The notes: generated by a model not told the origin, from the sequence alone. 64,000 bases of DNA from Brachyspira sp. (GCF_029258575.1 NZ_JARHYI010000121.1:1188-65187), one strand, 5' to 3'; positions 1 through 64,000 are shown, counted from the first letter of the stretch. Program-made: numbers and translations.

Positions 1-2
1 AT

Positions 3-398
3 GTTTATCAGATAAAGAAAAATGATTGGAAAGTAGAAGAAAATGATAAAACAATTACTTATAAACTTTTAGCGTATAAATTATCATCTTGGAGTGAGGA
101 TACATATTTAGTTATAAATGTTGATAAACAAAATAATACAAAAGAAATAATAATAGATTGGAACAGTAAAGATTTTGTATTTTCTGAACATAAGACATTT
201 TTTAGATTTGATGAAGATTTTCCTGATAATTTGGATTGTAAGGCAGATGAAAAAAGATTAAGTTCTATAGTTTTAAAATCTGATTATGTTTATGATAGTA
301 TTCTTAATTCTAATATGCTTATAATAAGAGCTTCGCTTGAAAAAAGCAAAACGACTAGAATGTTTGATGTTTCAAAGTTTAAAGATATAGCAAAATAA
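3..398 (+). CDS. 3' part of a hypothetical protein running in from the left edge
   Basis: Manually translated open frame VYQIKKNDWKVEE...FKDIAK ending at TAA 396-398; not in the ORF track. Confidence 0.7.
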   Translation, partial: VYQIKKNDWKVEENDKTITYKLLAYKLSSWSEDTYLVINVDKQNNTKEIIIDWNSKDFVFSEHKTFFRFDEDFPDNLDCKADEKRLSSIVLKSDYVYDSILNSNMLIIRASLEKSKTTRMFDVSKFKDIAK

Positions 399-480
399 AA
401 ATATATTTTAAAACTAAAAAATAAATATAAAACTTTCAGAAATAATTTTTTAATCTGTAAATGGGTTTATCATTAGCAAT

Positions 481-526
481 AATAAAAAAATGGTATCAGC
501 TTTTAATACTAATACCATTTTTTATT
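481..526. terminator. Probable bidirectional intrinsic terminator between convergent genes
   Basis: AATAAAAAAATGGTAT ... ATACCATTTTTTATT inverted repeat with A/T tails. Confidence 0.6.
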
Positions 527-546
527 AATATTGATAAAGTTATTAA

Positions 547-1614
547 TTAAAATTCTTTTATCTTTTCTTTATTTAAAGTTTTTATCAATGCTTTAGCTAT
601 TTCTATAGAAGCAATTATATCATCATAAGAAGCATAACAGTAATGACTATGAGCATATCTTGTAGCCACACCTAATACTATACTTGGAATTCCTAGATTA
701 GCTTTATGATAAGTAGCACCATTTGTAGAACCTTTTTCTCTTACTATAACCTGATGAGCTAAATGATTTTTTTGTGCTGTTTCTATAGTATATTTACTCA
801 ATCTAGGATTTGTAATCATACCGCCGTCAATTATTCTAAGCTGAGAACCTCTTCCTATAGCCCCATGAGCTCTATCACCATAATAGAAAGTATCATCAGC
901 TGGAGAACCTTCAAATACTATAACTAAATCAGGTTTTACTTTATTCGCGGCAACTGAAGCCCCTCTAGTTCCTACTTCCTCCTGTGCGGTCATCATTCCC
1001 ACCAAATTAACATTTAATTTTTCATCTTTCAATGCCTTTAAAGTTTCTATTACACATAAAGCACCAACTCTGTTATCTATCGCCTTAGCACATATACTTT
1101 TAGTTCTTTCATCATATCTGAAATCAACATCAGGTGCTATAGGATCTCCTATTTGTATTCCGAATACTTCTTGAGTTTCCTTTTTACTTCTAGTACCAAC
1201 ATCTATATACATGTCGTATAGAGCAGGCAGTTTTCTTCTCTCTTCATCCGTCATAAAATGAGGAGGTTTTGAACCTATTACTCCTTTCACATATTCACCA
1301 GATGAAGATTTTATTACAACGGAATTTGAAACTATATTTGGTATATGCCAACCTCCAAGTGGTATAAAAGATATTGTTCCATTATCATTTATATGTTCAG
1401 CCATAAAACCTATTTCATCTATATGACAGTCTAAAGCTACTATTGGCTTATCTTTATCTATTTTTTGAAGTCCTAAATACAAATTGTTTATAGAATCTCT
1501 TTCCTTATCTATAAATGATGTATGCTTTTTTATAATTTCTATAACATCATCTTCAAAGCCTGAAGGTCCGAATGCATTAGTTAAATCTTTCATCAAATTC
1601 AAAATATCATTCAT
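547..1614 (-). CDS. M42 family metallo-aminopeptidase
   Basis: GPSGFE, HIDEIG, DNRVG, QEEVG and RYAHS motifs. Confidence 0.92.
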   Translation of the reverse strand: MNDILNLMKDLTNAFGPSGFEDDVIEIIKKHTSFIDKERDSINNLYLGLQKIDKDKPIVALDCHIDEIGFMAEHINDNGTISFIPLGGWHIPNIVSNSVVIKSSSGEYVKGVIGSKPPHFMTDEERRKLPALYDMYIDVGTRSKKETQEVFGIQIGDPIAPDVDFRYDERTKSICAKAIDNRVGALCVIETLKALKDEKLNVNLVGMMTAQEEVGTRGASVAANKVKPDLVIVFEGSPADDTFYYGDRAHGAIGRGSQLRIIDGGMITNPRLSKYTIETAQKNHLAHQVIVREKGSTNGATYHKANLGIPSIVLGVATRYAHSHYCYASYDDIIASIEIAKALIKTLNKEKIKEF

Positions 1615-1845
1615 AAAAAATTCCTTTATAAAATACTAAATTAATTGCATTTACAATAGAATATAATAAATCATTTAAATAAAATATCAATTATTAAAGT
1701 ATAAATCTTTACAAATAATATGCATATATAAACTATCATTTTTTATGATGTCGATATACTGTGAAGTTTAAATATTAATTTATAAATGTGATTGTATTTT
1801 TATTAAATATAGTATAAAATGAATAAAAAAGAATAATAAAATTAC

Positions 1846-1873
1846 TTGACTTATAAACATTATATATTATAAT
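1846..1873 (+). promoter_or_regulatory. Sigma70-type promoter upstream of cheW
   Basis: TTGACT (1846-1851), 16 bp spacer, TATAAT (1868-1873); AAGGAG RBS just before the ATG at 1900. Confidence 0.6.
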
Positions 1874-1899
1874 TCTTAATACGACTTAAAGGAGCTAAC

Positions 1900-2379
1900 A
1901 TGAATAGTGCCATATCAAATCAAATACTTGTTTTTAAGATAAATAATGAATTGTACGGAATAGATATTCTTAAAGTTCAAGAAATATTAAATTTTATGCA
2001 GCCGTCTCCTATTCCAAATTGTCCTGATTATTTGAAAGGTATTATTAATTTAAGAGGTACTATAATTCTTGTTATAGATTTAAGAGCTAGATTCCATTTT
2101 GATGAACCTATGAATCCTGAAAACTGCGTAATTGTAGTTGTGGCAATAGGAGATAAAAAATACGGTTTAGTTGTTGACTCTGTATCTGATGTTCTTACTA
2201 TAAATAGTGAAAATATTCAAGAAGATATAGATATGCATGTAGGTATTGACAGTAGATATATAATGGGATTAGTAAAAGCTAATGAACAGATGATAATTTT
2301 GGTAGATATAGATAAAGTATTCATTCAAGATGAGCTTGATGATTTAACTAATGCTGTTAATAACTCTATAGTAAAGTAA
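1900..2379 (+). CDS. cheW: Chemotaxis adaptor CheW
   Basis: YGIDILKVQEI, GIINLRGTI..IDLR, GLVVDSVSDV. Confidence 0.95.
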   Translation: MNSAISNQILVFKINNELYGIDILKVQEILNFMQPSPIPNCPDYLKGIINLRGTIILVIDLRARFHFDEPMNPENCVIVVVAIGDKKYGLVVDSVSDVLTINSENIQEDIDMHVGIDSRYIMGLVKANEQMIILVDIDKVFIQDELDDLTNAVNNSIVK

Positions 2380-2391
2380 TTAGATAATATT

Positions 2392-2760
2392 ATGTCTTCT
2401 CATAGAATACTTAGAGTAAATGAAAATATTAAGCAAACTCTCTCTATGATTATAATGAGGGAGATAGAAGATCCTAGAATAAAGAATAATCTTGTTACTA
2501 TCACAAAAGTTGATACTGCTAAAGATTTGAAAAATGCAAAAGTATATTTTGTATGTTTGAATGAGGATAAGCAAAATGAAGTTCTTAATGGACTTAATAG
2601 TGCTAAAGGCGTAATATTTTCGTATCTTAGAAAACAGCTTACTATCAGATATGTACCTAATTTGACATTTCATTATGATAAAAATTTAATAGAAACCAAT
2701 AAGGTTTTAACAAGTATAAAAAAATTAGATATACCAGAAGAAATTCCTGAAGATAATTAA
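2392..2760 (+). CDS. rbfA: 30S ribosome-binding factor RbfA
   Basis: R..RVNENIKQTLS, DPRI, VTITKVDTAKDLKNAKVY, LTIRYVPNLTFHYD. Confidence 0.93.
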   Translation: MSSHRILRVNENIKQTLSMIIMREIEDPRIKNNLVTITKVDTAKDLKNAKVYFVCLNEDKQNEVLNGLNSAKGVIFSYLRKQLTIRYVPNLTFHYDKNLIETNKVLTSIKKLDIPEEIPEDN

Positions 2761-2792
2761 ACTTTTATAAATTAAATATTAAGGGTTTATTA

Positions 2793-3794
2793 ATGGCTAT
2801 TTGTAATAATGTTGATATAACAGTGTCTAAAGAAAAAATATTAGAAAGGTTATCCAAAGCTGATAATATAACTATCACAGGACATAGAAATCCTGATTGT
2901 GATTGTATATGTTCAGGGCTTGCTTTGTCTTTGATTATTAAAAATATATTCAATAAAGATGCATATGTAGTTAATACTGATAAAATACAGAGAGATTTAA
3001 AAAATATACTTTTTATTGATAAAGTAATTTTTGAAGTAAATGAAAATACTTTGCCTAAAAAAGATGTTTTAGTGGTTCTTGATTCTGGAGATATAGATAG
3101 AATAGGATGGCTTTCAGATATATTAAATGAATATAATGAAGTAATATTTATAGATCATCATAAAGTGAGAAATATTAAAGGTGTTACTATGTTTTATGAT
3201 GATACCACTGCAGGTGCTACTTGTGAGATAATAACCGATATATTTCAGGATTATATAGAAAAATTTGATTCTAATATAGCTACATTGCTTTACTGCGGAA
3301 TTTGTACCGATACTGGAAGTTTTATATTTACTAATACAACAGACAGAACTTTATTTTATGGTTCAAAACTTATGTCTGTAGGAATAATACAAGAGAATCT
3401 TGGTAATGTTGTTAGAAAAAGATATACTAAAAATGATGTTTCTGCTTTAATAGAAATATACAATAGAATGGTTATAGATGATAATAAAAAAATAGGATAT
3501 TTATGTTTGGAAGATACAATTTGTGGCATTAATATGAAAGAGCTTGCTGTAAGTGCTTCGGATATTCTTATTCAAATGGATGATGTATTAATAGGTTTCA
3601 TTATTCATGAAGGAGAGGAGAATTTTAGAGTTAGTATAAGAAGCAGATGTTCCAAAAATATTAGAGAAGTTGCTGAGAGTTTTGGTGGAGGAGGACATCC
3701 TAAAGCATCAGGTTTTTCTGTATCCAAAAATGATTACACGAAAGAAAGATTAATAACAGAAATAAATGATAAATTAACTTCCTTATTAGCTTAA
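2793..3794 (+). CDS. nrnA: DHH/DHHA1 phosphoesterase (NrnA-like nanoRNase/pAp phosphatase)
   Basis: GHRNPDCD, LDSG, IDHH, TDTGSF, GGGGHPKASG; follows rbfA as is common. Confidence 0.85.
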   Translation: MAICNNVDITVSKEKILERLSKADNITITGHRNPDCDCICSGLALSLIIKNIFNKDAYVVNTDKIQRDLKNILFIDKVIFEVNENTLPKKDVLVVLDSGDIDRIGWLSDILNEYNEVIFIDHHKVRNIKGVTMFYDDTTAGATCEIITDIFQDYIEKFDSNIATLLYCGICTDTGSFIFTNTTDRTLFYGSKLMSVGIIQENLGNVVRKRYTKNDVSALIEIYNRMVIDDNKKIGYLCLEDTICGINMKELAVSASDILIQMDDVLIGFIIHEGEENFRVSIRSRCSKNIREVAESFGGGGHPKASGFSVSKNDYTKERLITEINDKLTSLLA

Positions 3795-3800
3795 TGATTT

Positions 3801-4292
3801 ATGATAAAAGATGATATTATAATATATACAGACGGCGGATGCAGAGGAAATCCGGGACTTGGAGCTTGGGCTGCTATACTTATAAGTGAAAAACATAATC
3901 TTCGTCTTGAAATTGGTGGAAGTGAAGACAGTACCACAAATAATAGAATGGAAATGAAGGCTGTTATCAAGGCACTTGAGAGATTAAAGCATTCTCATAA
4001 TATTAAGCTTCATAGTGACAGTGCTTATTTAGTCAATGGCATGACAAAGTGGATATATTCTTGGCAGAAAAATAATTGGATAAAAAGTGATAAAAAGCCT
4101 GTGGAAAATAAAGAGTATTGGCTTGAATTAATAGAATTATCAAAAAGGCATAGTATAGAATTTATTAAAGTAAAAGGGCATTCCAACAACAAAGAAAATA
4201 ACCGTGCTGATGAAATAGTAAATATTCTTATGGATGAGCATATCAAAAAAGGAAAAATTTCTTCTTTTAATGAAAAGACTGAATATTGCTGA
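3801..4292 (+). CDS. rnhA: Ribonuclease HI
   Basis: YTDGGCRGNPG, TTNNRMEM, SDSAY, KVKGHS...NNRADE. Confidence 0.95.
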   Translation: MIKDDIIIYTDGGCRGNPGLGAWAAILISEKHNLRLEIGGSEDSTTNNRMEMKAVIKALERLKHSHNIKLHSDSAYLVNGMTKWIYSWQKNNWIKSDKKPVENKEYWLELIELSKRHSIEFIKVKGHSNNKENNRADEIVNILMDEHIKKGKISSFNEKTEYC

Positions 4293-4305
4293 TTTTAGTA
4301 TTTTA

Positions 4306-4550
4306 GGGCGTTATATAAAACAATAAATTTAAAAAAACTAGGGTGGGTGTTTCATATTCTGTTTTGGCAGTAAAAAAGATAAATGTGAAATTTAATATAA
4401 GATTATAAGAAAATAGGGTGGGGATAGAAATAAAGTTTAAAAACTTATTTACATACCCCGCCCTTTATTATTTTCTATGTAATTTTGGAATTAAAATTTT
4501 AATAGTCTTTTTGTATAATTAGAAATTTGAGCCCCCGCCAAGTTTTTATT
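4306..4550 (+). repeat. Intergenic nested inverted-repeat element, copy 1
   Basis: G-tracts 4341-4347 and 4415-4423, C-tracts 4456-4464 and 4532-4539; the 18-mer CATACCCCGCCCTTTATT (4452-4469) recurs exactly at 55367-55384. Confidence 0.8.
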
Positions 4551-4695
4551 AGATTTATGATTTTATTAAGATATGATTAATATATTTTTTATGAATATGA
4601 ATAGTTTTCAGCAAAAGAATTAACATAATTAAATTAACATAATAATACTTTACAATTTTATTCTTTTTTGTATAATACTTTGAAAGGATTATATT

Positions 4696-5736
4696 ATGTT
4701 TACTTATTTTGTTATTAAACGCATATTAAAAGGCATAATTATGTTTGTTATACTTATGTTTATGTCATCAGCTATATTTAATACAGTAAGCGAAAAAACC
4801 TTAAAAGCACAGATTGAAGAGAATATCAATGCTGAAGTAATAGGGTTAAATAATATGCGTACTGAAGATATTGAGAATTTTATTAAAGAGAGAAGAGCAT
4901 ATTATTATGATATATATTGGCTCAATAGAAGTGTAGGTGAGAGAATATTCATAAGAGCTATTAATACAATAACTTTTCAATTTGGAAAATCAGCTATTAT
5001 GCTGGATTCAAACGGTAATAGAGAAGTTATAAAAATAATATGCGAGGCACTTCCCCGTTCTATAATACTTTTCACAACGGCATCAGTAATACAAATGATT
5101 ATAGGTTTAATAATAGGACTTATAAAGGCAAGAAAAGCAGGCGGACTATTTGACAGAACAACAAGTATTATAACTATGATTGTATACGGTATGCCTACTT
5201 GGTGGCTTTCTATGATTCTTATAATGGTATTCGTTTATAAGTTTAATTTATTTCCATCTGGAGGAGTTCATTCCATACCAGTACCAACAGGAATAATGTA
5301 CTATTTAGATATGTTATGGCATATGGCATTGCCTATTTTCACATTAACTTTAATAGGTTTTTGGGGACTTTCATTTGTTGTAAGAAATATAGTATTATCC
5401 ACATTGCAGGAAGATTATATAATGGCGGCAAGGGCTAGAGGAATATCAGAAAAATCTGTTTTGCTTGGACATACTTTAAGAAGTTCAGCTCCTCCTATAG
5501 TTACAATAACTTTATTGGGATTACTTGGTTCTATTGCGGGATCAATTATATTTGAGGGTATATTCTCATGGCCTGGACTTGGAAATCTCTATTGGATATC
5601 AGTTCAGCAAAATGATATACCTGTACTAATGGGAAATTTGGCTATAACTACTGCACTTTATCAATTCGGTTTAGTAGTTCTTGATATATCTTACGGATTC
5701 TTGGATCCTAGAATAAAAATAGGAGGCAGGCTGTAA
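4696..5736 (+). CDS. Peptide/nickel ABC transporter permease (DppB/OppB-like)
   Basis: Multiple TM segments; EDYIMAARARG EAA motif; IFEGIFSWPGLG; LDPRI C-terminus. Confidence 0.9.
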   Translation: MFTYFVIKRILKGIIMFVILMFMSSAIFNTVSEKTLKAQIEENINAEVIGLNNMRTEDIENFIKERRAYYYDIYWLNRSVGERIFIRAINTITFQFGKSAIMLDSNGNREVIKIICEALPRSIILFTTASVIQMIIGLIIGLIKARKAGGLFDRTTSIITMIVYGMPTWWLSMILIMVFVYKFNLFPSGGVHSIPVPTGIMYYLDMLWHMALPIFTLTLIGFWGLSFVVRNIVLSTLQEDYIMAARARGISEKSVLLGHTLRSSAPPIVTITLLGLLGSIAGSIIFEGIFSWPGLGNLYWISVQQNDIPVLMGNLAITTALYQFGLVVLDISYGFLDPRIKIGGRL

Positions 5737-7157
5737 TGCAGAATAATGATATTAATAAAAATAATATTAATAAGAAACTTGCCCCTTTAATAGAATTTTT
5801 TAATGAGTTTAAAAAGGATAAAACAGGTGTTATAGGTTTATGTATACTAATTTTGTCAATTTTTGTATCTTTGCTTGAACCTTTGATTTTAACTTATAAA
5901 GAGTCTCCTAAAAGATGGAGAGATATAACATATTGGCAGGATAATCCCGCATCAGCAGCTCCTGAATGGATTAACTTCTTTCATAAAGAGAAATCAGCAA
6001 TTACAACCGATATTAAACCTATAAGTGTAGAAACTAATTATATAGATAATCAGGTTCATTATAAAACTATATTTGAATATGATTATAAATTCGACAAATC
6101 TCCAGTAGACTTGATTTTTCATGCCGATGTTAACGGTTCTGCAGGCTTGATATGGAATGTTATAAGACCAGACGGAGAATCAATAACCCTTTCAGATAGT
6201 TTAAATAATGTTAACGGCGATTTGAGAATATCAGCTTTCAATGATTCAAAAAATAGAATATTTAGATTTTACAGAGAATCAGTTCCAAGAATACTTGCAA
6301 GGCAAATTGACACTCTTACAACTAATCCTATGAAAATACTTTTTAATACAAAAAAAGATGATATGGCTAAAAATTTCGAAGTATTAAAAGGTGTTTACAG
6401 ATTTGAAGTAACAGGAAAATTTGCTGATAATAATTCTAGTTTTTCAAATCCTTATATGGTATTGGTAGGTTCTATGTCTGGTATAATGGGTACTGATAAT
6501 ATGAAACGCGATATATTTTCTGGACTTATTTCAGGTCTTAAATGGGCATTATTTATAGGTATAGCAACTAGTTTTATATCGGTTATAATAGGCGTAATGT
6601 ACGGAATAGTATCTGCATATTTCGGAGGTTTCATTGATAATGTAATGCAGTTTATTTATCAGATATTTATAGGAATACCTGTTCTTCCAGTGATGATAGT
6701 AATGAGTGCAATATTCAAGCCAAGCATATGGACTATGATAAGTATGATGATATTTTTCTCTTGGACAGGTTCTGTTATGACAGTTCGTTCTATGGCAATG
6801 CAGCTTAAAGAAGAAACATATATTGAGGCAGCAAGAACGATTGGAGCGGGGCATTTCAGAATAATATTTAATCATTTAGCTCCTTTACTTTTACCTTTTT
6901 CATTTGCTTCTATGGCTTTAGCTGTGCCTTCTGCAATAGTTTATGAATCCTCTTTATCATTACTCGGACTTGGAGATGCTTCTATAGTTACTTGGGGGCA
7001 AATTCTTCATGATGCTATGAAAGGTTCAGCTGTACTTTCTGGGCTTTGGTGGTGGATAATACCTCCTGGGATTTTAATTGCTGTTTTAGGTATGTCATTT
7101 GCATTTTTGGGATTTGCTTTGGATAAAATACTTCATCCTAAATTAAGAAGCAGATAA
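5736..7157 (+). CDS. Peptide/nickel ABC transporter permease (DppC/OppC-like) with large extracytoplasmic insert
   Basis: MGTDNMKRDIFS, EETYIEAARTIGA, SLSLLGLG, TWGQIL, WWWIIPPG; start overlaps the previous stop. Confidence 0.9.
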   Translation: MQNNDINKNNINKKLAPLIEFFNEFKKDKTGVIGLCILILSIFVSLLEPLILTYKESPKRWRDITYWQDNPASAAPEWINFFHKEKSAITTDIKPISVETNYIDNQVHYKTIFEYDYKFDKSPVDLIFHADVNGSAGLIWNVIRPDGESITLSDSLNNVNGDLRISAFNDSKNRIFRFYRESVPRILARQIDTLTTNPMKILFNTKKDDMAKNFEVLKGVYRFEVTGKFADNNSSFSNPYMVLVGSMSGIMGTDNMKRDIFSGLISGLKWALFIGIATSFISVIIGVMYGIVSAYFGGFIDNVMQFIYQIFIGIPVLPVMIVMSAIFKPSIWTMISMMIFFSWTGSVMTVRSMAMQLKEETYIEAARTIGAGHFRIIFNHLAPLLLPFSFASMALAVPSAIVYESSLSLLGLGDASIVTWGQILHDAMKGSAVLSGLWWWIIPPGILIAVLGMSFAFLGFALDKILHPKLRSR

Positions 7158-7169
7158 TTAGAAAATAAT

Positions 7170-7216
7170 AAAACATAGAAATATATATTTTTTATTTTTA
7201 TATATTCCTATGTTTT
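7170..7216. terminator. Probable bidirectional terminator
   Basis: AAAACATAGAAATATATA / TATATATTCCTATGTTTT near-perfect inverted repeat between convergent genes. Confidence 0.55.
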
Positions 7217-7223
7217 TTATTTT

Positions 7224-7721
7224 TTATTTAAAACATTTATGATATTCATTCAAATCTATACTATCTTCTTTGTTACCATAAAAACATAATGTATCTTCTA
7301 TATTTAATCCAAAATGTTTGAAACTTGATGTAATAGGAGAGAGTAAACTATTAATATCAAATTCTAATGAATCATAATGAGATTTATCTCCTCCTGTTGT
7401 AGTAATAATTTGAAAACTTTTGCCTTCTAAGAATTTATTATCATCACTATGAAGTAAAGCACTCAAAACAGTGTCCTGCCATTCTTTCAAAATACTTGGA
7501 GTACTGAACCAATATAAAGGAAATTGAAATATTATTTTATCAGATTTCTTCAATAACTCTATTTCATCTTTTATATTATCTTTACTTATCTTATTTTCAT
7601 TATAGATATCGCTTAGATTATGAATTGTTACATTGTCAAAATCTTTTATTGATTGAAGCAACTTACTATTAACTTTTGAGTCTTTCCAATGGCTATGTGC
7701 AAAAATTAGTAATATTTTCAT
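7224..7721 (-). CDS. NAD(P)H-dependent oxidoreductase, flavodoxin-like fold (KefF/MdaB family)
   Basis: ILLIFAH, IIFQFPLYWFSTPSILKEWQD, ITTTGG. Confidence 0.88.
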   Translation of the reverse strand: MKILLIFAHSHWKDSKVNSKLLQSIKDFDNVTIHNLSDIYNENKISKDNIKDEIELLKKSDKIIFQFPLYWFSTPSILKEWQDTVLSALLHSDDNKFLEGKSFQIITTTGGDKSHYDSLEFDINSLLSPITSSFKHFGLNIEDTLCFYGNKEDSIDLNEYHKCFK

Positions 7722-7780
7722 TTATTTCTCCTTATTATATTTTTTTACAATTATATCATATAATATAAATTATAGAAGAG

Positions 7781-8198
7781 TTAATTTTTTTTTTTATTGA
7801 TGCTAAAAGTTATTTCAATGCTTTCTTTTTCAAGTATTTCTCTAAGTTCATTAGCATTTTCTATATATCCTATTCTTGTATAGCTGTAAGAAGTTTTAAA
7901 AATTTCGTAAAATATAACTATACAATTATTTCCATAAAGCATAAAGTCCCATGTTTTTATATTACATATATTTTTAGTTTTTACTGTAAGATTTTTTCTT
8001 AAATTATAATATTTTTCATTATTATTTAAATCATTTATATTAATTGTTAAAGGAATTATATATAAAAAGTCTTTTGCTTTTTGATTATTATTTAATTTAA
8101 CATTTGTATTTAAAGTATTAAATATATTATTTCTGTAAATAAAATTGTATGCTGTTAATAATAAAAAAAGCTGATAAAGTAAATGAATACATTAGCAT
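7781..8198 (-). pseudogene. Frameshifted cyclophilin-like fold protein
   Basis: Open frame 8191-7781 reads ...PLTININDLNNNEKYYNL...DFMLYGNNCIVIFYEIFKTSYSYTRIGYIEN..., typical of the cyclophilin-like family; ATG at 8198 is one base out of frame across a T7 run (A7 at 8163-8169 on +). Confidence 0.7.
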
Positions 8199-8403
8199 AT
8201 AATTAAGTATTAAAAAATTTATTTTCAATTATAATTTATGATAAGAATATAACAAAATACTTATATAATATATAAGTATTGCTAATATTCCATAATTGAT
8301 TTATTATATTTACATATTGTCTGTTTATAAAATTGTATATTTTTATTTTTAAAAAAACTTTTACAAATATTGTTTTAATAGTATTATATATATAATATAA
8401 TTA

Positions 8404-9087
8404 ATGATTAGGTTGTTTATGAGAAAAATAATTTATATTTTTATAATTTTATCATCGTTTTTTAATTTTGCTTATACTCTTACGGATATAGAGACTAAAT
8501 TCTTAAAATCATGCGAAGAGGGGAAATATGATACAGTGGCTGCTCTTATAAGTAAAAAAGTTAATGTTAATGTTTTATCAGAAGACGGAGTTACTGGCTT
8601 AATGCTTGCTTCTCATCATGGTCATAAAGCGGTAGTAAGACTTTTAATAAATTCATATGCTGATGTTAATATTGCTGATAAAGTTGGATATACTGCATTA
8701 ATAATGGCAGCAACTGGTGGACATATAGATATAGTTAAGATATTAATAAAAGCTAATGCTAATTTAAATGTCCGTAATAATTATGGAGAAACTGCTTTGC
8801 ATGTAGCTTCATATGGATTGCATTCGGATATTGTTCAGACTTTAATAAATAATAAGGCTGATGTTAATGCGGTTAATAATGATGGTTATAATGCTTTGGT
8901 AATGGTTTTTATGTCTGCAGATAAAAGTGAAAATATGCTTCCTGTTGCTAAGATATTATGCGATAATGGTGTTAATGTTAATAATAAAGATAGAAATGGA
9001 AGAACTGTTCTTACTTATGTTAAGAATCATTATAAAAAACCTGAAAGTTTGATTGAATTTCTTTCCAGTTATGGAGCTACTGAGTAA
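8404..9087 (+). CDS. Secreted ankyrin-repeat protein
   Basis: Hydrophobic N-terminal signal; repeats GVTGLMLAS, GYTALIMAA, GETALHVAS, GYNALVMV. Confidence 0.9.
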   Translation: MIRLFMRKIIYIFIILSSFFNFAYTLTDIETKFLKSCEEGKYDTVAALISKKVNVNVLSEDGVTGLMLASHHGHKAVVRLLINSYADVNIADKVGYTALIMAATGGHIDIVKILIKANANLNVRNNYGETALHVASYGLHSDIVQTLINNKADVNAVNNDGYNALVMVFMSADKSENMLPVAKILCDNGVNVNNKDRNGRTVLTYVKNHYKKPESLIEFLSSYGATE

Positions 9088-9158
9088 TTTAATAAAATCT
9101 TGTAAAAACATTAAACTCATATATAATTTAATATCGTAATTTATTTAAGGAGAATTGT

Positions 9159-9785
9159 ATGTTGGAAGAATTAATAAATAGAATTCCAAAGTTAGAGAGA
9201 ATAAAAGATAATATAGAAAAAGCTATAGAGAAAACTATAAAATGTTATGAAAGAGGAAATAAAGTTTTAATAGCGGGCAATGGAGGAAGTGCATGCGACA
9301 GTGAACATATAGCTGGAGAATTATTAAAAAGTTTTTTAAAGAAGCGTCCTATAGATGAAAATATTAGAAATGAACTTATTAAATTTGATGACGGAGCTTA
9401 TATTGCTGATAATTTAGAATCGCCTTTAAGGGCTGTTGCTTTAACTTCTCATTTAGGGCTTTCAAGTGCATATCTTAATGATAAAGAACCTTATTTAGTA
9501 TTTGCTCAGCAGTTATTAGGTTTTGGAGATAAAGGAGATATTTTCTTTGCTATAAGTACATCTGGAAATGCTAAAAATATTATTTATGCTGCTAAACTTG
9601 CTAAGGCTATGGGAATAGAAATTATATCATTTACTAATGAACATGGAGGAAAGCTTGCTGAGATGGCTGATATAGCTATAAAAGCACCTGCAAAAGAAAC
9701 TCATATATCACAGGAATACCATGAGGCTATATATCATGAAATTTGTATAAAAGTTGAAGAGCATTTTTTTAAAGAGAATAGATAA
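9159..9785 (+). CDS. gmhA: Phosphoheptose (sedoheptulose-7-phosphate) isomerase
   Basis: AGNGGSACDSEHIAGEL, FAQQL, ISTSGNAKN, QEYH. Confidence 0.88.
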   Translation: MLEELINRIPKLERIKDNIEKAIEKTIKCYERGNKVLIAGNGGSACDSEHIAGELLKSFLKKRPIDENIRNELIKFDDGAYIADNLESPLRAVALTSHLGLSSAYLNDKEPYLVFAQQLLGFGDKGDIFFAISTSGNAKNIIYAAKLAKAMGIEIISFTNEHGGKLAEMADIAIKAPAKETHISQEYHEAIYHEICIKVEEHFFKENR

Positions 9786-9806
9786 AAATATATAATTATA
9801 ATAATG

Positions 9807-9838
9807 AAAAAGGCTTGTAAAATTACAAGCCTTTTTTT
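9807..9838. terminator. Bidirectional intrinsic terminator
   Basis: AAAAAGGCTTGTAA-AA-TTACAAGCCTTTTT perfect stem between convergent genes. Confidence 0.85.
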
Positions 9839-9844
9839 AATCAA

Positions 9845-10822
9845 TTATATATTATTTGGTATACTTAATCCTAATTTGTTCATCATATTAGTATTAACTA
9901 CAAAATTATAATTTTCTGAAGGTTCTAATGGTATATTTTTTATATCTTTTATGTTTTCTAAAACTTCTATAGTCTTTTTTGCAGTTAATACTCCCATATC
10001 ATAATAGTTCACTGAATATGTAGCGGTACCTCCTATCTTTGTCATACTAGCGTCAGCACATACAACAGGAAGTTTTGTGCTTTCCTCTATTATAGCTACA
10101 TTAGCCATACTGCTTGCTATAACATTGTCTGTTGGAGAAAATATAGCATCAACTTTACCAACAGCACTTAACATTATTTGCTGTATTTCATTTGCATTTG
10201 CAATTGTAAGATCAGTATATTCCAGTCCTAATGAATCCAATTTTTCTTTTGCTAATTTTATTTGATATACTGAATTTATTTCACTTGAACAGTATAAAAG
10301 TCCTATTTTTTTAGCGTTCGGTATTAATGTATGCATAAGCTCTATTTGTTTTTCTATTGGAGGAAGATTAATAACACCTGTTATATTGACATTTGGCTTA
10401 TCTAAATTTGTTACCAATTTGGCACCTATAGGATCTCCTATACCTGAAACTATTATTGGTATATCTTTTGTCATATTTACAAGCGATTGTGCTGATGGAG
10501 TACCTATTGCTATTATTATATCTTTTTTATCATTTACAAATTTTTGTGCTATTGTATTACAGTTTACCTGTTCCCCTTGAGCATTCTGATAATCTATAAC
10601 TATTTTTTTATTACTGTTTTTATAATATTTATTTAATTCATCTTCTATGCCTTTGTATATCAAATCTAATGCATCATGCTCTATAATTTGACTTATTCCT
10701 ATTTTTATAATTTTATTACTTTCTGCATTGCTTCTTTTATCTGCATTTTTCTTGCTAATTCCAAATGCTGATGCTAGTATAAATATTATTATTAATACAA
10801 ATATTATAATGTTATTTTTCAT
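9845..10822 (-). CDS. ABC transporter substrate-binding protein (aromatic amino acid/TrpX-like family)
   Basis: IGISQIIEHDALD, NAQGEQ, IGTPSAQ, GIGDPIGAKLV, SEINS, PTDN, YYDMG. Confidence 0.85.
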   Translation of the reverse strand: MKNNIIIFVLIIIFILASAFGISKKNADKRSNAESNKIIKIGISQIIEHDALDLIYKGIEDELNKYYKNSNKKIVIDYQNAQGEQVNCNTIAQKFVNDKKDIIIAIGTPSAQSLVNMTKDIPIIVSGIGDPIGAKLVTNLDKPNVNITGVINLPPIEKQIELMHTLIPNAKKIGLLYCSSEINSVYQIKLAKEKLDSLGLEYTDLTIANANEIQQIMLSAVGKVDAIFSPTDNVIASSMANVAIIEESTKLPVVCADASMTKIGGTATYSVNYYDMGVLTAKKTIEVLENIKDIKNIPLEPSENYNFVVNTNMMNKLGLSIPNNI

Positions 10823-10988
10823 TATCTTAATCCTTTTTTAATCTTTATATATCAAAATTGCTTTATATAGTAATGATACTACATAGAGTATTTTTTGTCA
10901 ATACTGTTTATAGTAATTCCTATAATTTTTTCTTGATATATTAAAAAAAATATGTATTATTAAAATATATTACTTTGGATTATATTTT

Positions 10989-12032
10989 ATGAAGGTACTT
11001 TTAATAAAACAAACTTCTTTGGGAGATGTTCTTCATATGACTCCCGTTATAAGAGCATTAAAAAAGTGGAAACCTGACTGCATTATAGATGTAGTTACTG
11101 ATAAAAAAGCTTTAGGAATACTCGAAAATAATCCTTATATAAATAAGTTTTATGTTTTGGATATATACAAATATGAGAAAGAGATATTTAAATCTCCTTT
11201 ATTGTTTTTTTCTACTATAAGAGAATTTTTTTCTCATATAAAAGATGTTAGAAAAGAGCATTATGATATAGCTATGGATTTGCAGGGACTTGAAAGAAGC
11301 ATTATATTTTTATATTTATGCCATGCCCAAAAAAAGTATGCAAAGGGAAAATGGTTTGGTCTTAAAAGTAATTATTATAAGGATATAAATGCTATAGTTG
11401 GATTGATTTCTTTTTTGAAATTTATTGACTGTCCTGATGATGGTACTGATTTAGACTATTTTTTGCCTAATAATATAGAAACTGATTTTGCCAAAAGAAT
11501 AGAAAATATACAATATTCAATAAACAGTAATTTTAATATAAAAGATGAATATATTGTATTTTCTCCTTTTTCAAGATGGGATACTAAAGATTTGTCTGTA
11601 AATAAATCAAGAGAGATTATAAAAGAGATAAAGAAACTCAAAGATATACAAATAATACTTTCAGCTACATCTGATTACAATGAAAAATGTGCTGAAATAG
11701 TTAAAGATTTTGATAATGTATTAAATACTTCAGGACTTTTTAATCTTCCTCAATTGGCATATTTAATAAAAAATTCAAATGGAATGATTACAGTTGATTC
11801 TTTTCCTATGCATACTGGATGTGCATTTCAAAAACCTCTTATAGCAGTATTTGGACCTACTAGTGAAGTTAGGGTAGGACCTATTGCCAAAAATTCTGAA
11901 ACTATAAGAGTTGAGAATTTAGAATGTGCTAGATGCTATAAGAGAAAAAATTGTCCTAATAATCATATATGTATAGAGAATATATATGCTGAAGCTTTGG
12001 CAAGAAGGTTTATAGAAAAAATAGAAAAATAA
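10989..12032 (+). CDS. Glycosyltransferase family 9 (heptosyltransferase-like)
   Basis: KQTSLGDVL, DLQGL, TVDSFPMH, AVFGPTS, C-terminal CxxCxxxxC. Confidence 0.88.
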   Translation: MKVLLIKQTSLGDVLHMTPVIRALKKWKPDCIIDVVTDKKALGILENNPYINKFYVLDIYKYEKEIFKSPLLFFSTIREFFSHIKDVRKEHYDIAMDLQGLERSIIFLYLCHAQKKYAKGKWFGLKSNYYKDINAIVGLISFLKFIDCPDDGTDLDYFLPNNIETDFAKRIENIQYSINSNFNIKDEYIVFSPFSRWDTKDLSVNKSREIIKEIKKLKDIQIILSATSDYNEKCAEIVKDFDNVLNTSGLFNLPQLAYLIKNSNGMITVDSFPMHTGCAFQKPLIAVFGPTSEVRVGPIAKNSETIRVENLECARCYKRKNCPNNHICIENIYAEALARRFIEKIEK

Positions 12033-12100
12033 TACTATTGATATTAAGAATAAAAATTATATAATAAAATAAATATATAGTTGTTTTAAGGAGGTATATT

Positions 12101-12859
12101 ATGCAAATAACTTTTTTAGGTACAGGTACTTCCGACGGTGTTCCAATGATAGGATGCAAATGTAAGGTATGCACAAGTAAGGATAAAAGAGATAAAAGAA
12201 CACGTTCTTCTATATTAATAAAAAATAATAATAAAAATTATGTTGTTGATACTTCGGCTGATTTTAGACAGCAAATGCTTAGAGAAAAAATAGACAGCCT
12301 TGAAGCGGTATTCTATACACATTCACATGCAGATCATACTTCAGGTATAGTTGATTTGAGGGCATTAAATTTTATAATGCATACATCAATAGACTGCTAT
12401 GGTAATAAATATACTATGGATAATTTAAGAGAGAAATATGATTACTTTTTTAACCCTGTTCAAGTTGGAGGCGGTCTTCCTCAAGTTGTTTTTCATCATA
12501 TAGAAAATGAAATGATATTTAATGATATTAAAGTTACCCCTATTCCTATAATACATGGAGTTCTTCATATATTGGGATATAGATTCAATAATTTTACTTA
12601 TATTACAGATGCAAGCTATATAAGTGAAGAAAGTTTGAAACTATTGGAAGGTACGGAGATTTTGGTTTTGAATGGTTTAAGGTATAGACCTCATCATACT
12701 CATTTATCTTTACAGGAATCTGTTAATATTGCAGATAGATTGGGTGTAAAGAAAGCATATTTCACACATATGACTCATGATGTTTTGCATAGGCATTTGG
12801 AGAGGGAACTTCCTGCAAATATGTATCCTGCATATGACGGACTTGTTATAGAAATTTAA
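12101..12859 (+). CDS. MBL-fold metallohydrolase, PhnP family
   Basis: LGTGTSDGVP.IGCKCKVC, THSHADH, YITD, THMTH, AYDGL. Confidence 0.92.
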   Translation: MQITFLGTGTSDGVPMIGCKCKVCTSKDKRDKRTRSSILIKNNNKNYVVDTSADFRQQMLREKIDSLEAVFYTHSHADHTSGIVDLRALNFIMHTSIDCYGNKYTMDNLREKYDYFFNPVQVGGGLPQVVFHHIENEMIFNDIKVTPIPIIHGVLHILGYRFNNFTYITDASYISEESLKLLEGTEILVLNGLRYRPHHTHLSLQESVNIADRLGVKKAYFTHMTHDVLHRHLERELPANMYPAYDGLVIEI

Positions 12860-12912
12860 TAATCTGTATATATTATATGCAATTTAAAAGATAATAATAA
12901 AGAGAGAACTAT

Positions 12913-13581
12913 ATGAAAAAATTAATAACATCATTATTTTTTGCATTACTTTTTAGTGTAAATTTATTTGCACAGCATGGCGGCGGAGTAGCTTTATTCG
13001 TTCCTATGACAGGAAGTTTTGCATTTTCTGATATAAGAGGTTTAGACGGTAGTAAATTAGATACTTTAAAAGGTGGAAGTTCATTTGATTTCGGTGTATT
13101 AGTTCAGACTGGATATTTTTATGATTTCGGTGGATTATTGGGATTTGATGCCTTAGCTGATATAGGATATTATAGAAGTACATATAAATATATTAATTCT
13201 AAAGAAGGAAAGGTTATTTCCTATGCATTTGATAGTCTAAATGCTGGAGCCATGTTTAGAGTAACTTTTTTGGTATTAGCATTGGGTATAGGTTCTGGAG
13301 TAAAAATACCAATGGCTGCCAATATTCATGATGGTGATTATAATTCAAAGTTAAATAGCGATGAAATAAAAAAATCATTTTCATCTGCTGTTATACCATA
13401 TCTAAAATTTACTATCGATTTTAAATATAATCTGAGCAGTTTTTCAGCCATTGTGGCAGGCTTATATTTTAATTATGATTTTGCTATGAATTATAAAAAT
13501 CCTAATTATTCAAGATATAATATACACTCTTTTGATTTTGGAATACAATTAGGTACTTATTTTGTAGGTACTAAACATTAA
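12913..13581 (+). CDS. Putative outer-membrane beta-barrel protein
   Basis: Signal peptide ending NLFA; Gly/aromatic-rich alternating strands; C-terminal FDFGIQLGTYF. Confidence 0.6.
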   Translation: MKKLITSLFFALLFSVNLFAQHGGGVALFVPMTGSFAFSDIRGLDGSKLDTLKGGSSFDFGVLVQTGYFYDFGGLLGFDALADIGYYRSTYKYINSKEGKVISYAFDSLNAGAMFRVTFLVLALGIGSGVKIPMAANIHDGDYNSKLNSDEIKKSFSSAVIPYLKFTIDFKYNLSSFSAIVAGLYFNYDFAMNYKNPNYSRYNIHSFDFGIQLGTYFVGTKH

Positions 13582-13626
13582 ATTAGATAATATTGAATTG
13601 ATTATTATTTCTATTGGGATACGAAT

Positions 13627-14985
13627 ATGCTAAAAGAACTTTTACAGCCTGAAATTGAGGACTTGATAGAAGAAAAAGATTGGGAATCTTTGAGAGATAC
13701 GCTTTTACTATGGCAGGAAGTAGAAACGGCTAATTTAATTACATCTTTAAAAAATGATAATAAATATAAAGTTTTTAGTGTATTGCCTAAAGATTATTAT
13801 TTAGAGGTTTTTCCAGAGCTTGCACCTATAGATCAGAGAAGAATTATAGAAAATATGAGCGAATCGGATATAAAGTATCTTTTGGAAAATATGAATCCCG
13901 ATGATAGAACATATTTTTTAGGTTCTATACCTTCATCATTATCTGAGAATATATTAAAACTTTTAGGTACTGAAGATAGAGAAATAGCTTCATGGCTTTT
14001 AGCTTATCCTGAAGAGAGTATAGGGCGTTTAATGACTCCTAAATATATAAGCATAAATCCTGATTGGACTGTTAGGGAGGCTTTTGAATATGTGAGAAGT
14101 AATATAGAAGAGTCAGAAATCTATACTACTTTATATGTTATAGATTCAAAAAGAACTTTAATAGGTTCTATTGCATTAAGAAAGTTATTTTTTACAGATA
14201 AAAATATATTAATATCTGAAATTACAAATAACTGCCCTTATATATCGGTTTATGAAGATCAGGAAAATGCCATTAATATAATAAAAAAATATAATTTGCA
14301 TTCTCTAGCTGTAGTTGATGACAGACATTCTATGATAGGAATTGTTACAGTAGATGATATAATGGATATTGCTGAAGAAGAGTATACAGATGATTTCCAT
14401 AAGATGGCTGGTATTACTTCGAGCGAGGAGCAATTTGATGATAATTTGAAAATCACTCCTATTTTTACTCTTTATAAGCAGAGAATATTTTGGCTTTTAA
14501 TACTTGTTTTTATAAATATATTTTCTGGCGGTGTCATAAGTATATTTCAAAATACACTTCAAAAGCATATAGTACTTGTAGTATTTTTACCATTGATTAT
14601 AGGAAGCGGAGGTAATGCTGGAAGTCAGTCTGCTACTCTTGTTATAAGATCCCTTGCCATTGGAGATGTTGTTCTAAAAGATTGGTTTTATATGCTTTCA
14701 AAAGAAATTATAGTTGCAGCTATTTTAGGTTTGAGTATGGGCATTGGGGCTTATATACTTGGTGTTATACGGGGTGGATTTGAGATAGCGGCTATTGTAT
14801 CTGTATCAATGTTCAGTATAGTTTTTATAGGCAGTATTATAGGTCTTTGTTTGCCTTTTATACTTACAAAACTTAATATTGACCCTGCTATAAGTGGGGC
14901 TCCTATGCTTACTTCTATATGCGATATAATAGGTACCGCTTTATATTGTTCTATAGCTACACTGGCATTTATAATATTACAATAA
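13627..14985 (+). CDS. mgtE: Magnesium transporter MgtE
   Basis: MgtE_N, CBS pair (IGRLMT, GIVTVDDI), GGNAGSQS, DPAISGAPMLTSICDI. Confidence 0.95.
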   Translation: MLKELLQPEIEDLIEEKDWESLRDTLLLWQEVETANLITSLKNDNKYKVFSVLPKDYYLEVFPELAPIDQRRIIENMSESDIKYLLENMNPDDRTYFLGSIPSSLSENILKLLGTEDREIASWLLAYPEESIGRLMTPKYISINPDWTVREAFEYVRSNIEESEIYTTLYVIDSKRTLIGSIALRKLFFTDKNILISEITNNCPYISVYEDQENAINIIKKYNLHSLAVVDDRHSMIGIVTVDDIMDIAEEEYTDDFHKMAGITSSEEQFDDNLKITPIFTLYKQRIFWLLILVFINIFSGGVISIFQNTLQKHIVLVVFLPLIIGSGGNAGSQSATLVIRSLAIGDVVLKDWFYMLSKEIIVAAILGLSMGIGAYILGVIRGGFEIAAIVSVSMFSIVFIGSIIGLCLPFILTKLNIDPAISGAPMLTSICDIIGTALYCSIATLAFIILQ

Positions 14986-15128
14986 TTTCATTTTAATAAT
15001 ATTTTTTTATTATTTTTAAAAAAAATTTTAAATAATTGTTAAATTATATAGTATAATTTTTATTAAAAATATATTTGACTATTTATGCTTTTATATTACA
15101 TTTAAACAAAGAATAAGGTTTATTATTT

Positions 15129-16757
15129 ATGAGAGAAATCGAGATTGAATTGCATGAAGCATCAGCTAGAAATAATATATTAGCTGTTGAAATCTTATTA
15201 AAAAATAAAAATATAGATGTTAATTTAAGTAATATAATAGGATTAACTCCATTAACACATGCATGCAGAGCAGGATATAAGGAAATAGTTGAATTACTTT
15301 TAAAAGCTGGAGCTGATCCTAATAAGGCTGATCAATTATATATAACTCCATTAATGAATGCCTGTGCAAATGGTCATACTGATATAGTTAGTATTTTAAT
15401 AAAATATGGGGCTTCTATAAATTTGAGTAATTGTAATAATGAAACTCCATTGCATTATGCATGTTCTGAAAATTATTTTGATATAATGAAAATACTTGTA
15501 GAAAATGGTGCCGATGTTAATGCCAAAACTGATATTAATGTTACACCTTTGATGTATTGCTGTCAAAAGTCAAATTTTGATGCGGTAAAATTTTTGATAG
15601 ATAATAATGCCAATATAGATGATTTTGATATATATGAAGAAACGGTATTATCATATGCCATATCAAGCGGTAATATCGATATAGTTGAATATATATTAAA
15701 TAGGGGAAATATAGAGATACCTAAATATTCTTTGACAATGGCTGCTACAAGTGGAAATTTATCATTAGTTCATTATATACATTCAAAATTGGGTATTAAT
15801 AATCATAATGTATTTTCAAGTGCTTTTATATCAGCAGCTTATAATGGGCATTTAGATGTTGTTAGATATTTCTTTGATAATTCTAGGAAAAAAGCTCCTG
15901 AAGCTTTAGCGGTTGCTGCTTCTGCTGGGCATAAGGATATAGTTAATTATTTTCTTATGAATAAAGTGCCTTTGAATGGTGTTACTGATAATGGAAAATC
16001 TGCTTTGATATCTGCTATAGAGATAGAAAATAAGGAAATAATAGATTTGCTTATAAAATACAATGTTGATGTTAATAAGTCTGATGATGATGATGTAACT
16101 CCTCTTATGTATGCATGTTATATAGGTAATATAGAAATAGTAAAAGTGTTGCTTGATAATAATGCTTATACTAATGCTTTAGACAGTATAGAAAGAAATG
16201 CTATGATACATGCTATTATAGCTGGAAATATAGATATTGTTGAGCTTCTTTTAATGAGAGGAATGACACTCAATAATGATAATGAATCTATTACTCCTTT
16301 GATGTGGGCTGTTATATATGATAATTTAAAATCTGTAAAATATTTGATAGAGAAGGGAGTTGATATTTATCAAACGGATATTAATGGATGGAATTCTTTC
16401 ATGTTTGCTTGTGCAAAAGGATATAATGATATTGTTTACTATATTTTAGAATTGTATCCTGATATTATTAATAAGTTAAGCAGAATTGGTGAAACTGCTT
16501 TGATGATAGCTTCAGATAATGGAAAAGTTGAAGTTGTTGAGTACTTATTAAAAAATAATGCCTCTGTAAAAGAAGAAAATTTTAATGGATATACTGCTTT
16601 ATATATAGCTTCTTCGAAAGGCTATTTTGAAATATGCGAACATTTGATAAAATATTATAAGATAGATGATTATACTTTTTCTAAGGAATATGATATTGCA
16701 AAAGAAAAGGGTTATAGCAGTATTATGAATTTATTCAATGATAAATTAAAATCTTAA
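15129..16757 (+). CDS. Cytoplasmic ankyrin-repeat protein
   Basis: Many TPL(T/M)xAC-type repeats over the whole length; no signal peptide. Confidence 0.92.
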   Translation: MREIEIELHEASARNNILAVEILLKNKNIDVNLSNIIGLTPLTHACRAGYKEIVELLLKAGADPNKADQLYITPLMNACANGHTDIVSILIKYGASINLSNCNNETPLHYACSENYFDIMKILVENGADVNAKTDINVTPLMYCCQKSNFDAVKFLIDNNANIDDFDIYEETVLSYAISSGNIDIVEYILNRGNIEIPKYSLTMAATSGNLSLVHYIHSKLGINNHNVFSSAFISAAYNGHLDVVRYFFDNSRKKAPEALAVAASAGHKDIVNYFLMNKVPLNGVTDNGKSALISAIEIENKEIIDLLIKYNVDVNKSDDDDVTPLMYACYIGNIEIVKVLLDNNAYTNALDSIERNAMIHAIIAGNIDIVELLLMRGMTLNNDNESITPLMWAVIYDNLKSVKYLIEKGVDIYQTDINGWNSFMFACAKGYNDIVYYILELYPDIINKLSRIGETALMIASDNGKVEVVEYLLKNNASVKEENFNGYTALYIASSKGYFEICEHLIKYYKIDDYTFSKEYDIAKEKGYSSIMNLFNDKLKS

Positions 16758-16832
16758 ATATTAATCTAATAAATATTTTGACATTTTTATTCAAATATTA
16801 TACTATCTTTATCAATAAAATAGGTTAATAAT

Positions 16833-17708
16833 ATGGCTAATAAGGAAAGATTAGGTACTATAGGTATATTTTTAACGGCATTAATTTGGGGTTATAGTTT
16901 TGTTGCTGTTAAGGTTGTAGTCAGAGAGATAGAACCTTTTTATCTTGTAGGACTTAGAAATTTGATAGGCGGTATTTTTATTTCCATAGTATTTTTCAAA
17001 AAAATAAAAAATATCACTAAAAAAGATATAATGTTATGCCTATCTTTAGGGGTAGTATTATTTCTTGGTTTTTTTCTGCAGACTATGAGTTCTAAATTTA
17101 TTACAGCCTCAAAGGTAGCTTTTTTCACAGGCTCTTATGTTATATTTATACCATTTCTTGCTTGGATAGCATACAGAAAAATGCCTCATATTGCTGCATT
17201 TATAGCTGCTATAATTACAGTTTTAGGCTTATATTTATTAACTTCATTTGAAGGTTTAGCTAGTATAAAGGCTGGTGATTTATTTGCCTTATTATCTGCT
17301 TTTGTATTTGCTTTACATATAATGCTTATAGATAAGATACTTAAATATGTTGATGGCGTTATAATGGCGGCATTGCAGCTTATAATAGCAGGTATAATAT
17401 CTCTTTTCATAGGTTTTATGACTTCTACACCTTTGAATATTACTTCTATATCAAATGAATCTTTATATTCTCTTTTGTATTTGGCTATAGGGGCAACAGG
17501 AATAGCTTATTTACTTCAAACAGTATCTCAGAAATATGTAAATCCAAATAAGGCTGGCATAATATTAAGTTTAGAATCTTTTTTGGGGGCATTAGGAGGA
17601 GTTATATTTATGAATGACCCTCTTACTTTCAATTTTGTTTTGGGAGGAATTTGTATGATTTCTGCTATATTCATATGCGAGATAGGAAGCAATATAAAAT
17701 CAGCTTAA
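16833..17708 (+). CDS. DMT/EamA family transporter
   Basis: About 10 TM segments; IWGYSF, GDLFALLSA, LQTVSQK, SLESFL. Confidence 0.9.
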   Translation: MANKERLGTIGIFLTALIWGYSFVAVKVVVREIEPFYLVGLRNLIGGIFISIVFFKKIKNITKKDIMLCLSLGVVLFLGFFLQTMSSKFITASKVAFFTGSYVIFIPFLAWIAYRKMPHIAAFIAAIITVLGLYLLTSFEGLASIKAGDLFALLSAFVFALHIMLIDKILKYVDGVIMAALQLIIAGIISLFIGFMTSTPLNITSISNESLYSLLYLAIGATGIAYLLQTVSQKYVNPNKAGIILSLESFLGALGGVIFMNDPLTFNFVLGGICMISAIFICEIGSNIKSA

Positions 17709-17833
17709 TATAATTAATAAACTTTTAATCATATAAAAAATAATACGGTTACTTAGTATATGTTTGCAAAATTGTAATTTATGTATTAAAATATAATAAT
17801 AGTAATTTAATTTTAAAAAAAGAGGTTTTTATT

Positions 17834-18838
17834 ATGGCATCATTTATGGATAATTTAAAAGAAAAAGTAAAATCTAATCCTAAAACTATAGTATTAGCTG
17901 AAGGATATGATGAAAGACATGTTAAGGCTGCTGTTATACTAAAAAAAGAGCAGTTAGCTAAAGGTGTTGTATTAGTGGGAGATACTTCTAAAATAGAAAC
18001 TTTAGCTAAAGAAAACTCATTAGAATTAGATGGTAATTTTGCTAAAATTTTTGACCCTAATAAAGATGCAAAAACAGAGGCTTATATTGAAATGCTTTTC
18101 AAGGCTAGAGAAAAAAAGGGTATGACAAAGGAGCAGGCTAAAAATTTAATAATTAATAATTCTGTTTATACAGGTGCTGCTATACTTTCTTCTAATGATG
18201 CTGATGGCATGGTAGGCGGAGCTGTTTATGCTACTGGTGAAATGTTAAGGGCTGCTTTATTTTTAATTGGACTTAAAAAAGGTATTAAAACTTTATCATC
18301 TACATTCTTTGTAGAAAGCCCTGATAAAGCTTTATTTACAAATGGTATCGCTTGTTTTGCTGACTGTGCTGTTATACCTAGTCCTACTGCAGAACAGATT
18401 GCTGATATTGCTGAATCTACTGCAGAGTCTTACAGGGTTATGACAGGATTAGAACCTAAAGTTGCTTTACTTTCTTTCTCTACTAAAGGCTCTGCTGAAC
18501 ATGAAAGTGTTGATAAAGTTAGAGAAGCTAAAAAAATATTAGATTCAAGAAATGTTAATTTTGCTTATGATGGTGAGATGCAATTTGATGCTGCTATGGT
18601 TGAAAAAGTTGCTTCTCAAAAGGCTCCTGGTTCTCCTATTAAAGGCGATGCTAATATATTCGTATTCCCAGAATTGAATGCTGGAAACATAGGTTATAAA
18701 ATAGCTCAAAGAGTAGGTAAATGTACTGCTATAGGTCCTATGCTTCAGGGTATAGCTAAACCTGCTAATGACCTTTCAAGAGGATGTTCTGCTCAGGATA
18801 TAGCTGATTTGGCAGTATTAACTTCTTTACAAGTATAA
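17834..18838 (+). CDS. pta: Phosphate acetyltransferase
   Basis: IVLAEG.DER, FADCAV, VALLSFSTKGSA, GEMQFDAA, GNIGYK, QGIAKPANDLSRGCS. Confidence 0.96.
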   Translation: MASFMDNLKEKVKSNPKTIVLAEGYDERHVKAAVILKKEQLAKGVVLVGDTSKIETLAKENSLELDGNFAKIFDPNKDAKTEAYIEMLFKAREKKGMTKEQAKNLIINNSVYTGAAILSSNDADGMVGGAVYATGEMLRAALFLIGLKKGIKTLSSTFFVESPDKALFTNGIACFADCAVIPSPTAEQIADIAESTAESYRVMTGLEPKVALLSFSTKGSAEHESVDKVREAKKILDSRNVNFAYDGEMQFDAAMVEKVASQKAPGSPIKGDANIFVFPELNAGNIGYKIAQRVGKCTAIGPMLQGIAKPANDLSRGCSAQDIADLAVLTSLQV

Positions 18839-18865
18839 TTTTATAATAAAAATAAAAAAGTAATT

Positions 18866-18899
18866 TAAGGGCTATCAATTATATATTGTTAGCCTTTAA
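18866..18899. terminator. Possible terminator between pta and the GGDEF gene
   Basis: TTAAGGGCTA...TAGCCTTTAA imperfect inverted repeat. Confidence 0.45.
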
Positions 18900-18938
18900 T
18901 TTTATCATTATTATAGAATTAAAAATATAAATATAATT

Positions 18939-19961
18939 TTAATGCATTATGACTTTATTTCTTCCTAGATGTTTAGCTTCATACATTGCTGAGTCTGCAT
19001 TTTTTATTGTATCGGCTATAGGTTTGTTGGAAGTTCCTTTATGTTCTGCTATGCCTACACTTACAGTTACATTTATAATATTAAATTCATAATTAAATCT
19101 CTTTTTCTCTACAGTTTTTCTTATTCTTTCAGCTAAAATATAAGCCTGTTCTTTTTTAGTATTAGGACATATAACTATAAATTCTTCACCACCATAACGA
19201 ATAGCAATATCACTTTTTCTTAGTGTATTTATATTTTCGGCAGCATTTCCCAATAATCTTCCTATCTCATGAAGTACAACATTCCCGCAGTCATGCCCGT
19301 ATATATCATTTATATCTTTGAAATGATCTAAATCCATAAATATAATAGATATACTGTATTTGTATCTTTTAGCTCTTTCTACTTCTTCCTCTATTATTTT
19401 ATTGAAGTATCTTACATTAAATAAACCTGTTAAAGGATCTATAGTTGATTGAGCATGCAAGCTATCTATTTCTTTCATTAATTTTTTAATAACTTTATCT
19501 TTTTCAATAGATGATTTTTTTTCTACTTCTGTAATAGCAAACTTCATATTACTCATTCTTATTTTTACTATGCTTTCATACATATCATATATATTAATAA
19601 CACCTATTGGATAATCATCATTATTAATGATTATTAAATAATCAGTTTTATTTTCTTGCATGATTTCAAAAGCTACCATTATATCATCTTCAGGATGTGC
19701 TATTAAAAGCTTTTTATTCATAAAACTACTTATTGGTTTATCAAGTATATTCTTCGAATTTTTTTTAGTGATATTTTTTAATATATTTACTAGAAGTTCA
19801 TTATAATTTATGATTCCAACTATTTTATCAGAATCATTTATAACGGCTAATATTTTATTTGAGGATTTTGATACAGAAGAATATAACTCAGATAAAGTAG
19901 AGTTTTTCTTTATGATACCAATTCGATTTTCTATTATCGATTTGATGATGCTTCTATACAT
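18939..19961 (-). CDS. Diguanylate cyclase with N-terminal CBS domain pair
   Basis: CBS-like VGIINY..LL and IGVINIYDM; DPLTGLFN, DLDHFKDIND.YGH..G, RKSD I-site, RYGGEEF, ADSAMYEAK..GRN. Confidence 0.9.
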   Translation of the reverse strand: MYRSIIKSIIENRIGIIKKNSTLSELYSSVSKSSNKILAVINDSDKIVGIINYNELLVNILKNITKKNSKNILDKPISSFMNKKLLIAHPEDDIMVAFEIMQENKTDYLIIINNDDYPIGVINIYDMYESIVKIRMSNMKFAITEVEKKSSIEKDKVIKKLMKEIDSLHAQSTIDPLTGLFNVRYFNKIIEEEVERAKRYKYSISIIFMDLDHFKDINDIYGHDCGNVVLHEIGRLLGNAAENINTLRKSDIAIRYGGEEFIVICPNTKKEQAYILAERIRKTVEKKRFNYEFNIINVTVSVGIAEHKGTSNKPIADTIKNADSAMYEAKHLGRNKVIMH

Positions 19962-20130
19962 TATAAAAATGTCCTGAACAAAATATAATACTTGTCTAAT
20001 ATTAACATATATATATTTTTTTTCAATCTATTTTTTATAGTATATTAATTCTTCCTAAAATAGTATTTTTTTTATCTTGATTTTTTTGTTTTATAAAGTA
20101 TCATATTAAATAATTTTCATAAATTTTGAG

Positions 20131-21021
20131 ATGTTGATGAAAAAAATAAATATTTATATAGTATTAATTTATCTATTTTCTAGAATTGTTTTTGCGGATA
20201 TAAATACTATTTTTAATATGGATATATATGAGAGAAAACTTTCACTTAATACTAATACAGGTATTTATAGTAATGAACTTTTTATAGAACAAACTGCATT
20301 GGGGGGATTTAATTATATAAAATTTAATTTAGAAACAAGATTATATTATAGATTATATTTTTATAAAAATGCTACAAATTTTTTATTGAAAGATACAAAA
20401 GCAGATTTTGGTATAGATAATAATTTTTCACTATCTTCGGATATGATAGGGGCATTTATAGATATAAAGCCTGTTTCGTTTTTCGGCATTAGATTAAGCG
20501 GATATGCTGATTTTATGTTTAATGCTATGAATTTTGGTTATGCTGGATTTGATAATAATGATGTTGGATATTCTTTTGATGAACTATATAATATGAATAA
20601 AGGAAATGCATTTGGTTTCATATTAAATGTTTCGCCTTACTTTGTGTTTAAATTTAATCATTTTGTTTTAATAAATAATCTAAATATATCTTATGTTAAT
20701 GTTGGAGATAAAAAATATTATTATGATCCTAGAACTTCAATATTACATAAAAAAAGTGAGTTTGAATTAATCAATGATTTTTTCTTGCTTGGGAAAATTA
20801 GTTTATTTTATATAGGCGGATATTACGGTATTACATATTTGATTAATTCAAAGCATTTATCACATAAATTTGGTATAGCAGGAATTGTCAATTTTAGTTT
20901 TTTAAGGGAAAGATTAATTTTTAATATAGGATCCTCTGCAGGATTACATATTGGTCTTCCATATTATAATAATATGACTTTCATAGAATTGAAAATGTCA
21001 TTAACTTATAAAATACTATAA
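20131..21021 (+). CDS. Hypothetical exported protein, possible beta-barrel
   Basis: Signal-like N-terminus ending IVFA; aromatic-rich; 9 bp upstream of ftsW. Confidence 0.6.
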   Translation: MLMKKINIYIVLIYLFSRIVFADINTIFNMDIYERKLSLNTNTGIYSNELFIEQTALGGFNYIKFNLETRLYYRLYFYKNATNFLLKDTKADFGIDNNFSLSSDMIGAFIDIKPVSFFGIRLSGYADFMFNAMNFGYAGFDNNDVGYSFDELYNMNKGNAFGFILNVSPYFVFKFNHFVLINNLNISYVNVGDKKYYYDPRTSILHKKSEFELINDFFLLGKISLFYIGGYYGITYLINSKHLSHKFGIAGIVNFSFLRERLIFNIGSSAGLHIGLPYYNNMTFIELKMSLTYKIL

Positions 21022-21030
21022 TAAAAAAGA

Positions 21031-22131
21031 GTGTATATGTTAAATAGAAAATTACTTCCAGATAAATATTTATCTATAATATATATAGCATTACTTATAG
21101 CAGGATTAGTTTCCATATACGGTGCTCAAACTATACATGAACCAAATACATCATATTTTAATAATCATTTAAAATTATTATCATTAATGTTTGCCTTTAC
21201 CATATTTATTATTATTATACCTGATTTCTTTTTTGTTCTAGATAAGATGGTGCCTATTATTTTATTATTTACTTTAATACTTCTTACTTTAGTTTATTTT
21301 TTTGGTATAACGGTAACAAGCAGTTATGCTAAAAGATGGCTTCTTCTTCCTTTTGGTATTACTATACAGCCTTCTGAGATAGCGAAAATAACATGCAGTA
21401 TATATTTTGCAAGTGTTTTAAGTAAAAAGGGAGAAAAGTTAATCGATATAAAGAAAGGTTTATTTCCTCCTCTTTTAATTTTAGCTCTGGTTTCAGGGCT
21501 TATATTAATAGAACCTGATTCTGGTACGGCATTATTATTTTCTATAGTTGGTTTTGCCGTATTTTTTTATGGAGGAATACCTTTAAAATCTATATTTTTA
21601 TCTGGTATTTTTATATTAATTATATTTTCTATTTTTATTTTTAATACCCCTTATATGAAAAATAGAGTTTTATCCTATCTTTATCCTCAAAATCAGCCTG
21701 AAGAGGAAGTTTATCAAATTAGAAGGGCTAAACTTGCATTCAATTACGGCGGAATTTCTGGAATTCCAGATGAGAATATAAGAGATGTAAGTACTCATTT
21801 ACCAGCAGCTTTAACAGATTTTATATATGCTTCAGTAGCTCAAAGATATGGCTTGATAGGGAATTTAATTATACTTCTCTTATTTTTATCTTTTACTATT
21901 AGAGGATTTATAATATCATCGCGGACTAATGATTTATTTTTGAAGAATCTTTCATTTGCTATCACTATGTTTATTAGTGTGCAGGCTTATTTAAATATAA
22001 TGGTTGCTACACTTATGCTTCCTACAACAGGTATGACACTTCCTATTATTAGTTATGGAAGAAATGCTCTAGTGGTCAATATGATAATGATAGCTATACT
22101 ATTAAAAATAACTCAAAGGAGAGAACAATGA
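21031..22131 (+). CDS. ftsW: SEDS peptidoglycan polymerase FtsW
   Basis: AKRWL, IQPSEIAK, EPDSGT, TDFIY, LPTTGMTLPIISYG; precedes murG. Confidence 0.9.
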   Translation: MYMLNRKLLPDKYLSIIYIALLIAGLVSIYGAQTIHEPNTSYFNNHLKLLSLMFAFTIFIIIIPDFFFVLDKMVPIILLFTLILLTLVYFFGITVTSSYAKRWLLLPFGITIQPSEIAKITCSIYFASVLSKKGEKLIDIKKGLFPPLLILALVSGLILIEPDSGTALLFSIVGFAVFFYGGIPLKSIFLSGIFILIIFSIFIFNTPYMKNRVLSYLYPQNQPEEEVYQIRRAKLAFNYGGISGIPDENIRDVSTHLPAALTDFIYASVAQRYGLIGNLIILLLFLSFTIRGFIISSRTNDLFLKNLSFAITMFISVQAYLNIMVATLMLPTTGMTLPIISYGRNALVVNMIMIAILLKITQRREQ

Positions 22132-23201
22132 ATATAATTTTATGCGGAGGAGGAACTGCTGGACATATCACACCTGCTATTTCTATATATGATTATGTAA
22201 AAAAACATGGGCATAAACCTAGACTTGTTGTTGCTCAAAAGGATTATCCTCTTATTCCAAATAATTATGATTTTAATACTATTAATATTAATTCTCCTGG
22301 AAATGTTTGGAAGAAGATAATATTTATATTGAAATTTATACCAGCTTTAATGAAGTCAAGTAATATAATAAGAAAACATAAACCTGATTGTATAATAGGA
22401 ATGGGAGGATTTGTATCTTTACCTATGCTTTATATTGCTAAATTTAAAAATATTCCTATATTCTTATGCGAACAGAATTCTATACCAGGCAAAGTTAATA
22501 GAATATTTTATAAAGATGCTAAAAGGGTATATTTGACATTTTCAAAGACTTTAGAGTTTATGCCTAATGGTAAAGTTTTTGGCAATCCTGTAAGAAATGA
22601 TTTTTTTATAGTTCATAGAGAAAGTGCAAGAACTGTTATGAAATTAAAGGAAGATGATAAGCTTTTGGTTGTTATGGGAGGTTCTCAGGGCTCTTTAAAA
22701 TTAAATGAATTATTTTTTGAGTGCATAAAAGATGTAAAAGCTAAAGTTAATAATTTGCGTATAATATGGCTTGCTGGTCCTAAATGGGCTAATGATATAA
22801 TTGCAAAAGTTAATAGTGCTAAATTTGATAATGTTTTTGTGCATAGTTATTATAAAGATATGGCTAATTTACTTCATGCTGCTGATTTTCTTATATCAAG
22901 AGCGGGAAGCAGTTCTATAAGTGAAATATTAGCCGTGAATGTACCTTCTTTATTAATTCCATTTCCATATGCTACTGACAATCATCAGTATTTTAATGCT
23001 TTGGATTTGCTTGATAAAGATATGGCTTATTTAATAGAAGAATCAGATTTGGATAAAGAAAAATTGGAAAGCGTTATTGTTAATAATTTGAATAATGATG
23101 ATAGATTGAATGCTATGAGAGAAAATATCAAAAACAATTGGAGTGCAAGAGCTGTATCTTCAATAGTAGATGATATAATTGGAATTTTAGGAAATAAATA
23201 A
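22128..23201 (+). CDS. murG: MurG GlcNAc transferase
   Basis: GGGTAGHI.PA, GMGGFVS, EQNSIPG, GNPVR, GGSQG, SRAGSSS, HQYFNA. Confidence 0.96.
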   Translation: MNIILCGGGTAGHITPAISIYDYVKKHGHKPRLVVAQKDYPLIPNNYDFNTININSPGNVWKKIIFILKFIPALMKSSNIIRKHKPDCIIGMGGFVSLPMLYIAKFKNIPIFLCEQNSIPGKVNRIFYKDAKRVYLTFSKTLEFMPNGKVFGNPVRNDFFIVHRESARTVMKLKEDDKLLVVMGGSQGSLKLNELFFECIKDVKAKVNNLRIIWLAGPKWANDIIAKVNSAKFDNVFVHSYYKDMANLLHAADFLISRAGSSSISEILAVNVPSLLIPFPYATDNHQYFNALDLLDKDMAYLIEESDLDKEKLESVIVNNLNNDDRLNAMRENIKNNWSARAVSSIVDDIIGILGNK

Positions 23202-23220
23202 TTTATAAATTGAGGAAAAT

Positions 23221-24609
23221 ATGTTTACAAATAGAAAAGAAAAAATACATTTTATAGGAATAGGTGGAATAGGAATGAGTGCCATAGCAAGTGTATTGAA
23301 TGCTATAGGTTTTACAATAACTGGAAGTGATTTATCTAAAACAACTAAAACAGAATCTTTAGAATCTTCAGGAATAAAAGTATATTATGGGCATAAGGCT
23401 CAAAATATTGAAAATGATGTTACTGCTGTTGTAACTTCATCAGCTATAAGCCCTACAAATGAAGAGATAATTGAAGCTAAATCAAAAAAGATAACAGTTA
23501 TATCAAGGGGAGAAATGCTTGCTGAACTTATGCGTTTAAGATACGGTATAGCAATATCTGGCTCTCATGGTAAAACTACTACAACTTCTCTTATTACTCA
23601 GATAATGATGCATGCAGGGCTTAATCCTGTTTGTATTATAGGCGGAAATCATTTTAATTTGAAAAGCAATGCTGCATGTAATGATTTAAGCAGTGAATAT
23701 ATGGTATGTGAGGCTGATGAAAGTGATGGAAGTTTCTTGAGGCTTTCTCCTGTAATTAATGTAGTTACTAATATTGATAATGATCATCTGGATTATTATG
23801 GAAATGTAGAGGCATTGAGAGTTGCTTTCTTAGAGTTTATCAATAAAGTCCCTTTTTACGGATGTTCTTTTCTCTGTTTTGAAGATGATGTTGTAAAAGA
23901 TTTATCTAAAAGTACCAATAAAAAATATTATTCTTATGGATTTAGTAAAGAATATGATTTTCATGTTGATATAGATTCTATAAGAGTTGAAGCTCCTATT
24001 ACATATTTTATAGCTTATCACAATAAAGAATGTTTAGGTGAATTTTCTATTCCTCTTATAGGAGTTCATAATATATTAAATTCATTGGCTTCTATAGCTG
24101 TGGGTATTCATTTAGGTATAGATGTTAATACTATAAAAGAAGGACTTAAAACTTTTGAAGGTGTAGGAAGAAGATTAAATAAACTTTATGATAAAGAAAT
24201 AACATTATTTGATGATTATGCACATCACCCAACAGAGATAAAAGCTACTCTTTCATCAGTAAGGAATGCTTATAAAAATAGAAGAATAATAGCAGTATTT
24301 CAGCCTCATAGATACAGCAGAACGGAACTTCTTCTTAATGATTTTGAGTATGCCTTTAATGATGCTGATGAAGTTATTATAACAGATATTTATGCTGCTG
24401 GAGAAGCTCCTATAGCAGGTATAAATGGGGAGGTTATATGCCATATAGTTGGAAAGCAGAACAATAATGTTAGATATCTAAAAAATATAGAAGAAGTATT
24501 GCCCATGCTTGATAATATAAAAAAAGATGGGGATATAATTTTAACTTTAGGAGCAGGTAATATAGTAAGGATTAGCAATGATTATGCAAGACAATTACAA
24601 AATAGTTGA
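23221..24609 (+). CDS. murC: UDP-N-acetylmuramate--L-alanine ligase
   Basis: HFIGIGGIGMS, GSHGKTTTT, EADESDGSFL, DDYAHHPTEI, FQPHRYSRT. Confidence 0.97.
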   Translation: MFTNRKEKIHFIGIGGIGMSAIASVLNAIGFTITGSDLSKTTKTESLESSGIKVYYGHKAQNIENDVTAVVTSSAISPTNEEIIEAKSKKITVISRGEMLAELMRLRYGIAISGSHGKTTTTSLITQIMMHAGLNPVCIIGGNHFNLKSNAACNDLSSEYMVCEADESDGSFLRLSPVINVVTNIDNDHLDYYGNVEALRVAFLEFINKVPFYGCSFLCFEDDVVKDLSKSTNKKYYSYGFSKEYDFHVDIDSIRVEAPITYFIAYHNKECLGEFSIPLIGVHNILNSLASIAVGIHLGIDVNTIKEGLKTFEGVGRRLNKLYDKEITLFDDYAHHPTEIKATLSSVRNAYKNRRIIAVFQPHRYSRTELLLNDFEYAFNDADEVIITDIYAAGEAPIAGINGEVICHIVGKQNNNVRYLKNIEEVLPMLDNIKKDGDIILTLGAGNIVRISNDYARQLQNS

Positions 24610-25510
24610 GACATTTCTCAAAGAAAAAAATATAGAATATTATATGAATCATCCTTTCAGTAAATGCAGCAGATTTAATGTGGGTGGAGATGTTGATTTA
24701 TATATTGTTGTAAAAAAAATATCTGAGTTTTTGGAGCTTGCTAATTTTTTGTATAGTAATACTATAGATTATTTTGTTATGGGAGATACAGGTAAGGTTA
24801 TAGTTTCTGATAATGGATATAATGGCATAATAGTATCATTGGAAAGCGAATTTGAATCTTTTGAATTTTTAGAAGATGGTGTTTTAAAATCTAATAGCTC
24901 AGCTATTTTGGAAAGACTTTCCCATGAGGCTAGAATTCGAAATTTGTCTGGTTTTGAATTTGTTGCTTTAGTTAATACTAGAATAGGTGCTGCTCTATAT
25001 GATAAATTTGAATCTTTTGGTATATCTTTACTAAATTTTATTAAATCTATAACATTATTCAATAAGCAAGATTGCAGTGTTACAGAGCTTAGTAGAGATG
25101 AGTATTTGGCTTTAACTGAAAAAGAGAGAAGGTTTATTATTATATTATCATCTGTTTTTGTATTAGAAAAAGACACTCCTGAAAGCATTGATAATAGAAT
25201 AGATTGGTTTAGATATATAAGGGGGTCTGTTGCTCCTAATGATGTCAGTATAGGTCCTGTATTTGATGATTTTTATGATGTAAAGGCTTATGAGATGGTA
25301 GAAAGGGTTGGAGGATTAGATATGCAGTTTGGAGCTATGAGATGGCATAAGAGATTTCCTAACTATATTATCAATGAGTTTTTATATGATGATGAGAATA
25401 AGGATAAAAGCAAAGCTGAAGATGTTATTAATTTAATAGAAGATACTAGAAAAAAAATAGAACAGCATTATGCTTTTAATCCTCAAATTAATATAGTTCT
25501 TTTAAGTTAA
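24578..25510 (+). CDS. MurB-fold protein with degenerate FAD-binding and catalytic motifs
   Basis: Colinear with MurB (FNVGGDVD, LSGFEF, AEDVINLI) and follows murC, but GxGSN, GIPG..GG..MNAGA, YRxS and AGSxFxNP are not conserved. Confidence 0.75.
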   Translation: MIMQDNYKIVETFLKEKNIEYYMNHPFSKCSRFNVGGDVDLYIVVKKISEFLELANFLYSNTIDYFVMGDTGKVIVSDNGYNGIIVSLESEFESFEFLEDGVLKSNSSAILERLSHEARIRNLSGFEFVALVNTRIGAALYDKFESFGISLLNFIKSITLFNKQDCSVTELSRDEYLALTEKERRFIIILSSVFVLEKDTPESIDNRIDWFRYIRGSVAPNDVSIGPVFDDFYDVKAYEMVERVGGLDMQFGAMRWHKRFPNYIINEFLYDDENKDKSKAEDVINLIEDTRKKIEQHYAFNPQINIVLLS

Positions 25511-26028
25511 TTATTGTTTATATGCAAATGTACTGATTTTATATATAAAGATGAAAGATTAGTTAAATCTCTATCATCTTCTGCTTTTGTATATAAAGCG
25601 TAGTATATATCATTTATTTTCCATAAAGTAAATTTTTCATTAGAAGTATTTACATTATACTGCACATCGATTTTATATTCATCTTCTGTGAAATTTTTAT
25701 CTATGTTATTTGTGTAATCTCCGTAAAATGATAATAATGCATTGCTATCTTTTGAAGCTCTGTATATATACGGATTGTTCATATAGTCAAATGAAGATTC
25801 TGCTATATTTTTATTAACTATAAAATATTTTCCATTTTGTCCATGTTCAGGAGGTGCTATAGTAATACCTATTCCTAATGGGGCAAATGAGTTAGGGGAA
25901 TCTACTTGCAAGTAATCCAAAATGTTTTCATAAGAAGTTTCATTTTCTCTTGTGCTTTCTGCATTCTTAGAACAGGAAACAGAGAATATTATATTTAGAA
26001 TTATAAATAAAGTTATAAAAGTTTTCAT
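25507..26028 (-). CDS. Hypothetical lipoprotein
   Basis: MKTFITLFIILNIIFSVS-C spirochaetal lipobox. Confidence 0.75.
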   Translation of the reverse strand: MKTFITLFIILNIIFSVSCSKNAESTRENETSYENILDYLQVDSPNSFAPLGIGITIAPPEHGQNGKYFIVNKNIAESSFDYMNNPYIYRASKDSNALLSFYGDYTNNIDKNFTEDEYKIDVQYNVNTSNEKFTLWKINDIYYALYTKAEDDRDLTNLSSLYIKSVHLHINNN

Positions 26029-26045
26029 TGATTTTTCCTTTGGGT

Positions 26046-27494
26046 TTAAAAAGTTTTTTTATCTGATAAATAATTTTTAAAAATAGAAAATATAATATAA
26101 TCAATTTTTACTTCATCTTTTAAGAAATTATTATACATATAATCTAGTATTTCTTCATTTGTATTTATATTATCCAAACAAATATCATGTTTATATTTTA
26201 GAAAATCGTATAAATCTAATATTTCTAAAATTTTTACTGGATAAAATACAGAAGCTGTAAAATTAAGTATATCTTTAGAGTCAAAACTGATTAAATATTG
26301 ATATTCAAAATTAGGTTTTTTAGCTCTCATAGCATAACATAAAGTCATAGCAAGTCCATATCCGTAACCATAGTATTCATGATGAAGTCCTACAGCTAAA
26401 TTAATATCTTGATTATTAGATATCGAATATTTAAGATAGTTATATGAGTTTATGGAATGAGAATATATGTCATTATTAATATTAGAATTTTCTATAGGAA
26501 GATAATTTATTATTTCAGTTAAAGTAATATCATGCAATAATGCTGCTGTAGCCATATTAACAATTTCAATATAATCAAATTGCCTTATTCCTAATTTGAA
26601 TATATTATCTAATTTTGAAGTGTCTTTTATAAATTTATTTTTCTTGGAAATTTTTGTATAATACGGCATATACTCATTTTTCCATTTTGCTCTTATTTTG
26701 GAAAGTATACCCATATTGATATTCTTATTATAAAATATCATAAACTCTATTGTATTTATAAATAATCTATTACTATGATCTATAATATTATAGCCCATAA
26801 ATCCAATAGTATCTTTCAACATATCATCTTTTTCGTAATTCTTATTTAGTAATATAAAAGTACTTTCAGCAACACTTTTTATAAACTCTTCATAATTGAT
26901 ATTATATTTTTTAGAATTATTTATTTTGTCATCTGAATTTTCTGTGATATTGCTTATAACATTTATTCTTTGAAGAAGTCCTAATTTTATTAATATTTCA
27001 CCAATAATATTAGCGGCTTTACAGGTAAATTTATCTTTATTTTCTTCAGCTTCCAATTCTGTTATTAGACTTTTAATATTTTCTATTCTTTGATATTTGT
27101 TCATAGGTAAAATTTCTTCAAGCATTTTTTCTTGAATTTTACTTATATCTTCTGAAGGATCTTTACAATTGGTAAAAATAGAGTAGAAATAATCTTTATT
27201 ATTTAACTCATCTGGATTGGTAAAAAAATCAAGCATTTCCAAATAAGATTTATATATATAATATTCGGCATCTTTAAATAGAGGATTTTTTTTTATATTA
27301 CTTTCAAATAAATAATCAATTTTATTGCTTGGTATTATATTAATTACACCATTTTCATTTTTAGAAATAATTTCTATTTTATCCTTTAATATTACTTCTT
27401 TATAAAATTTTAATTTTTCTAATGGTATTTTTATGTAATTATCTAAATTGATTTCCATCAAACAACTCACACTATTAATATTTTCTTTTCGCAT
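26046..27494 (-). CDS. HD-GYP-like metal-dependent phosphohydrolase, paralogue 1
   Basis: DHSNR, LLHDI, HS, GLHHEYYGYGYG, ILDLYD; similar to 34874..36322. Confidence 0.7.
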   Translation of the reverse strand: MRKENINSVSCLMEINLDNYIKIPLEKLKFYKEVILKDKIEIISKNENGVINIIPSNKIDYLFESNIKKNPLFKDAEYYIYKSYLEMLDFFTNPDELNNKDYFYSIFTNCKDPSEDISKIQEKMLEEILPMNKYQRIENIKSLITELEAEENKDKFTCKAANIIGEILIKLGLLQRINVISNITENSDDKINNSKKYNINYEEFIKSVAESTFILLNKNYEKDDMLKDTIGFMGYNIIDHSNRLFINTIEFMIFYNKNINMGILSKIRAKWKNEYMPYYTKISKKNKFIKDTSKLDNIFKLGIRQFDYIEIVNMATAALLHDITLTEIINYLPIENSNINNDIYSHSINSYNYLKYSISNNQDINLAVGLHHEYYGYGYGLAMTLCYAMRAKKPNFEYQYLISFDSKDILNFTASVFYPVKILEILDLYDFLKYKHDICLDNINTNEEILDYMYNNFLKDEVKIDYIIFSIFKNYLSDKKTF

Positions 27495-27609
27495 TATTAT
27501 AATACATATAATAATAAAATAAATATTTTAATTAGAAAAATTTGGAAAATAGAAAAAAATTATTATATTATAGACATAAAGTGATACTATTTGATAAGAT
27601 GGAGAAGAA

Positions 27610-28263
27610 ATGCCTAATTACAAATACACCAAAGAGGATTATGCCATACTAAATAGTTATAAACAATTTTCAGAATCTTTGGGAGTGTATTTAGGTGAAA
27701 ATGTAGAAATAGTATTGTATTCCTTTGAAAATGATGAATACACCATATTATTTGTAGTTAATGAATATCTTAAAAACAAAAAAATCGGTGATGTTATTTC
27801 TGATAAAGATAAAAATGTATTAAATGAACTTTTGAATAATAATTTATTATATAAAAATTACTTTCTTGAAACTGTTATTGGAGAATGCCAAAAAATAAAT
27901 TATATGATTATTAAAAATTCTGATGAAGTTCCAATAGCTATGATAGTTATGAGCTGGTATTATGATACTTCCTTGATCAATACTTTAAAAATATTTATAC
28001 CTGATAATATTAATGATAATATTAAAGATAAACAAAATAGAAAATCAGAAGATATTATTTTAGATGCTATTAAAAAAGTGATGAGTACTGTAGATAAAAG
28101 CGAAGTGGGACCTTCTGTATATAATAAAACTATAATAAAAAAATTATTTAATCAAGGTATATTTGAATTTAAAGAAGCGGTTCAATTGGTATCAAATTAT
28201 TTAAATATTTCACATCATACAGTATATTTACATCTTAGAAGTATAAAGAAAAGAAAAAAATAA
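27610..28263 (+). CDS. YheO/DauR-type PAS-HTH transcriptional regulator
   Basis: LGENVEIVL PAS-like N-terminus; IIKKLFNQGIFEFKEAVQLVSNYLNISHHTVYLHLR C-terminal HTH. Confidence 0.85.
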   Translation: MPNYKYTKEDYAILNSYKQFSESLGVYLGENVEIVLYSFENDEYTILFVVNEYLKNKKIGDVISDKDKNVLNELLNNNLLYKNYFLETVIGECQKINYMIIKNSDEVPIAMIVMSWYYDTSLINTLKIFIPDNINDNIKDKQNRKSEDIILDAIKKVMSTVDKSEVGPSVYNKTIIKKLFNQGIFEFKEAVQLVSNYLNISHHTVYLHLRSIKKRKK

Positions 28264-28276
28264 TTAAACAATAAAA

Positions 28277-29200
28277 TTAATTATTAGAATGAGGATGAAA
28301 TTTATTGTATACTTCAAATAATCTTGAATTTGTAACATGTGTATATCTTTGAGTTGTAGCTATTGTTTCATGCCCCAATAATTCCTGAACCCCCCTTATT
28401 TCGGCATCATTATTAAGCAGATGTGTAGCAAATGTATGCCTTAATGTATGAGGTGAAAAATCTATAGATATATTAGCATTTCTTATTAAACGTTTCATAG
28501 ATGTTCTTATACTTCTATCACTTATAGGTTTTCCGAATCTGTTTATAAATAGGTAATCATTATTTTCAGAATATTCTTTTTGAATGATTCTTCTTTTTTC
28601 TATATATATATCCCAATTATCATAAACTATTGGAAGTATTGGTATATCTCTGACTTTTGAACCTTTACCGCATATTCTTAAAGTTTTAGAGCCTTTTTTT
28701 ATCATACTGAGTTTCAATGAGGCAAGTTCTGATACTCTTAAACCTATTGCATACATAAATAAAGCCATCATTTTATCTCTTATAAGTGTAAAATCTCCGT
28801 CATCATTTATTGCCAATATATTATCTATATCTTCTATGGATAGAAATTTAGCTATATGCTCTTCTCTTTTAGGACTTTTCATATCTACTATTCTAGTTTT
28901 ATCCGAATATCCGTTTCTAATCAAATATTTATAGAATTTTTTAATTGAAGATAAATGTCTAGACATAGTAGAATTTGTTAAAGATTTATTTTTCAAAAAT
29001 GTTAAATAATCTCTTACTATATAATGATCAGTATTATCCAATAAAATATTTTTGTCTTCTAAAAATTGAAAGTATTCTTTCAAATCTTTTCTATAACTGT
29101 TAATAGTATGAGCTGCAAAGTTTAAAGTTTGCAAATAATCGCTGAACTCTTCTAATAAGACATATATTTTATTTTTATCAAAAACATGATCATTATCCAT
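28277..29200 (-). CDS. xerC: Tyrosine recombinase XerC/XerD type
   Basis: GLRVSEL, GKGSKVR, HTLRHTFATHLL, QELLGH, TTQRYTH (R-K-H-R-H-Y set). Confidence 0.9.
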   Translation of the reverse strand: MDNDHVFDKNKIYVLLEEFSDYLQTLNFAAHTINSYRKDLKEYFQFLEDKNILLDNTDHYIVRDYLTFLKNKSLTNSTMSRHLSSIKKFYKYLIRNGYSDKTRIVDMKSPKREEHIAKFLSIEDIDNILAINDDGDFTLIRDKMMALFMYAIGLRVSELASLKLSMIKKGSKTLRICGKGSKVRDIPILPIVYDNWDIYIEKRRIIQKEYSENNDYLFINRFGKPISDRSIRTSMKRLIRNANISIDFSPHTLRHTFATHLLNNDAEIRGVQELLGHETIATTQRYTHVTNSRLFEVYNKFHPHSNN

Positions 29201-29449
29201 ATAATAGGCTCCATGAAAATATATTGTTTTGAATTATTATCGAAAGTTTAAATTATAAATTTATGAAGTATGTTAACTTGGTATAAAAAATTATTAATTA
29301 TTTTGTAATAAAATACTCAATAATCGTTGAAAAAATAGTAAATTTTTTTATAATAATTATATATCTGATTTATTAAAATATAATGACAACTCATTTGCTA
29401 TTATTATATATTATGTTAAGTTCTATTCTTTAATAAATGAGGCTGAATA

Positions 29450-32053
29450 ATGAAATTAAATAATAAAACATCTAATATACTATTAATATCAATACTCTTT
29501 ATGATATTATTTTCATGTTCTAATAATCAGCATGATATAGAGCAAAAAGAAATAGATAGAAGTGGGGCATTAATAGATAAAATAATATATGAAGTGAGAA
29601 CTGATATTACAATAGCCATTAAAGATGTAGCAGATGGAAGAGCCGATTTAATGGCAAGTGGTATAGACGGAGGTATTTATTTATCATTAAGCGAAAGCGA
29701 TTTGGAGAAATTAGATACTTATGCTGTTCCTTCAGGTTCTTGGTCTTTATTATTTAATCCTGTACCAAATAAAGCTCCGTATACAGTTACAACTAAAGAC
29801 GGAAAAACCCATTTTAATCCTTTGGCTATAAATGAAGTAAGATTTGCCATGAATTTTTTAATTGATAGAAAAAAGTTAGTAGATGAAATTTTGAGAGGAG
29901 CAGGACAGCCTTCATTTACTCATGCAACACCAGGTCAGCCCGGTACTTATAGATATAATCTTATTCCTTCAAAAATGGGTATAACAGATAATGGCAATCA
30001 AGAAAAAGCTATTAATGATATAAATAAAGCTATGGAAAAAGCTGCCAATTTACCTGAAAACAGAGGAAAGTTAATAAAAGAAAATGGTTGGTGGAAATAT
30101 AATGGTGAAACTGTAAAAATTAAATTCGTTATAAGGGTTGATGATCCTACAGGAAGGCTTCCTGCAGGTAATGCAATAGCCGATTTAATAGAAAAGACAG
30201 GTATAAAAGTAGAAAAGTTACTATATGATAGAAATAAATCCACTCAGGTAGTATATGGAACTGATCCTAAAGATTATGAATGGAATATTATAACAGAAGC
30301 TTGGGGAGCAGGTGCTACAAGAGCTTGGTGGGATGTTACATTGAGGCAGATGTATGTAAGAGAAGGTAATTATATGCCAGGTGTAAATATTTCAGAGTTT
30401 TGGAATTATGATAATAGAGAGGCTTCTAAAATAAGTGATAAGAATTCTAATGGCTGGTTTCTTACTGCCGATGAATATTGGAATGGTAATATGCGTTTGC
30501 AGGAAATAGGACTTGAGGATGCTGTAAGAATATATTTAAACTCTCAAATGCAGTTTTTTGTAGCAAATAAAGATAGATTTAATAGAAGAATGCTTTACGG
30601 AGTAGGTGATGGTATAAATGATTGGTCTATAAGAAGTGCGGATATAAAGCCTAACAGAAACGGCGAGAAAGTGCTTAGGGTTCTACAGCATTCCGCTCAG
30701 GGTTCATTATTTATAAGCCCTTGGGATCCTGTAGGTGTAGGAGGATTTTCTGATGCATATTCGGCAATAATGATTGGACCTTGTTCTGATGCAGGCTCTT
30801 CATTTGAATCACCTTCTACAGCAAAAACTGAATTCATACTTGGCGATGTTGATACTAATAGTTTAGAGATAGGTGTTATGGCTGGAAATAATGGTATTCC
30901 TGTTGGTACTGTTAAAGTTCCTAATAATGCTAAAATGTACAATCCTTATACTCAGAAATGGGAAGAGGGTTTAACTACAAAAGTAGAAAATGGAGAAATC
31001 ATTTATAAAAAGGCTGATAATCTTACCGCTTATGTAAAATGCGACTTTAAACCTAAATTTTTCAAATGGCATCATGGCATTCAGTCATCTTTGGTTGATT
31101 TGATGTATGGAAGTGTGTTCATTGCTAATATAATAACTAAAACTAATGAAAATGATAAGTATTATGATTCTGCTATGGCTGGAAGATATCTTTCTGCTAT
31201 GGATAATGCTGTTGGAAGCGTTATAAATGATGACGGAAGTTTTACTATTTATGGAAATTATTATTGGCCTATGGATATGAACAGACAAATAGGTATTGCA
31301 TCTGTCAGTCCTAAAATAGGAAATCCTAACAGAAATACTGTTATTCCTTTCGAGATAAATGAGGCTATAATGAAAATAGTTCTTGAGGGATCAAAATCAG
31401 GAAATATTTATACTATTTCTCAGGATCAGTCTTTAACTTCTATAGATGTTAAAAATCCTATCTGTGTATCGGATATAAAAGAAAAGTTAATTGAAATGAA
31501 AGACAGTGGATATATACCTGTTGGAATAGAAGATTTTATCACAAAAGATGAGGCTATTAAAAGATATCAGGCTGCTATTGATTTTATAGATAAGTATGGA
31601 CATGCCTATATATCAAATGGACCTTTCTTTATTTCAAGAATAGATTCTAAGGCTAATTATATAGAATTAACCGCATTCAAAGATTATGGATATACAGCTG
31701 AGTATTGGATTGAAAAGTTATCAACTAAGATGAGCAGAATAGAAGATATTGAAATACCTGCTATAGCAAATAGAAATAAAGATTTGAATATAGATATTTA
31801 TGTTTCTTCATATAACTATCCTGATAATGCATTAGAACTTCCTGATCCTGATACAAAAGTAAAAGTATTGCTTCAATTACAGAACGGAGTAGAAAGGGAG
31901 TATAATGGCTTTTTGGAAAATGATGTATTCAAACTTACAATACCAAAAGAGGACTTGGCATCTCTTCCTAAAGGTAATTATATTGTGGTTATAGAATCAT
32001 ATATTGCTGATGAAACTCCTTATATAGAAACTAGAAGTTTTGCATTACAGTAA
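29450..32053 (+). CDS. Large family-5 ABC substrate-binding lipoprotein (peptide type)
   Basis: Lipobox ILFS-C; NPLAINEVRFAMNFLIDR, YISNGPFFI; 867 aa. Confidence 0.8.
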   Translation: MKLNNKTSNILLISILFMILFSCSNNQHDIEQKEIDRSGALIDKIIYEVRTDITIAIKDVADGRADLMASGIDGGIYLSLSESDLEKLDTYAVPSGSWSLLFNPVPNKAPYTVTTKDGKTHFNPLAINEVRFAMNFLIDRKKLVDEILRGAGQPSFTHATPGQPGTYRYNLIPSKMGITDNGNQEKAINDINKAMEKAANLPENRGKLIKENGWWKYNGETVKIKFVIRVDDPTGRLPAGNAIADLIEKTGIKVEKLLYDRNKSTQVVYGTDPKDYEWNIITEAWGAGATRAWWDVTLRQMYVREGNYMPGVNISEFWNYDNREASKISDKNSNGWFLTADEYWNGNMRLQEIGLEDAVRIYLNSQMQFFVANKDRFNRRMLYGVGDGINDWSIRSADIKPNRNGEKVLRVLQHSAQGSLFISPWDPVGVGGFSDAYSAIMIGPCSDAGSSFESPSTAKTEFILGDVDTNSLEIGVMAGNNGIPVGTVKVPNNAKMYNPYTQKWEEGLTTKVENGEIIYKKADNLTAYVKCDFKPKFFKWHHGIQSSLVDLMYGSVFIANIITKTNENDKYYDSAMAGRYLSAMDNAVGSVINDDGSFTIYGNYYWPMDMNRQIGIASVSPKIGNPNRNTVIPFEINEAIMKIVLEGSKSGNIYTISQDQSLTSIDVKNPICVSDIKEKLIEMKDSGYIPVGIEDFITKDEAIKRYQAAIDFIDKYGHAYISNGPFFISRIDSKANYIELTAFKDYGYTAEYWIEKLSTKMSRIEDIEIPAIANRNKDLNIDIYVSSYNYPDNALELPDPDTKVKVLLQLQNGVEREYNGFLENDVFKLTIPKEDLASLPKGNYIVVIESYIADETPYIETRSFALQ

Positions 32054-32153
32054 TTTAAATAATAGCAGTATATTTATTTTTTGATTAATATCTTTTAATT
32101 TATAAAAAATATGATATTATATTTTTCAAATTCTTTTAAAGAGGCGGTGTTTT

Positions 32154-34055
32154 ATGGAAAATTTGGATAATAATAATGAAATCAATAATGATTTAAATAA
32201 CTCTTCTAATGATCTGAGAAGTTCAAGCAGTATGCAAAGAGTAGATAAAATAAAAGAAGTAGAAGAAAATAAAAAATATATATTTAAAGTGGCAGTTGTA
32301 GCCTGTGCCATTGTATTTGTACTTCTTATTGGGGCAGGAATAATTGTAGGTTTGTTCTTATTTATAAAAGGCAAATCTGATATGGATAAATTGGTTAGAA
32401 ATTATGAAATATACAGTGAGGAAATATATAATAAAAGATACGGAGATAAAGTAGTAAGAGAAATGGTTAATAATCATACTGCTGATGTTAATGAAACAGG
32501 CAATAATAATGAAACTCCTTTATTTTATGCTGTTAAAAATAATAATATTAAAGCTGTGAAATTCTTAATAGAAAATAAAGCAGACACAGAAATAGTTAAT
32601 GATTCAGGAATTTCTCCTTTGTTATTGGCTATAAGCAATAATAATACAAAAATAGCAGAACTTCTTATAAAAGAAGGAAAAGCTAATGTATATGGTTCTT
32701 ATACTGGCAAATATTTAGATCATTATCCTATGTATTATGCAGTATCGCAAACTAATAAAGATATGATAAAACTTCTTTTAGATAATTCATTTGATTTAAA
32801 GAGAGAGCCTTTACTTTTAGGTTATGCTATTGAAAACAGTGATGAGAATATAGTTCGTTATTTAATAGATAATGGTGCGGATATTAATTATAAAGATGCT
32901 GATGGTATAACTATACTTTATAATTCTGTTTTATCTCTTAATCCAGCTTTAGTTGACTATTTCTTATCAAAAGGTGCCAAAATAGAGGAAGCAGGCATCA
33001 GTGATGTATATGGTAATATTATAATGGCTGCAGTAGGATCAAAATTTAATAATACAAGTTTAGCTCCTTCAGATTTAGTATTAATGCAGCAGAAGGCAGC
33101 AGATAGTGCTAAAATAACAGAGAAAATAATATCAAATATAGATAAAAATGTATTGAACAGATTGGTTAATGGTAAAAATGCATTATTAATAGCAAGCGGT
33201 AATTCATATATAGATACTGTAAAGGTTCTTCTTACAAATGGTGCTAATGTTAATTCATATGATAATGACGGATGGACTTCTTTAATGTATGCTGCTAATA
33301 ATGGAGATATTGAACTTGCTAAAGTATTAATAGAAAATAAAGCTAATGTTAATGCTGAAAGCTATGACGGACAAACTGCACTTTTATATGCTATGAATAG
33401 TCCTATAGAATCAAGTAGAAATGAAATGATAAAACTTCTTATAGAAAATAAGGCAAATATTAATGCAGAAGACATCAGAGGATTCAGTCCTTTGACTATT
33501 GCCGTTATGAATAATGATGTTGAGCTTACTAAATTACTAATAGCAAATAAGGCTAATTTATCTGTTGTAACTAAAGATGGAGAGAGTTTAATTGAATATG
33601 CTATTAATAATGATAATGTAGATTTACTTCAGATATTGGTAGAAAATGGTGCTGATATAAATTATGCTGGAATATCAAGTTATACTCCTTTGATGATAGC
33701 AGCAAAAAGTGGTGCAGAAAATATCGCTAGAATTTTATTAACACAGAAAGTAAATTTAAATTCTATTGATAAATATGGAAATACTGCTTTACATATTGCC
33801 GCTGAGAATTCAAAACTTCCTATAGTGAGAATGCTTTTAGAAAAGAAGCCTGATCTTAATATACAGAATCAGAATGGAGATACTCCTTTGCATAAGGCTG
33901 TTAATTCAGGCGATGTGGATATAGTGAGCGAATTAGTATTATCTGGAGCTGATGTTAGAATTAGAAATAATATAGGTAAATATCCTATAGACATAGCAAA
34001 AGATAATAATAATAGTTCTATATTCGAGATATTGAAAGAGGCTGAAGAAAAATAA
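32154..34055 (+). CDS. Membrane-anchored ankyrin-repeat protein
   Basis: Single TM near residues 43-72, then many repeats (ETPLFYAV, GWTSLMYAA, GNTALHIAA, GDTPLHKAV). Confidence 0.92.
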   Translation: MENLDNNNEINNDLNNSSNDLRSSSSMQRVDKIKEVEENKKYIFKVAVVACAIVFVLLIGAGIIVGLFLFIKGKSDMDKLVRNYEIYSEEIYNKRYGDKVVREMVNNHTADVNETGNNNETPLFYAVKNNNIKAVKFLIENKADTEIVNDSGISPLLLAISNNNTKIAELLIKEGKANVYGSYTGKYLDHYPMYYAVSQTNKDMIKLLLDNSFDLKREPLLLGYAIENSDENIVRYLIDNGADINYKDADGITILYNSVLSLNPALVDYFLSKGAKIEEAGISDVYGNIIMAAVGSKFNNTSLAPSDLVLMQQKAADSAKITEKIISNIDKNVLNRLVNGKNALLIASGNSYIDTVKVLLTNGANVNSYDNDGWTSLMYAANNGDIELAKVLIENKANVNAESYDGQTALLYAMNSPIESSRNEMIKLLIENKANINAEDIRGFSPLTIAVMNNDVELTKLLIANKANLSVVTKDGESLIEYAINNDNVDLLQILVENGADINYAGISSYTPLMIAAKSGAENIARILLTQKVNLNSIDKYGNTALHIAAENSKLPIVRMLLEKKPDLNIQNQNGDTPLHKAVNSGDVDIVSELVLSGADVRIRNNIGKYPIDIAKDNNNSSIFEILKEAEEK

Positions 34056-34223
34056 AATTCTCATATTTAATAATATATACTATTATTATACTATTCAAAC
34101 ATATTGTTGTGATTTTATAAAATAAAACTAAAAAATCAAAAATAACTGTTTTATTTTATTGATAAAGTATTATACTATTTATACCGTTAATAATAAAAGC
34201 ATCTTAGTTATAAGTATAAATTT

Positions 34224-34838
34224 ATGAAAAAAATAATATTATTATTGATTTTTATATTTACTCTAAATCTATACCCTAAAATAGGTATGAAAGAATCAAC
34301 TATAATCGAAAAAAAAGATTATGGTTATATAGTTTATGCTGAGGATTATTATAGGCTTTATGCTTTGCCTTCCTATTATGCTGAATATGACTTGCTTAGG
34401 AATGTAGATTATCTTGAGAGGGCTTTGAATGCTCCTTTTGATTTCGTTAATAGGGCTTTAACTATTATAGAAACAGAGGCGGCTTATACTAGATATAAAG
34501 ATCTTATGCATATGCAGTTTAACTATCTCATAACTCAAAATTATATTTATCTTGCAGGACTTTATGATAAGAAGAATTATTATTTTTATAATTCTCAATT
34601 TGATGAAGATATAAAGAAAAGTTTTGAATATGCGGTATTTTTCTATAATTTGGCTAAAGAAAGATGGGCTATAACTAAAGATTTAGCACAAAAGGTTATG
34701 AAGAATAAAGCTAAACTTGAAATGGATAATCTTATTGATAAAGCGTACAAAATAGCATTGGGAGAGATTGATTATAATAAAACAGCTGACAGACAGCTTA
34801 AACATATAGATGAAATTTTACAGGAAATGGAAAATTAA
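34224..34838 (+). CDS. Hypothetical exported protein
   Basis: Signal peptide MKKIILLLIFIFTLNLYP; helical, Tyr-rich body. Confidence 0.75.
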   Translation: MKKIILLLIFIFTLNLYPKIGMKESTIIEKKDYGYIVYAEDYYRLYALPSYYAEYDLLRNVDYLERALNAPFDFVNRALTIIETEAAYTRYKDLMHMQFNYLITQNYIYLAGLYDKKNYYFYNSQFDEDIKKSFEYAVFFYNLAKERWAITKDLAQKVMKNKAKLEMDNLIDKAYKIALGEIDYNKTADRQLKHIDEILQEMEN

Positions 34839-34873
34839 TAATTTATTTTTATTATAAATTTAGGAAGAGAATT

Positions 34874-36322
34874 ATGTTCAAATCAATGAATAAATATTAT
34901 GAAATTAATTTTGATAAAATCTTAGAAATGAAAGAAATGATTATTAAAGAGGATATAGAACTTACCTGCGTTAATCCTAATGGTATAAGTATCATTGTAC
35001 CAGGAAATTCTGTTGAAATGCTTTTAGAACAAAAAGATAATATCTTTCTTAAAGATGCTAAATATTATATATCATCATTTTCAACTAAATTTTTTAATTT
35101 GAATAATCCTCAAACCAATAAAAATAATGTAGTAGATGGTTCGGATGATAATAAATATAGTGAATTTGAATATTTTTATCATATTTACAAAAATTGTGCT
35201 GCATCAAATGAAAAATTAAAATCAGCTAATAATGTACTTTTAGATAAGATAGTAAAAGAAAAAACAAATAATAGATTATATTTATTAAAACCAAATTTAG
35301 ATCAGTTAAAGTTAGAGTCTAAAGCTCATAAAGTTACTGCTGAAATAGCCGTAAATATAGAGCGTTTATTAACAGGTATGGGTATCATAGGCAGATTAGA
35401 TTTTATAAGGCATTTGAAATATATTAAAAGCTCATCTAAAAATCAAATGAATTCTACAGTAGCTGAAACTGATACTATGATTATAAATATAATGAGTTCT
35501 ATAGTGACATACTTGGAGAAAGAATATTTCTTCCGTGATATTTTTGATTCTATGGATATGCTCAATGACAGTAATATATTGAGTCATAGTAATAGAGTTT
35601 GTATAGTTATGATAGAGTTTTTATACTATTATAATAATATATTTAATAAAGGATTAAGTAGTAAATTAAGACAGGAATATAAGAATATTTATTTTGAAAA
35701 ATATAACACTATTTTAGATAAATTTAATCTTGTAAAGAGTATAGAAAAACTAGAAAATATTTATAAACTTGGAATAAGAAAATTTACAAATTCTGAGATA
35801 TTAAGTTATGCTATAGGTGCTTTTTATCATGATGTTGCTATGCTTAATATGATAGATTTTATTCCTACAGATGATTTTATTAAAGACGGAGATTTTAAAG
35901 ATTTCCATACAGCAAAGGCTTATTATTTTCTTAAATATGTATTGAGTCAAAAAGATGAATCTTGTTTAATAGCAGGGCTTCATCATGAATGTTATGGTTA
36001 TGGCAGCGGAATAATGAAGAATTTTTTTGATAAGAAGATTAATGATCCTAAACATAAAGTTGATTTTTTAATATCTTTTGAAACAGATGATGTAATTAAT
36101 GCTGAATGTTTTGCCTATTTTCCAGCTAAAATGTTTGAGGTTGTGGATATATATGATACTTTACTTTTTATGCATGGTGAAAGAAATAAAAATCCTCAGG
36201 AAGTAATATTATTTATGAGGAAAATGTTCACAGAGAGTAAAATAGCTATAGATCCTATCATATTTGACCTATTCATACAATTTTTATATGATGTTAAAGG
36301 TATAACTATAATTGAAGAATAA
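34874..36322 (+). CDS. HD-GYP-like metal-dependent phosphohydrolase, paralogue 2
   Basis: SHSNRV, FYHDV, HT, GLHHECYGYGSG, VVDIYD, IDPIIFDLF. Confidence 0.72.
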   Translation: MFKSMNKYYEINFDKILEMKEMIIKEDIELTCVNPNGISIIVPGNSVEMLLEQKDNIFLKDAKYYISSFSTKFFNLNNPQTNKNNVVDGSDDNKYSEFEYFYHIYKNCAASNEKLKSANNVLLDKIVKEKTNNRLYLLKPNLDQLKLESKAHKVTAEIAVNIERLLTGMGIIGRLDFIRHLKYIKSSSKNQMNSTVAETDTMIINIMSSIVTYLEKEYFFRDIFDSMDMLNDSNILSHSNRVCIVMIEFLYYYNNIFNKGLSSKLRQEYKNIYFEKYNTILDKFNLVKSIEKLENIYKLGIRKFTNSEILSYAIGAFYHDVAMLNMIDFIPTDDFIKDGDFKDFHTAKAYYFLKYVLSQKDESCLIAGLHHECYGYGSGIMKNFFDKKINDPKHKVDFLISFETDDVINAECFAYFPAKMFEVVDIYDTLLFMHGERNKNPQEVILFMRKMFTESKIAIDPIIFDLFIQFLYDVKGITIIEE

Positions 36323-36341
36323 TGTTATTTTTAAATTATAT

Positions 36342-36369
36342 TTGACTTTTAACAATAAAAATATATAAT
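36342..36369 (+). promoter_or_regulatory. Sigma70-type promoter upstream of fmt
   Basis: TTGACT (36342-36347), 16 bp spacer, TATAAT (36364-36369). Confidence 0.55.
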
Positions 36370-36379
36370 CATTTGTATT

Positions 36380-37315
36380 ATGTATAATGTTATTGTAGCT
36401 GGTTCAACTGATTTTACTAGAGATTGTATCTTGCAATTAATGGAATTAGATAATGTTAAATTAAGTGGGGTAATAGCTCCGATAGATACTAAAAAAGATA
36501 GAAAAGGAAATATTATCAATTCTCCTGTAGTTGAAATTGCCTTAGAAAAGAATATTAATCTATTTCAGCCTGAAAGTATAAATAAAGATGATTTTTATGA
36601 TATTTTAGTGAATATTGCTCCAGATTTTTTTATAGTTGTAGCATATGGAAAAATCTTAAATAAGAGAACATTGTCTATTCCAAAAATCATGCCTCTTAAT
36701 ATTCATGGTTCACTATTACCTGTTCTTAGAGGAGCTAGCCCTGTTGAGCATGCTTTACTTTATGGTATTGAAAAAAGTGGTACTACATTACAAAAAATGG
36801 ATTTTAAATTAGATGAGGGAGATATTATACTTCAGCATGAGTTTAATGTAGATAATAATTGGCAATTTTATGATTTGTATGATAGAATAAAGGAAAGCGG
36901 TGTATATATATTAAGGGAGTTCTTTAAAGATACTGATAAATATATATCTAATATGATTAAGCAAGACGAGGCATTGGCAACTTATTGCAGTAAGATTAAA
37001 AAAGAAGACGGCAAACTAGATTTTTCAAAAGATGCTTATAATTTGCATAATATGACTAGAGCTTTTGTAAGATGGCCTACAGCTTATTGTTTTTGTAAAA
37101 ATATTTCTATAAAAGTTTTTAATAGCGGTTATATTATTAATAATAACAGTAATGATTTTGGAAAAATAGTTGATATAAGGAATGATGGTATTTATGTACA
37201 AGCATTGAATGGAATATATATCATTAAAGAACTTCAAAGAGAAGGCAAGAAAAGACAAACTGTAAAAGAGTTTTTATGCGGAAATAAATTGTCTATTGGA
37301 GAATATTTTAATTAA
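36380..37315 (+). CDS. fmt: Methionyl-tRNA formyltransferase
   Basis: VVAYGKIL, NIHGSLLP..RGASP, LDEGDI, SKIKKEDG. Confidence 0.93.
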   Translation: MYNVIVAGSTDFTRDCILQLMELDNVKLSGVIAPIDTKKDRKGNIINSPVVEIALEKNINLFQPESINKDDFYDILVNIAPDFFIVVAYGKILNKRTLSIPKIMPLNIHGSLLPVLRGASPVEHALLYGIEKSGTTLQKMDFKLDEGDIILQHEFNVDNNWQFYDLYDRIKESGVYILREFFKDTDKYISNMIKQDEALATYCSKIKKEDGKLDFSKDAYNLHNMTRAFVRWPTAYCFCKNISIKVFNSGYIINNNSNDFGKIVDIRNDGIYVQALNGIYIIKELQREGKKRQTVKEFLCGNKLSIGEYFN

Positions 37316-37330
37316 AAAAGCGGAGTATAA

Positions 37331-37966
37331 TTGCATAGTATGAATAATATAAAAGAAATATTTCATAAAGTTTTATTAAAAATAAAAAAGTTTATTAGTT
37401 TAATTCTTCCTGATGGTATAATCAGCGATCCTAAATCTCTTATGGTATTTAAAAGATTAATACTTTTTGCTGTTCTTCTTTTTATTTTACAAGGATTTGT
37501 AGTTTCTATAATAGTTTTTGTAGTTGTAAAATCAGGCGGTGAATCTTTTGTTCTTCCAGATGTACAAGGCGAGGAAATATTTCAGGCATTTAATTTATTA
37601 GAGAAAGAGGGTATGAATCTTAATGTGCAAACGCATTATTTTGATAATTATCCATTAGGTACTATTGTTAGTCAAGAGCCTAAAGGTGGTGTAAGGGTAA
37701 AGAGGGGAAGGACAGTATATTTAGTGGTTAATGTGGCTGAACAAGCTCTAACTAAAATGCCTGATGTTACAGGTTTAAAATATGAAGATGCTGTTTCTGT
37801 AATAAGCAATGAGATTCTAAGTACAATGACAAATGTAAAATTGCTTCCTAAGGTTAATGTTAGTGATGATATGTATGAAAATAATATAGTGCTATCGCAA
37901 ATTCCAGCAGCTGATGAGGTTGTAGGAGTTAACAGCGAAATAATATTAACCGTTAATAATAAATAA
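37331..37966 (+). CDS. Membrane-anchored PASTA domain protein
   Basis: TM segment then two PASTA repeats (LPDVQG...IVSQEPKGG; MPDVTG...VLSQIPAA). Confidence 0.88.
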   Translation: MHSMNNIKEIFHKVLLKIKKFISLILPDGIISDPKSLMVFKRLILFAVLLFILQGFVVSIIVFVVVKSGGESFVLPDVQGEEIFQAFNLLEKEGMNLNVQTHYFDNYPLGTIVSQEPKGGVRVKRGRTVYLVVNVAEQALTKMPDVTGLKYEDAVSVISNEILSTMTNVKLLPKVNVSDDMYENNIVLSQIPAADEVVGVNSEIILTVNNK

Positions 37967-37992
37967 TCTCAAATGCAGTAAATATATTTAAA

Positions 37993-38019
37993 TAAAGAAA
38001 CAATCTTTTTTTCCGAATA
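37993..38019 (+). promoter_or_regulatory. Candidate sigma28 (FliA)-type promoter
   Basis: TAAA (37993-37996), 15 nt, TCCGAATA (38012-38019) versus consensus TAAA-N15-GCCGATAA. Confidence 0.4.
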
Positions 38020-38024
38020 TAATA

Positions 38025-38840
38025 TTGGAGAGTTGTACAGTGGAAAACACAGAATGTGAGTTTTGCGGTAGTACCAAATCTGAGCTTTATATAAAAACTG
38101 ATTTGGTAAGCTACAATAAATGTTTAAATTGCGGTCTTATATATCAATATCCTATTTTAAGTCAGAAGGAAATAAATGATATATATAGCGATAATTATTT
38201 TGAATATGAGGTAACTAATCAAGAAAATTTTTTTGGACTTATGAAGCTTGCTATGAAAGATATAGGTTTTGACAAGATAGAAAGCGAATTACCAAATAAA
38301 AATGTTCTTGATATAGGTTGTGCTACAGGTATGATGCTGAATTATTTGAAAAGTAAGGGTTATAATCCTCAAGGTATTGAAATATGTTCATCATCTGCTG
38401 AATATGCTAGAAAAAATTATAATATCGTTGTGCATGAAAAGCCTCTTATTGATGTAGGGTTTGAAGATGATTATTTTTCATTTATACATTTTTCTCATGT
38501 TATAGAGCATGTACCTAATCCTGCAGATACTTTGAAAGAAGTTTATAGAATATTGGCTAAGGGAGGATATTTAGCAATTACAACGCCTAATGCCGATGGT
38601 ATGTTTGCCAAGAAATATGGGGGATCTTGGAGAGCAGTTATGCCACAGCATTTATGGCTATTTTCTAAAACTACTTTATCAAAATATATGAAAGATATTG
38701 GATTTAATATAATAAATGATTTTTCTTGGGGTTCTATACCTGTAGAGAAAAAAACTAATAAAGTTATTAAATCCTTTTTTGATAAATATGTTAAATTATT
38801 TAATGTAGGAGATGTTATGCTTTTCCTATGTAAAAAATAA
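38025..38840 (+). CDS. Class I SAM-dependent methyltransferase with N-terminal Cys4 motif; likely true start GTG at 38040
   Basis: CEFCG...CLNCG; VLDIGCATG; HVIEHVPNP; GGAG at 38027-38030 upstream of the GTG. Confidence 0.88.
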   Translation: MESCTVENTECEFCGSTKSELYIKTDLVSYNKCLNCGLIYQYPILSQKEINDIYSDNYFEYEVTNQENFFGLMKLAMKDIGFDKIESELPNKNVLDIGCATGMMLNYLKSKGYNPQGIEICSSSAEYARKNYNIVVHEKPLIDVGFEDDYFSFIHFSHVIEHVPNPADTLKEVYRILAKGGYLAITTPNADGMFAKKYGGSWRAVMPQHLWLFSKTTLSKYMKDIGFNIINDFSWGSIPVEKKTNKVIKSFFDKYVKLFNVGDVMLFLCKK

Positions 38841-38937
38841 AAATAAAAATAAAAATGAAAGTAAATAAAAAATGAAAAGCTAAAAAATAAATATAATAAT
38901 AAAATATATTGTATTGAGTCGTTTTTAAGGAGCATAT

Positions 38938-40674
38938 ATGGGTAAAGAAATTATAAAACCAACATTATCAATCGATCCTAATAATTATGAATTTTTTTAT
39001 GATAATCTTATCAATACTAGAGAGATATACGATCAAATTGTAGATGTTGATAGTAGTAATCAGACTTTATATGAGGAGCTTTTAAAAAATTATGTTCGTC
39101 CCGGAGATGCTGTATTAAAATCAATCTCAAGAAGAGAAGGAATAAAAGCTAGTAAGAATGTAAAATTCGATAAAATGACTGGTATCTATAAAAGTACAGC
39201 TTATGGATATGTATTTTATGATGAATTGAAATCTGTTTCTATTATACCTGTTATTAATGTTGCAGATAAATGGAGAGGTGTAATGGTTCTTCCTCCTCAA
39301 AAACTTCAGAAAAAACAACTTATGCTTGAAGAAATACAAATTATGATATCCGAAATACCTATAAAGTTAATGGTTAATTATGATAAAATAGCTGAGCTTG
39401 TTCAGTATAATCTGAAATATGATGAAGGTGTTATGTGTGTATTTGTAGAGGGAAGAAAACCCATAGATGGCAATACTCAAAAAATTATACTTGATTATGA
39501 CTTTACAATTGATACAGGTAAGGAATCAGAAACAGGTGCTATGGATTTTAAAGAAAGAGGATTTATTCATAATATAGAGGCAGGCATACAAATTGCCCAT
39601 TTCATGCCTGAACAACCTTCTATTGACGGACTTGATATATATGATGTTCTTATGGAAGCTCATTATGATGAGGATCCTTGTTATAAATTAGGTAAAAATG
39701 TCACAGTTGATGATGACGGTATTACTATTAGAAGCGGTATGAGAGGAATATTAAGCAATCATAATAATACTTTATCCGTTAGTACTGTAGCAGAGATAGA
39801 TAAGGTGGATTTATCAACTGGAAATATAGAGGTTAATGGATCTCTTATTATTAAAGATAATGTTGCTCCTGGATTTTCAATAAAAACTGAGGGTGATATA
39901 TTTGTACATGGCAATATAGAAGATGCTTATATAGAATGTGCTGGAAATTTGATAGTTTCAGGTGGTATAATAGGCGGTCCTAATAGTACAATAAATGTTA
40001 ATGGTAAAATGTGTTCTCAGTTTATTAGAAATGCTAATATAATATGTAAGGGAGATGTATTAGCTCAGCAGCTTGTTAATTCAGAGATAGCTACTAATGA
40101 TAGAATTATAGTATTAGATGGTAAAGGTGTTATTATTGGAGGAAATGTTAAAGCTTTGAATGGTGTTTGGGCTAAAAGTATAGGTTCTATGAGCGAATCA
40201 AAAACTACTATTACAGTTGGAAGAGATGCTGAAGCTGATGCTGAGTTTAAAAATATAGTTACTACAGTGAAAACAAATAAAGAAGAAATTAGCAAAATTA
40301 AATCTCTATTAGGTACAGAGTATTTCAAAAATCCTAAAGCATTTATAGAGAGAATACCTGTAAATAAAAGAGAAGGAATAAAAGATATATTAAAAAGAAT
40401 TACAAATCTTGTAAGGGAAACTTCTCGATTGGAAGCAAGAAGAGATGAAATGAGTGCTGAATTTGAAAAATTATCTCATAGCAGTATTACTTCTATGGAA
40501 GGATTTTTCCCTGGAGTTACAATATATATTTCAAGCCTTAGAAAATATATATCCAAAAAGATTTCTGGAACGGAGTATTTTTATTCTAAAGAACTTGGTG
40601 ATATATCAGAAAAGGCTCCTAAAATGTTACCTATAGAAGAATATGATTTTCCTAGAGAGATAAATAGAGATTAA
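38938..40674 (+). CDS. FapA (DUF342) family protein
   Basis: MDFKERGFIHNI, G.DIYD, VDLSTGNIEVNGSLII.DNV..GFSIK.EGDIFVHG, GKGVIIGG. Confidence 0.85.
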   Translation: MGKEIIKPTLSIDPNNYEFFYDNLINTREIYDQIVDVDSSNQTLYEELLKNYVRPGDAVLKSISRREGIKASKNVKFDKMTGIYKSTAYGYVFYDELKSVSIIPVINVADKWRGVMVLPPQKLQKKQLMLEEIQIMISEIPIKLMVNYDKIAELVQYNLKYDEGVMCVFVEGRKPIDGNTQKIILDYDFTIDTGKESETGAMDFKERGFIHNIEAGIQIAHFMPEQPSIDGLDIYDVLMEAHYDEDPCYKLGKNVTVDDDGITIRSGMRGILSNHNNTLSVSTVAEIDKVDLSTGNIEVNGSLIIKDNVAPGFSIKTEGDIFVHGNIEDAYIECAGNLIVSGGIIGGPNSTINVNGKMCSQFIRNANIICKGDVLAQQLVNSEIATNDRIIVLDGKGVIIGGNVKALNGVWAKSIGSMSESKTTITVGRDAEADAEFKNIVTTVKTNKEEISKIKSLLGTEYFKNPKAFIERIPVNKREGIKDILKRITNLVRETSRLEARRDEMSAEFEKLSHSSITSMEGFFPGVTIYISSLRKYISKKISGTEYFYSKELGDISEKAPKMLPIEEYDFPREINRD

Positions 40675-40692
40675 AAGGTATAACAATAGAAA

Positions 40693-41388
40693 ATGAAAAT
40701 AACTGTAATTCATGGGCAAAGCCATAAAGGATCTACATACAATATCACTAAGATACTTTATGATAGGTTAGGAGGCGAGATTACCGAATTTTTTCTACCT
40801 AGAGATTTTAATGCTTTTTGTGCAGGATGCAACAGTTGTTTTTTAAGATCTGAAACATTATGTCCAAATTATGAAAAACTTAAACCTATAACAGAATCTA
40901 TGGATAATGCTGATATAATAATATTAGCGAGTCCTGTTTATGTTTATCATGTAACTGGTGCTATGAAATCCTTTTTGGATCATTATGGTTATAGATGGAT
41001 AGTTCATAGACCTCATGAATCTATGTTTAAAAAGCAGGTTGTATGTATATCTACTGCAGCTGGTGGTGGAATGAAAAGCACTTGTAAAGATATGGCAGAT
41101 AGTACATTCTTTTGGGGGGCAGCAAAGATATATAAATATGGTTTTGCTGTGAGGGAAATAACTTGGAATAGAGTTAAAGAGGATATAAAATCATCTATTT
41201 CCAAAAAAATTGAATCTGCTGCCAAAAAAATTAAAAGAGAATATGGTAAGGTAAAACCATCTATAAAAACGAAGATATTTTTTAGAATAGTGAAATCTTT
41301 GCATAAAAAGAAAACTTTTACAGAGAATGATTTTAATTATTGGAATGAAAGAGGGTGGCTTAATAATAAAGTTCCTTGGAAAGATTAA
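40693..41388 (+). CDS. NADPH-dependent FMN reductase/flavodoxin family protein
   Basis: IHGQSHKGST, CAGCNSC...C, ADIIILASPVYVYHVTGAMKSFLD. Confidence 0.85.
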   Translation: MKITVIHGQSHKGSTYNITKILYDRLGGEITEFFLPRDFNAFCAGCNSCFLRSETLCPNYEKLKPITESMDNADIIILASPVYVYHVTGAMKSFLDHYGYRWIVHRPHESMFKKQVVCISTAAGGGMKSTCKDMADSTFFWGAAKIYKYGFAVREITWNRVKEDIKSSISKKIESAAKKIKREYGKVKPSIKTKIFFRIVKSLHKKKTFTENDFNYWNERGWLNNKVPWKD

Positions 41389-41439
41389 AAATTAATAAAA
41401 GACAGGATCCGTTTTTAGAACCTGCCTTTTATTTTTATT

Positions 41440-42723
41440 TTATATTTCACATACTGGAGATTGTCTTACTTTTATTTTTACAGCACTTCCTTCACCGAAT
41501 ATTGAATTCATAACTTTTTTATATTCATTAATATCATTTACAGGTATTAAAGCTTGTATAGTTCCAGCAAATCCTCCTCCATGTACTCTGCATGCTCCTT
41601 TTCCTTTAAGGAAATCTTTTGTTAAAGTTAATCCTAAAGCAACTCCCATATTTTTTGAGCTTGTAACTGAATAACAGTTTTGTAAATACATAAAGCTAGA
41701 AAGTCCTGATTCATTCATAAGTTTTATATATGTATTTATATCATCATTTTTGAGAGCATTTATTTGATTAATTACTCTTTCGTTTTCCTCTATAAAGTGA
41801 TATGCTCTCATTACAGCCCTATCTCCAATTTCTTTTCTCAATTTAGAAGCATTTTCAATTAATTGGTCTTTAGTTATTTCTCTGCATACTTTTTTACCAA
41901 AATAGTTTGCTATTGAATTCATCTCTTCTCTTATAGCAGCATATTCATTTGTAAGTGAACTATGATCTCCTTTGGCATCCACTATCATAAGGGCATATCC
42001 TTTACTTTCAAAATCATATTCTACTTTTTCTATTATAGGATTATCATTATCTTTAAAATCTATAGACATAATTCCACCTACAGAGCATCCCATCTGATCC
42101 ATAAGCCCACAAGGTTTTCCAAAGTACATATTTTCAGCATATTGCCCTATCTTTGCTATATCAATTTTACTTATCTTATCATCATTATATAAAGCATTTT
42201 GTATTTCACCAATTAAAGATTCAAAACTTGCAGAACTACTTAATCCGCTTCCGATAAGTACTTTATTATTTATAGTTATAGTACATCCTCCTATTTTATA
42301 TCCTCTATTTTTTATTGCTGCACAAACTCCTCTTGTTAAAGCATTAGATTTGCCATATTCATCTTTATTTATGTCCAAATCATTTATATCTATAATATCA
42401 GGATTGTTTGAATAATCAGTATAAACAGCTATTTTATCATCATTTCTTTTTGAAACTACTGCCAATTTATCTAAATTTATAGAGGCAGTTAATACACATC
42501 CATTATTATGGTCTGTATGATTTCCAGAAAGCTCTGTTCTCCCAGAAGCACTAAATAAATATATTTCATCGGTTTTATCTATACTCTCAAAATGTTTTAT
42601 AGTATCAGATAATCTATTATAGGCTTCTGATATACTATCTTCATCTCCTCCGTATATTAAAGAAAATTTTTCGTCCATACTTTTTTCTTTTATTAAATTT
42701 TTTAATTGGCTTATATTATACAT
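41440..42723 (-). CDS. galK: Galactokinase
   Basis: GRTELSGNHTDHN, GSGLSSSA, GKPCGLMDQ, RVHGGGFAGT. Confidence 0.93.
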   Translation of the reverse strand: MYNISQLKNLIKEKSMDEKFSLIYGGDEDSISEAYNRLSDTIKHFESIDKTDEIYLFSASGRTELSGNHTDHNNGCVLTASINLDKLAVVSKRNDDKIAVYTDYSNNPDIIDINDLDINKDEYGKSNALTRGVCAAIKNRGYKIGGCTITINNKVLIGSGLSSSASFESLIGEIQNALYNDDKISKIDIAKIGQYAENMYFGKPCGLMDQMGCSVGGIMSIDFKDNDNPIIEKVEYDFESKGYALMIVDAKGDHSSLTNEYAAIREEMNSIANYFGKKVCREITKDQLIENASKLRKEIGDRAVMRAYHFIEENERVINQINALKNDDINTYIKLMNESGLSSFMYLQNCYSVTSSKNMGVALGLTLTKDFLKGKGACRVHGGGFAGTIQALIPVNDINEYKKVMNSIFGEGSAVKIKVRQSPVCEI

Positions 42724-42819
42724 ATGAAATCCTTATATTTTTATATGTTATATGATATATAATTCTATTAATTTTGTCAAAGAAAAACGATAAAAATCAA
42801 AATATTTTACAATTACAGT

Positions 42820-42984
42820 ATGTATTTACTAAAAGCAGTAGAACAGCAAAGAGGAGTTGATCAAGTTAATTAGGCTATATTAAGAATGGAGGCAAGTAGT
42901 TAGGAGAATGCTAGTTTGGTAAAACAGTTAAAAGAAGCAAGTATGACATTTGTTTATTATTTTTCAGATATTTTTTTTAATTAA
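42820..42984 (+). pseudogene. Remnant of an MCP C-terminus with two in-frame TAG stops
   Basis: Manual translation AVEQQRGVDQVN*AILRMEASS*ENASLVKQLKEAS; TAG at 42871 and 42901; compare ITQENAHLV in the MCP at 49053. Confidence 0.65.
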
Positions 42985-43130
42985 TCTCTATTTTCAAACA
43001 AATATCCATTAGATGCTAATTCTGGAAGAACTATTAAATTAGAATTTGTATCTTTAATAAAATCATTAATTATTTCTAAATTTTTATATTTATCTTTCTG
43101 TATATCAAATTCTAAAGCACTAATCTTCAT
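42981..43130 (-). pseudogene. Truncated carbon-nitrogen hydrolase (nitrilase superfamily), N-terminal 49 aa only
   Basis: MKISALEFDIQKDKYKNLEII...NLIVLPELASNGYLFENRD*; LIVLPEL..xGY is the catalytic-Glu motif; start overlaps the end of the LRR gene. Confidence 0.72.
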
Positions 43131-44076
43131 AATAGTCTTTGTATCCCTTTTCCTCCAATAATTTTTTTGTTCTTCTATCCCAATTTTTATCATCGGTTAT
43201 AACGGATACATATTTAATTCTAGGAGCATTTTCCTTTGATAGTATATCTACATTAAAGCATTTTATGTTTTCTAGTATTAATATTCTTATTCTATGATGA
43301 TTTAATATAGCATCCATATTTTCAAGATTTCTTAAATTAGTTAATGTTACTTTTTTCAAATCCTCTAAATTGCTCAAATTAGGAATTTCTTTTAAAGTTG
43401 GTATATTATTTAGCTCCAATGCTTTAAGAGTTTTCATTTCAGATAAGAAATTAAAAGATTTTATATTTTTTCCTTTTTCTATGTATATCTCTTCAAGTTC
43501 AGGAAGTTTTTTAGGCATCTCTTCTTCATGTGAAACTCCTGAAAGAATAGCTATCTTTTTCAAATTAGGATTCTTATCAAAAGATTCCATTCTAAATCTT
43601 CCAGCACCTATTTCTTTGATTGTATTTCTCATAGATAAATAAACATCTTGTTTCAATGTAAGTCCATTTTCTATATATATACTTTCTAAATTTTCTATAT
43701 TATCAAGAGGCTTTAATTCCATATCTTTTGGTAAGTCTCCGTATAGATGAAGACTTTTCAAATTTACTAGTCTTGAAAATATATTAATATTTTTTAAAGG
43801 ATATTTAAGAGAAGCATGATATATAAGGTTTTTTATATCTGGTAAAGCTATAAGCAAATCATTTCCACTTATATTATTTTTATTACTTTCATTTTTTTCT
43901 GAAGATATATTCAAAAAGAAATCTTCTCTTTTTCTTAGTACATCATTTAAAGTATTAATATTTTCTTTTTTTATACCTGCATCGTCTATAAATAAAATAT
44001 AGCTTTCTTTTGAAAGTCCCAAATCAAAAAGAGCTTGATTGTCTAATTCTGAAATTTTTATTTTTTTTATCATCAT
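43120..44076 (-). CDS. Leucine-rich repeat protein
   Basis: Repeated LxxLxL units (LKSLHL, LESIYI, LEEIYI, LKALEL, LKKVTL, IRILIL); no signal peptide. Confidence 0.8.
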   Translation of the reverse strand: MMIKKIKISELDNQALFDLGLSKESYILFIDDAGIKKENINTLNDVLRKREDFFLNISSEKNESNKNNISGNDLLIALPDIKNLIYHASLKYPLKNINIFSRLVNLKSLHLYGDLPKDMELKPLDNIENLESIYIENGLTLKQDVYLSMRNTIKEIGAGRFRMESFDKNPNLKKIAILSGVSHEEEMPKKLPELEEIYIEKGKNIKSFNFLSEMKTLKALELNNIPTLKEIPNLSNLEDLKKVTLTNLRNLENMDAILNHHRIRILILENIKCFNVDILSKENAPRIKYVSVITDDKNWDRRTKKLLEEKGYKDYYED

Positions 44077-44140
44077 ATTACCTTATTATTATATTATATA
44101 AAAAATATGTTAATTATTCAATACATAAATATTCTTTTTA

Positions 44141-45667
44141 TTATAAAACAGGAGCTATTATTCGGCAAGCTGAATTTCTTAGTCTTACAAGCATAGGTTG
44201 TTTGGAATATTCTTCAATTGTTATTTTATGAGAATTAAGCATATCTTTTTTAAATATATTTTCAAATTTTTTGGCTGTATCAACATCATATATAACGGCA
44301 TTCATTTCATAATGTAAATAGAAACTTCTTATATCCATATTGCAAGTACCGCAAGATACTATTCTGCTGTCAATAACACAAAATTTGCTATGAAGAAAAC
44401 CTTTTTCATAAAGATAAATATTAACACCAGCCTTGAGTAAAGTTTCAAAATAAGTTTGTGCCACCCACCAAGCAATTAATTTATCAGGTTTTCCAGTTAT
44501 CATTAAATTAACATCTATTTCTGATAGAGCGGCATTTTCTAAAGTGCTTAAAAATCCATCGTCTGGTACAAAATAAGGACTTTCTATATAAATACTTTCT
44601 TTTGCCTCTTCTATCATTTTTGAATATACTTTTTGTATAGTATCCCATTTTGAGTCTGCTCCTGAAGTTATAATTTGAACAGGTAGAAATTTATCCGTAT
44701 TAGATTTTGGGAATAGATCTTTTTTAATAATATAAACTTTTTCTTCATCCAATTCTTCATTAGCATATTTAATTTTTATTAAATGTCTTCGTTTATTTTC
44801 ATTGATATTAAAAACTTCTAAATCTCTTCCGCCAGCATTGTACCAATCGCATACGAATACATTTTGTATAAGATTGCATGTATCTCCTACAATTCTCATA
44901 TGAACATCTTTCCAAGAATCAAAACGTTTTCCTCCATCTATGTATTCCTGACCTAAATTCATACCTCCCATATATGATACAAGCCCATCTATAACAACTA
45001 TTTTTCTATGATTTCTATAATTTACAAATCTAGTCCATAATATTGAAAAAGGATCATGATAATATAAAAATTTTATTCCATTTTCTTTTAATTCTTTTCT
45101 GTATTTTTTACTTATTCTTTTTAAAGATCCTACACCGTCAAATATAAGCCTTATCTTTACTCCTTCTTTTGCTTTTTTTATTAAAACATCTTTTATTCTA
45201 TTTCCTAATTTATCACTTCTCCATATAAAGTATTCCATATGTATAGTTTTCTCTGCCAATTTCAAATCTTTAATCATAGCATCAAAAAGTTCTTGCCCTT
45301 CATCAAATATAGCAACTTCATTTTGAACTGTTATAGGAGAATAACCGCTTTTTATAGCAAGTTTAACCAAATTTACATGTTTGCTGTAATTACCATGCAT
45401 ATTATCAAGTATTTCTATTTGTTCTTTCAATAGAGATGAAAAATATTTTTTTATCATATCTTCAGGAAGTTTAGCAGAAATTTTCTTTTTTGATTTTTTC
45501 CAATTCATTCCTAAAAATATATAAAATATAACTCCTATATAAGGCAGAAATACCAAAACGGTAAGCCATGCTATAAATGAGTATGGAGGTCTGTTTTCCA
45601 GAAGCATTTTTATAGATATAAATATTACATATAGAAAAAATATTATAGTTAAAATATAGAAAATCAT
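44141..45667 (-). CDS. cls: Cardiolipin synthase
   Basis: Two N-terminal TMs; HKD motifs RNHRKIVVIDG and LHSKFCVIDS; NMDIRSFYLHYE. Confidence 0.95.
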   Translation of the reverse strand: MIFYILTIIFFLYVIFISIKMLLENRPPYSFIAWLTVLVFLPYIGVIFYIFLGMNWKKSKKKISAKLPEDMIKKYFSSLLKEQIEILDNMHGNYSKHVNLVKLAIKSGYSPITVQNEVAIFDEGQELFDAMIKDLKLAEKTIHMEYFIWRSDKLGNRIKDVLIKKAKEGVKIRLIFDGVGSLKRISKKYRKELKENGIKFLYYHDPFSILWTRFVNYRNHRKIVVIDGLVSYMGGMNLGQEYIDGGKRFDSWKDVHMRIVGDTCNLIQNVFVCDWYNAGGRDLEVFNINENKRRHLIKIKYANEELDEEKVYIIKKDLFPKSNTDKFLPVQIITSGADSKWDTIQKVYSKMIEEAKESIYIESPYFVPDDGFLSTLENAALSEIDVNLMITGKPDKLIAWWVAQTYFETLLKAGVNIYLYEKGFLHSKFCVIDSRIVSCGTCNMDIRSFYLHYEMNAVIYDVDTAKKFENIFKKDMLNSHKITIEEYSKQPMLVRLRNSACRIIAPVL

Positions 45668-45767
45668 TATTATGCCAATTAAAAAAATATAGATTATAAT
45701 AGTATATGAAAAATTATAAAAGTCAATTGTATTAACATTAACATAATAATAAATTTTATTAAAGTAC

Positions 45768-45795
45768 TTGACAAAATTTATTAGTAGGATAAAAT
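45768..45795 (+). promoter_or_regulatory. Sigma70-type promoter for rimP-nusA
   Basis: TTGACA (45768-45773), 16 bp spacer, TAAAAT (45790-45795). Confidence 0.6.
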
Positions 45796-45823
45796 AAAAC
45801 TACTTCCGAAAATATTTGTAATG

Positions 45824-45867
45824 AAGGGCGTTGGTTTTCTTCTAAAAGAAGCCGACACTCTTTTTTT
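45824..45867 (+). promoter_or_regulatory. Terminator-like hairpin in the rimP-nusA 5' leader (candidate attenuator)
   Basis: AAGGGCGTTGGTTTTCTT-CTAA-AAGAAGCCGACACTCTT stem with G-U pairs followed by a T run; lies between promoter and rimP start. Confidence 0.6.
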
Positions 45868-45907
45868 ATATCTTTATTCTAGGAAAATATTATAAAATAG
45901 TATTTGT

Positions 45908-46468
45908 ATGAATAATAAAAGTAGACCTCAAAAGCAAAAAGAATACGGCAGAGAGCCTAAAAAAAAGAAATTAAAAAATGATAAGAAGAAAAAAATAGAA
46001 ATTAATATAATAGATGAAACTTTATTATTTAATGAAATAGAAGGTATTTTACAAGAAAAAGGAATATATTTGCTTGATTTGAAAGTAAGAGCTATTTCTG
46101 ATAATAAAAAACTTTATGCTGTTATTTTTAAGAAGAAAGAAAGTGTATCGCATAGTCATTGTATAGAAACTACAAGAATAATACAAAACAGTATAAAGTC
46201 TAATGGGTATGATGAGGGAGATTATACTATTACAGTTTCTTCTGCAGGCTTTAGATGGAAATTTGATGATAGATATGAATTATTTGAGGATATGCCTATA
46301 AAAATAAAGTATAAAGATGGAGAAGATTTTATTACAGTTACGGCAGTATTAAAAGAAGCTAAAGATGATTATATTATCATAAGTGTTTTTGATGAAGATA
46401 ATATTATAAATGAAAAAAATATTAAAATATTAAAAAATGATATTATAAAAGCAAGATTAAATTGTTAA
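45908..46468 (+). CDS. rimP: Ribosome maturation factor RimP
   Basis: HCIETTRII, YTITVSSAG, IIKARL; directly upstream of nusA. Confidence 0.8.
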   Translation: MNNKSRPQKQKEYGREPKKKKLKNDKKKKIEINIIDETLLFNEIEGILQEKGIYLLDLKVRAISDNKKLYAVIFKKKESVSHSHCIETTRIIQNSIKSNGYDEGDYTITVSSAGFRWKFDDRYELFEDMPIKIKYKDGEDFITVTAVLKEAKDDYIIISVFDEDNIINEKNIKILKNDIIKARLNC

Positions 46469-46525
46469 TATTTATATACTTATATGTGTATGTGATTTAT
46501 AAAAAATAAAAAATGGAGAATCAAG

Positions 46526-48001
46526 ATGTTTGAAAACGTTGGAACTTATTTACAGCAGTTATCTGATGAAAAGGATATTAGCGTAGAACTTTTAAAAGAA
46601 GTTATAGAATCTACTATGATTTTGGCTTTGAAAAAGAAATATGGTAATGATATAAATTTCCATATACATTTTGATAATAAAAATAATCCCACTGTATATA
46701 AGGCAGCTAACGTTGTAGAAGAGGTTAATGATAAGAATAAAGAAATATCTCTTGAAGAAGCTAAGAAATTAGATCAGGATATTAACTTGGGTGATGAAGT
46801 TTTGATATTAGTAGATCAGGTTGAAGCATTCGGAAGAATAGAAAGTACAGTGGCAAGAACTGCATTTTTCCAGAAGATTTCTGAGCTTGAAAAAAATATT
46901 ATATTTAAAGAGTTTAAAAGAAGAGAAAATCAGCTTGTTAATGGATATTTTCAGAGGGAGAACAGAGGAAATATTTATGTTAATTTAGGAAAGACTGAAG
47001 GTTTATTGTCCAAAAAAGATCAGTCTCCAAGAGAGCATTATACAGCTGGAGATAGAATAAGAGCGTATATTTATAAAGTTGAAAATGATAAGGCTGGACA
47101 TCCTACTATATTTTTAACTAGAACTAAAGCTGATTTTATTAAGAAATTATTTGAATTGGAAATACCTGAAATTGCTGATGGTACTATAGAAATTAAGAAT
47201 GTTGTAAGACAGCCTGGTTTAAAAATAAAAGTTGCTGTTGTATCAAATAAGCCTGAAGTTGATCCTATAGGAGCTTGTATCGGACAGAAAGGTATTCGTA
47301 TACAATCTGTAATCAAAGAGATAGAAGGCGAGAAAATAGATGTTGTAAAATGGTCTAAAGATATAAGAGAATATATTGCTGAGGCTATAACTCCTGCTAA
47401 GCCTATTAGAATCATTATTACAGATCCTGAAAAGAAAGAGGCTATGATTATTATACCAGATGAACAGCTTTCTCTTGCATTAGGAAAGAGCGGATATAAT
47501 GTTAAACTTGCTTCACAGCTTACAGGATACTATTTCGATATAAAAACAGAAACTGATATTAAAGAAAATCCTGAATTATTAAAGGATATAGTTCCTTTGA
47601 ATCAGATATTCTCAGAAAATACTGAAGAAATAGAAACTTCTTACGAGGAATCAGAAATAGAAGAGGTATTTGAAAGTAATTTATATTCTTTACAGGGTAT
47701 TGATGAATCTATTATTAAAACTCTCATAGATAATAATATTAATTCTATAGAAGAGTTATATAATATGTCTGTTGATGATATTATAGAAAAAACTAATTTA
47801 GAAAAAGATACAGTTGATAATTTAATTTCTGTAATGAAGGATGTTGTTGAGGTTGTAGAGGCTTCAGGAGATGAATATGAAACTACTTCTGAAGATATTG
47901 TTGAAGAAATAGAAGTTTATGAATGTCCTAATTGCGGATCAAATATCACTGAAGATATGACTAAATGTCCTAAATGTGGTATTGAACTTTCTTTTGAATA
48001 A
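46526..48001 (+). CDS. nusA: Transcription factor NusA with acidic C-terminal extension and zinc ribbon
   Basis: FGRIESTVAR, S1 domain, LFELEIPEI.DG, DPIGACIG.KG, LSLALGKSGYNVKLAS.LTG; C-terminal CPNC...CPKC. Confidence 0.96.
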   Translation: MFENVGTYLQQLSDEKDISVELLKEVIESTMILALKKKYGNDINFHIHFDNKNNPTVYKAANVVEEVNDKNKEISLEEAKKLDQDINLGDEVLILVDQVEAFGRIESTVARTAFFQKISELEKNIIFKEFKRRENQLVNGYFQRENRGNIYVNLGKTEGLLSKKDQSPREHYTAGDRIRAYIYKVENDKAGHPTIFLTRTKADFIKKLFELEIPEIADGTIEIKNVVRQPGLKIKVAVVSNKPEVDPIGACIGQKGIRIQSVIKEIEGEKIDVVKWSKDIREYIAEAITPAKPIRIIITDPEKKEAMIIIPDEQLSLALGKSGYNVKLASQLTGYYFDIKTETDIKENPELLKDIVPLNQIFSENTEEIETSYEESEIEEVFESNLYSLQGIDESIIKTLIDNNINSIEELYNMSVDDIIEKTNLEKDTVDNLISVMKDVVEVVEASGDEYETTSEDIVEEIEVYECPNCGSNITEDMTKCPKCGIELSFE

Positions 48002-48015
48002 TTGAGTATATTTTT

Positions 48016-48906
48016 ATGATATGTGAAGTTTGTGGCAGCGGGCATTATAGAGAAATAGGCATTATAAAAAATATATGGGAGAATGATAAAAAAGTTTATC
48101 AATGTAATGATTGTTCTCTTTATTTTATAGAATTGCCTTCCGATGAAGAAATTTATTTTTTATATAAAAATGAATATCATAATAATATAAAAAATAGAAT
48201 ATTTGAAATAGCTAAAAGTAAAATGCGTTATGCTAGAAGTATATCTCAATTTAACTTTATAAAAAAACATATAGACTGCAATAATAAAAAAGTATGTGAA
48301 ATTGGTGCTTTTGATGGTTTGCTTTTGAATATTTTTAAGAAAAATGGTAGTGATGTTTACGGTTATGAACTTAATGATAATGCTAGATATTATGCCAAAA
48401 AAAAATATGATATAAAGTTAGAGCCTAATTTTTTGGAAAGTACTAATAAATACGATATAATAATACTTTCGCATGTTATAGAGCATTTTAAAAATCCTTT
48501 TGAAATACTTCTGAAAGTAAAAGATATACTTGAAGATAATGGGCATTTATATATAGAAGTGCCTAATTCTCCTATGATTGATCAATGTAGTTATGAAATG
48601 CTTATGAGATACTTATCTACTGAGCATATTGTGAATTTTGATAAGGATAATCTGATAAGGTTTATAAAAAAGGCTGATTTGGATATTATAGGATATAGTT
48701 ACAGTAATTATAAAGTTGATATAGGTAATGAAAAATTAAGAGCAAATATACTTGAAGGTAGTTTTCCTAGTATAAAGAATTTATTTAAATTTTCTATTTT
48801 TGCTTTAAAAACATTTACTTTTGCGAATTTATCATTTATAGACTATAAAAATAATAATAATATATGGTCTTATGGTGAAAATATAAGGGTAATATCAAAA
48901 AAATGA
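48016..48906 (+). CDS. Class I SAM-dependent methyltransferase with N-terminal Cys4 motif
   Basis: CEVCG...CNDC; VCEIGAFDG; LSHVIEHFKNP; YIEVPN. Confidence 0.88.
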   Translation: MICEVCGSGHYREIGIIKNIWENDKKVYQCNDCSLYFIELPSDEEIYFLYKNEYHNNIKNRIFEIAKSKMRYARSISQFNFIKKHIDCNNKKVCEIGAFDGLLLNIFKKNGSDVYGYELNDNARYYAKKKYDIKLEPNFLESTNKYDIIILSHVIEHFKNPFEILLKVKDILEDNGHLYIEVPNSPMIDQCSYEMLMRYLSTEHIVNFDKDNLIRFIKKADLDIIGYSYSNYKVDIGNEKLRANILEGSFPSIKNLFKFSIFALKTFTFANLSFIDYKNNNNIWSYGENIRVISKK

Positions 48907-49052
48907 TGTATAATTTGTAGTAAAATAAAAAATATTTACAAAAAAATTGTATATTATTAGAGTTTATGCAAAAAAATTGTAATATATTTGACATATGAAT
49001 ATAATTTTATATATTATAATATTAGGGATAAATTTTTATAAGGGTTATTATT

Positions 49053-50870
49053 ATGAAAAATAAATTAATGTTGAAGTTTTTGGCACCTTTTATAATATTT
49101 CTATTGTTGTTGTTTATTGGCATTTATATTATTTATAGACCTTTGTATAAATCTAGGTTTTTAAATGAGAAGAATATTAGCTCATTAGAAGTTGAAACCA
49201 GAGCGGAAGGATATGTTGAAGAATTAAAGAATACGGTTTATGTGATGGAAGCCTATTTGAAATCTAATCCTAACTTAATTGAATTTGGGCACTTTATTAC
49301 TAATGTTCAGAAACTTAATACAGGGTATTTAAATATTTATTTTGGCGATGCAGTTCCATATCCTCAAGGAGGTACTTTTATAAATACATTAGAGGTTTAT
49401 CCTCTTAGTTATGATCAAACTTCAAGAGGTTGGTATAAAGATGCATTAACTACTAATGATATTGTTATTAGTTCGCCTTATATTGATTTTGCTGTTAATA
49501 AACTTACTATAACATTTTCTAAGGCTGTATATACTAATAATTCTTTAAAAGGTGTATTTTCTATAGATTTTACCGATGTAAATGAAATAGCTGATAGTTT
49601 AAAGAGAAATTTTACTGATGATATTTATATAGTTTCTGATAATGGTATATTCATGACTCATGATAATAAAGATTATATTTTGAATGAAACTAATAATTTA
49701 TTTACATATGATATATTCTCTAGTTTTAAAAATGATTTAACTTCTCATATAGGGGATTTGGATATTGTAGGTAATGAATGGTATTCTATCAAAAAAACTT
49801 ACAATGCTCCTTGGATATTAGTATTCAAAGGAAGTGCTGAACAATTTTATAATCAATTTAGATTTTTGATGTTAAGTTTATTTTTATGTATATTTGTTCT
49901 TATAATATTGGAATGTCTTCTTGTTGCCAGAATAGTTATACCATTATCAAATAATTTGTATCATGCTATTACAATAATTACAATGATGCAGGATGGAAGA
50001 TTTGATAGTAAATTTGAAAGTAAAGATTTACAGAGAAAAGATGTGGCTGGGCTTTTATCAAATTCTATTAATGATATGCAGCATATAATGCATAAAATTG
50101 TTTTTGAATTAAAGGAAAATATTTCATTAATCAATAATTCATCTGAAAAAATATCAACAGGAATAGATCATTTATCAGATAGAACATCTTCTCAGGCATC
50201 TGCTGTTGAAGAAATTACTAGTTCTATAGAAAATTTACTATCGGCAATTTCTGAAACTTCAAAGAGATCTTATGATGCTAAGAATATGAGTTCTAGGGTT
50301 ACAGAATCTACCCAGAATGGTGTATCAGCAGTTAATGAAATATCAAATAATATGATAGAAATTTCTGAGTCTAGTAAAGAGATATCTAATATTACAAAAT
50401 TGATACAGACAATAGCTTTTCAAACTAATATATTGGCACTTAACGCTGCTGTTGAGGCGGCACGTGCTGGAGAGCAGGGAAGAGGTTTTGCCGTTGTTGC
50501 TTCTGAAATAAGAAGTTTAGCACAGAATGTTAATGAGGCTGCTGGAAACATTACAAGTATTATAGAAAATACTGTATCTAAAATTGAAATTGGAGATGAA
50601 TCTGTAAGACGCTCTTTAGATATTCTTGTTCAAATAGAAAATTCTGCTAGAGAAGTTTCAGATATATTGATTCGCATATATGAATCTACATCTAATGAAG
50701 AGAGTAGCGTTAAACAGATTAGTACTGCTATGAATGAATTAAATAAAATAACTCAGGAAAATGCTCACTTGGTTAATGAAAGTTCAATACTTGGAAAAGA
50801 TGTTGTTAATGCTACTGCTAATTTATCATCTGAGCTTGATTATTTTAAATTAGATAATAATTTTAATTAA
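49053..50870 (+). CDS. Methyl-accepting chemotaxis protein with periplasmic Cache-type sensor
   Basis: Two TMs; YDQTSRGWY, SPYID; HAMP; [37 protein letters not shown]. Confidence 0.95.
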   Translation: MKNKLMLKFLAPFIIFLLLLFIGIYIIYRPLYKSRFLNEKNISSLEVETRAEGYVEELKNTVYVMEAYLKSNPNLIEFGHFITNVQKLNTGYLNIYFGDAVPYPQGGTFINTLEVYPLSYDQTSRGWYKDALTTNDIVISSPYIDFAVNKLTITFSKAVYTNNSLKGVFSIDFTDVNEIADSLKRNFTDDIYIVSDNGIFMTHDNKDYILNETNNLFTYDIFSSFKNDLTSHIGDLDIVGNEWYSIKKTYNAPWILVFKGSAEQFYNQFRFLMLSLFLCIFVLIILECLLVARIVIPLSNNLYHAITIITMMQDGRFDSKFESKDLQRKDVAGLLSNSINDMQHIMHKIVFELKENISLINNSSEKISTGIDHLSDRTSSQASAVEEITSSIENLLSAISETSKRSYDAKNMSSRVTESTQNGVSAVNEISNNMIEISESSKEISNITKLIQTIAFQTNILALNAAVEAARAGEQGRGFAVVASEIRSLAQNVNEAAGNITSIIENTVSKIEIGDESVRRSLDILVQIENSAREVSDILIRIYESTSNEESSVKQISTAMNELNKITQENAHLVNESSILGKDVVNATANLSSELDYFKLDNNFN

Positions 50871-50888
50871 ATAAAAAATAATATTATT

Positions 50889-50924
50889 AAAGAGTATGCT
50901 TCTTTCACATTTAGCATACTCTTT
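50889..50924. terminator. Bidirectional intrinsic terminator
   Basis: AAAGAGTATGCT / AGCATACTCTTT 12-bp perfect stem between convergent genes. Confidence 0.8.
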
Positions 50925-50936
50925 TTTATATATTAA

Positions 50937-51974
50937 TTATATTTTTAAGTTTTTTATTATTTGGCAAACTTCATCTATTTCCTCCATACTTATATCTCTA
51001 TGAGTAACAAATCTTATTTTATAATCTCCGAAAGAACTAGACTTTATTCCTTTTTCTGAAAGTTTTGATATTATAGTAGAAGATAATTTTTTTGTATCAG
51101 CAATAACTATATTAGTTTCTACATCTTTTAAATTTACAGATCCTATTTGAGATTCTATTATTGATTCTGCAATTTTTTTAGCTTTTTTATGATCTTCTTC
51201 TAATGATGATATATTATTTTCCAGAGCATATATTCCAGCGGCAGCCATTAAACCTATTTGTCTCATACCTCCTCCTATAAGCTTTCTTACTCTAAATGCT
51301 TCATCAATAAAATCTTTATCTGCACATATCATAGCTCCCATTGGTGCTCCTAATCCTTTTGATAAGCAGAAAGTTATAGAATCAGTATTTGAAGCGATTT
51401 CTTTAACGGAAACTTTACTTGCTATAGATGCATTAAAAACCCTTGCTCCGTCCATATGAAGATGAACATTTTTTGATTTAGTGAAATCATAAAGTTCTTT
51501 TAATACTTCTATAGGATAAACGCTTCCTCCATGTCTATTATGAGTATTTTCAACTTCAATTATATTAACCGCTGACATATAATAAGGCTGTTCATCTAAA
51601 TAATTTTTTATTATATCTTTAATTAAAATTCCTCTTTCAGCTTTTACAGGAAGTGGTATTATTCCAGCCAAAGATGAAACTCCTCCAAGCTCATAATGTA
51701 TTATATGGGATTCTTCTTCTAAAAGAATTTGGCTTGTTTTTCTTCCTAATATCATCATTGGTATTAAATTTCCCATAGTACCACTTGAAACAAATATTGC
51801 TTTTTCTTTTCCTGTTATATCAGCAGCCATTTCCTGAAGTTTATTAACAGTAGAGTCTTCCATATATACATCATCACCACATTCAGCATTATATATAGCT
51901 TTACGCATTGCTTTGCTTGGTTTAGTGATGGTGTCGCTTCTTAAATCATAAATTTTCATTTTTATATGCTCCAT
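50937..51974 (-). CDS. ltaE: Low-specificity L-threonine aldolase
   Basis: DLRSDT, GDDVY.ED, SGTMGN, HMDGAR.FNA, FCLSKGLGAP.G, GGGMRQ.G. Confidence 0.95.
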   Translation of the reverse strand: MEHIKMKIYDLRSDTITKPSKAMRKAIYNAECGDDVYMEDSTVNKLQEMAADITGKEKAIFVSSGTMGNLIPMMILGRKTSQILLEEESHIIHYELGGVSSLAGIIPLPVKAERGILIKDIIKNYLDEQPYYMSAVNIIEVENTHNRHGGSVYPIEVLKELYDFTKSKNVHLHMDGARVFNASIASKVSVKEIASNTDSITFCLSKGLGAPMGAMICADKDFIDEAFRVRKLIGGGMRQIGLMAAAGIYALENNISSLEEDHKKAKKIAESIIESQIGSVNLKDVETNIVIADTKKLSSTIISKLSEKGIKSSSFGDYKIRFVTHRDISMEEIDEVCQIIKNLKI

Positions 51975-52101
51975 ATATTTTAATTCAATAAATTTTAATT
52001 CTTTTTTTGATAAATTACAACAGCTAAAAAATAATTGAAATAAATTATAATTTTATCTATAATGATTTTATATTTAATAATTTTATTGAGGATAATAATT
52101 T

Positions 52102-53394
52102 ATGATAAAGAGATATACTAGAAAAGAGATGGGAGAACTTTGGAGTTTACAAAATGAGTTTCAGGTAATGCTTGATGTTGAAATAGCAGCATGCGAGGCT
52201 ATGGCAGAAATTGGAGAAATACCTGCAGAAGCTGTAAAAAATATTAAAGAAAAAGCAACTTTCACTGTAGAGAGAATTGCTGAAATAGAGAAAGAAACTA
52301 ATCATGATATAATATCATTTGTAACTGCAGTTCAAGAGAATGTAGGGGAGGGAGGACAGTATATACATAAGGGTTTAACTTCAAGCGATGTTAAAGACAC
52401 TGCATTAGCTGTTATGATGAAAAGATCTGCTGAAATTATTTTAGATGATTTGAAAAGATTATCAGAAGTTTTATTGAGAAGAGCAAAAGAGCATAAATAT
52501 ACTCCTTGTATAGGAAGAACACATGGTATACATGCTGAACCTATGACATTAGGCTTGAAATTTATATTATGGTATGATGAGAATGAAAGAAATATTAAAA
52601 GGGTAGATGAGGCTAAAAAGCAGGTTTCTGTAGGTAAACTTTCTGGGGCAGTTGGTACTTATAGTAATATTGATCCTAGAATAGAAGAAATAGTTTGTAA
52701 AAAATTAGCAATAGAAGCGGATAAAGTGTCCACTCAAATAATACAAAGGGACAGACATGCTCAGTATCTTACTACTTTGGCTATAGTTGCTAGTTCATTG
52801 GAGAAATTTGCTACTGAGATTAGAAATTTGCAGAGAACTGATATTAGAGAAGCAGAAGAATATTTCAGTGAAAAGCAGAAAGGTTCATCAGCTATGCCTC
52901 ATAAAAGAAATCCTATTACATGTGAGAGAATATCAGGTTTGGCTAGAATTGTGAGAGGAAATGCATTAGCTTCTATGGAAGATATTACACTTTGGCATGA
53001 GAGAGATATTAGCCATTCATCTGTTGAGAGAGTTATACTGCCAGATTCTACTATTGCTGTTGATTATGCTATTAATAAATTTATTGATATAGTTGATAAA
53101 CTTTTAATATATCCAGAAGCTATGAAGGCTAATATTGAAAAGACAGGAGGTTTAATTTTCAGTCAAAGGATTTTAATAAGTTTAGTTAATAAAGGCATAG
53201 ATAGAGATAATGCTTATAGATGGGTTCAAAGAAATGCAATGAAAAGATGGCTCAATAATGAAGATTTCAAAGAGAATGTTCATAAAGATGAAGATATAAC
53301 AAAATATTTAAGTTCTAAAGAAATAGATGATTGCTTTGATTATGCATACTATTTAAGAAATATTGATGTTATAATGAAAAGATTTGGAATATAA
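52102..53394 (+). CDS. purB: Adenylosuccinate lyase
   Basis: MIKRYTR, H.GLTSSD, GRTHG.HAEP, GSSAMPHKRNP, WHERDISHSS.ER. Confidence 0.97.
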   Translation: MIKRYTRKEMGELWSLQNEFQVMLDVEIAACEAMAEIGEIPAEAVKNIKEKATFTVERIAEIEKETNHDIISFVTAVQENVGEGGQYIHKGLTSSDVKDTALAVMMKRSAEIILDDLKRLSEVLLRRAKEHKYTPCIGRTHGIHAEPMTLGLKFILWYDENERNIKRVDEAKKQVSVGKLSGAVGTYSNIDPRIEEIVCKKLAIEADKVSTQIIQRDRHAQYLTTLAIVASSLEKFATEIRNLQRTDIREAEEYFSEKQKGSSAMPHKRNPITCERISGLARIVRGNALASMEDITLWHERDISHSSVERVILPDSTIAVDYAINKFIDIVDKLLIYPEAMKANIEKTGGLIFSQRILISLVNKGIDRDNAYRWVQRNAMKRWLNNEDFKENVHKDEDITKYLSSKEIDDCFDYAYYLRNIDVIMKRFGI

Positions 53395-53398
53395 TATA

Positions 53399-53442
53399 AA
53401 AATAAAGCGGAAGTATTTTATTAATACAACCGCTTTTATTTT
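53399..53442. terminator. Probable bidirectional terminator
   Basis: AAAATAAAGCGG ... CCGCTTTTATTTT inverted repeat. Confidence 0.7.
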
Positions 53443-53453
53443 GCTTAATTTAA

Positions 53454-53885
53454 TCAATCATCAAATTTTTGTCCCATAATCTGTCCGTTTCCTGTTACCA
53501 TAATTTCCATCATATTGTTTAATTTTAATTTATAATTTCCCCATTCTTTTTCTGCATCTATTATAGCAGCTTGAGGATACGCATTTCTTATAGCCTTTAT
53601 AACAGCTTGAGGAAAAGCAGCATCTGGTATAGGGCTATATTCACTGTCTATATTATCCCAATCTCCATTACTTAAAAAGTCTATTGATGTTCCATTGGAT
53701 AATTTTACATCAAATTTTCTTCCATCTCTTTCTACTTTCCATATTTGAGTATTAGGGAAGACTCTTTGTATGAATGAAGTAGCTTTTTGAGGTAAAGAAC
53801 TAGGAGGAACTACCCAGTCATCTGCAAAAAGATTTGATGCTGATAAAATAATTAATGATGTTAGTAAAATAGATAATTTTTTCAT
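53454..53885 (-). CDS. Periplasmic PepSY-like (BLIP-like) domain protein
   Basis: Signal peptide ending NLFA; two internal repeats (LPQKA.SFI...FP...; FPQAV.KAI...YP...) each ending in a F/V..NG.W/I motif. Confidence 0.8.
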   Translation of the reverse strand: MKKLSILLTSLIILSASNLFADDWVVPPSSLPQKATSFIQRVFPNTQIWKVERDGRKFDVKLSNGTSIDFLSNGDWDNIDSEYSPIPDAAFPQAVIKAIRNAYPQAAIIDAEKEWGNYKLKLNNMMEIMVTGNGQIMGQKFDD

Positions 53886-53985
53886 GATTTACTCCCTTCC
53901 AATTTTTTTATATATATAAATTATCTTTATAGTTATAAGTATATCACTTTTTTATCATTTGTCAAGTTTTTTTACAAATATTTTA

Positions 53986-55020
53986 CTAAATTTTTACTTT
54001 ATTTCCTATTTTTTTTATGAAGTTTTTTAAATCTTTAGGTAATGGGGCTTTTACTTTTATTTTTTCATCGCTAATGGGATGATTAAATTCAAGACTATAG
54101 GCATGCAAAGCTTGTCTTTTGAAAAACCCTGTTGGTATAATATCTTTTTCTATAAAGTCATCAAATACTTTTGGTCCGTATTTACCATATATTTTGTCGC
54201 CTACCATGAATAAACCTTTAGAATATAGATGAACTCTAATTTGATGCATTCTTCCAGTATATAGTCTAGCCATAACAATAGCATAATTGCCTATTTTTTT
54301 TATAGTTTTGAAGGCTGTTTTTGAATATTTAGAACCTTTTATATTTTCTTTATGAAGTGTTTGAAAACGTCTATAATATTTATGTCCGCTTTCAAGCATA
54401 TAGCCTTCTACAATAAATTTATCCTCTATATTTTTAGAATTTTCAACTATGGCTATATAAGTTTTTTTTATAGAGTTTCTTCTGTATTGTTTACCATTTA
54501 TTTTTCTTCCTGCAAGTATAGCACAGAAATTTGATGCTGTTTTACTGCTTCTTGAGAGAACTACACATCCGCTTGTTTCTCTATCTATTCTATTGAGCAT
54601 ATTTATATTACAGCCTAGCATATTTTTTACTATAGTATGAAGTGTATTATGATAGTATTTTCCTGAAGGTATAACTGGTAAATTGGCTGGTTTATTTGCT
54701 ATAATTAAATCACCGTCATCATATACTATAGATACATTTTTATCTACTTCGGGTTCTTTCATTCCTATTATGTGATAAGCTATTTCATCTCCTTTTTTTA
54801 CTGCTCTTGTATATTTTACTTTTTTATTATTCAGAAGCACCAAGCCTTGTCCTATTAAATCCTGCCATTTATTTCTTGAATAATAAGAAAATCTATCGCC
54901 CATATATTTATCTAATCTCGTATTAGATTCTACATCTTCTTCTATCTTGCATTTTCTTATGACGGATTTTTTATATAATTCCTCTATATTCTCATTTAAT
55001 TTATTTTTTTTCTTTCTCAT
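53986..55020 (-). CDS. RluA/RluD family pseudouridine synthase (track extends to a TTG at 55074; ATG at 55020 preferred)
   Basis: S4-like RLDKYM..., NKPANLPV, NRIDRETSG, TGRMHQIRVHL, GDKIYG, RQALHA. Confidence 0.92.
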   Translation of the reverse strand: MRKKKNKLNENIEELYKKSVIRKCKIEEDVESNTRLDKYMGDRFSYYSRNKWQDLIGQGLVLLNNKKVKYTRAVKKGDEIAYHIIGMKEPEVDKNVSIVYDDGDLIIANKPANLPVIPSGKYYHNTLHTIVKNMLGCNINMLNRIDRETSGCVVLSRSSKTASNFCAILAGRKINGKQYRRNSIKKTYIAIVENSKNIEDKFIVEGYMLESGHKYYRRFQTLHKENIKGSKYSKTAFKTIKKIGNYAIVMARLYTGRMHQIRVHLYSKGLFMVGDKIYGKYGPKVFDDFIEKDIIPTGFFKRQALHAYSLEFNHPISDEKIKVKAPLPKDLKNFIKKIGNKVKI

Positions 55021-55096
55021 AATTAAGATTATACTAATACTAAAAAAAATTGTCAAAAAATTTTTTAGTATCAAATATTAAATTATTATTTATTTT

Positions 55097-55470
55097 ACGC
55101 ACGGTTAATAAAATTTTATATATAATTACATGCTATTATTAATTATTCTTTTATATTAAATTTTTTCTTCGTGCGTTAATTAGGCTATAAATTTAATTAA
55201 AATTTGGGTGGGAAGCTAATATGTTATAAATAAATATTAAATATAATAATAATTATCAATTCTAAAATAAGCAGCAAATATATAGGGGGGATTTAGAATA
55301 AAGCAAAAAATTAAAATTTTAATAAGATTATTTTATATATTTTATAATCATTTTTTTATCTATTTTCATACCCCGCCCTTTATTTTTTATTGTTTACTTA
55401 TCAATTTTAATTTAAATAAAGTTTTTTGCCATATTAGAAATAAATGTCCCCGCCCAAGTTTTTTTAATAT
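55097..55470 (+). repeat. Intergenic nested inverted-repeat element, copy 2, with extra ACGCACG/CGTGCGT inverted pair
   Basis: GGGTGGG 55206-55212, G6 55285-55290, CCCCGCCCT 55371-55379, CCCCGCCC 55448-55455; shares the 18-mer and flanks with copy 1. Confidence 0.8.
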
Positions 55471-55499
55471 TTAAAGCATTCTAAAGATTTATAAGGAAA

Positions 55500-56540
55500 T
55501 TATTTAAGGAATATTATATCATCTATATTAAAACCAAGATTAACTATATCATTTAATTTATAATTATTATTGTAACTATTTTTATCCAATCTCCAAGTGA
55601 TTTGATTGTTACTATTAATAGGTACTAAAGTTATTATATATGAGAACATGTCCTCTGTAATATTTGTTATTTTTGATTTTATATTATTTGTATTATCTTT
55701 GCAATCAAAAAAAGAATACGGACGCATTCCTATATAATTAGCATTTTCAGTATTTTTATTAAGTTCATTTATTATTAAAGTGATATTCCAATCAATGCAT
55801 TCAATTTTTTTATTATCAATAATTTTTATTTTTGAGAAATTTTTATATCCAGTAAGAAGTGCCGAGAAATAAGTTTTTGGATTTTCAAATAGATTATATT
55901 TAGAATCTATTATATCGAATTTTCCTTTATTTATTATTCCTATATTATTAGATAATCTATATACTTCATCTCTGTTATGCGATACAAATAGGGTAGTACC
56001 GTCAAATTCTTTTATACTTGATGCAATAAATTTTTCTAATTCCCATTTTATATGATGATCCAAAGCACTTAAAGGCTCGTCAAGTATTAATATATTGGGA
56101 GATGATACGAATATTCTAGCTAATGCTGTTCTTTGTTGCTCGCCTCCTGATATTTCTTTAGGCTTTTTATTTTTTATATGATGTATAAAAAATTTTTTCA
56201 TTATGTATTCTATATTAATACTATTTTTTTTATCTCTTATACCGCATTTAATATTTTCTTCAACAGTCATATTCGGAAATAAAGCATAATTTTGAAATAG
56301 GAAACCAACATTTCTTTTTTGAGGTTTTACATTAATCTTTTTTTTAGAATCATAAAAAATATTACCATTAAATTCTATATATCCTCTATCTGGTTTTTCT
56401 ATTCCAGCAATGCATTTTAAAACCATACTTTTACCGCTTCCAGATTCTCCAAGTATAGAAAACACTTCACTTTTTACTTCAAACTGTAAGTCCAAATCAA
56501 AATTAGACAGTTTCTTTTTTATATCAACTATTAAACTCAA
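55500..56540 (-). CDS. modC: Molybdate ABC transporter ATPase
   Basis: GESGSGKS, QNYALFPNMTV, ISGGEQQR, LDEPLSALD, SH; downstream of modAB. Confidence 0.92.
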   Translation of the reverse strand: MSLIVDIKKKLSNFDLDLQFEVKSEVFSILGESGSGKSMVLKCIAGIEKPDRGYIEFNGNIFYDSKKKINVKPQKRNVGFLFQNYALFPNMTVEENIKCGIRDKKNSINIEYIMKKFFIHHIKNKKPKEISGGEQQRTALARIFVSSPNILILDEPLSALDHHIKWELEKFIASSIKEFDGTTLFVSHNRDEVYRLSNNIGIINKGKFDIIDSKYNLFENPKTYFSALLTGYKNFSKIKIIDNKKIECIDWNITLIINELNKNTENANYIGMRPYSFFDCKDNTNNIKSKITNITEDMFSYIITLVPINSNNQITWRLDKNSYNNNYKLNDIVNLGFNIDDIIFLK

Positions 56541-56560
56541 TATAAAATCCTACAAATACA

Positions 56561-57229
56561 TTATAATCTTTTTTTTATGGCATCTGAAAGAGGAAGAACA
56601 ATATTCATCATCATTATACTTATGAATGATATCATAACTATTATAACAACCCATTTCAAAGCTAATTCCCTGTTTCCAGCCTGAACAGCAGTATAAACAG
56701 CTAATGACATAGTCTGTGTTTTATTTGGTATATTTCCAGCTATCATTATAGTAGCCCCAAATTCTCCCAAAGCCCTTGTAAAAGAAAGTATAGTACCTCC
56801 CAATATAGAGTGCCAAGTATTTGGAAGTATAATTCTCCAAAATATCCAATTTTCAGATTTACCCAATGTTTTAGCGGCATTTATAATATTTTTATCTATT
56901 TGTTCAAATGCACCTTTTGAAGTTCTGTACATTAATGGAAATGATACTATAAAAGATGCTAATATTGCCCCCTTTAATGTAAATACAAATTGAAAGCCCA
57001 ATTTTGATGCTATAGATCCTATGAAAGAATTTCGTCCGAAAAATATAAGCAGAAAAAAACCTACAACTGTTGGAGGAAGCACAAGCGGAAGTGTGAATAT
57101 TATATCAAATATAGATGAAAATTTTTTTATCTTTACTACAATAATAGCGGCATATATTCCAACAAAAAAAGTGATTATTGTGGAATAAAATGCCGTTTTT
57201 ATAGATAGTATTAAAGGAGTATATTCCAT
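56561..57229 (-). CDS. modB: Molybdate ABC transporter permease
   Basis: LPLVLPPTVVGF, FTRALGEFGAT.MIAGNIP.KTQT. Confidence 0.95.
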   Translation of the reverse strand: MEYTPLILSIKTAFYSTIITFFVGIYAAIIVVKIKKFSSIFDIIFTLPLVLPPTVVGFFLLIFFGRNSFIGSIASKLGFQFVFTLKGAILASFIVSFPLMYRTSKGAFEQIDKNIINAAKTLGKSENWIFWRIILPNTWHSILGGTILSFTRALGEFGATIMIAGNIPNKTQTMSLAVYTAVQAGNRELALKWVVIIVMISFISIMMMNIVLPLSDAIKKRL

Positions 57230-57233
57230 TATA

Positions 57234-58019
57234 TTATTGTACTACAGTAAAGCCATAGTTTTTGAATGTTTCTATTGATTTATCAGTAGAAATATAATCT
57301 ATAAATTTTTTAGCTTCTTCTTTATTTACAGATGATTTTACTATAGAAATAGGATAAATAACTTTTTTATGTGTGCCTTCAGGAGCCTCAGATATTATAT
57401 TTACATTTTTAGCTATTTTAGCATCAGTGGCATAAACTATACCGCAATCAACTTCACCTGTTTCAACCCAAGAAAGTACATTTCTAACATCAGAACCATA
57501 AACAGCTTTCTGCTTTGCAGCATCAAGTATAGACAAATTACTCAATATCTCTTCTGAGTACTGTCCTACAGGAACACTTTTAGGCTCTCCTAATCCTATT
57601 TTAGTAATATCAGCATTGGTTATATCTGTAAATGATTTTATATTTAAAGTTGAATTGCTTGGAGTAATCAATACAACTTTATTTTCAAGCAAATCTTTTC
57701 TTGTTTCAGTGTCTATTAAATCTTTTTCCTGAAGTGCATCCATTTGTTTTTGAGCTGCTGAGAAAAATATATCTGCTGGAGAACCTGCTTCTATTTGAGT
57801 TTGTAATGCTCCTGATGAAGCAAAAGAGAATATAACTTCAGTACCTGTTTCTTCTTTGTAATTATTAGCCAATTCTGTTAGAACATCTGTCAGACTTGCA
57901 GCTGCCAATATCAGAATTTCTTTATTTTCAGTATTGGCATTACTTTGAGATGTATTTTTAGTTCCGCATGCTATAAATGAATATGATATTAATAGAATTA
58001 AAAATATTAACTTTTTCAT
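57234..58019 (-). CDS. modA: Molybdate-binding lipoprotein
   Basis: Lipobox FIA-C; AAASL, FASSG.L..QIEAG.PADIF.SA, SVPVGQY, DVR.VL.WV. Confidence 0.95.
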   Translation of the reverse strand: MKKLIFLILLISYSFIACGTKNTSQSNANTENKEILILAAASLTDVLTELANNYKEETGTEVIFSFASSGALQTQIEAGSPADIFFSAAQKQMDALQEKDLIDTETRKDLLENKVVLITPSNSTLNIKSFTDITNADITKIGLGEPKSVPVGQYSEEILSNLSILDAAKQKAVYGSDVRNVLSWVETGEVDCGIVYATDAKIAKNVNIISEAPEGTHKKVIYPISIVKSSVNKEEAKKFIDYISTDKSIETFKNYGFTVVQ

Positions 58020-58089
58020 AAAATTACACCTTTAAAATTATTTTTGTTTTTATTATAAAAAATAAAAATTTTAAAATTATAAAAATATT

Positions 58090-58566
58090 TTAATGTCCTT
58101 CTCCTCTCATCATACTTATAATATGACCAAGCAAAGGAATCATTAAATTGGTACAGTATTCAGCACCTTTTTCGCTTCCGGGGAAATTGACAACAAATAC
58201 ATTATTATTTATTCCTGCATAACCTCTTGAAAGAACTGCAAACATAGTATCTTTTATAGATTCCTGCCTTAAATAATCGGATATACCTCTTACTTCCTTT
58301 TTACAGAATTCCATAGTGGCTTCAGGAGTTACATCCCTAGGAGATAAACCAGTTCCGCCTGTAGTGATTATAATATCAAATTTCTCTTTATTTTCTTTCA
58401 TAGCATTTAATATTATATCGTATTCATCTGGTATAATAATTTTTTCTATATTTTCTATTTGATCTTTTAAATTATCTTCAAGAGTCTTTACTATAACAGC
58501 ACCTGATTTATCTTCATATATGCCTTTAGATACTCTATCAGATACAGTAATAACAAGTATCTTCAA
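58090..58566 (-). CDS. mog: Molybdopterin adenylyltransferase (MogA/MoaB family), TTG start
   Basis: VITVSDR, EDKSG, TTGGTGLSPRDVTPEA, NFPGS. Confidence 0.9.
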   Translation of the reverse strand: MKILVITVSDRVSKGIYEDKSGAVIVKTLEDNLKDQIENIEKIIIPDEYDIILNAMKENKEKFDIIITTGGTGLSPRDVTPEATMEFCKKEVRGISDYLRQESIKDTMFAVLSRGYAGINNNVFVVNFPGSEKGAEYCTNLMIPLLGHIISMMRGEGH

Positions 58567-58987
58567 GTTTAATATCGCCTCCTTTTACAACTTTCACAAA
58601 TATTCCTTTTTTAGGCATAATGCAATCTCCTACCAATTGCTTTATATCGCATCCATGATGGCATGCTTTTCCTATTTTTGAAACTTCTAGTATAGTATCG
58701 CCTATATACATTTTAGTTCCTATAGGAAGTTTATAAAGCTCAACACCTTTTGTTGTGATATTTTCAGCAAAGTCTCCTGGTTTAAGTTCTGTTTTCATGT
58801 TGGTGTTTGTATATTCTATATCTTCAATAGCAAGTACTGAAACTTGTCTGTCTTTGAGCTTATCAAAATGTGCATCATTAAGAACACCTTTATCTTCTAT
58901 TAATGTTATTTTTTCTACAGGTATCTTTACTGTACCTCTATTTTGTGATATATTTAAAGAAATTAATTCAAAGTATTTTTTTTCCAT
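58538..58987 (-). CDS. MOSC domain protein
   Basis: DAHF...RQVS.LA.E, PGDFAENITT.G, GKACH..C, CIMPKKGIF.KV..GG.I. Confidence 0.9.
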   Translation of the reverse strand: MEKKYFELISLNISQNRGTVKIPVEKITLIEDKGVLNDAHFDKLKDRQVSVLAIEDIEYTNTNMKTELKPGDFAENITTKGVELYKLPIGTKMYIGDTILEVSKIGKACHHGCDIKQLVGDCIMPKKGIFVKVVKGGDIKLEDTCYYCI

Positions 58988-59145
58988 ACATTCAAATCCA
59001 ACATTAAAAAATCATATTATAGAATTTAATATAAAACTATAAAATATTCAATATCTATATAATTTTTTTTTAGAATTTTATTTAAAAATTACAAAAAAAT
59101 TATTATAATATTTATTGAGATATATTTATTGTATAAGGAAAGTAA

Positions 59146-60006
59146 ATGAATAATAAACAAATATTGGATAAGGCATTAGAACTTGTCAATTTGAATATAG
59201 AAACAGAATTAATAAAAATATTAAAAACTTCAGGATCCGTACCAAGAACATTTGATGCCTTTATGATAGTTTATAAAGAAGATAATAAACAAAAGAATAT
59301 TGGTACAATTGGCGGCGGATTATTAGAATTTGAAGCTATAAAAGATGCATATAATTTTTTAAACAATAAAGAAACTTCAAATAAAGAATATAATCTTACT
59401 CCTCAAGATGCAGGTGGAATAGGTATGGTATGCGGAGGAAGTGCTGAAATTTCATTTATATATTTGAATGATAATAAAGATATTATAAATGATTTGAAAA
59501 AAGAAATAGAATCTAAAGAAAGTAATGTTTATATATTTGGAGCGGGACATGTATCTTATGATTTGGTTGAAGTTTTATACAAAATAGGTTTTAATTGTAT
59601 TGTTATAGATGATAGAGATGAATTTGCCAATAAAGATAGATTTCCTAATGCAAGTAAAATAATAACAGAAGATTATGATAATGTATTTAATAAAATAAGT
59701 ATTACGGATAAAGATTATATAATTATAGTAACTAGAGGGCATTCTCATGATTATGTAGTAGAAAAGAATGCTTTAAAAACTAATGCATTATATATAGGAA
59801 TGATAGGAAGTAAGAAAAAAATCAAAACATTGCATGATAAACTCAAAGCAGAAGAAAATTATACTGATTATATGATGTCAAGAGTGCATGCTCCAATAGG
59901 TATAGCAATAGGTGCAGAGAATACAGAGGAAATAGCGATTAGTATAGCTGCGGAACTTATACTTGTAAGAGCAACAGCAGAAAATAGAAGGAAAGTAAAA
60001 AACTGA
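59146..60006 (+). CDS. xdhC: XdhC/CoxI family Moco-insertion chaperone
   Basis: SGSVPR, GTIGGG.LE, GMVCGG, IFGAGHVS, VTRGHSHD, YIGMIGSKKK, APIGI.IGAE..EEIAISI.AE. Confidence 0.9.
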   Translation: MNNKQILDKALELVNLNIETELIKILKTSGSVPRTFDAFMIVYKEDNKQKNIGTIGGGLLEFEAIKDAYNFLNNKETSNKEYNLTPQDAGGIGMVCGGSAEISFIYLNDNKDIINDLKKEIESKESNVYIFGAGHVSYDLVEVLYKIGFNCIVIDDRDEFANKDRFPNASKIITEDYDNVFNKISITDKDYIIIVTRGHSHDYVVEKNALKTNALYIGMIGSKKKIKTLHDKLKAEENYTDYMMSRVHAPIGIAIGAENTEEIAISIAAELILVRATAENRRKVKN

Positions 60007-60114
60007 TTTATATTATAATGTTAATTAAAAAAATTATAAAAATTGTGAGTGTCTAGTAACTTTAGTTGCTAGATGCATAATGTGAATAATTTTTATTTAT
60101 AAATAGGAGTTAAT

Positions 60115-61326
60115 ATGGCAAGAACTTTTTTACACCCTGATGAGGCTTTAGAATTGGTATTGAAAAACTCTGAAGATTATGGCAATGAAAAAATATCAGT
60201 GCTTGATTCTTATAATAGGGTTTTAGTTGATGACATTTATGCTTTGAATGATGACCCTCCTTTTAGTAAATCTTCTATGGATGGTTATGCCTATAGAAAA
60301 GAAGATGAAAATAGAGATAATTATGTATTAATTGAGGATAAAGTTGTATCGGCAGGATTTTGTGTAGATATTGATGTAAAAAGTGGAGAATGTGTGAAAA
60401 TAATGACAGGTGCTATGCTCCCTAAAGATTTTGATGCAGTTCAGAGGGTAGAGTGGACTGAAGAAAAAAAAGAAAATGGTAAAACTATTATTAATTTCAC
60501 TAAAAAAGAAATGTTTAATAATGTAATAAAAAAAGGCAATAATAAAAAAATAGGTGAAAAAATATTAGATAGAAAAATGCTTATGCCGAAAGATGCTGCG
60601 ATACTTGCAGGATTTGGCTATAGCAGTGTTGAAGTAAAAAAGAAAATTAGTACTGCTGTAATATCTACGGGTAATGAAATAGCAAATATAGGGGAATCTT
60701 TAAAAGAAGGTCAAATATATGATGCTAATGCTCCTATGCTTGTTTCCAGAACTTCAGCTTTATCATGCAGCAGCAAATTTTATGGTAAGGTTAATGATGA
60801 TGAAAAAGAGATAAAAGATGTATTATCAAAAGCATTGAATGAGAATGATATAGTTCTTATAAGCGGTGGAGTATCTATGGGAGATTTTGATTATGTTCAT
60901 AAGGAGTTATTAGAACTTGGAGTTAATCAAATATTTCATGGTATAGCTATGAAGCCCGGAAAACCTTTATTTTTTGGTAAATTAGGCAAGAAGGCTGTAT
61001 TTGCTTTACCTGGTAATACAGTTTCTTCTTTTATGACTTTTGAAATAATGGTTAAGCCTTATATATTAAAATGTTTGGGTGTAGATTATGATTCAAGTTA
61101 TATACAAGCTGTACTTTTTGAAGATTTTAAAAGAAAGGATACAGAAAGACTTGAGTATGTACCTGTTAATCTATTTTTTGATGAAACTAAATTATATGTC
61201 AAACTTATAAGATATAATAATTCTTCTATGATATCATCTTTTTCTGAGGCTAATGGAATATTAAAAATAGATATTGGTGTTTCTGATATCAATAAGGGGA
61301 GTATAGCAGATGTTAGATTCCTTTAA
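60115..61326 (+). CDS. moeA: Molybdopterin molybdotransferase
   Basis: PPFSKSSMDGYA, IMTGAMLP, STGNE, YDAN, SGGVSMGDFD, MKPGKP, ALPGN. Confidence 0.95.
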   Translation: MARTFLHPDEALELVLKNSEDYGNEKISVLDSYNRVLVDDIYALNDDPPFSKSSMDGYAYRKEDENRDNYVLIEDKVVSAGFCVDIDVKSGECVKIMTGAMLPKDFDAVQRVEWTEEKKENGKTIINFTKKEMFNNVIKKGNNKKIGEKILDRKMLMPKDAAILAGFGYSSVEVKKKISTAVISTGNEIANIGESLKEGQIYDANAPMLVSRTSALSCSSKFYGKVNDDEKEIKDVLSKALNENDIVLISGGVSMGDFDYVHKELLELGVNQIFHGIAMKPGKPLFFGKLGKKAVFALPGNTVSSFMTFEIMVKPYILKCLGVDYDSSYIQAVLFEDFKRKDTERLEYVPVNLFFDETKLYVKLIRYNNSSMISSFSEANGILKIDIGVSDINKGSIADVRFL

Positions 61327-62107
61327 TAGAGAAATAAATTATTTACGCATTTCTGTTACAGATAGATGTAATTTGAGATGTGTATATTGTATGCCTGAAG
61401 AAGGTATTATGAAAAAATCTCATCATCAGATTTTAACATATGAAGAAATATATAGTGTTGTAAAAGAGGCAGCAGAACTTGGAATAAAAAAAGTTAGACT
61501 TACAGGAGGAGAACCTTTAGTCAGAAAGAATATTGATGAATTAGTAGCTATGATTAGAAGTATAGAAAAAATAGAAACTATTGCTATGACTACTAACGCC
61601 GTTATGCTTTATGATATTGCAAAAAGGTTAAAAGAAGCTGGTCTTAATTCTATTAATATATCTCTTGATACTCTTGATAGTGAAAGATATAAATATATTA
61701 CAAGAGGGGGAAGTTTATATGATGCTATGAAAGGTATAAAAAAAGCATCAGAATTAGGTTTTCAATTAAAGATTAATGTAGTTATTTATGATGATAAAAC
61801 AAAAGAAGAACTTGCTTTGATAAATGAATATGCTTCAAATTTGAATGCCAAAGTTCAAACTATTCAGTATTATAATCTTAATGAACAGAAACTTGATGCT
61901 ATAGATTATGATAGACCTGCTAAATGTAAATTCTGTAATAGAATAAGATTATTGTCTGATGGATATTTATTAAGCTGTTTGCATAGTAATATAAAGTTTA
62001 AATTGGATTTTAATGATATAAGAAGTTCTATTATAAAATGTATAGATTATAAGCCTGAAAATGGTACTTATAGCGATGTGGAATCGCTTAGTATGATAGG
62101 CGGTTAA
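61310..62107 (+). CDS. moaA: GTP 3',8-cyclase (compact form)
   Basis: YLRISVTDRCNLRCVYC, RLTGGEPL, NISLDTL, CKFCNRIRL..DG...C, C-terminal MIGG. Confidence 0.92.
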   Translation: MLDSFNREINYLRISVTDRCNLRCVYCMPEEGIMKKSHHQILTYEEIYSVVKEAAELGIKKVRLTGGEPLVRKNIDELVAMIRSIEKIETIAMTTNAVMLYDIAKRLKEAGLNSINISLDTLDSERYKYITRGGSLYDAMKGIKKASELGFQLKINVVIYDDKTKEELALINEYASNLNAKVQTIQYYNLNEQKLDAIDYDRPAKCKFCNRIRLLSDGYLLSCLHSNIKFKLDFNDIRSSIIKCIDYKPENGTYSDVESLSMIGG

Positions 62108-62126
62108 TTAAAATTGAGGTTGAAAG

Positions 62127-62582
62127 ATGAGCGATAAATTAACACATATAGACGAAAGTGGTAATGCTAATATGGTGGATGTTGGAGATAAAGATATTGT
62201 AAAAAGAACTGCTGAGGCTGTTGGTAAAATATATTTATCTAAAGAAACTTTGAAACTAATAGAAGAAAATAATATAAAAAAAGGTGATGTTATATCTGTA
62301 GCTAGAATTGCAGGTATAATGGGAGCTAAACATACTTCTGAATTGATACCATTATGTCATAATATCAATATAGAGAAGGTTAGTTTAGACTTTACTATGG
62401 AAGAGGATTGTATACTCATAAAATCTTATTGTAGATGCAGTTATAAAACAGGTATTGAAATGGAAGCTTTAACTGCTGTTAGTATTGCTGCTCTTACTAT
62501 ATGGGATATGTGTAAGGCTGTAGATAAAAATATGAGAATATCAGATATTACACTTTTATCTAAAATCAAAAATATGCAATAA
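62127..62582 (+). CDS. moaC: Cyclic pyranopterin monophosphate synthase
   Basis: MVDVGDK, KKGDV, LIPLCH, TGIEMEAL, IWDMCKAVDK. Confidence 0.96.
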   Translation: MSDKLTHIDESGNANMVDVGDKDIVKRTAEAVGKIYLSKETLKLIEENNIKKGDVISVARIAGIMGAKHTSELIPLCHNINIEKVSLDFTMEEDCILIKSYCRCSYKTGIEMEALTAVSIAALTIWDMCKAVDKNMRISDITLLSKIKNMQ

Positions 62583-62610
62583 TTACTGATATATAATATA
62601 TCAGTAATTA
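62580..62610. terminator. Perfect 14-bp hairpin between convergent moaC and MCP genes
   Basis: TAATTACTGATATA-TAA-TATATCAGTAATTA followed by T-rich sequence. Confidence 0.75.
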
Positions 62611-62623
62611 TTATTTTTATTTT

Positions 62624-64000
62624 TTAATTGAAGTGGAAATAAGATACCTGTTTAACTATATTATTTGATTTATCTAGTACATCTCTGCTAGCATCAGCAC
62701 CTTCACTTGCTATTTTTGAAGTGTCCTGAGTTATTCTATTGATTTCTATTACAGCAGTATTAATTTCTGATACACTATTTTCTTCTTTTATTATGGCACT
62801 TGAAATTTCAGTTAATAGAGTTAGTACATCATTAACAGAACTTTCTATTTGATTTAATATATATGATGAAGCCATAACAGAAGCATTTCCGTTTTGTATT
62901 TTTTCTATAGTTTCATTTGCTATTGCTGTAATATCTTTTGCGGCATTTCCAACATTTATTGCTAGGTTTCTAACCTCACTAGCTACTACAGCAAAACCTT
63001 TTCCTTGATCCCCAGCACGTGCAGCTTCAACTGATGCATTCAAAGCCAATATATTAGTTTGAAATGCTATAGATTCTATTATATTTGTGATGTCTGATAT
63101 TTTTTTACTAGCCTCTGATATTTGAGCCATACTTTTTGATGTTTCACTTATGGCATTTACACCGTTTCTAGTAGCATTTGATACATTTTCACTCATATTT
63201 TTAGCATTACCAGCATTTTCTGCAGTTTCTTTTAATGATGAAAATACAAATTCTATAGATCTTGTTAATTGCTCCAATGCACTAGCCTGAGAGTTGGATC
63301 TGTCTGATAAATTTATGTTTCCATTTGTGATGATATTAACGGAGTTGTTTATTCCATTTATATCATCTTTCATATTGTATATAATATCTCCTAATTTATT
63401 TTGCATTTCATTAAGAGCTCTTATTACATTTCCAGTTTGATCTTTTTTATTTAATTCATTTTCATTGAAATGAGTATTAAAATTACCTTTAGACATGGAA
63501 TTTATTATAGATATTGTATTATATAATGTATTGGATATAGGTCTTACTATTAAAATAACTAATATAGCTTCCAAAGTTGATAGTATTATTAATACTGATA
63601 TAATGAGAATTAATAATTTTAATAATGATGAATATAATTCTTTATTCTTTATTTTTATAACTATATACCAATTGCTGTTTTTTATTTTCAATGATATATA
63701 AGAATTTTTTTTACCTATCCATTCATAGTGATTATTATTAATAATATCATTTTTATGAATAGATATTTTATTTTGATTGAATATATTTTCTTTTAAAATA
63801 TATCTGTCATTAGCATTGAATAAATATAACCCGTCTTTATTTATTATACTTAAATCATAATCATACTTTTTTATCTCTTCCAAGGCAGAATATATTATTT
63901 TTGAAAAATTAACATCAATACCTATTATACCCTGCAATTGTCCATTTGCATATATAGCTTTAGAAAATGTTATTACTACATCTTTGGTTATAGCATCTAT
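62624..64000 (-). CDS. Methyl-accepting chemotaxis protein, 5' end outside the window
   Basis: Frame stays open to the edge ([24 protein letters not shown]...); [37 protein letters not shown]. Confidence 0.93.

Follow-up and report, generated by a model that had tools for sequence, protein, structure and literature searches.

In the canonical pathway of molybdenum cofactor (Moco) synthesis, MoaA and MoaC produce cyclic pyranopterin monophosphate (cPMP), and MoaD, MoaE, and MoeB convert cPMP into molybdopterin (MPT). This conversion consists of the insertion of two dithiolene sulfurs. The enzymes for it are incomplete in several anaerobic bacteria. Dehalobacter lacks both MoaD and MoaE and carries MOSC genes in its Moco cluster, and a role for these MOSC proteins was proposed in 2016 (PMC4751268). 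Geobacter metallireducens has moaD, moeB, and mosC, and moaE is absent (PMC2700814). MoaE is also absent from 14 of the 14 acetogen genomes analysed, including that of Clostridioides difficile 630, and a cysteine desulfurase has been suggested as the substitute (PMC5039349). The idea that a MOSC protein takes the place of MPT synthase is therefore not novel: it appeared in print for Dehalobacter in 2016, and the missing step itself was noted in Geobacter and the acetogens. No experimental work on any member of the three-cysteine MOSC family described below was found in the searched literature. As far as that literature shows, this is the first account of a MOSC-bearing, MoaE-less Moco cluster in Brachyspira, which thus joins the many anaerobes already noted for the same missing sulfur-insertion enzyme.

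The Brachyspira cluster and the genes it lacks

The window analysed here is a 64-kb stretch of DNA from Brachyspira sp., a spirochaete of the gut. Its positions 55500-62582 hold two operons that diverge from each other, MOSC-mog-modABC (minus strand) and xdhC-moeA-moaA-moaC (plus strand; Table 1). All nine gene calls are backed by Pfam and NCBIfam, and these matches, together with pairwise alignment and RNA folding, bear out the original prediction of a nine-gene divergent Moco cluster with a repeat at one end and a terminator at the other. The best explanation of the cassette is a compact accessory unit for molybdate uptake and molybdenum-cofactor synthesis.

Table 1. Features of the Moco cluster and its boundaries in the 64-kb Brachyspira window
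Feature	Position	Strand	Evidence and remarks
Dispersed intergenic repeat, G-tract and C-tract modules	55097..55470	.	modC-side boundary of cluster; pairwise alignment
modC, molybdate ABC transporter ATPase, 346 aa	55500..56540	-	PF00005 111.6 bits; TIGR02142 modC_ABC 192 bits (below cut-off); position after modA-modB
modB, molybdate ABC permease, 222 aa	56561..57229	-	TIGR02141 235.3 bits (cut-off 182.6)
modA, molybdate-binding lipoprotein, 261 aa	57234..58019	-	TIGR01256 216.1 bits (cut-off 62.5); PF13531
mog/moaB-type molybdopterin adenylyltransferase, 158 aa	58090..58566	-	PF00994 89.9 bits; TIGR00177 111.7 bits (cut-off 85.4)
Small three-cysteine MOSC protein, 149 aa	58538..58987	-	First gene of minus-strand operon; PF03473 39.0 bits (cut-off 22.7); NF011069 160.7 bits over MOSC half
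Divergent promoter region MOSC/xdhC, AT-rich, 158 nt	58988..59145	.	Sequence
XdhC-family Moco chaperone, 286 aa	59146..60006	+	PF13478 135.8 bits and PF02625 30.1 bits, both above cut-off
moeA, molybdopterin molybdotransferase, 403 aa	60115..61326	+	PF03453, PF00994, PF03454, each above cut-off
moaA, GTP 3',8-cyclase, short form, 265 aa	61310..62107	+	PF04055 125.5 bits; TIGR02666 246.8 bits (cut-off 284); 17-nt overlap with moeA
moaC, cyclic pyranopterin monophosphate synthase, 151 aa	62127..62582	+	PF01967 185.8 bits; TIGR00581 197.9 bits (cut-off 141.5)
AT-rich intrinsic terminator hairpin	62578..62625	+	Between convergent moaC and MCP gene; 3-nt loop, U-run

At the modC side, the repeat shares the blocks GGGTGGG, CATACCCCGCCCTTTATT, and CCCCGCCCAAGTTTTT with a second copy at 4306-4550. 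At the other end, the terminator forms a perfect 16-bp stem (62578-62612) next to its U-run and folds with -15.5 kcal/mol (z = -6.89; none of 200 shuffles was as stable); a scan with a G+C-based consensus failed to detect this AT-rich hairpin. The start of mog overlaps the stop of the MOSC gene by 29 nt, an arrangement that is also found in B. murdochii and B. hampsonii. Promoter-like hexamers lie on both strands between MOSC and xdhC, at 59016-59043 and 59081-59109, at a level not above chance; this intergenic region has no Moco riboswitch, and the number of Rfam matches in the window is zero. The XdhC-family protein has both the XdhC_CoxI N-domain and the XdhC_C Rossmann domain, with scores below the cut-offs of the equivalog models (TIGR02964, 159.1 against 161.6; NF045664 XdhC_rel_AOR, 275.8 against 350). 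The short MoaA retains CxxxCxxC, the C-terminal CxxC-x13-C, and the terminal GG.

Neither MoaD nor MoaE nor MoeB/ThiF was found in the six-frame translation of the window. A ThiF-family E1 had no match there, and the best hit of the ThiS HMM (E = 0.06) is spurious and falls in a pseudouridine synthase's S4 domain, so that the claimed lack of moaD, moaE, and moeB beside the cluster holds throughout the 64 kb. The same is true of the claim that the window has no client enzyme, since no molybdoenzyme is encoded by its ten largest other ORFs; the XdhC in the cluster implies that another client exists. Sulfur donors (NifS-like, rhodanese, or MoaD) are likewise absent from the window, and no class-V aminotransferase (NifS-like PLP cysteine desulfurase) occurs among the cluster genes in Pfam and NCBIfam searches. 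Absence is established for the window, and other parts of the Brachyspira genome may hold canonical moaD and moaE. Every gene of the cluster is conserved in B. hampsonii, B. murdochii, and B. innocens, and no PF02391, PF02597, or PF00899 gene was found within 10 kb to either side of the cluster in those species. Because its genomic context differs among the three, the cluster acts as a self-contained unit.

A widespread family of small MOSC proteins with three cysteines

The MOSC protein has the two motifs that were originally read in it, CHHGC (C109-H-H-G-C113) and CIMP (C122-I-M-P). In an alignment of 20 homologues, C109, H110, C113, and C122 are invariant, as is the GDFAEN motif (G71-N76). 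The resulting C-H-x2-C-x8-C triad is the signature of the family and is present in 127 of the best 150 representatives. An AF2 model (pLDDT 91.4) has the MOSC beta-barrel, with the lowest confidence around the triad (pLDDT 81, 72, and 85 in the blocks covering 101-130). The top Foldseek matches of the model are YiiM and YuaD (probability 1.00, E 1e-8, TMq 0.72-0.83, the last value for YuaD 1ORU), and no solved structure of the three-cysteine subfamily was found. In a weak match (E = 0.022), the family profile pairs C109, in an IGKeCH motif, with the PRQPC cysteine of Geobacillus stearothermophilus YiiM (5YHH). YiiM has a C-terminal helical domain, and YcbX and mARC have a MOSC_N beta-barrel. 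The Brachyspira protein shares its beta-barrel fold and a conserved cysteine with YiiM, YuaD, and mARC (PDB 1O65, 5YHH, 1ORU, 6FW2), but it is only 16-19% identical to them, has two more invariant cysteines and a histidine, and is found in a context of biosynthesis rather than detoxification. Its 149 residues are the MOSC domain alone; Pfam detected no additional domain, for which the protein would be too short.

The family is very widespread in anaerobes, with at least 594 species in a genome scan and 787 clusters at 50% identity (E <= 1e-10). C. difficile and Clostridium magnum are direct members. Among 75 stand-alone family genes, moaC lies upstream in 33 and mog downstream in 31, and the usual slot is typically between these two genes. 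Fusions tell of the same neighbours: they are MoaC-MOSC in nine, Mog-MOSC in two, and MOSC-Mog in one of the cases at 80 genome loci, and among the best 150 representatives, about a quarter are fused to MoaC or Mog (22 MOSC-Mog, 11 MoaC-MOSC, and 3 Mog-MOSC). The MOSC half of one NCBIfam family of such MoaC/MOSC fusions, NF011069, is matched by the Brachyspira protein. Fusions to FdhD, XdhC, HAD, and 5-formyl-THF cyclo-ligase domains were also seen, and these suit a general role in Moco handling, or that of a carrier, equally well. Family genes occur alongside those for DMSOR-type enzymes, AOR, FdhD, MobA, and MobB, with DMSO-reductase-type and tungsten AOR enzymes as the recurrent clients; xdhC is present at only three of 80 loci outside the window.

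The described operons of Dehalobacter (Dehre_2363/2365), Geobacter (mosC, GSU3145/Gmet_0302), and the acetogens, including C. difficile, have the same small MOSC family in moaA-moaC-...-mog order and likewise miss genes for MPT synthase. The Brachyspira cluster differs from these MoaE-less Moco/Wco operons in its single MOSC copy, its short MoaA, and its division into two divergent operons that include xdhC and modABC.

MoaE was not detected at E <= 1 in the six-frame translations of 87 MOSC loci (1.34 Mb). The search used E. coli MoaE (identical to PDB 1FM0_E), a seed that finds the MoaE proteins of Staphylococcus aureus, Mycobacterium tuberculosis, human, and Thermus at 1e-12 to 1e-23. At 84 other family loci, a MoaD-like gene is present at nine, a ThiF gene at seven, and MoaE at none. 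As a control, 80 MoaC-anchored metagenome loci contained MOSC in 18 cases, MoaE in 10, and both in none; the same pipeline thus found MoaE at 10 of the 62 moaC loci without MOSC. The gene directly after moaC in these control loci is MOSC in 11 and MoaD, ThiS, or MoaE in eight. Joint occurrence of MOSC and moaE, which the original prediction had named, along with a failure to complement, as speaking against a replacement, was therefore not seen at the neighbourhood level. This exclusivity (Fisher pooled p = 5e-5; control alone p = 0.11) is a property of gene neighbourhoods and is distinct from one of whole genomes; mosC and moaE are both reported for G. sulfurreducens (PMC2700814).

Proposed sulfur insertion by MOSC and competing explanations

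From these observations, we consider it about an even chance (roughly 0.5) that the three-cysteine MOSC protein carries out, or is needed for, the insertion of sulfur that turns cPMP into molybdopterin. The other steps have enzymes that can be recognized: MoaA and MoaC synthesize cPMP, Mog adenylates molybdopterin, MoeA inserts the Mo brought in by ModABC, and XdhC passes the cofactor on to a client of the xanthine-oxidase family whose gene lies elsewhere. The step from cPMP to molybdopterin is without a canonical enzyme in the cluster and would most likely be performed by the MOSC protein or depend on it. The gene content, the family and its place in operons, its fusions, and the lack of moaE nearby are observations, whereas the catalytic role and the chemistry are inferred. 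By analogy with the Moco-binding MOSC domains of YiiM and mARC, the beta-barrel may hold the pyranopterin phosphate, with C109, the canonical MOSC cysteine, placed beside the future dithiolene carbons. C109, together with C113, C122, and H110, could carry the transferable sulfur, either in a persulfide relay or at a sulfide-binding, three-Cys-ligated Fe-S or metal site. Because of this proposed pterin binding and sulfur transfer, the MOSC protein could stand in for MoaE, and a MoaD-like thiocarboxylate is a possible sulfur donor in some lineages. The stronger version, in which MOSC acts alone as molybdopterin synthase, independent of both MoaD and MoaE, binds cPMP in its barrel, and takes both dithiolene sulfurs from a triad-bound persulfide or from sulfide held at an Fe-S or metal site, is more tentative, and we hold it to be somewhat less probable than not.

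Compared with the canonical enzyme, MoaD2-MoaE2 with MoeB (E. coli, PDB 1FM0), the proposed reaction (cPMP and two sulfurs to molybdopterin) and the slot directly after moaC are the same. However, sequence and fold are unrelated: MoaE has an alpha/beta hammerhead fold and MoaD is a thiocarboxylate donor, whereas the MOSC protein offers a beta-barrel and a cysteine triad.

It is also conceivable, although unlikely, that the Brachyspira genome has genes for a canonical MPT synthase (moaD/moaE, together with moeB or a different E1) outside the 64-kb window that the searches covered, and that MOSC is an accessory protein. It could then carry Moco or MPT, or it could work with XdhC and supply the terminal sulfido ligand to a client of the xanthine-oxidase family, like a split eukaryotic Moco sulfurase. 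The MOSC domain of that sulfurase, as Anantharaman and Aravind reportedly described in 2002, binds Moco and receives sulfur. The Brachyspira case resembles the C-terminal domain of ABA3/MOCOS and bacterial XdhC with NifS4 in that a MOSC domain is tied to the supply of sulfur for the pterin cofactor and that an XdhC is encoded in the cluster. MOSC and xdhC are divergently paired there, MOSC-XdhC and MOSC-FdhD fusions are known, and mosC and moaE do coexist in G. sulfurreducens. Nevertheless, no NifS-like domain or gene accompanies MOSC in the cluster or window, the family mostly occurs without xdhC or xanthine-oxidase-family clients, and a Brachyspira-like relative (L086) retains MOSC-mog while missing xdhC. 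Because the accompanying clients are mostly DMSOR-type and tungsten AOR enzymes, Xdh-specific sulfuration is unlikely. A factor of terminal sulfuration would also not be expected to be fused to MoaC, which belongs to the first part of the pathway. Moreover, since the carriers C. difficile (PMC5039349) and Dehalobacter (PMC4751268) are reported to lack MoaE genome-wide, the prior for a MoaE in Brachyspira is lowered. Of the two roles originally suggested for MOSC, replacement of MPT synthase is thus favoured, short of proof, by the slot between moaC and mog, the MoaC and Mog fusions, and the lack of moaE nearby, whereas a family-wide function in sulfurating Moco for a client of the Xdh family is disfavoured.

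Less probable still is that another, unrecognised protein converts cPMP to MPT, and that the three-cysteine MOSC guards or holds the oxygen-sensitive MPT dithiolene before adenylation, or selects the metal. The tight coupling and fusion of MOSC to Mog would be apt for a hand-over of MPT to Mog, MOSC domains bind pterin or Moco in YiiM and mARC, and the cysteine desulfurase put forward for acetogens (PMC5039349) would be such a protein. However, MOSC is the sole unassigned gene of the Brachyspira cassette, and the clusters examined have no second conserved gene of this kind in common; transporters, clients, MobA/MobB, FdhD, and unrelated neighbours make up their largest unassigned families.

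Finally, MOSC could itself be the client that depends on Moco, a minimal reductase of the YiiM/mARC type (acting, for example, on N-hydroxylated bases), with the missing MPT synthase a separate matter; YiiM and YuaD as closest structural matches, the canonical Mo-ligand cysteine kept in the weak alignment with YiiM, the lack of another client in the window, and the counting of MOSC proteins as molybdoenzymes in comparative genomics (PMC6147048) would fit, but we regard this as very improbable, as the YiiM helical domain and an electron-transfer partner are both absent, the subfamily is defined by its two extra cysteines and histidine, and the systematic fusion to MoaC or Mog and the placement in biosynthesis operons near bona fide clients argue for biosynthesis.

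If the three-cysteine MOSC protein does act as a molybdopterin synthase on its own, a large part of the anaerobic bacteria, Brachyspira, clostridia, Nitrospirota, and Desulfovibrionaceae among them, would obtain Moco and Wco through a pathway other than the textbook one.

The Moco cluster of Brachyspira

Nine genes in two divergent operons occupy about 7 kb of the window (55500-62582), with a repeat on the modC side and a terminator past moaC. The original prediction had described a divergent cluster bounded by a repeat and a terminator, which is confirmed; the motifs CHHGC and CIMP that it had read in the MOSC protein are also present. The operons are separated by 158 nt of AT-rich DNA, and no Moco riboswitch was found, the Rfam scan being without any match across the whole window.

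Features of the Moco cluster (window coordinates)
Feature	Position	Strand	Remarks
modC	55500-56540	minus	
modB	56561-57229	minus	
modA	57234-58019	minus	
mog/moaB-type adenylyltransferase	58090-58566	minus	start overlaps MOSC stop by 29 nt
MOSC	58538-58987	minus	149 aa
XdhC-family gene	59146-60006	plus	
moeA	60115-61326	plus	
moaA	61310-62107	plus	only 265 aa
moaC	62127-62582	plus	
terminator hairpin	62578-62625		3' of moaC; 16-bp perfect stem then U-run; from folding

The hairpin (-15.5 kcal/mol, z = -6.9) is a terminator that separates moaC from a convergent chemoreceptor gene; a consensus terminator scan found nothing at the cluster because the hairpin is AT-rich, and direct folding did detect it. 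At the other end, the intergenic segment 55097-55470 bounds the cluster and is a copy of a dispersed element, in which G-tract (GGGTGGG) and C-tract (CCCCGCCC) modules are set in very AT-rich DNA. The other copy, at 4306-4550, is located between RNase H and opp genes; these genes are near the Moco cluster in B. murdochii. The MoaA of the window is shorter than that of clostridial loci (~320 aa) and its Mob_synth_C match is sub-threshold (31.9 bits vs 37.4); it retains both cysteine clusters, including the C-terminal CxxC-x13-C, and the terminal Gly-Gly, and the short form is common to other spirochaete loci.

No MoaE, MoeB or MoaD/ThiS was found in the six frames of the 64-kb window, using E. 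coli MoaE, E. coli MoeB and a MoaD/ThiS profile as probes. The best match (E = 0.06) is a spurious one to a pseudouridine synthase, in its S4 domain. All three seeds match their own Pfam families, and the MoaE seed, which is identical to PDB 1FM0_E, detects the MoaE proteins of S. aureus, M. tuberculosis, human and Thermus at 1e-12 to 1e-23. Among the other ORFs of the window, the ten largest include no molybdoenzyme. The Brachyspira of the window, a gut spirochaete, is probably without a recognisable MoaE. Elsewhere in the window, two 482-aa ORFs (26046-27494 and 34874-36322) have no Pfam match at E <= 0.001, and two large proteins (15129-16757 and 32154-34055) consist almost entirely of ankyrin repeats (Ank_2, 330 and 326 bits).

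The nine genes occur in identical arrangement in B. murdochii (CP001959), B. innocens and B. hampsonii, and no gene of the MoaE, ThiS or ThiF families is located within 10 kb on either side of the cluster in these three species. With 85% identity to B. hampsonii proteins and 79% to B. murdochii proteins, the MOSC protein places the window in Brachyspira. The window and B. hampsonii share their flanks, which are a PepSY-like gene with a pseudouridine synthase at one end and genes for an outer-membrane protein and a chemoreceptor at the other. The neighbours differ in B. murdochii and B. innocens, where a serine dehydratase gene lies on one side of the cluster and an amidohydrolase gene on the other. 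The Moco cluster behaves as a self-contained accessory unit. A more distant, Brachyspira-like Logan contig (L086, 6046-11974; MOSC identity 77%) has a co-linear MOSC-mog-modA..modC-moeA-moaA-moaC arrangement and no xdhC; MOSC is independent of xdhC. The modB region of this contig, between modA and modC, is miscalled or disrupted. No public sequencing runs were listed for the cluster. Our search of the literature on Brachyspira and molybdenum or molybdopterin found nothing relevant, and there are no Brachyspira entries in the supplementary tables of a survey of Mo utilisation (PMC6147048) or of Haft's preprint.

The three-Cys MOSC family

The AlphaFold model of the MOSC protein (pLDDT 91) has the MOSC beta-barrel fold, and its top structural matches are the YiiM proteins of E. 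coli and Geobacillus and B. subtilis YuaD (TMq up to 0.83, 16-19% identity). A PDB sequence search with the protein gave no match, and the family profile gave a weak match to YiiM alone, in which C109 is aligned with the canonical MOSC cysteine; no solved structure from the three-Cys subfamily was found in the PDB. Across 20 aligned homologues, which come from several phyla, C109, H110, C113 and C122 (C-H-x2-C-x8-C) are invariant, as are the polar residues K21, D38, H40, R47, Q48 and K107, and a GDFAEN motif is conserved.

With one genome scanned per species, the family was found in at least 594 species. Among the matches listed, it ranges over the Spirochaetota, Clostridia (including C. difficile, Clostridium magnum and Tissierella), Nitrospirota, Desulfovibrionaceae, Thermotogae, Melainabacteria, Dehalococcoidia and a Methanosarcinales MAG. 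Searched in full with HMMER, 1.84 billion cluster representatives yielded 787 clusters at E <= 1e-10.

The usual gene order in the family is moaA-moaC-MOSC-mog, and of the 80 genome loci, 52 contain moaA, 50 moaC, 48 mog and 38 moeA. Stand-alone MOSC genes have moaC directly upstream in 33 of 75 cases and mog directly downstream in 31 of 75. MOSC is also fused to these neighbours: the 80 loci include nine MoaC-MOSC, two Mog-MOSC and one MOSC-Mog fusions, and the best 150 of the 787 cluster representatives include 22 MOSC-Mog, 11 MoaC-MOSC and three Mog-MOSC fusions. Its main fusion partners thus catalyse the pathway steps on either side. Rarer partners among these best 150 are ThiF, XdhC, FdhD, 5-formyl-THF cyclo-ligase-family, HAD, TatD and DUF2703 domains. 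The cyclo-ligase-family fusions are seen in two representatives, P0128 (352 aa) and P0207 (347 aa); this family of 5-formyltetrahydrofolate cyclo-ligases is ATP-dependent and pterin-binding, and the fusion may hint at an accessory activation step.

Tungstate/molybdate transporters, MobA, MobB and FdhD recur as neighbours of MOSC, together with client genes for DMSO-reductase-type catalytic subunits and tungsten aldehyde:ferredoxin oxidoreductases (AOR), and xdhC is present in only three of the 80 loci; therefore, the family belongs to general pterin cofactor biosynthesis and is untied to xanthine-oxidase-family maturation. The original prediction had offered two readings. Sulfuration of Moco specifically for an Xdh-family client is disfavoured by the rarity of xdhC, whereas replacement of MPT synthase by MOSC is plausible and agrees with the comparative data. 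In some clusters (L010, L030, L040, L051, L058 and L066) MOSC is present as two paralogues, frequently in tandem, as reported for Dehalobacter, whereas Brachyspira has one MOSC.

MoaE in the neighbourhood of MOSC

No match to MoaE was found, even at E <= 1, in the six-frame translation of 87 MOSC loci (1.34 Mb). Six-frame phmmer, the sensitivity of which was checked on PDB MoaE proteins, was used because a Pfam alignment comparison of 147 small unassigned ORFs displays only families with at least two members, and a lone MoaE could escape it. MoaD-like proteins ending in ..FPPVGGG occur in nine of 84 loci and a ThiF-family E1 in seven, often adjacent, and MoaE is still absent. Such gene pairs adjoin MoaE-less MOSC Moco operons in L064 (13796-14707), L042 (983-2101), L051 (17058-18006) and L147, which is the pattern reported for G. 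metallireducens. The idea that these MoaD-like genes imply a hidden MoaE was rejected, as none was found in the 1.34 Mb; some of them adjoin AOR (L058).

As a control, a metagenome scan anchored on MoaC was run through the same pipeline. Its 80 loci (576 kb) include 18 with MOSC, 10 with MoaE, none with both and 52 with neither, many of the last being short contigs. Directly 3' of moaC, 11 loci have MOSC and eight have MoaD/ThiS/MoaE. Either MOSC or the MoaD/ThiS/MoaE set can come after moaC, and both occur in no control locus. Fisher's exact test for MOSC versus MoaE gives p = 0.11 for the control alone and p = 5e-5 when pooled with the genome loci, a rough value because flank lengths differ between the sets, and one that applies to neighbourhoods rather than genomes.

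From cPMP to molybdopterin

In textbook accounts, all molybdopterin synthesis depends on MoaD/MoaE. The MoaE gap was noticed earlier by Aklujkar et al., Shin et al. and Tang et al. (PMC2700814, PMC5039349, PMC4751268). In 2009, Aklujkar et al. reported moaD, moeB and mosC without moaE in G. metallireducens, and moaE and mosC without moaD and moeB in G. sulfurreducens, and termed it unknown how nitrate reductase can function (PMC2700814). Shin et al. are reported to have found MoaE absent from all of their 14 acetogen genomes, a set that takes in C. difficile 630 (PMC5039349), a species with a MOSC-family member in our genome scan (locus L059), and in 2016 Tang et al. did not find MoaD or MoaE in five Dehalobacter genomes (PMC4751268). 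MOSC proteins had been listed among Moco operon products by Iyer et al. in 2006 (PMC1779556), and no experimental test of MOSC in MPT synthesis was found in the literature. Neither interpretation, MPT-synthase replacement or Xdh sulfuration, is new; this kind of Moco operon is already known, and the genus Brachyspira is new for it.

The most economical reading of these comparisons of genes and sequences, with a probability of about 0.5, is that the three-Cys MOSC takes the functional place of MoaE in the conversion of cPMP to molybdopterin, based on the following observations: (i) MOSC is located between moaC and mog; (ii) it is fused to both; (iii) it occurs independently of client type; (iv) moaE is absent nearby; and (v) the MOSC cysteine is retained together with a subfamily-specific Cys-Cys-His set. 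The chemistry of sulfur insertion is the part that we infer. MOSC domains bind the pyranopterin cofactor with a cysteine at the metal, and hence beside the dithiolene. The sulfur could be carried as a persulfide on C109, or as sulfide on a metal or Fe-S site of the Cys triad, in either case positioned for an attack on C2' and C1' of cPMP. Where a lineage has a MoaD-like protein and ThiF, a thiocarboxylate may be the donor.

It is doubtful that canonical moaD/moaE are located elsewhere in the genome and that MOSC is an accessory factor, either a carrier or a partner of XdhC in sulfuration: the XdhC-family gene of the Brachyspira cluster would suit this, and the scarcity of xdhC across the family would not. 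Less probable still, another enzyme would perform the cPMP-to-MPT step and MOSC would handle MPT, which is consistent with pyranopterin binding by MOSC domains. That MOSC is itself a small Moco enzyme is very unlikely for a family of biosynthetic neighbourhoods.

The Brachyspira cassette by itself brings no new idea, and the window takes the question no further than the earlier examples; it is a compact example, with nine genes in 7 kb and a single MOSC copy, and suits heterologous reconstitution. The underlying question is important and directly testable. Many anaerobes with active molybdo- and tungsto-enzymes, such as acetogens and organohalide respirers, have no recognisable MoaE. If the three-Cys MOSC is the missing enzyme, pathway gaps in metabolic models would be corrected, the genome-based inference of Mo or W use would change, and there would be a second, widespread route to a cofactor of the carbon, nitrogen and sulfur cycles.
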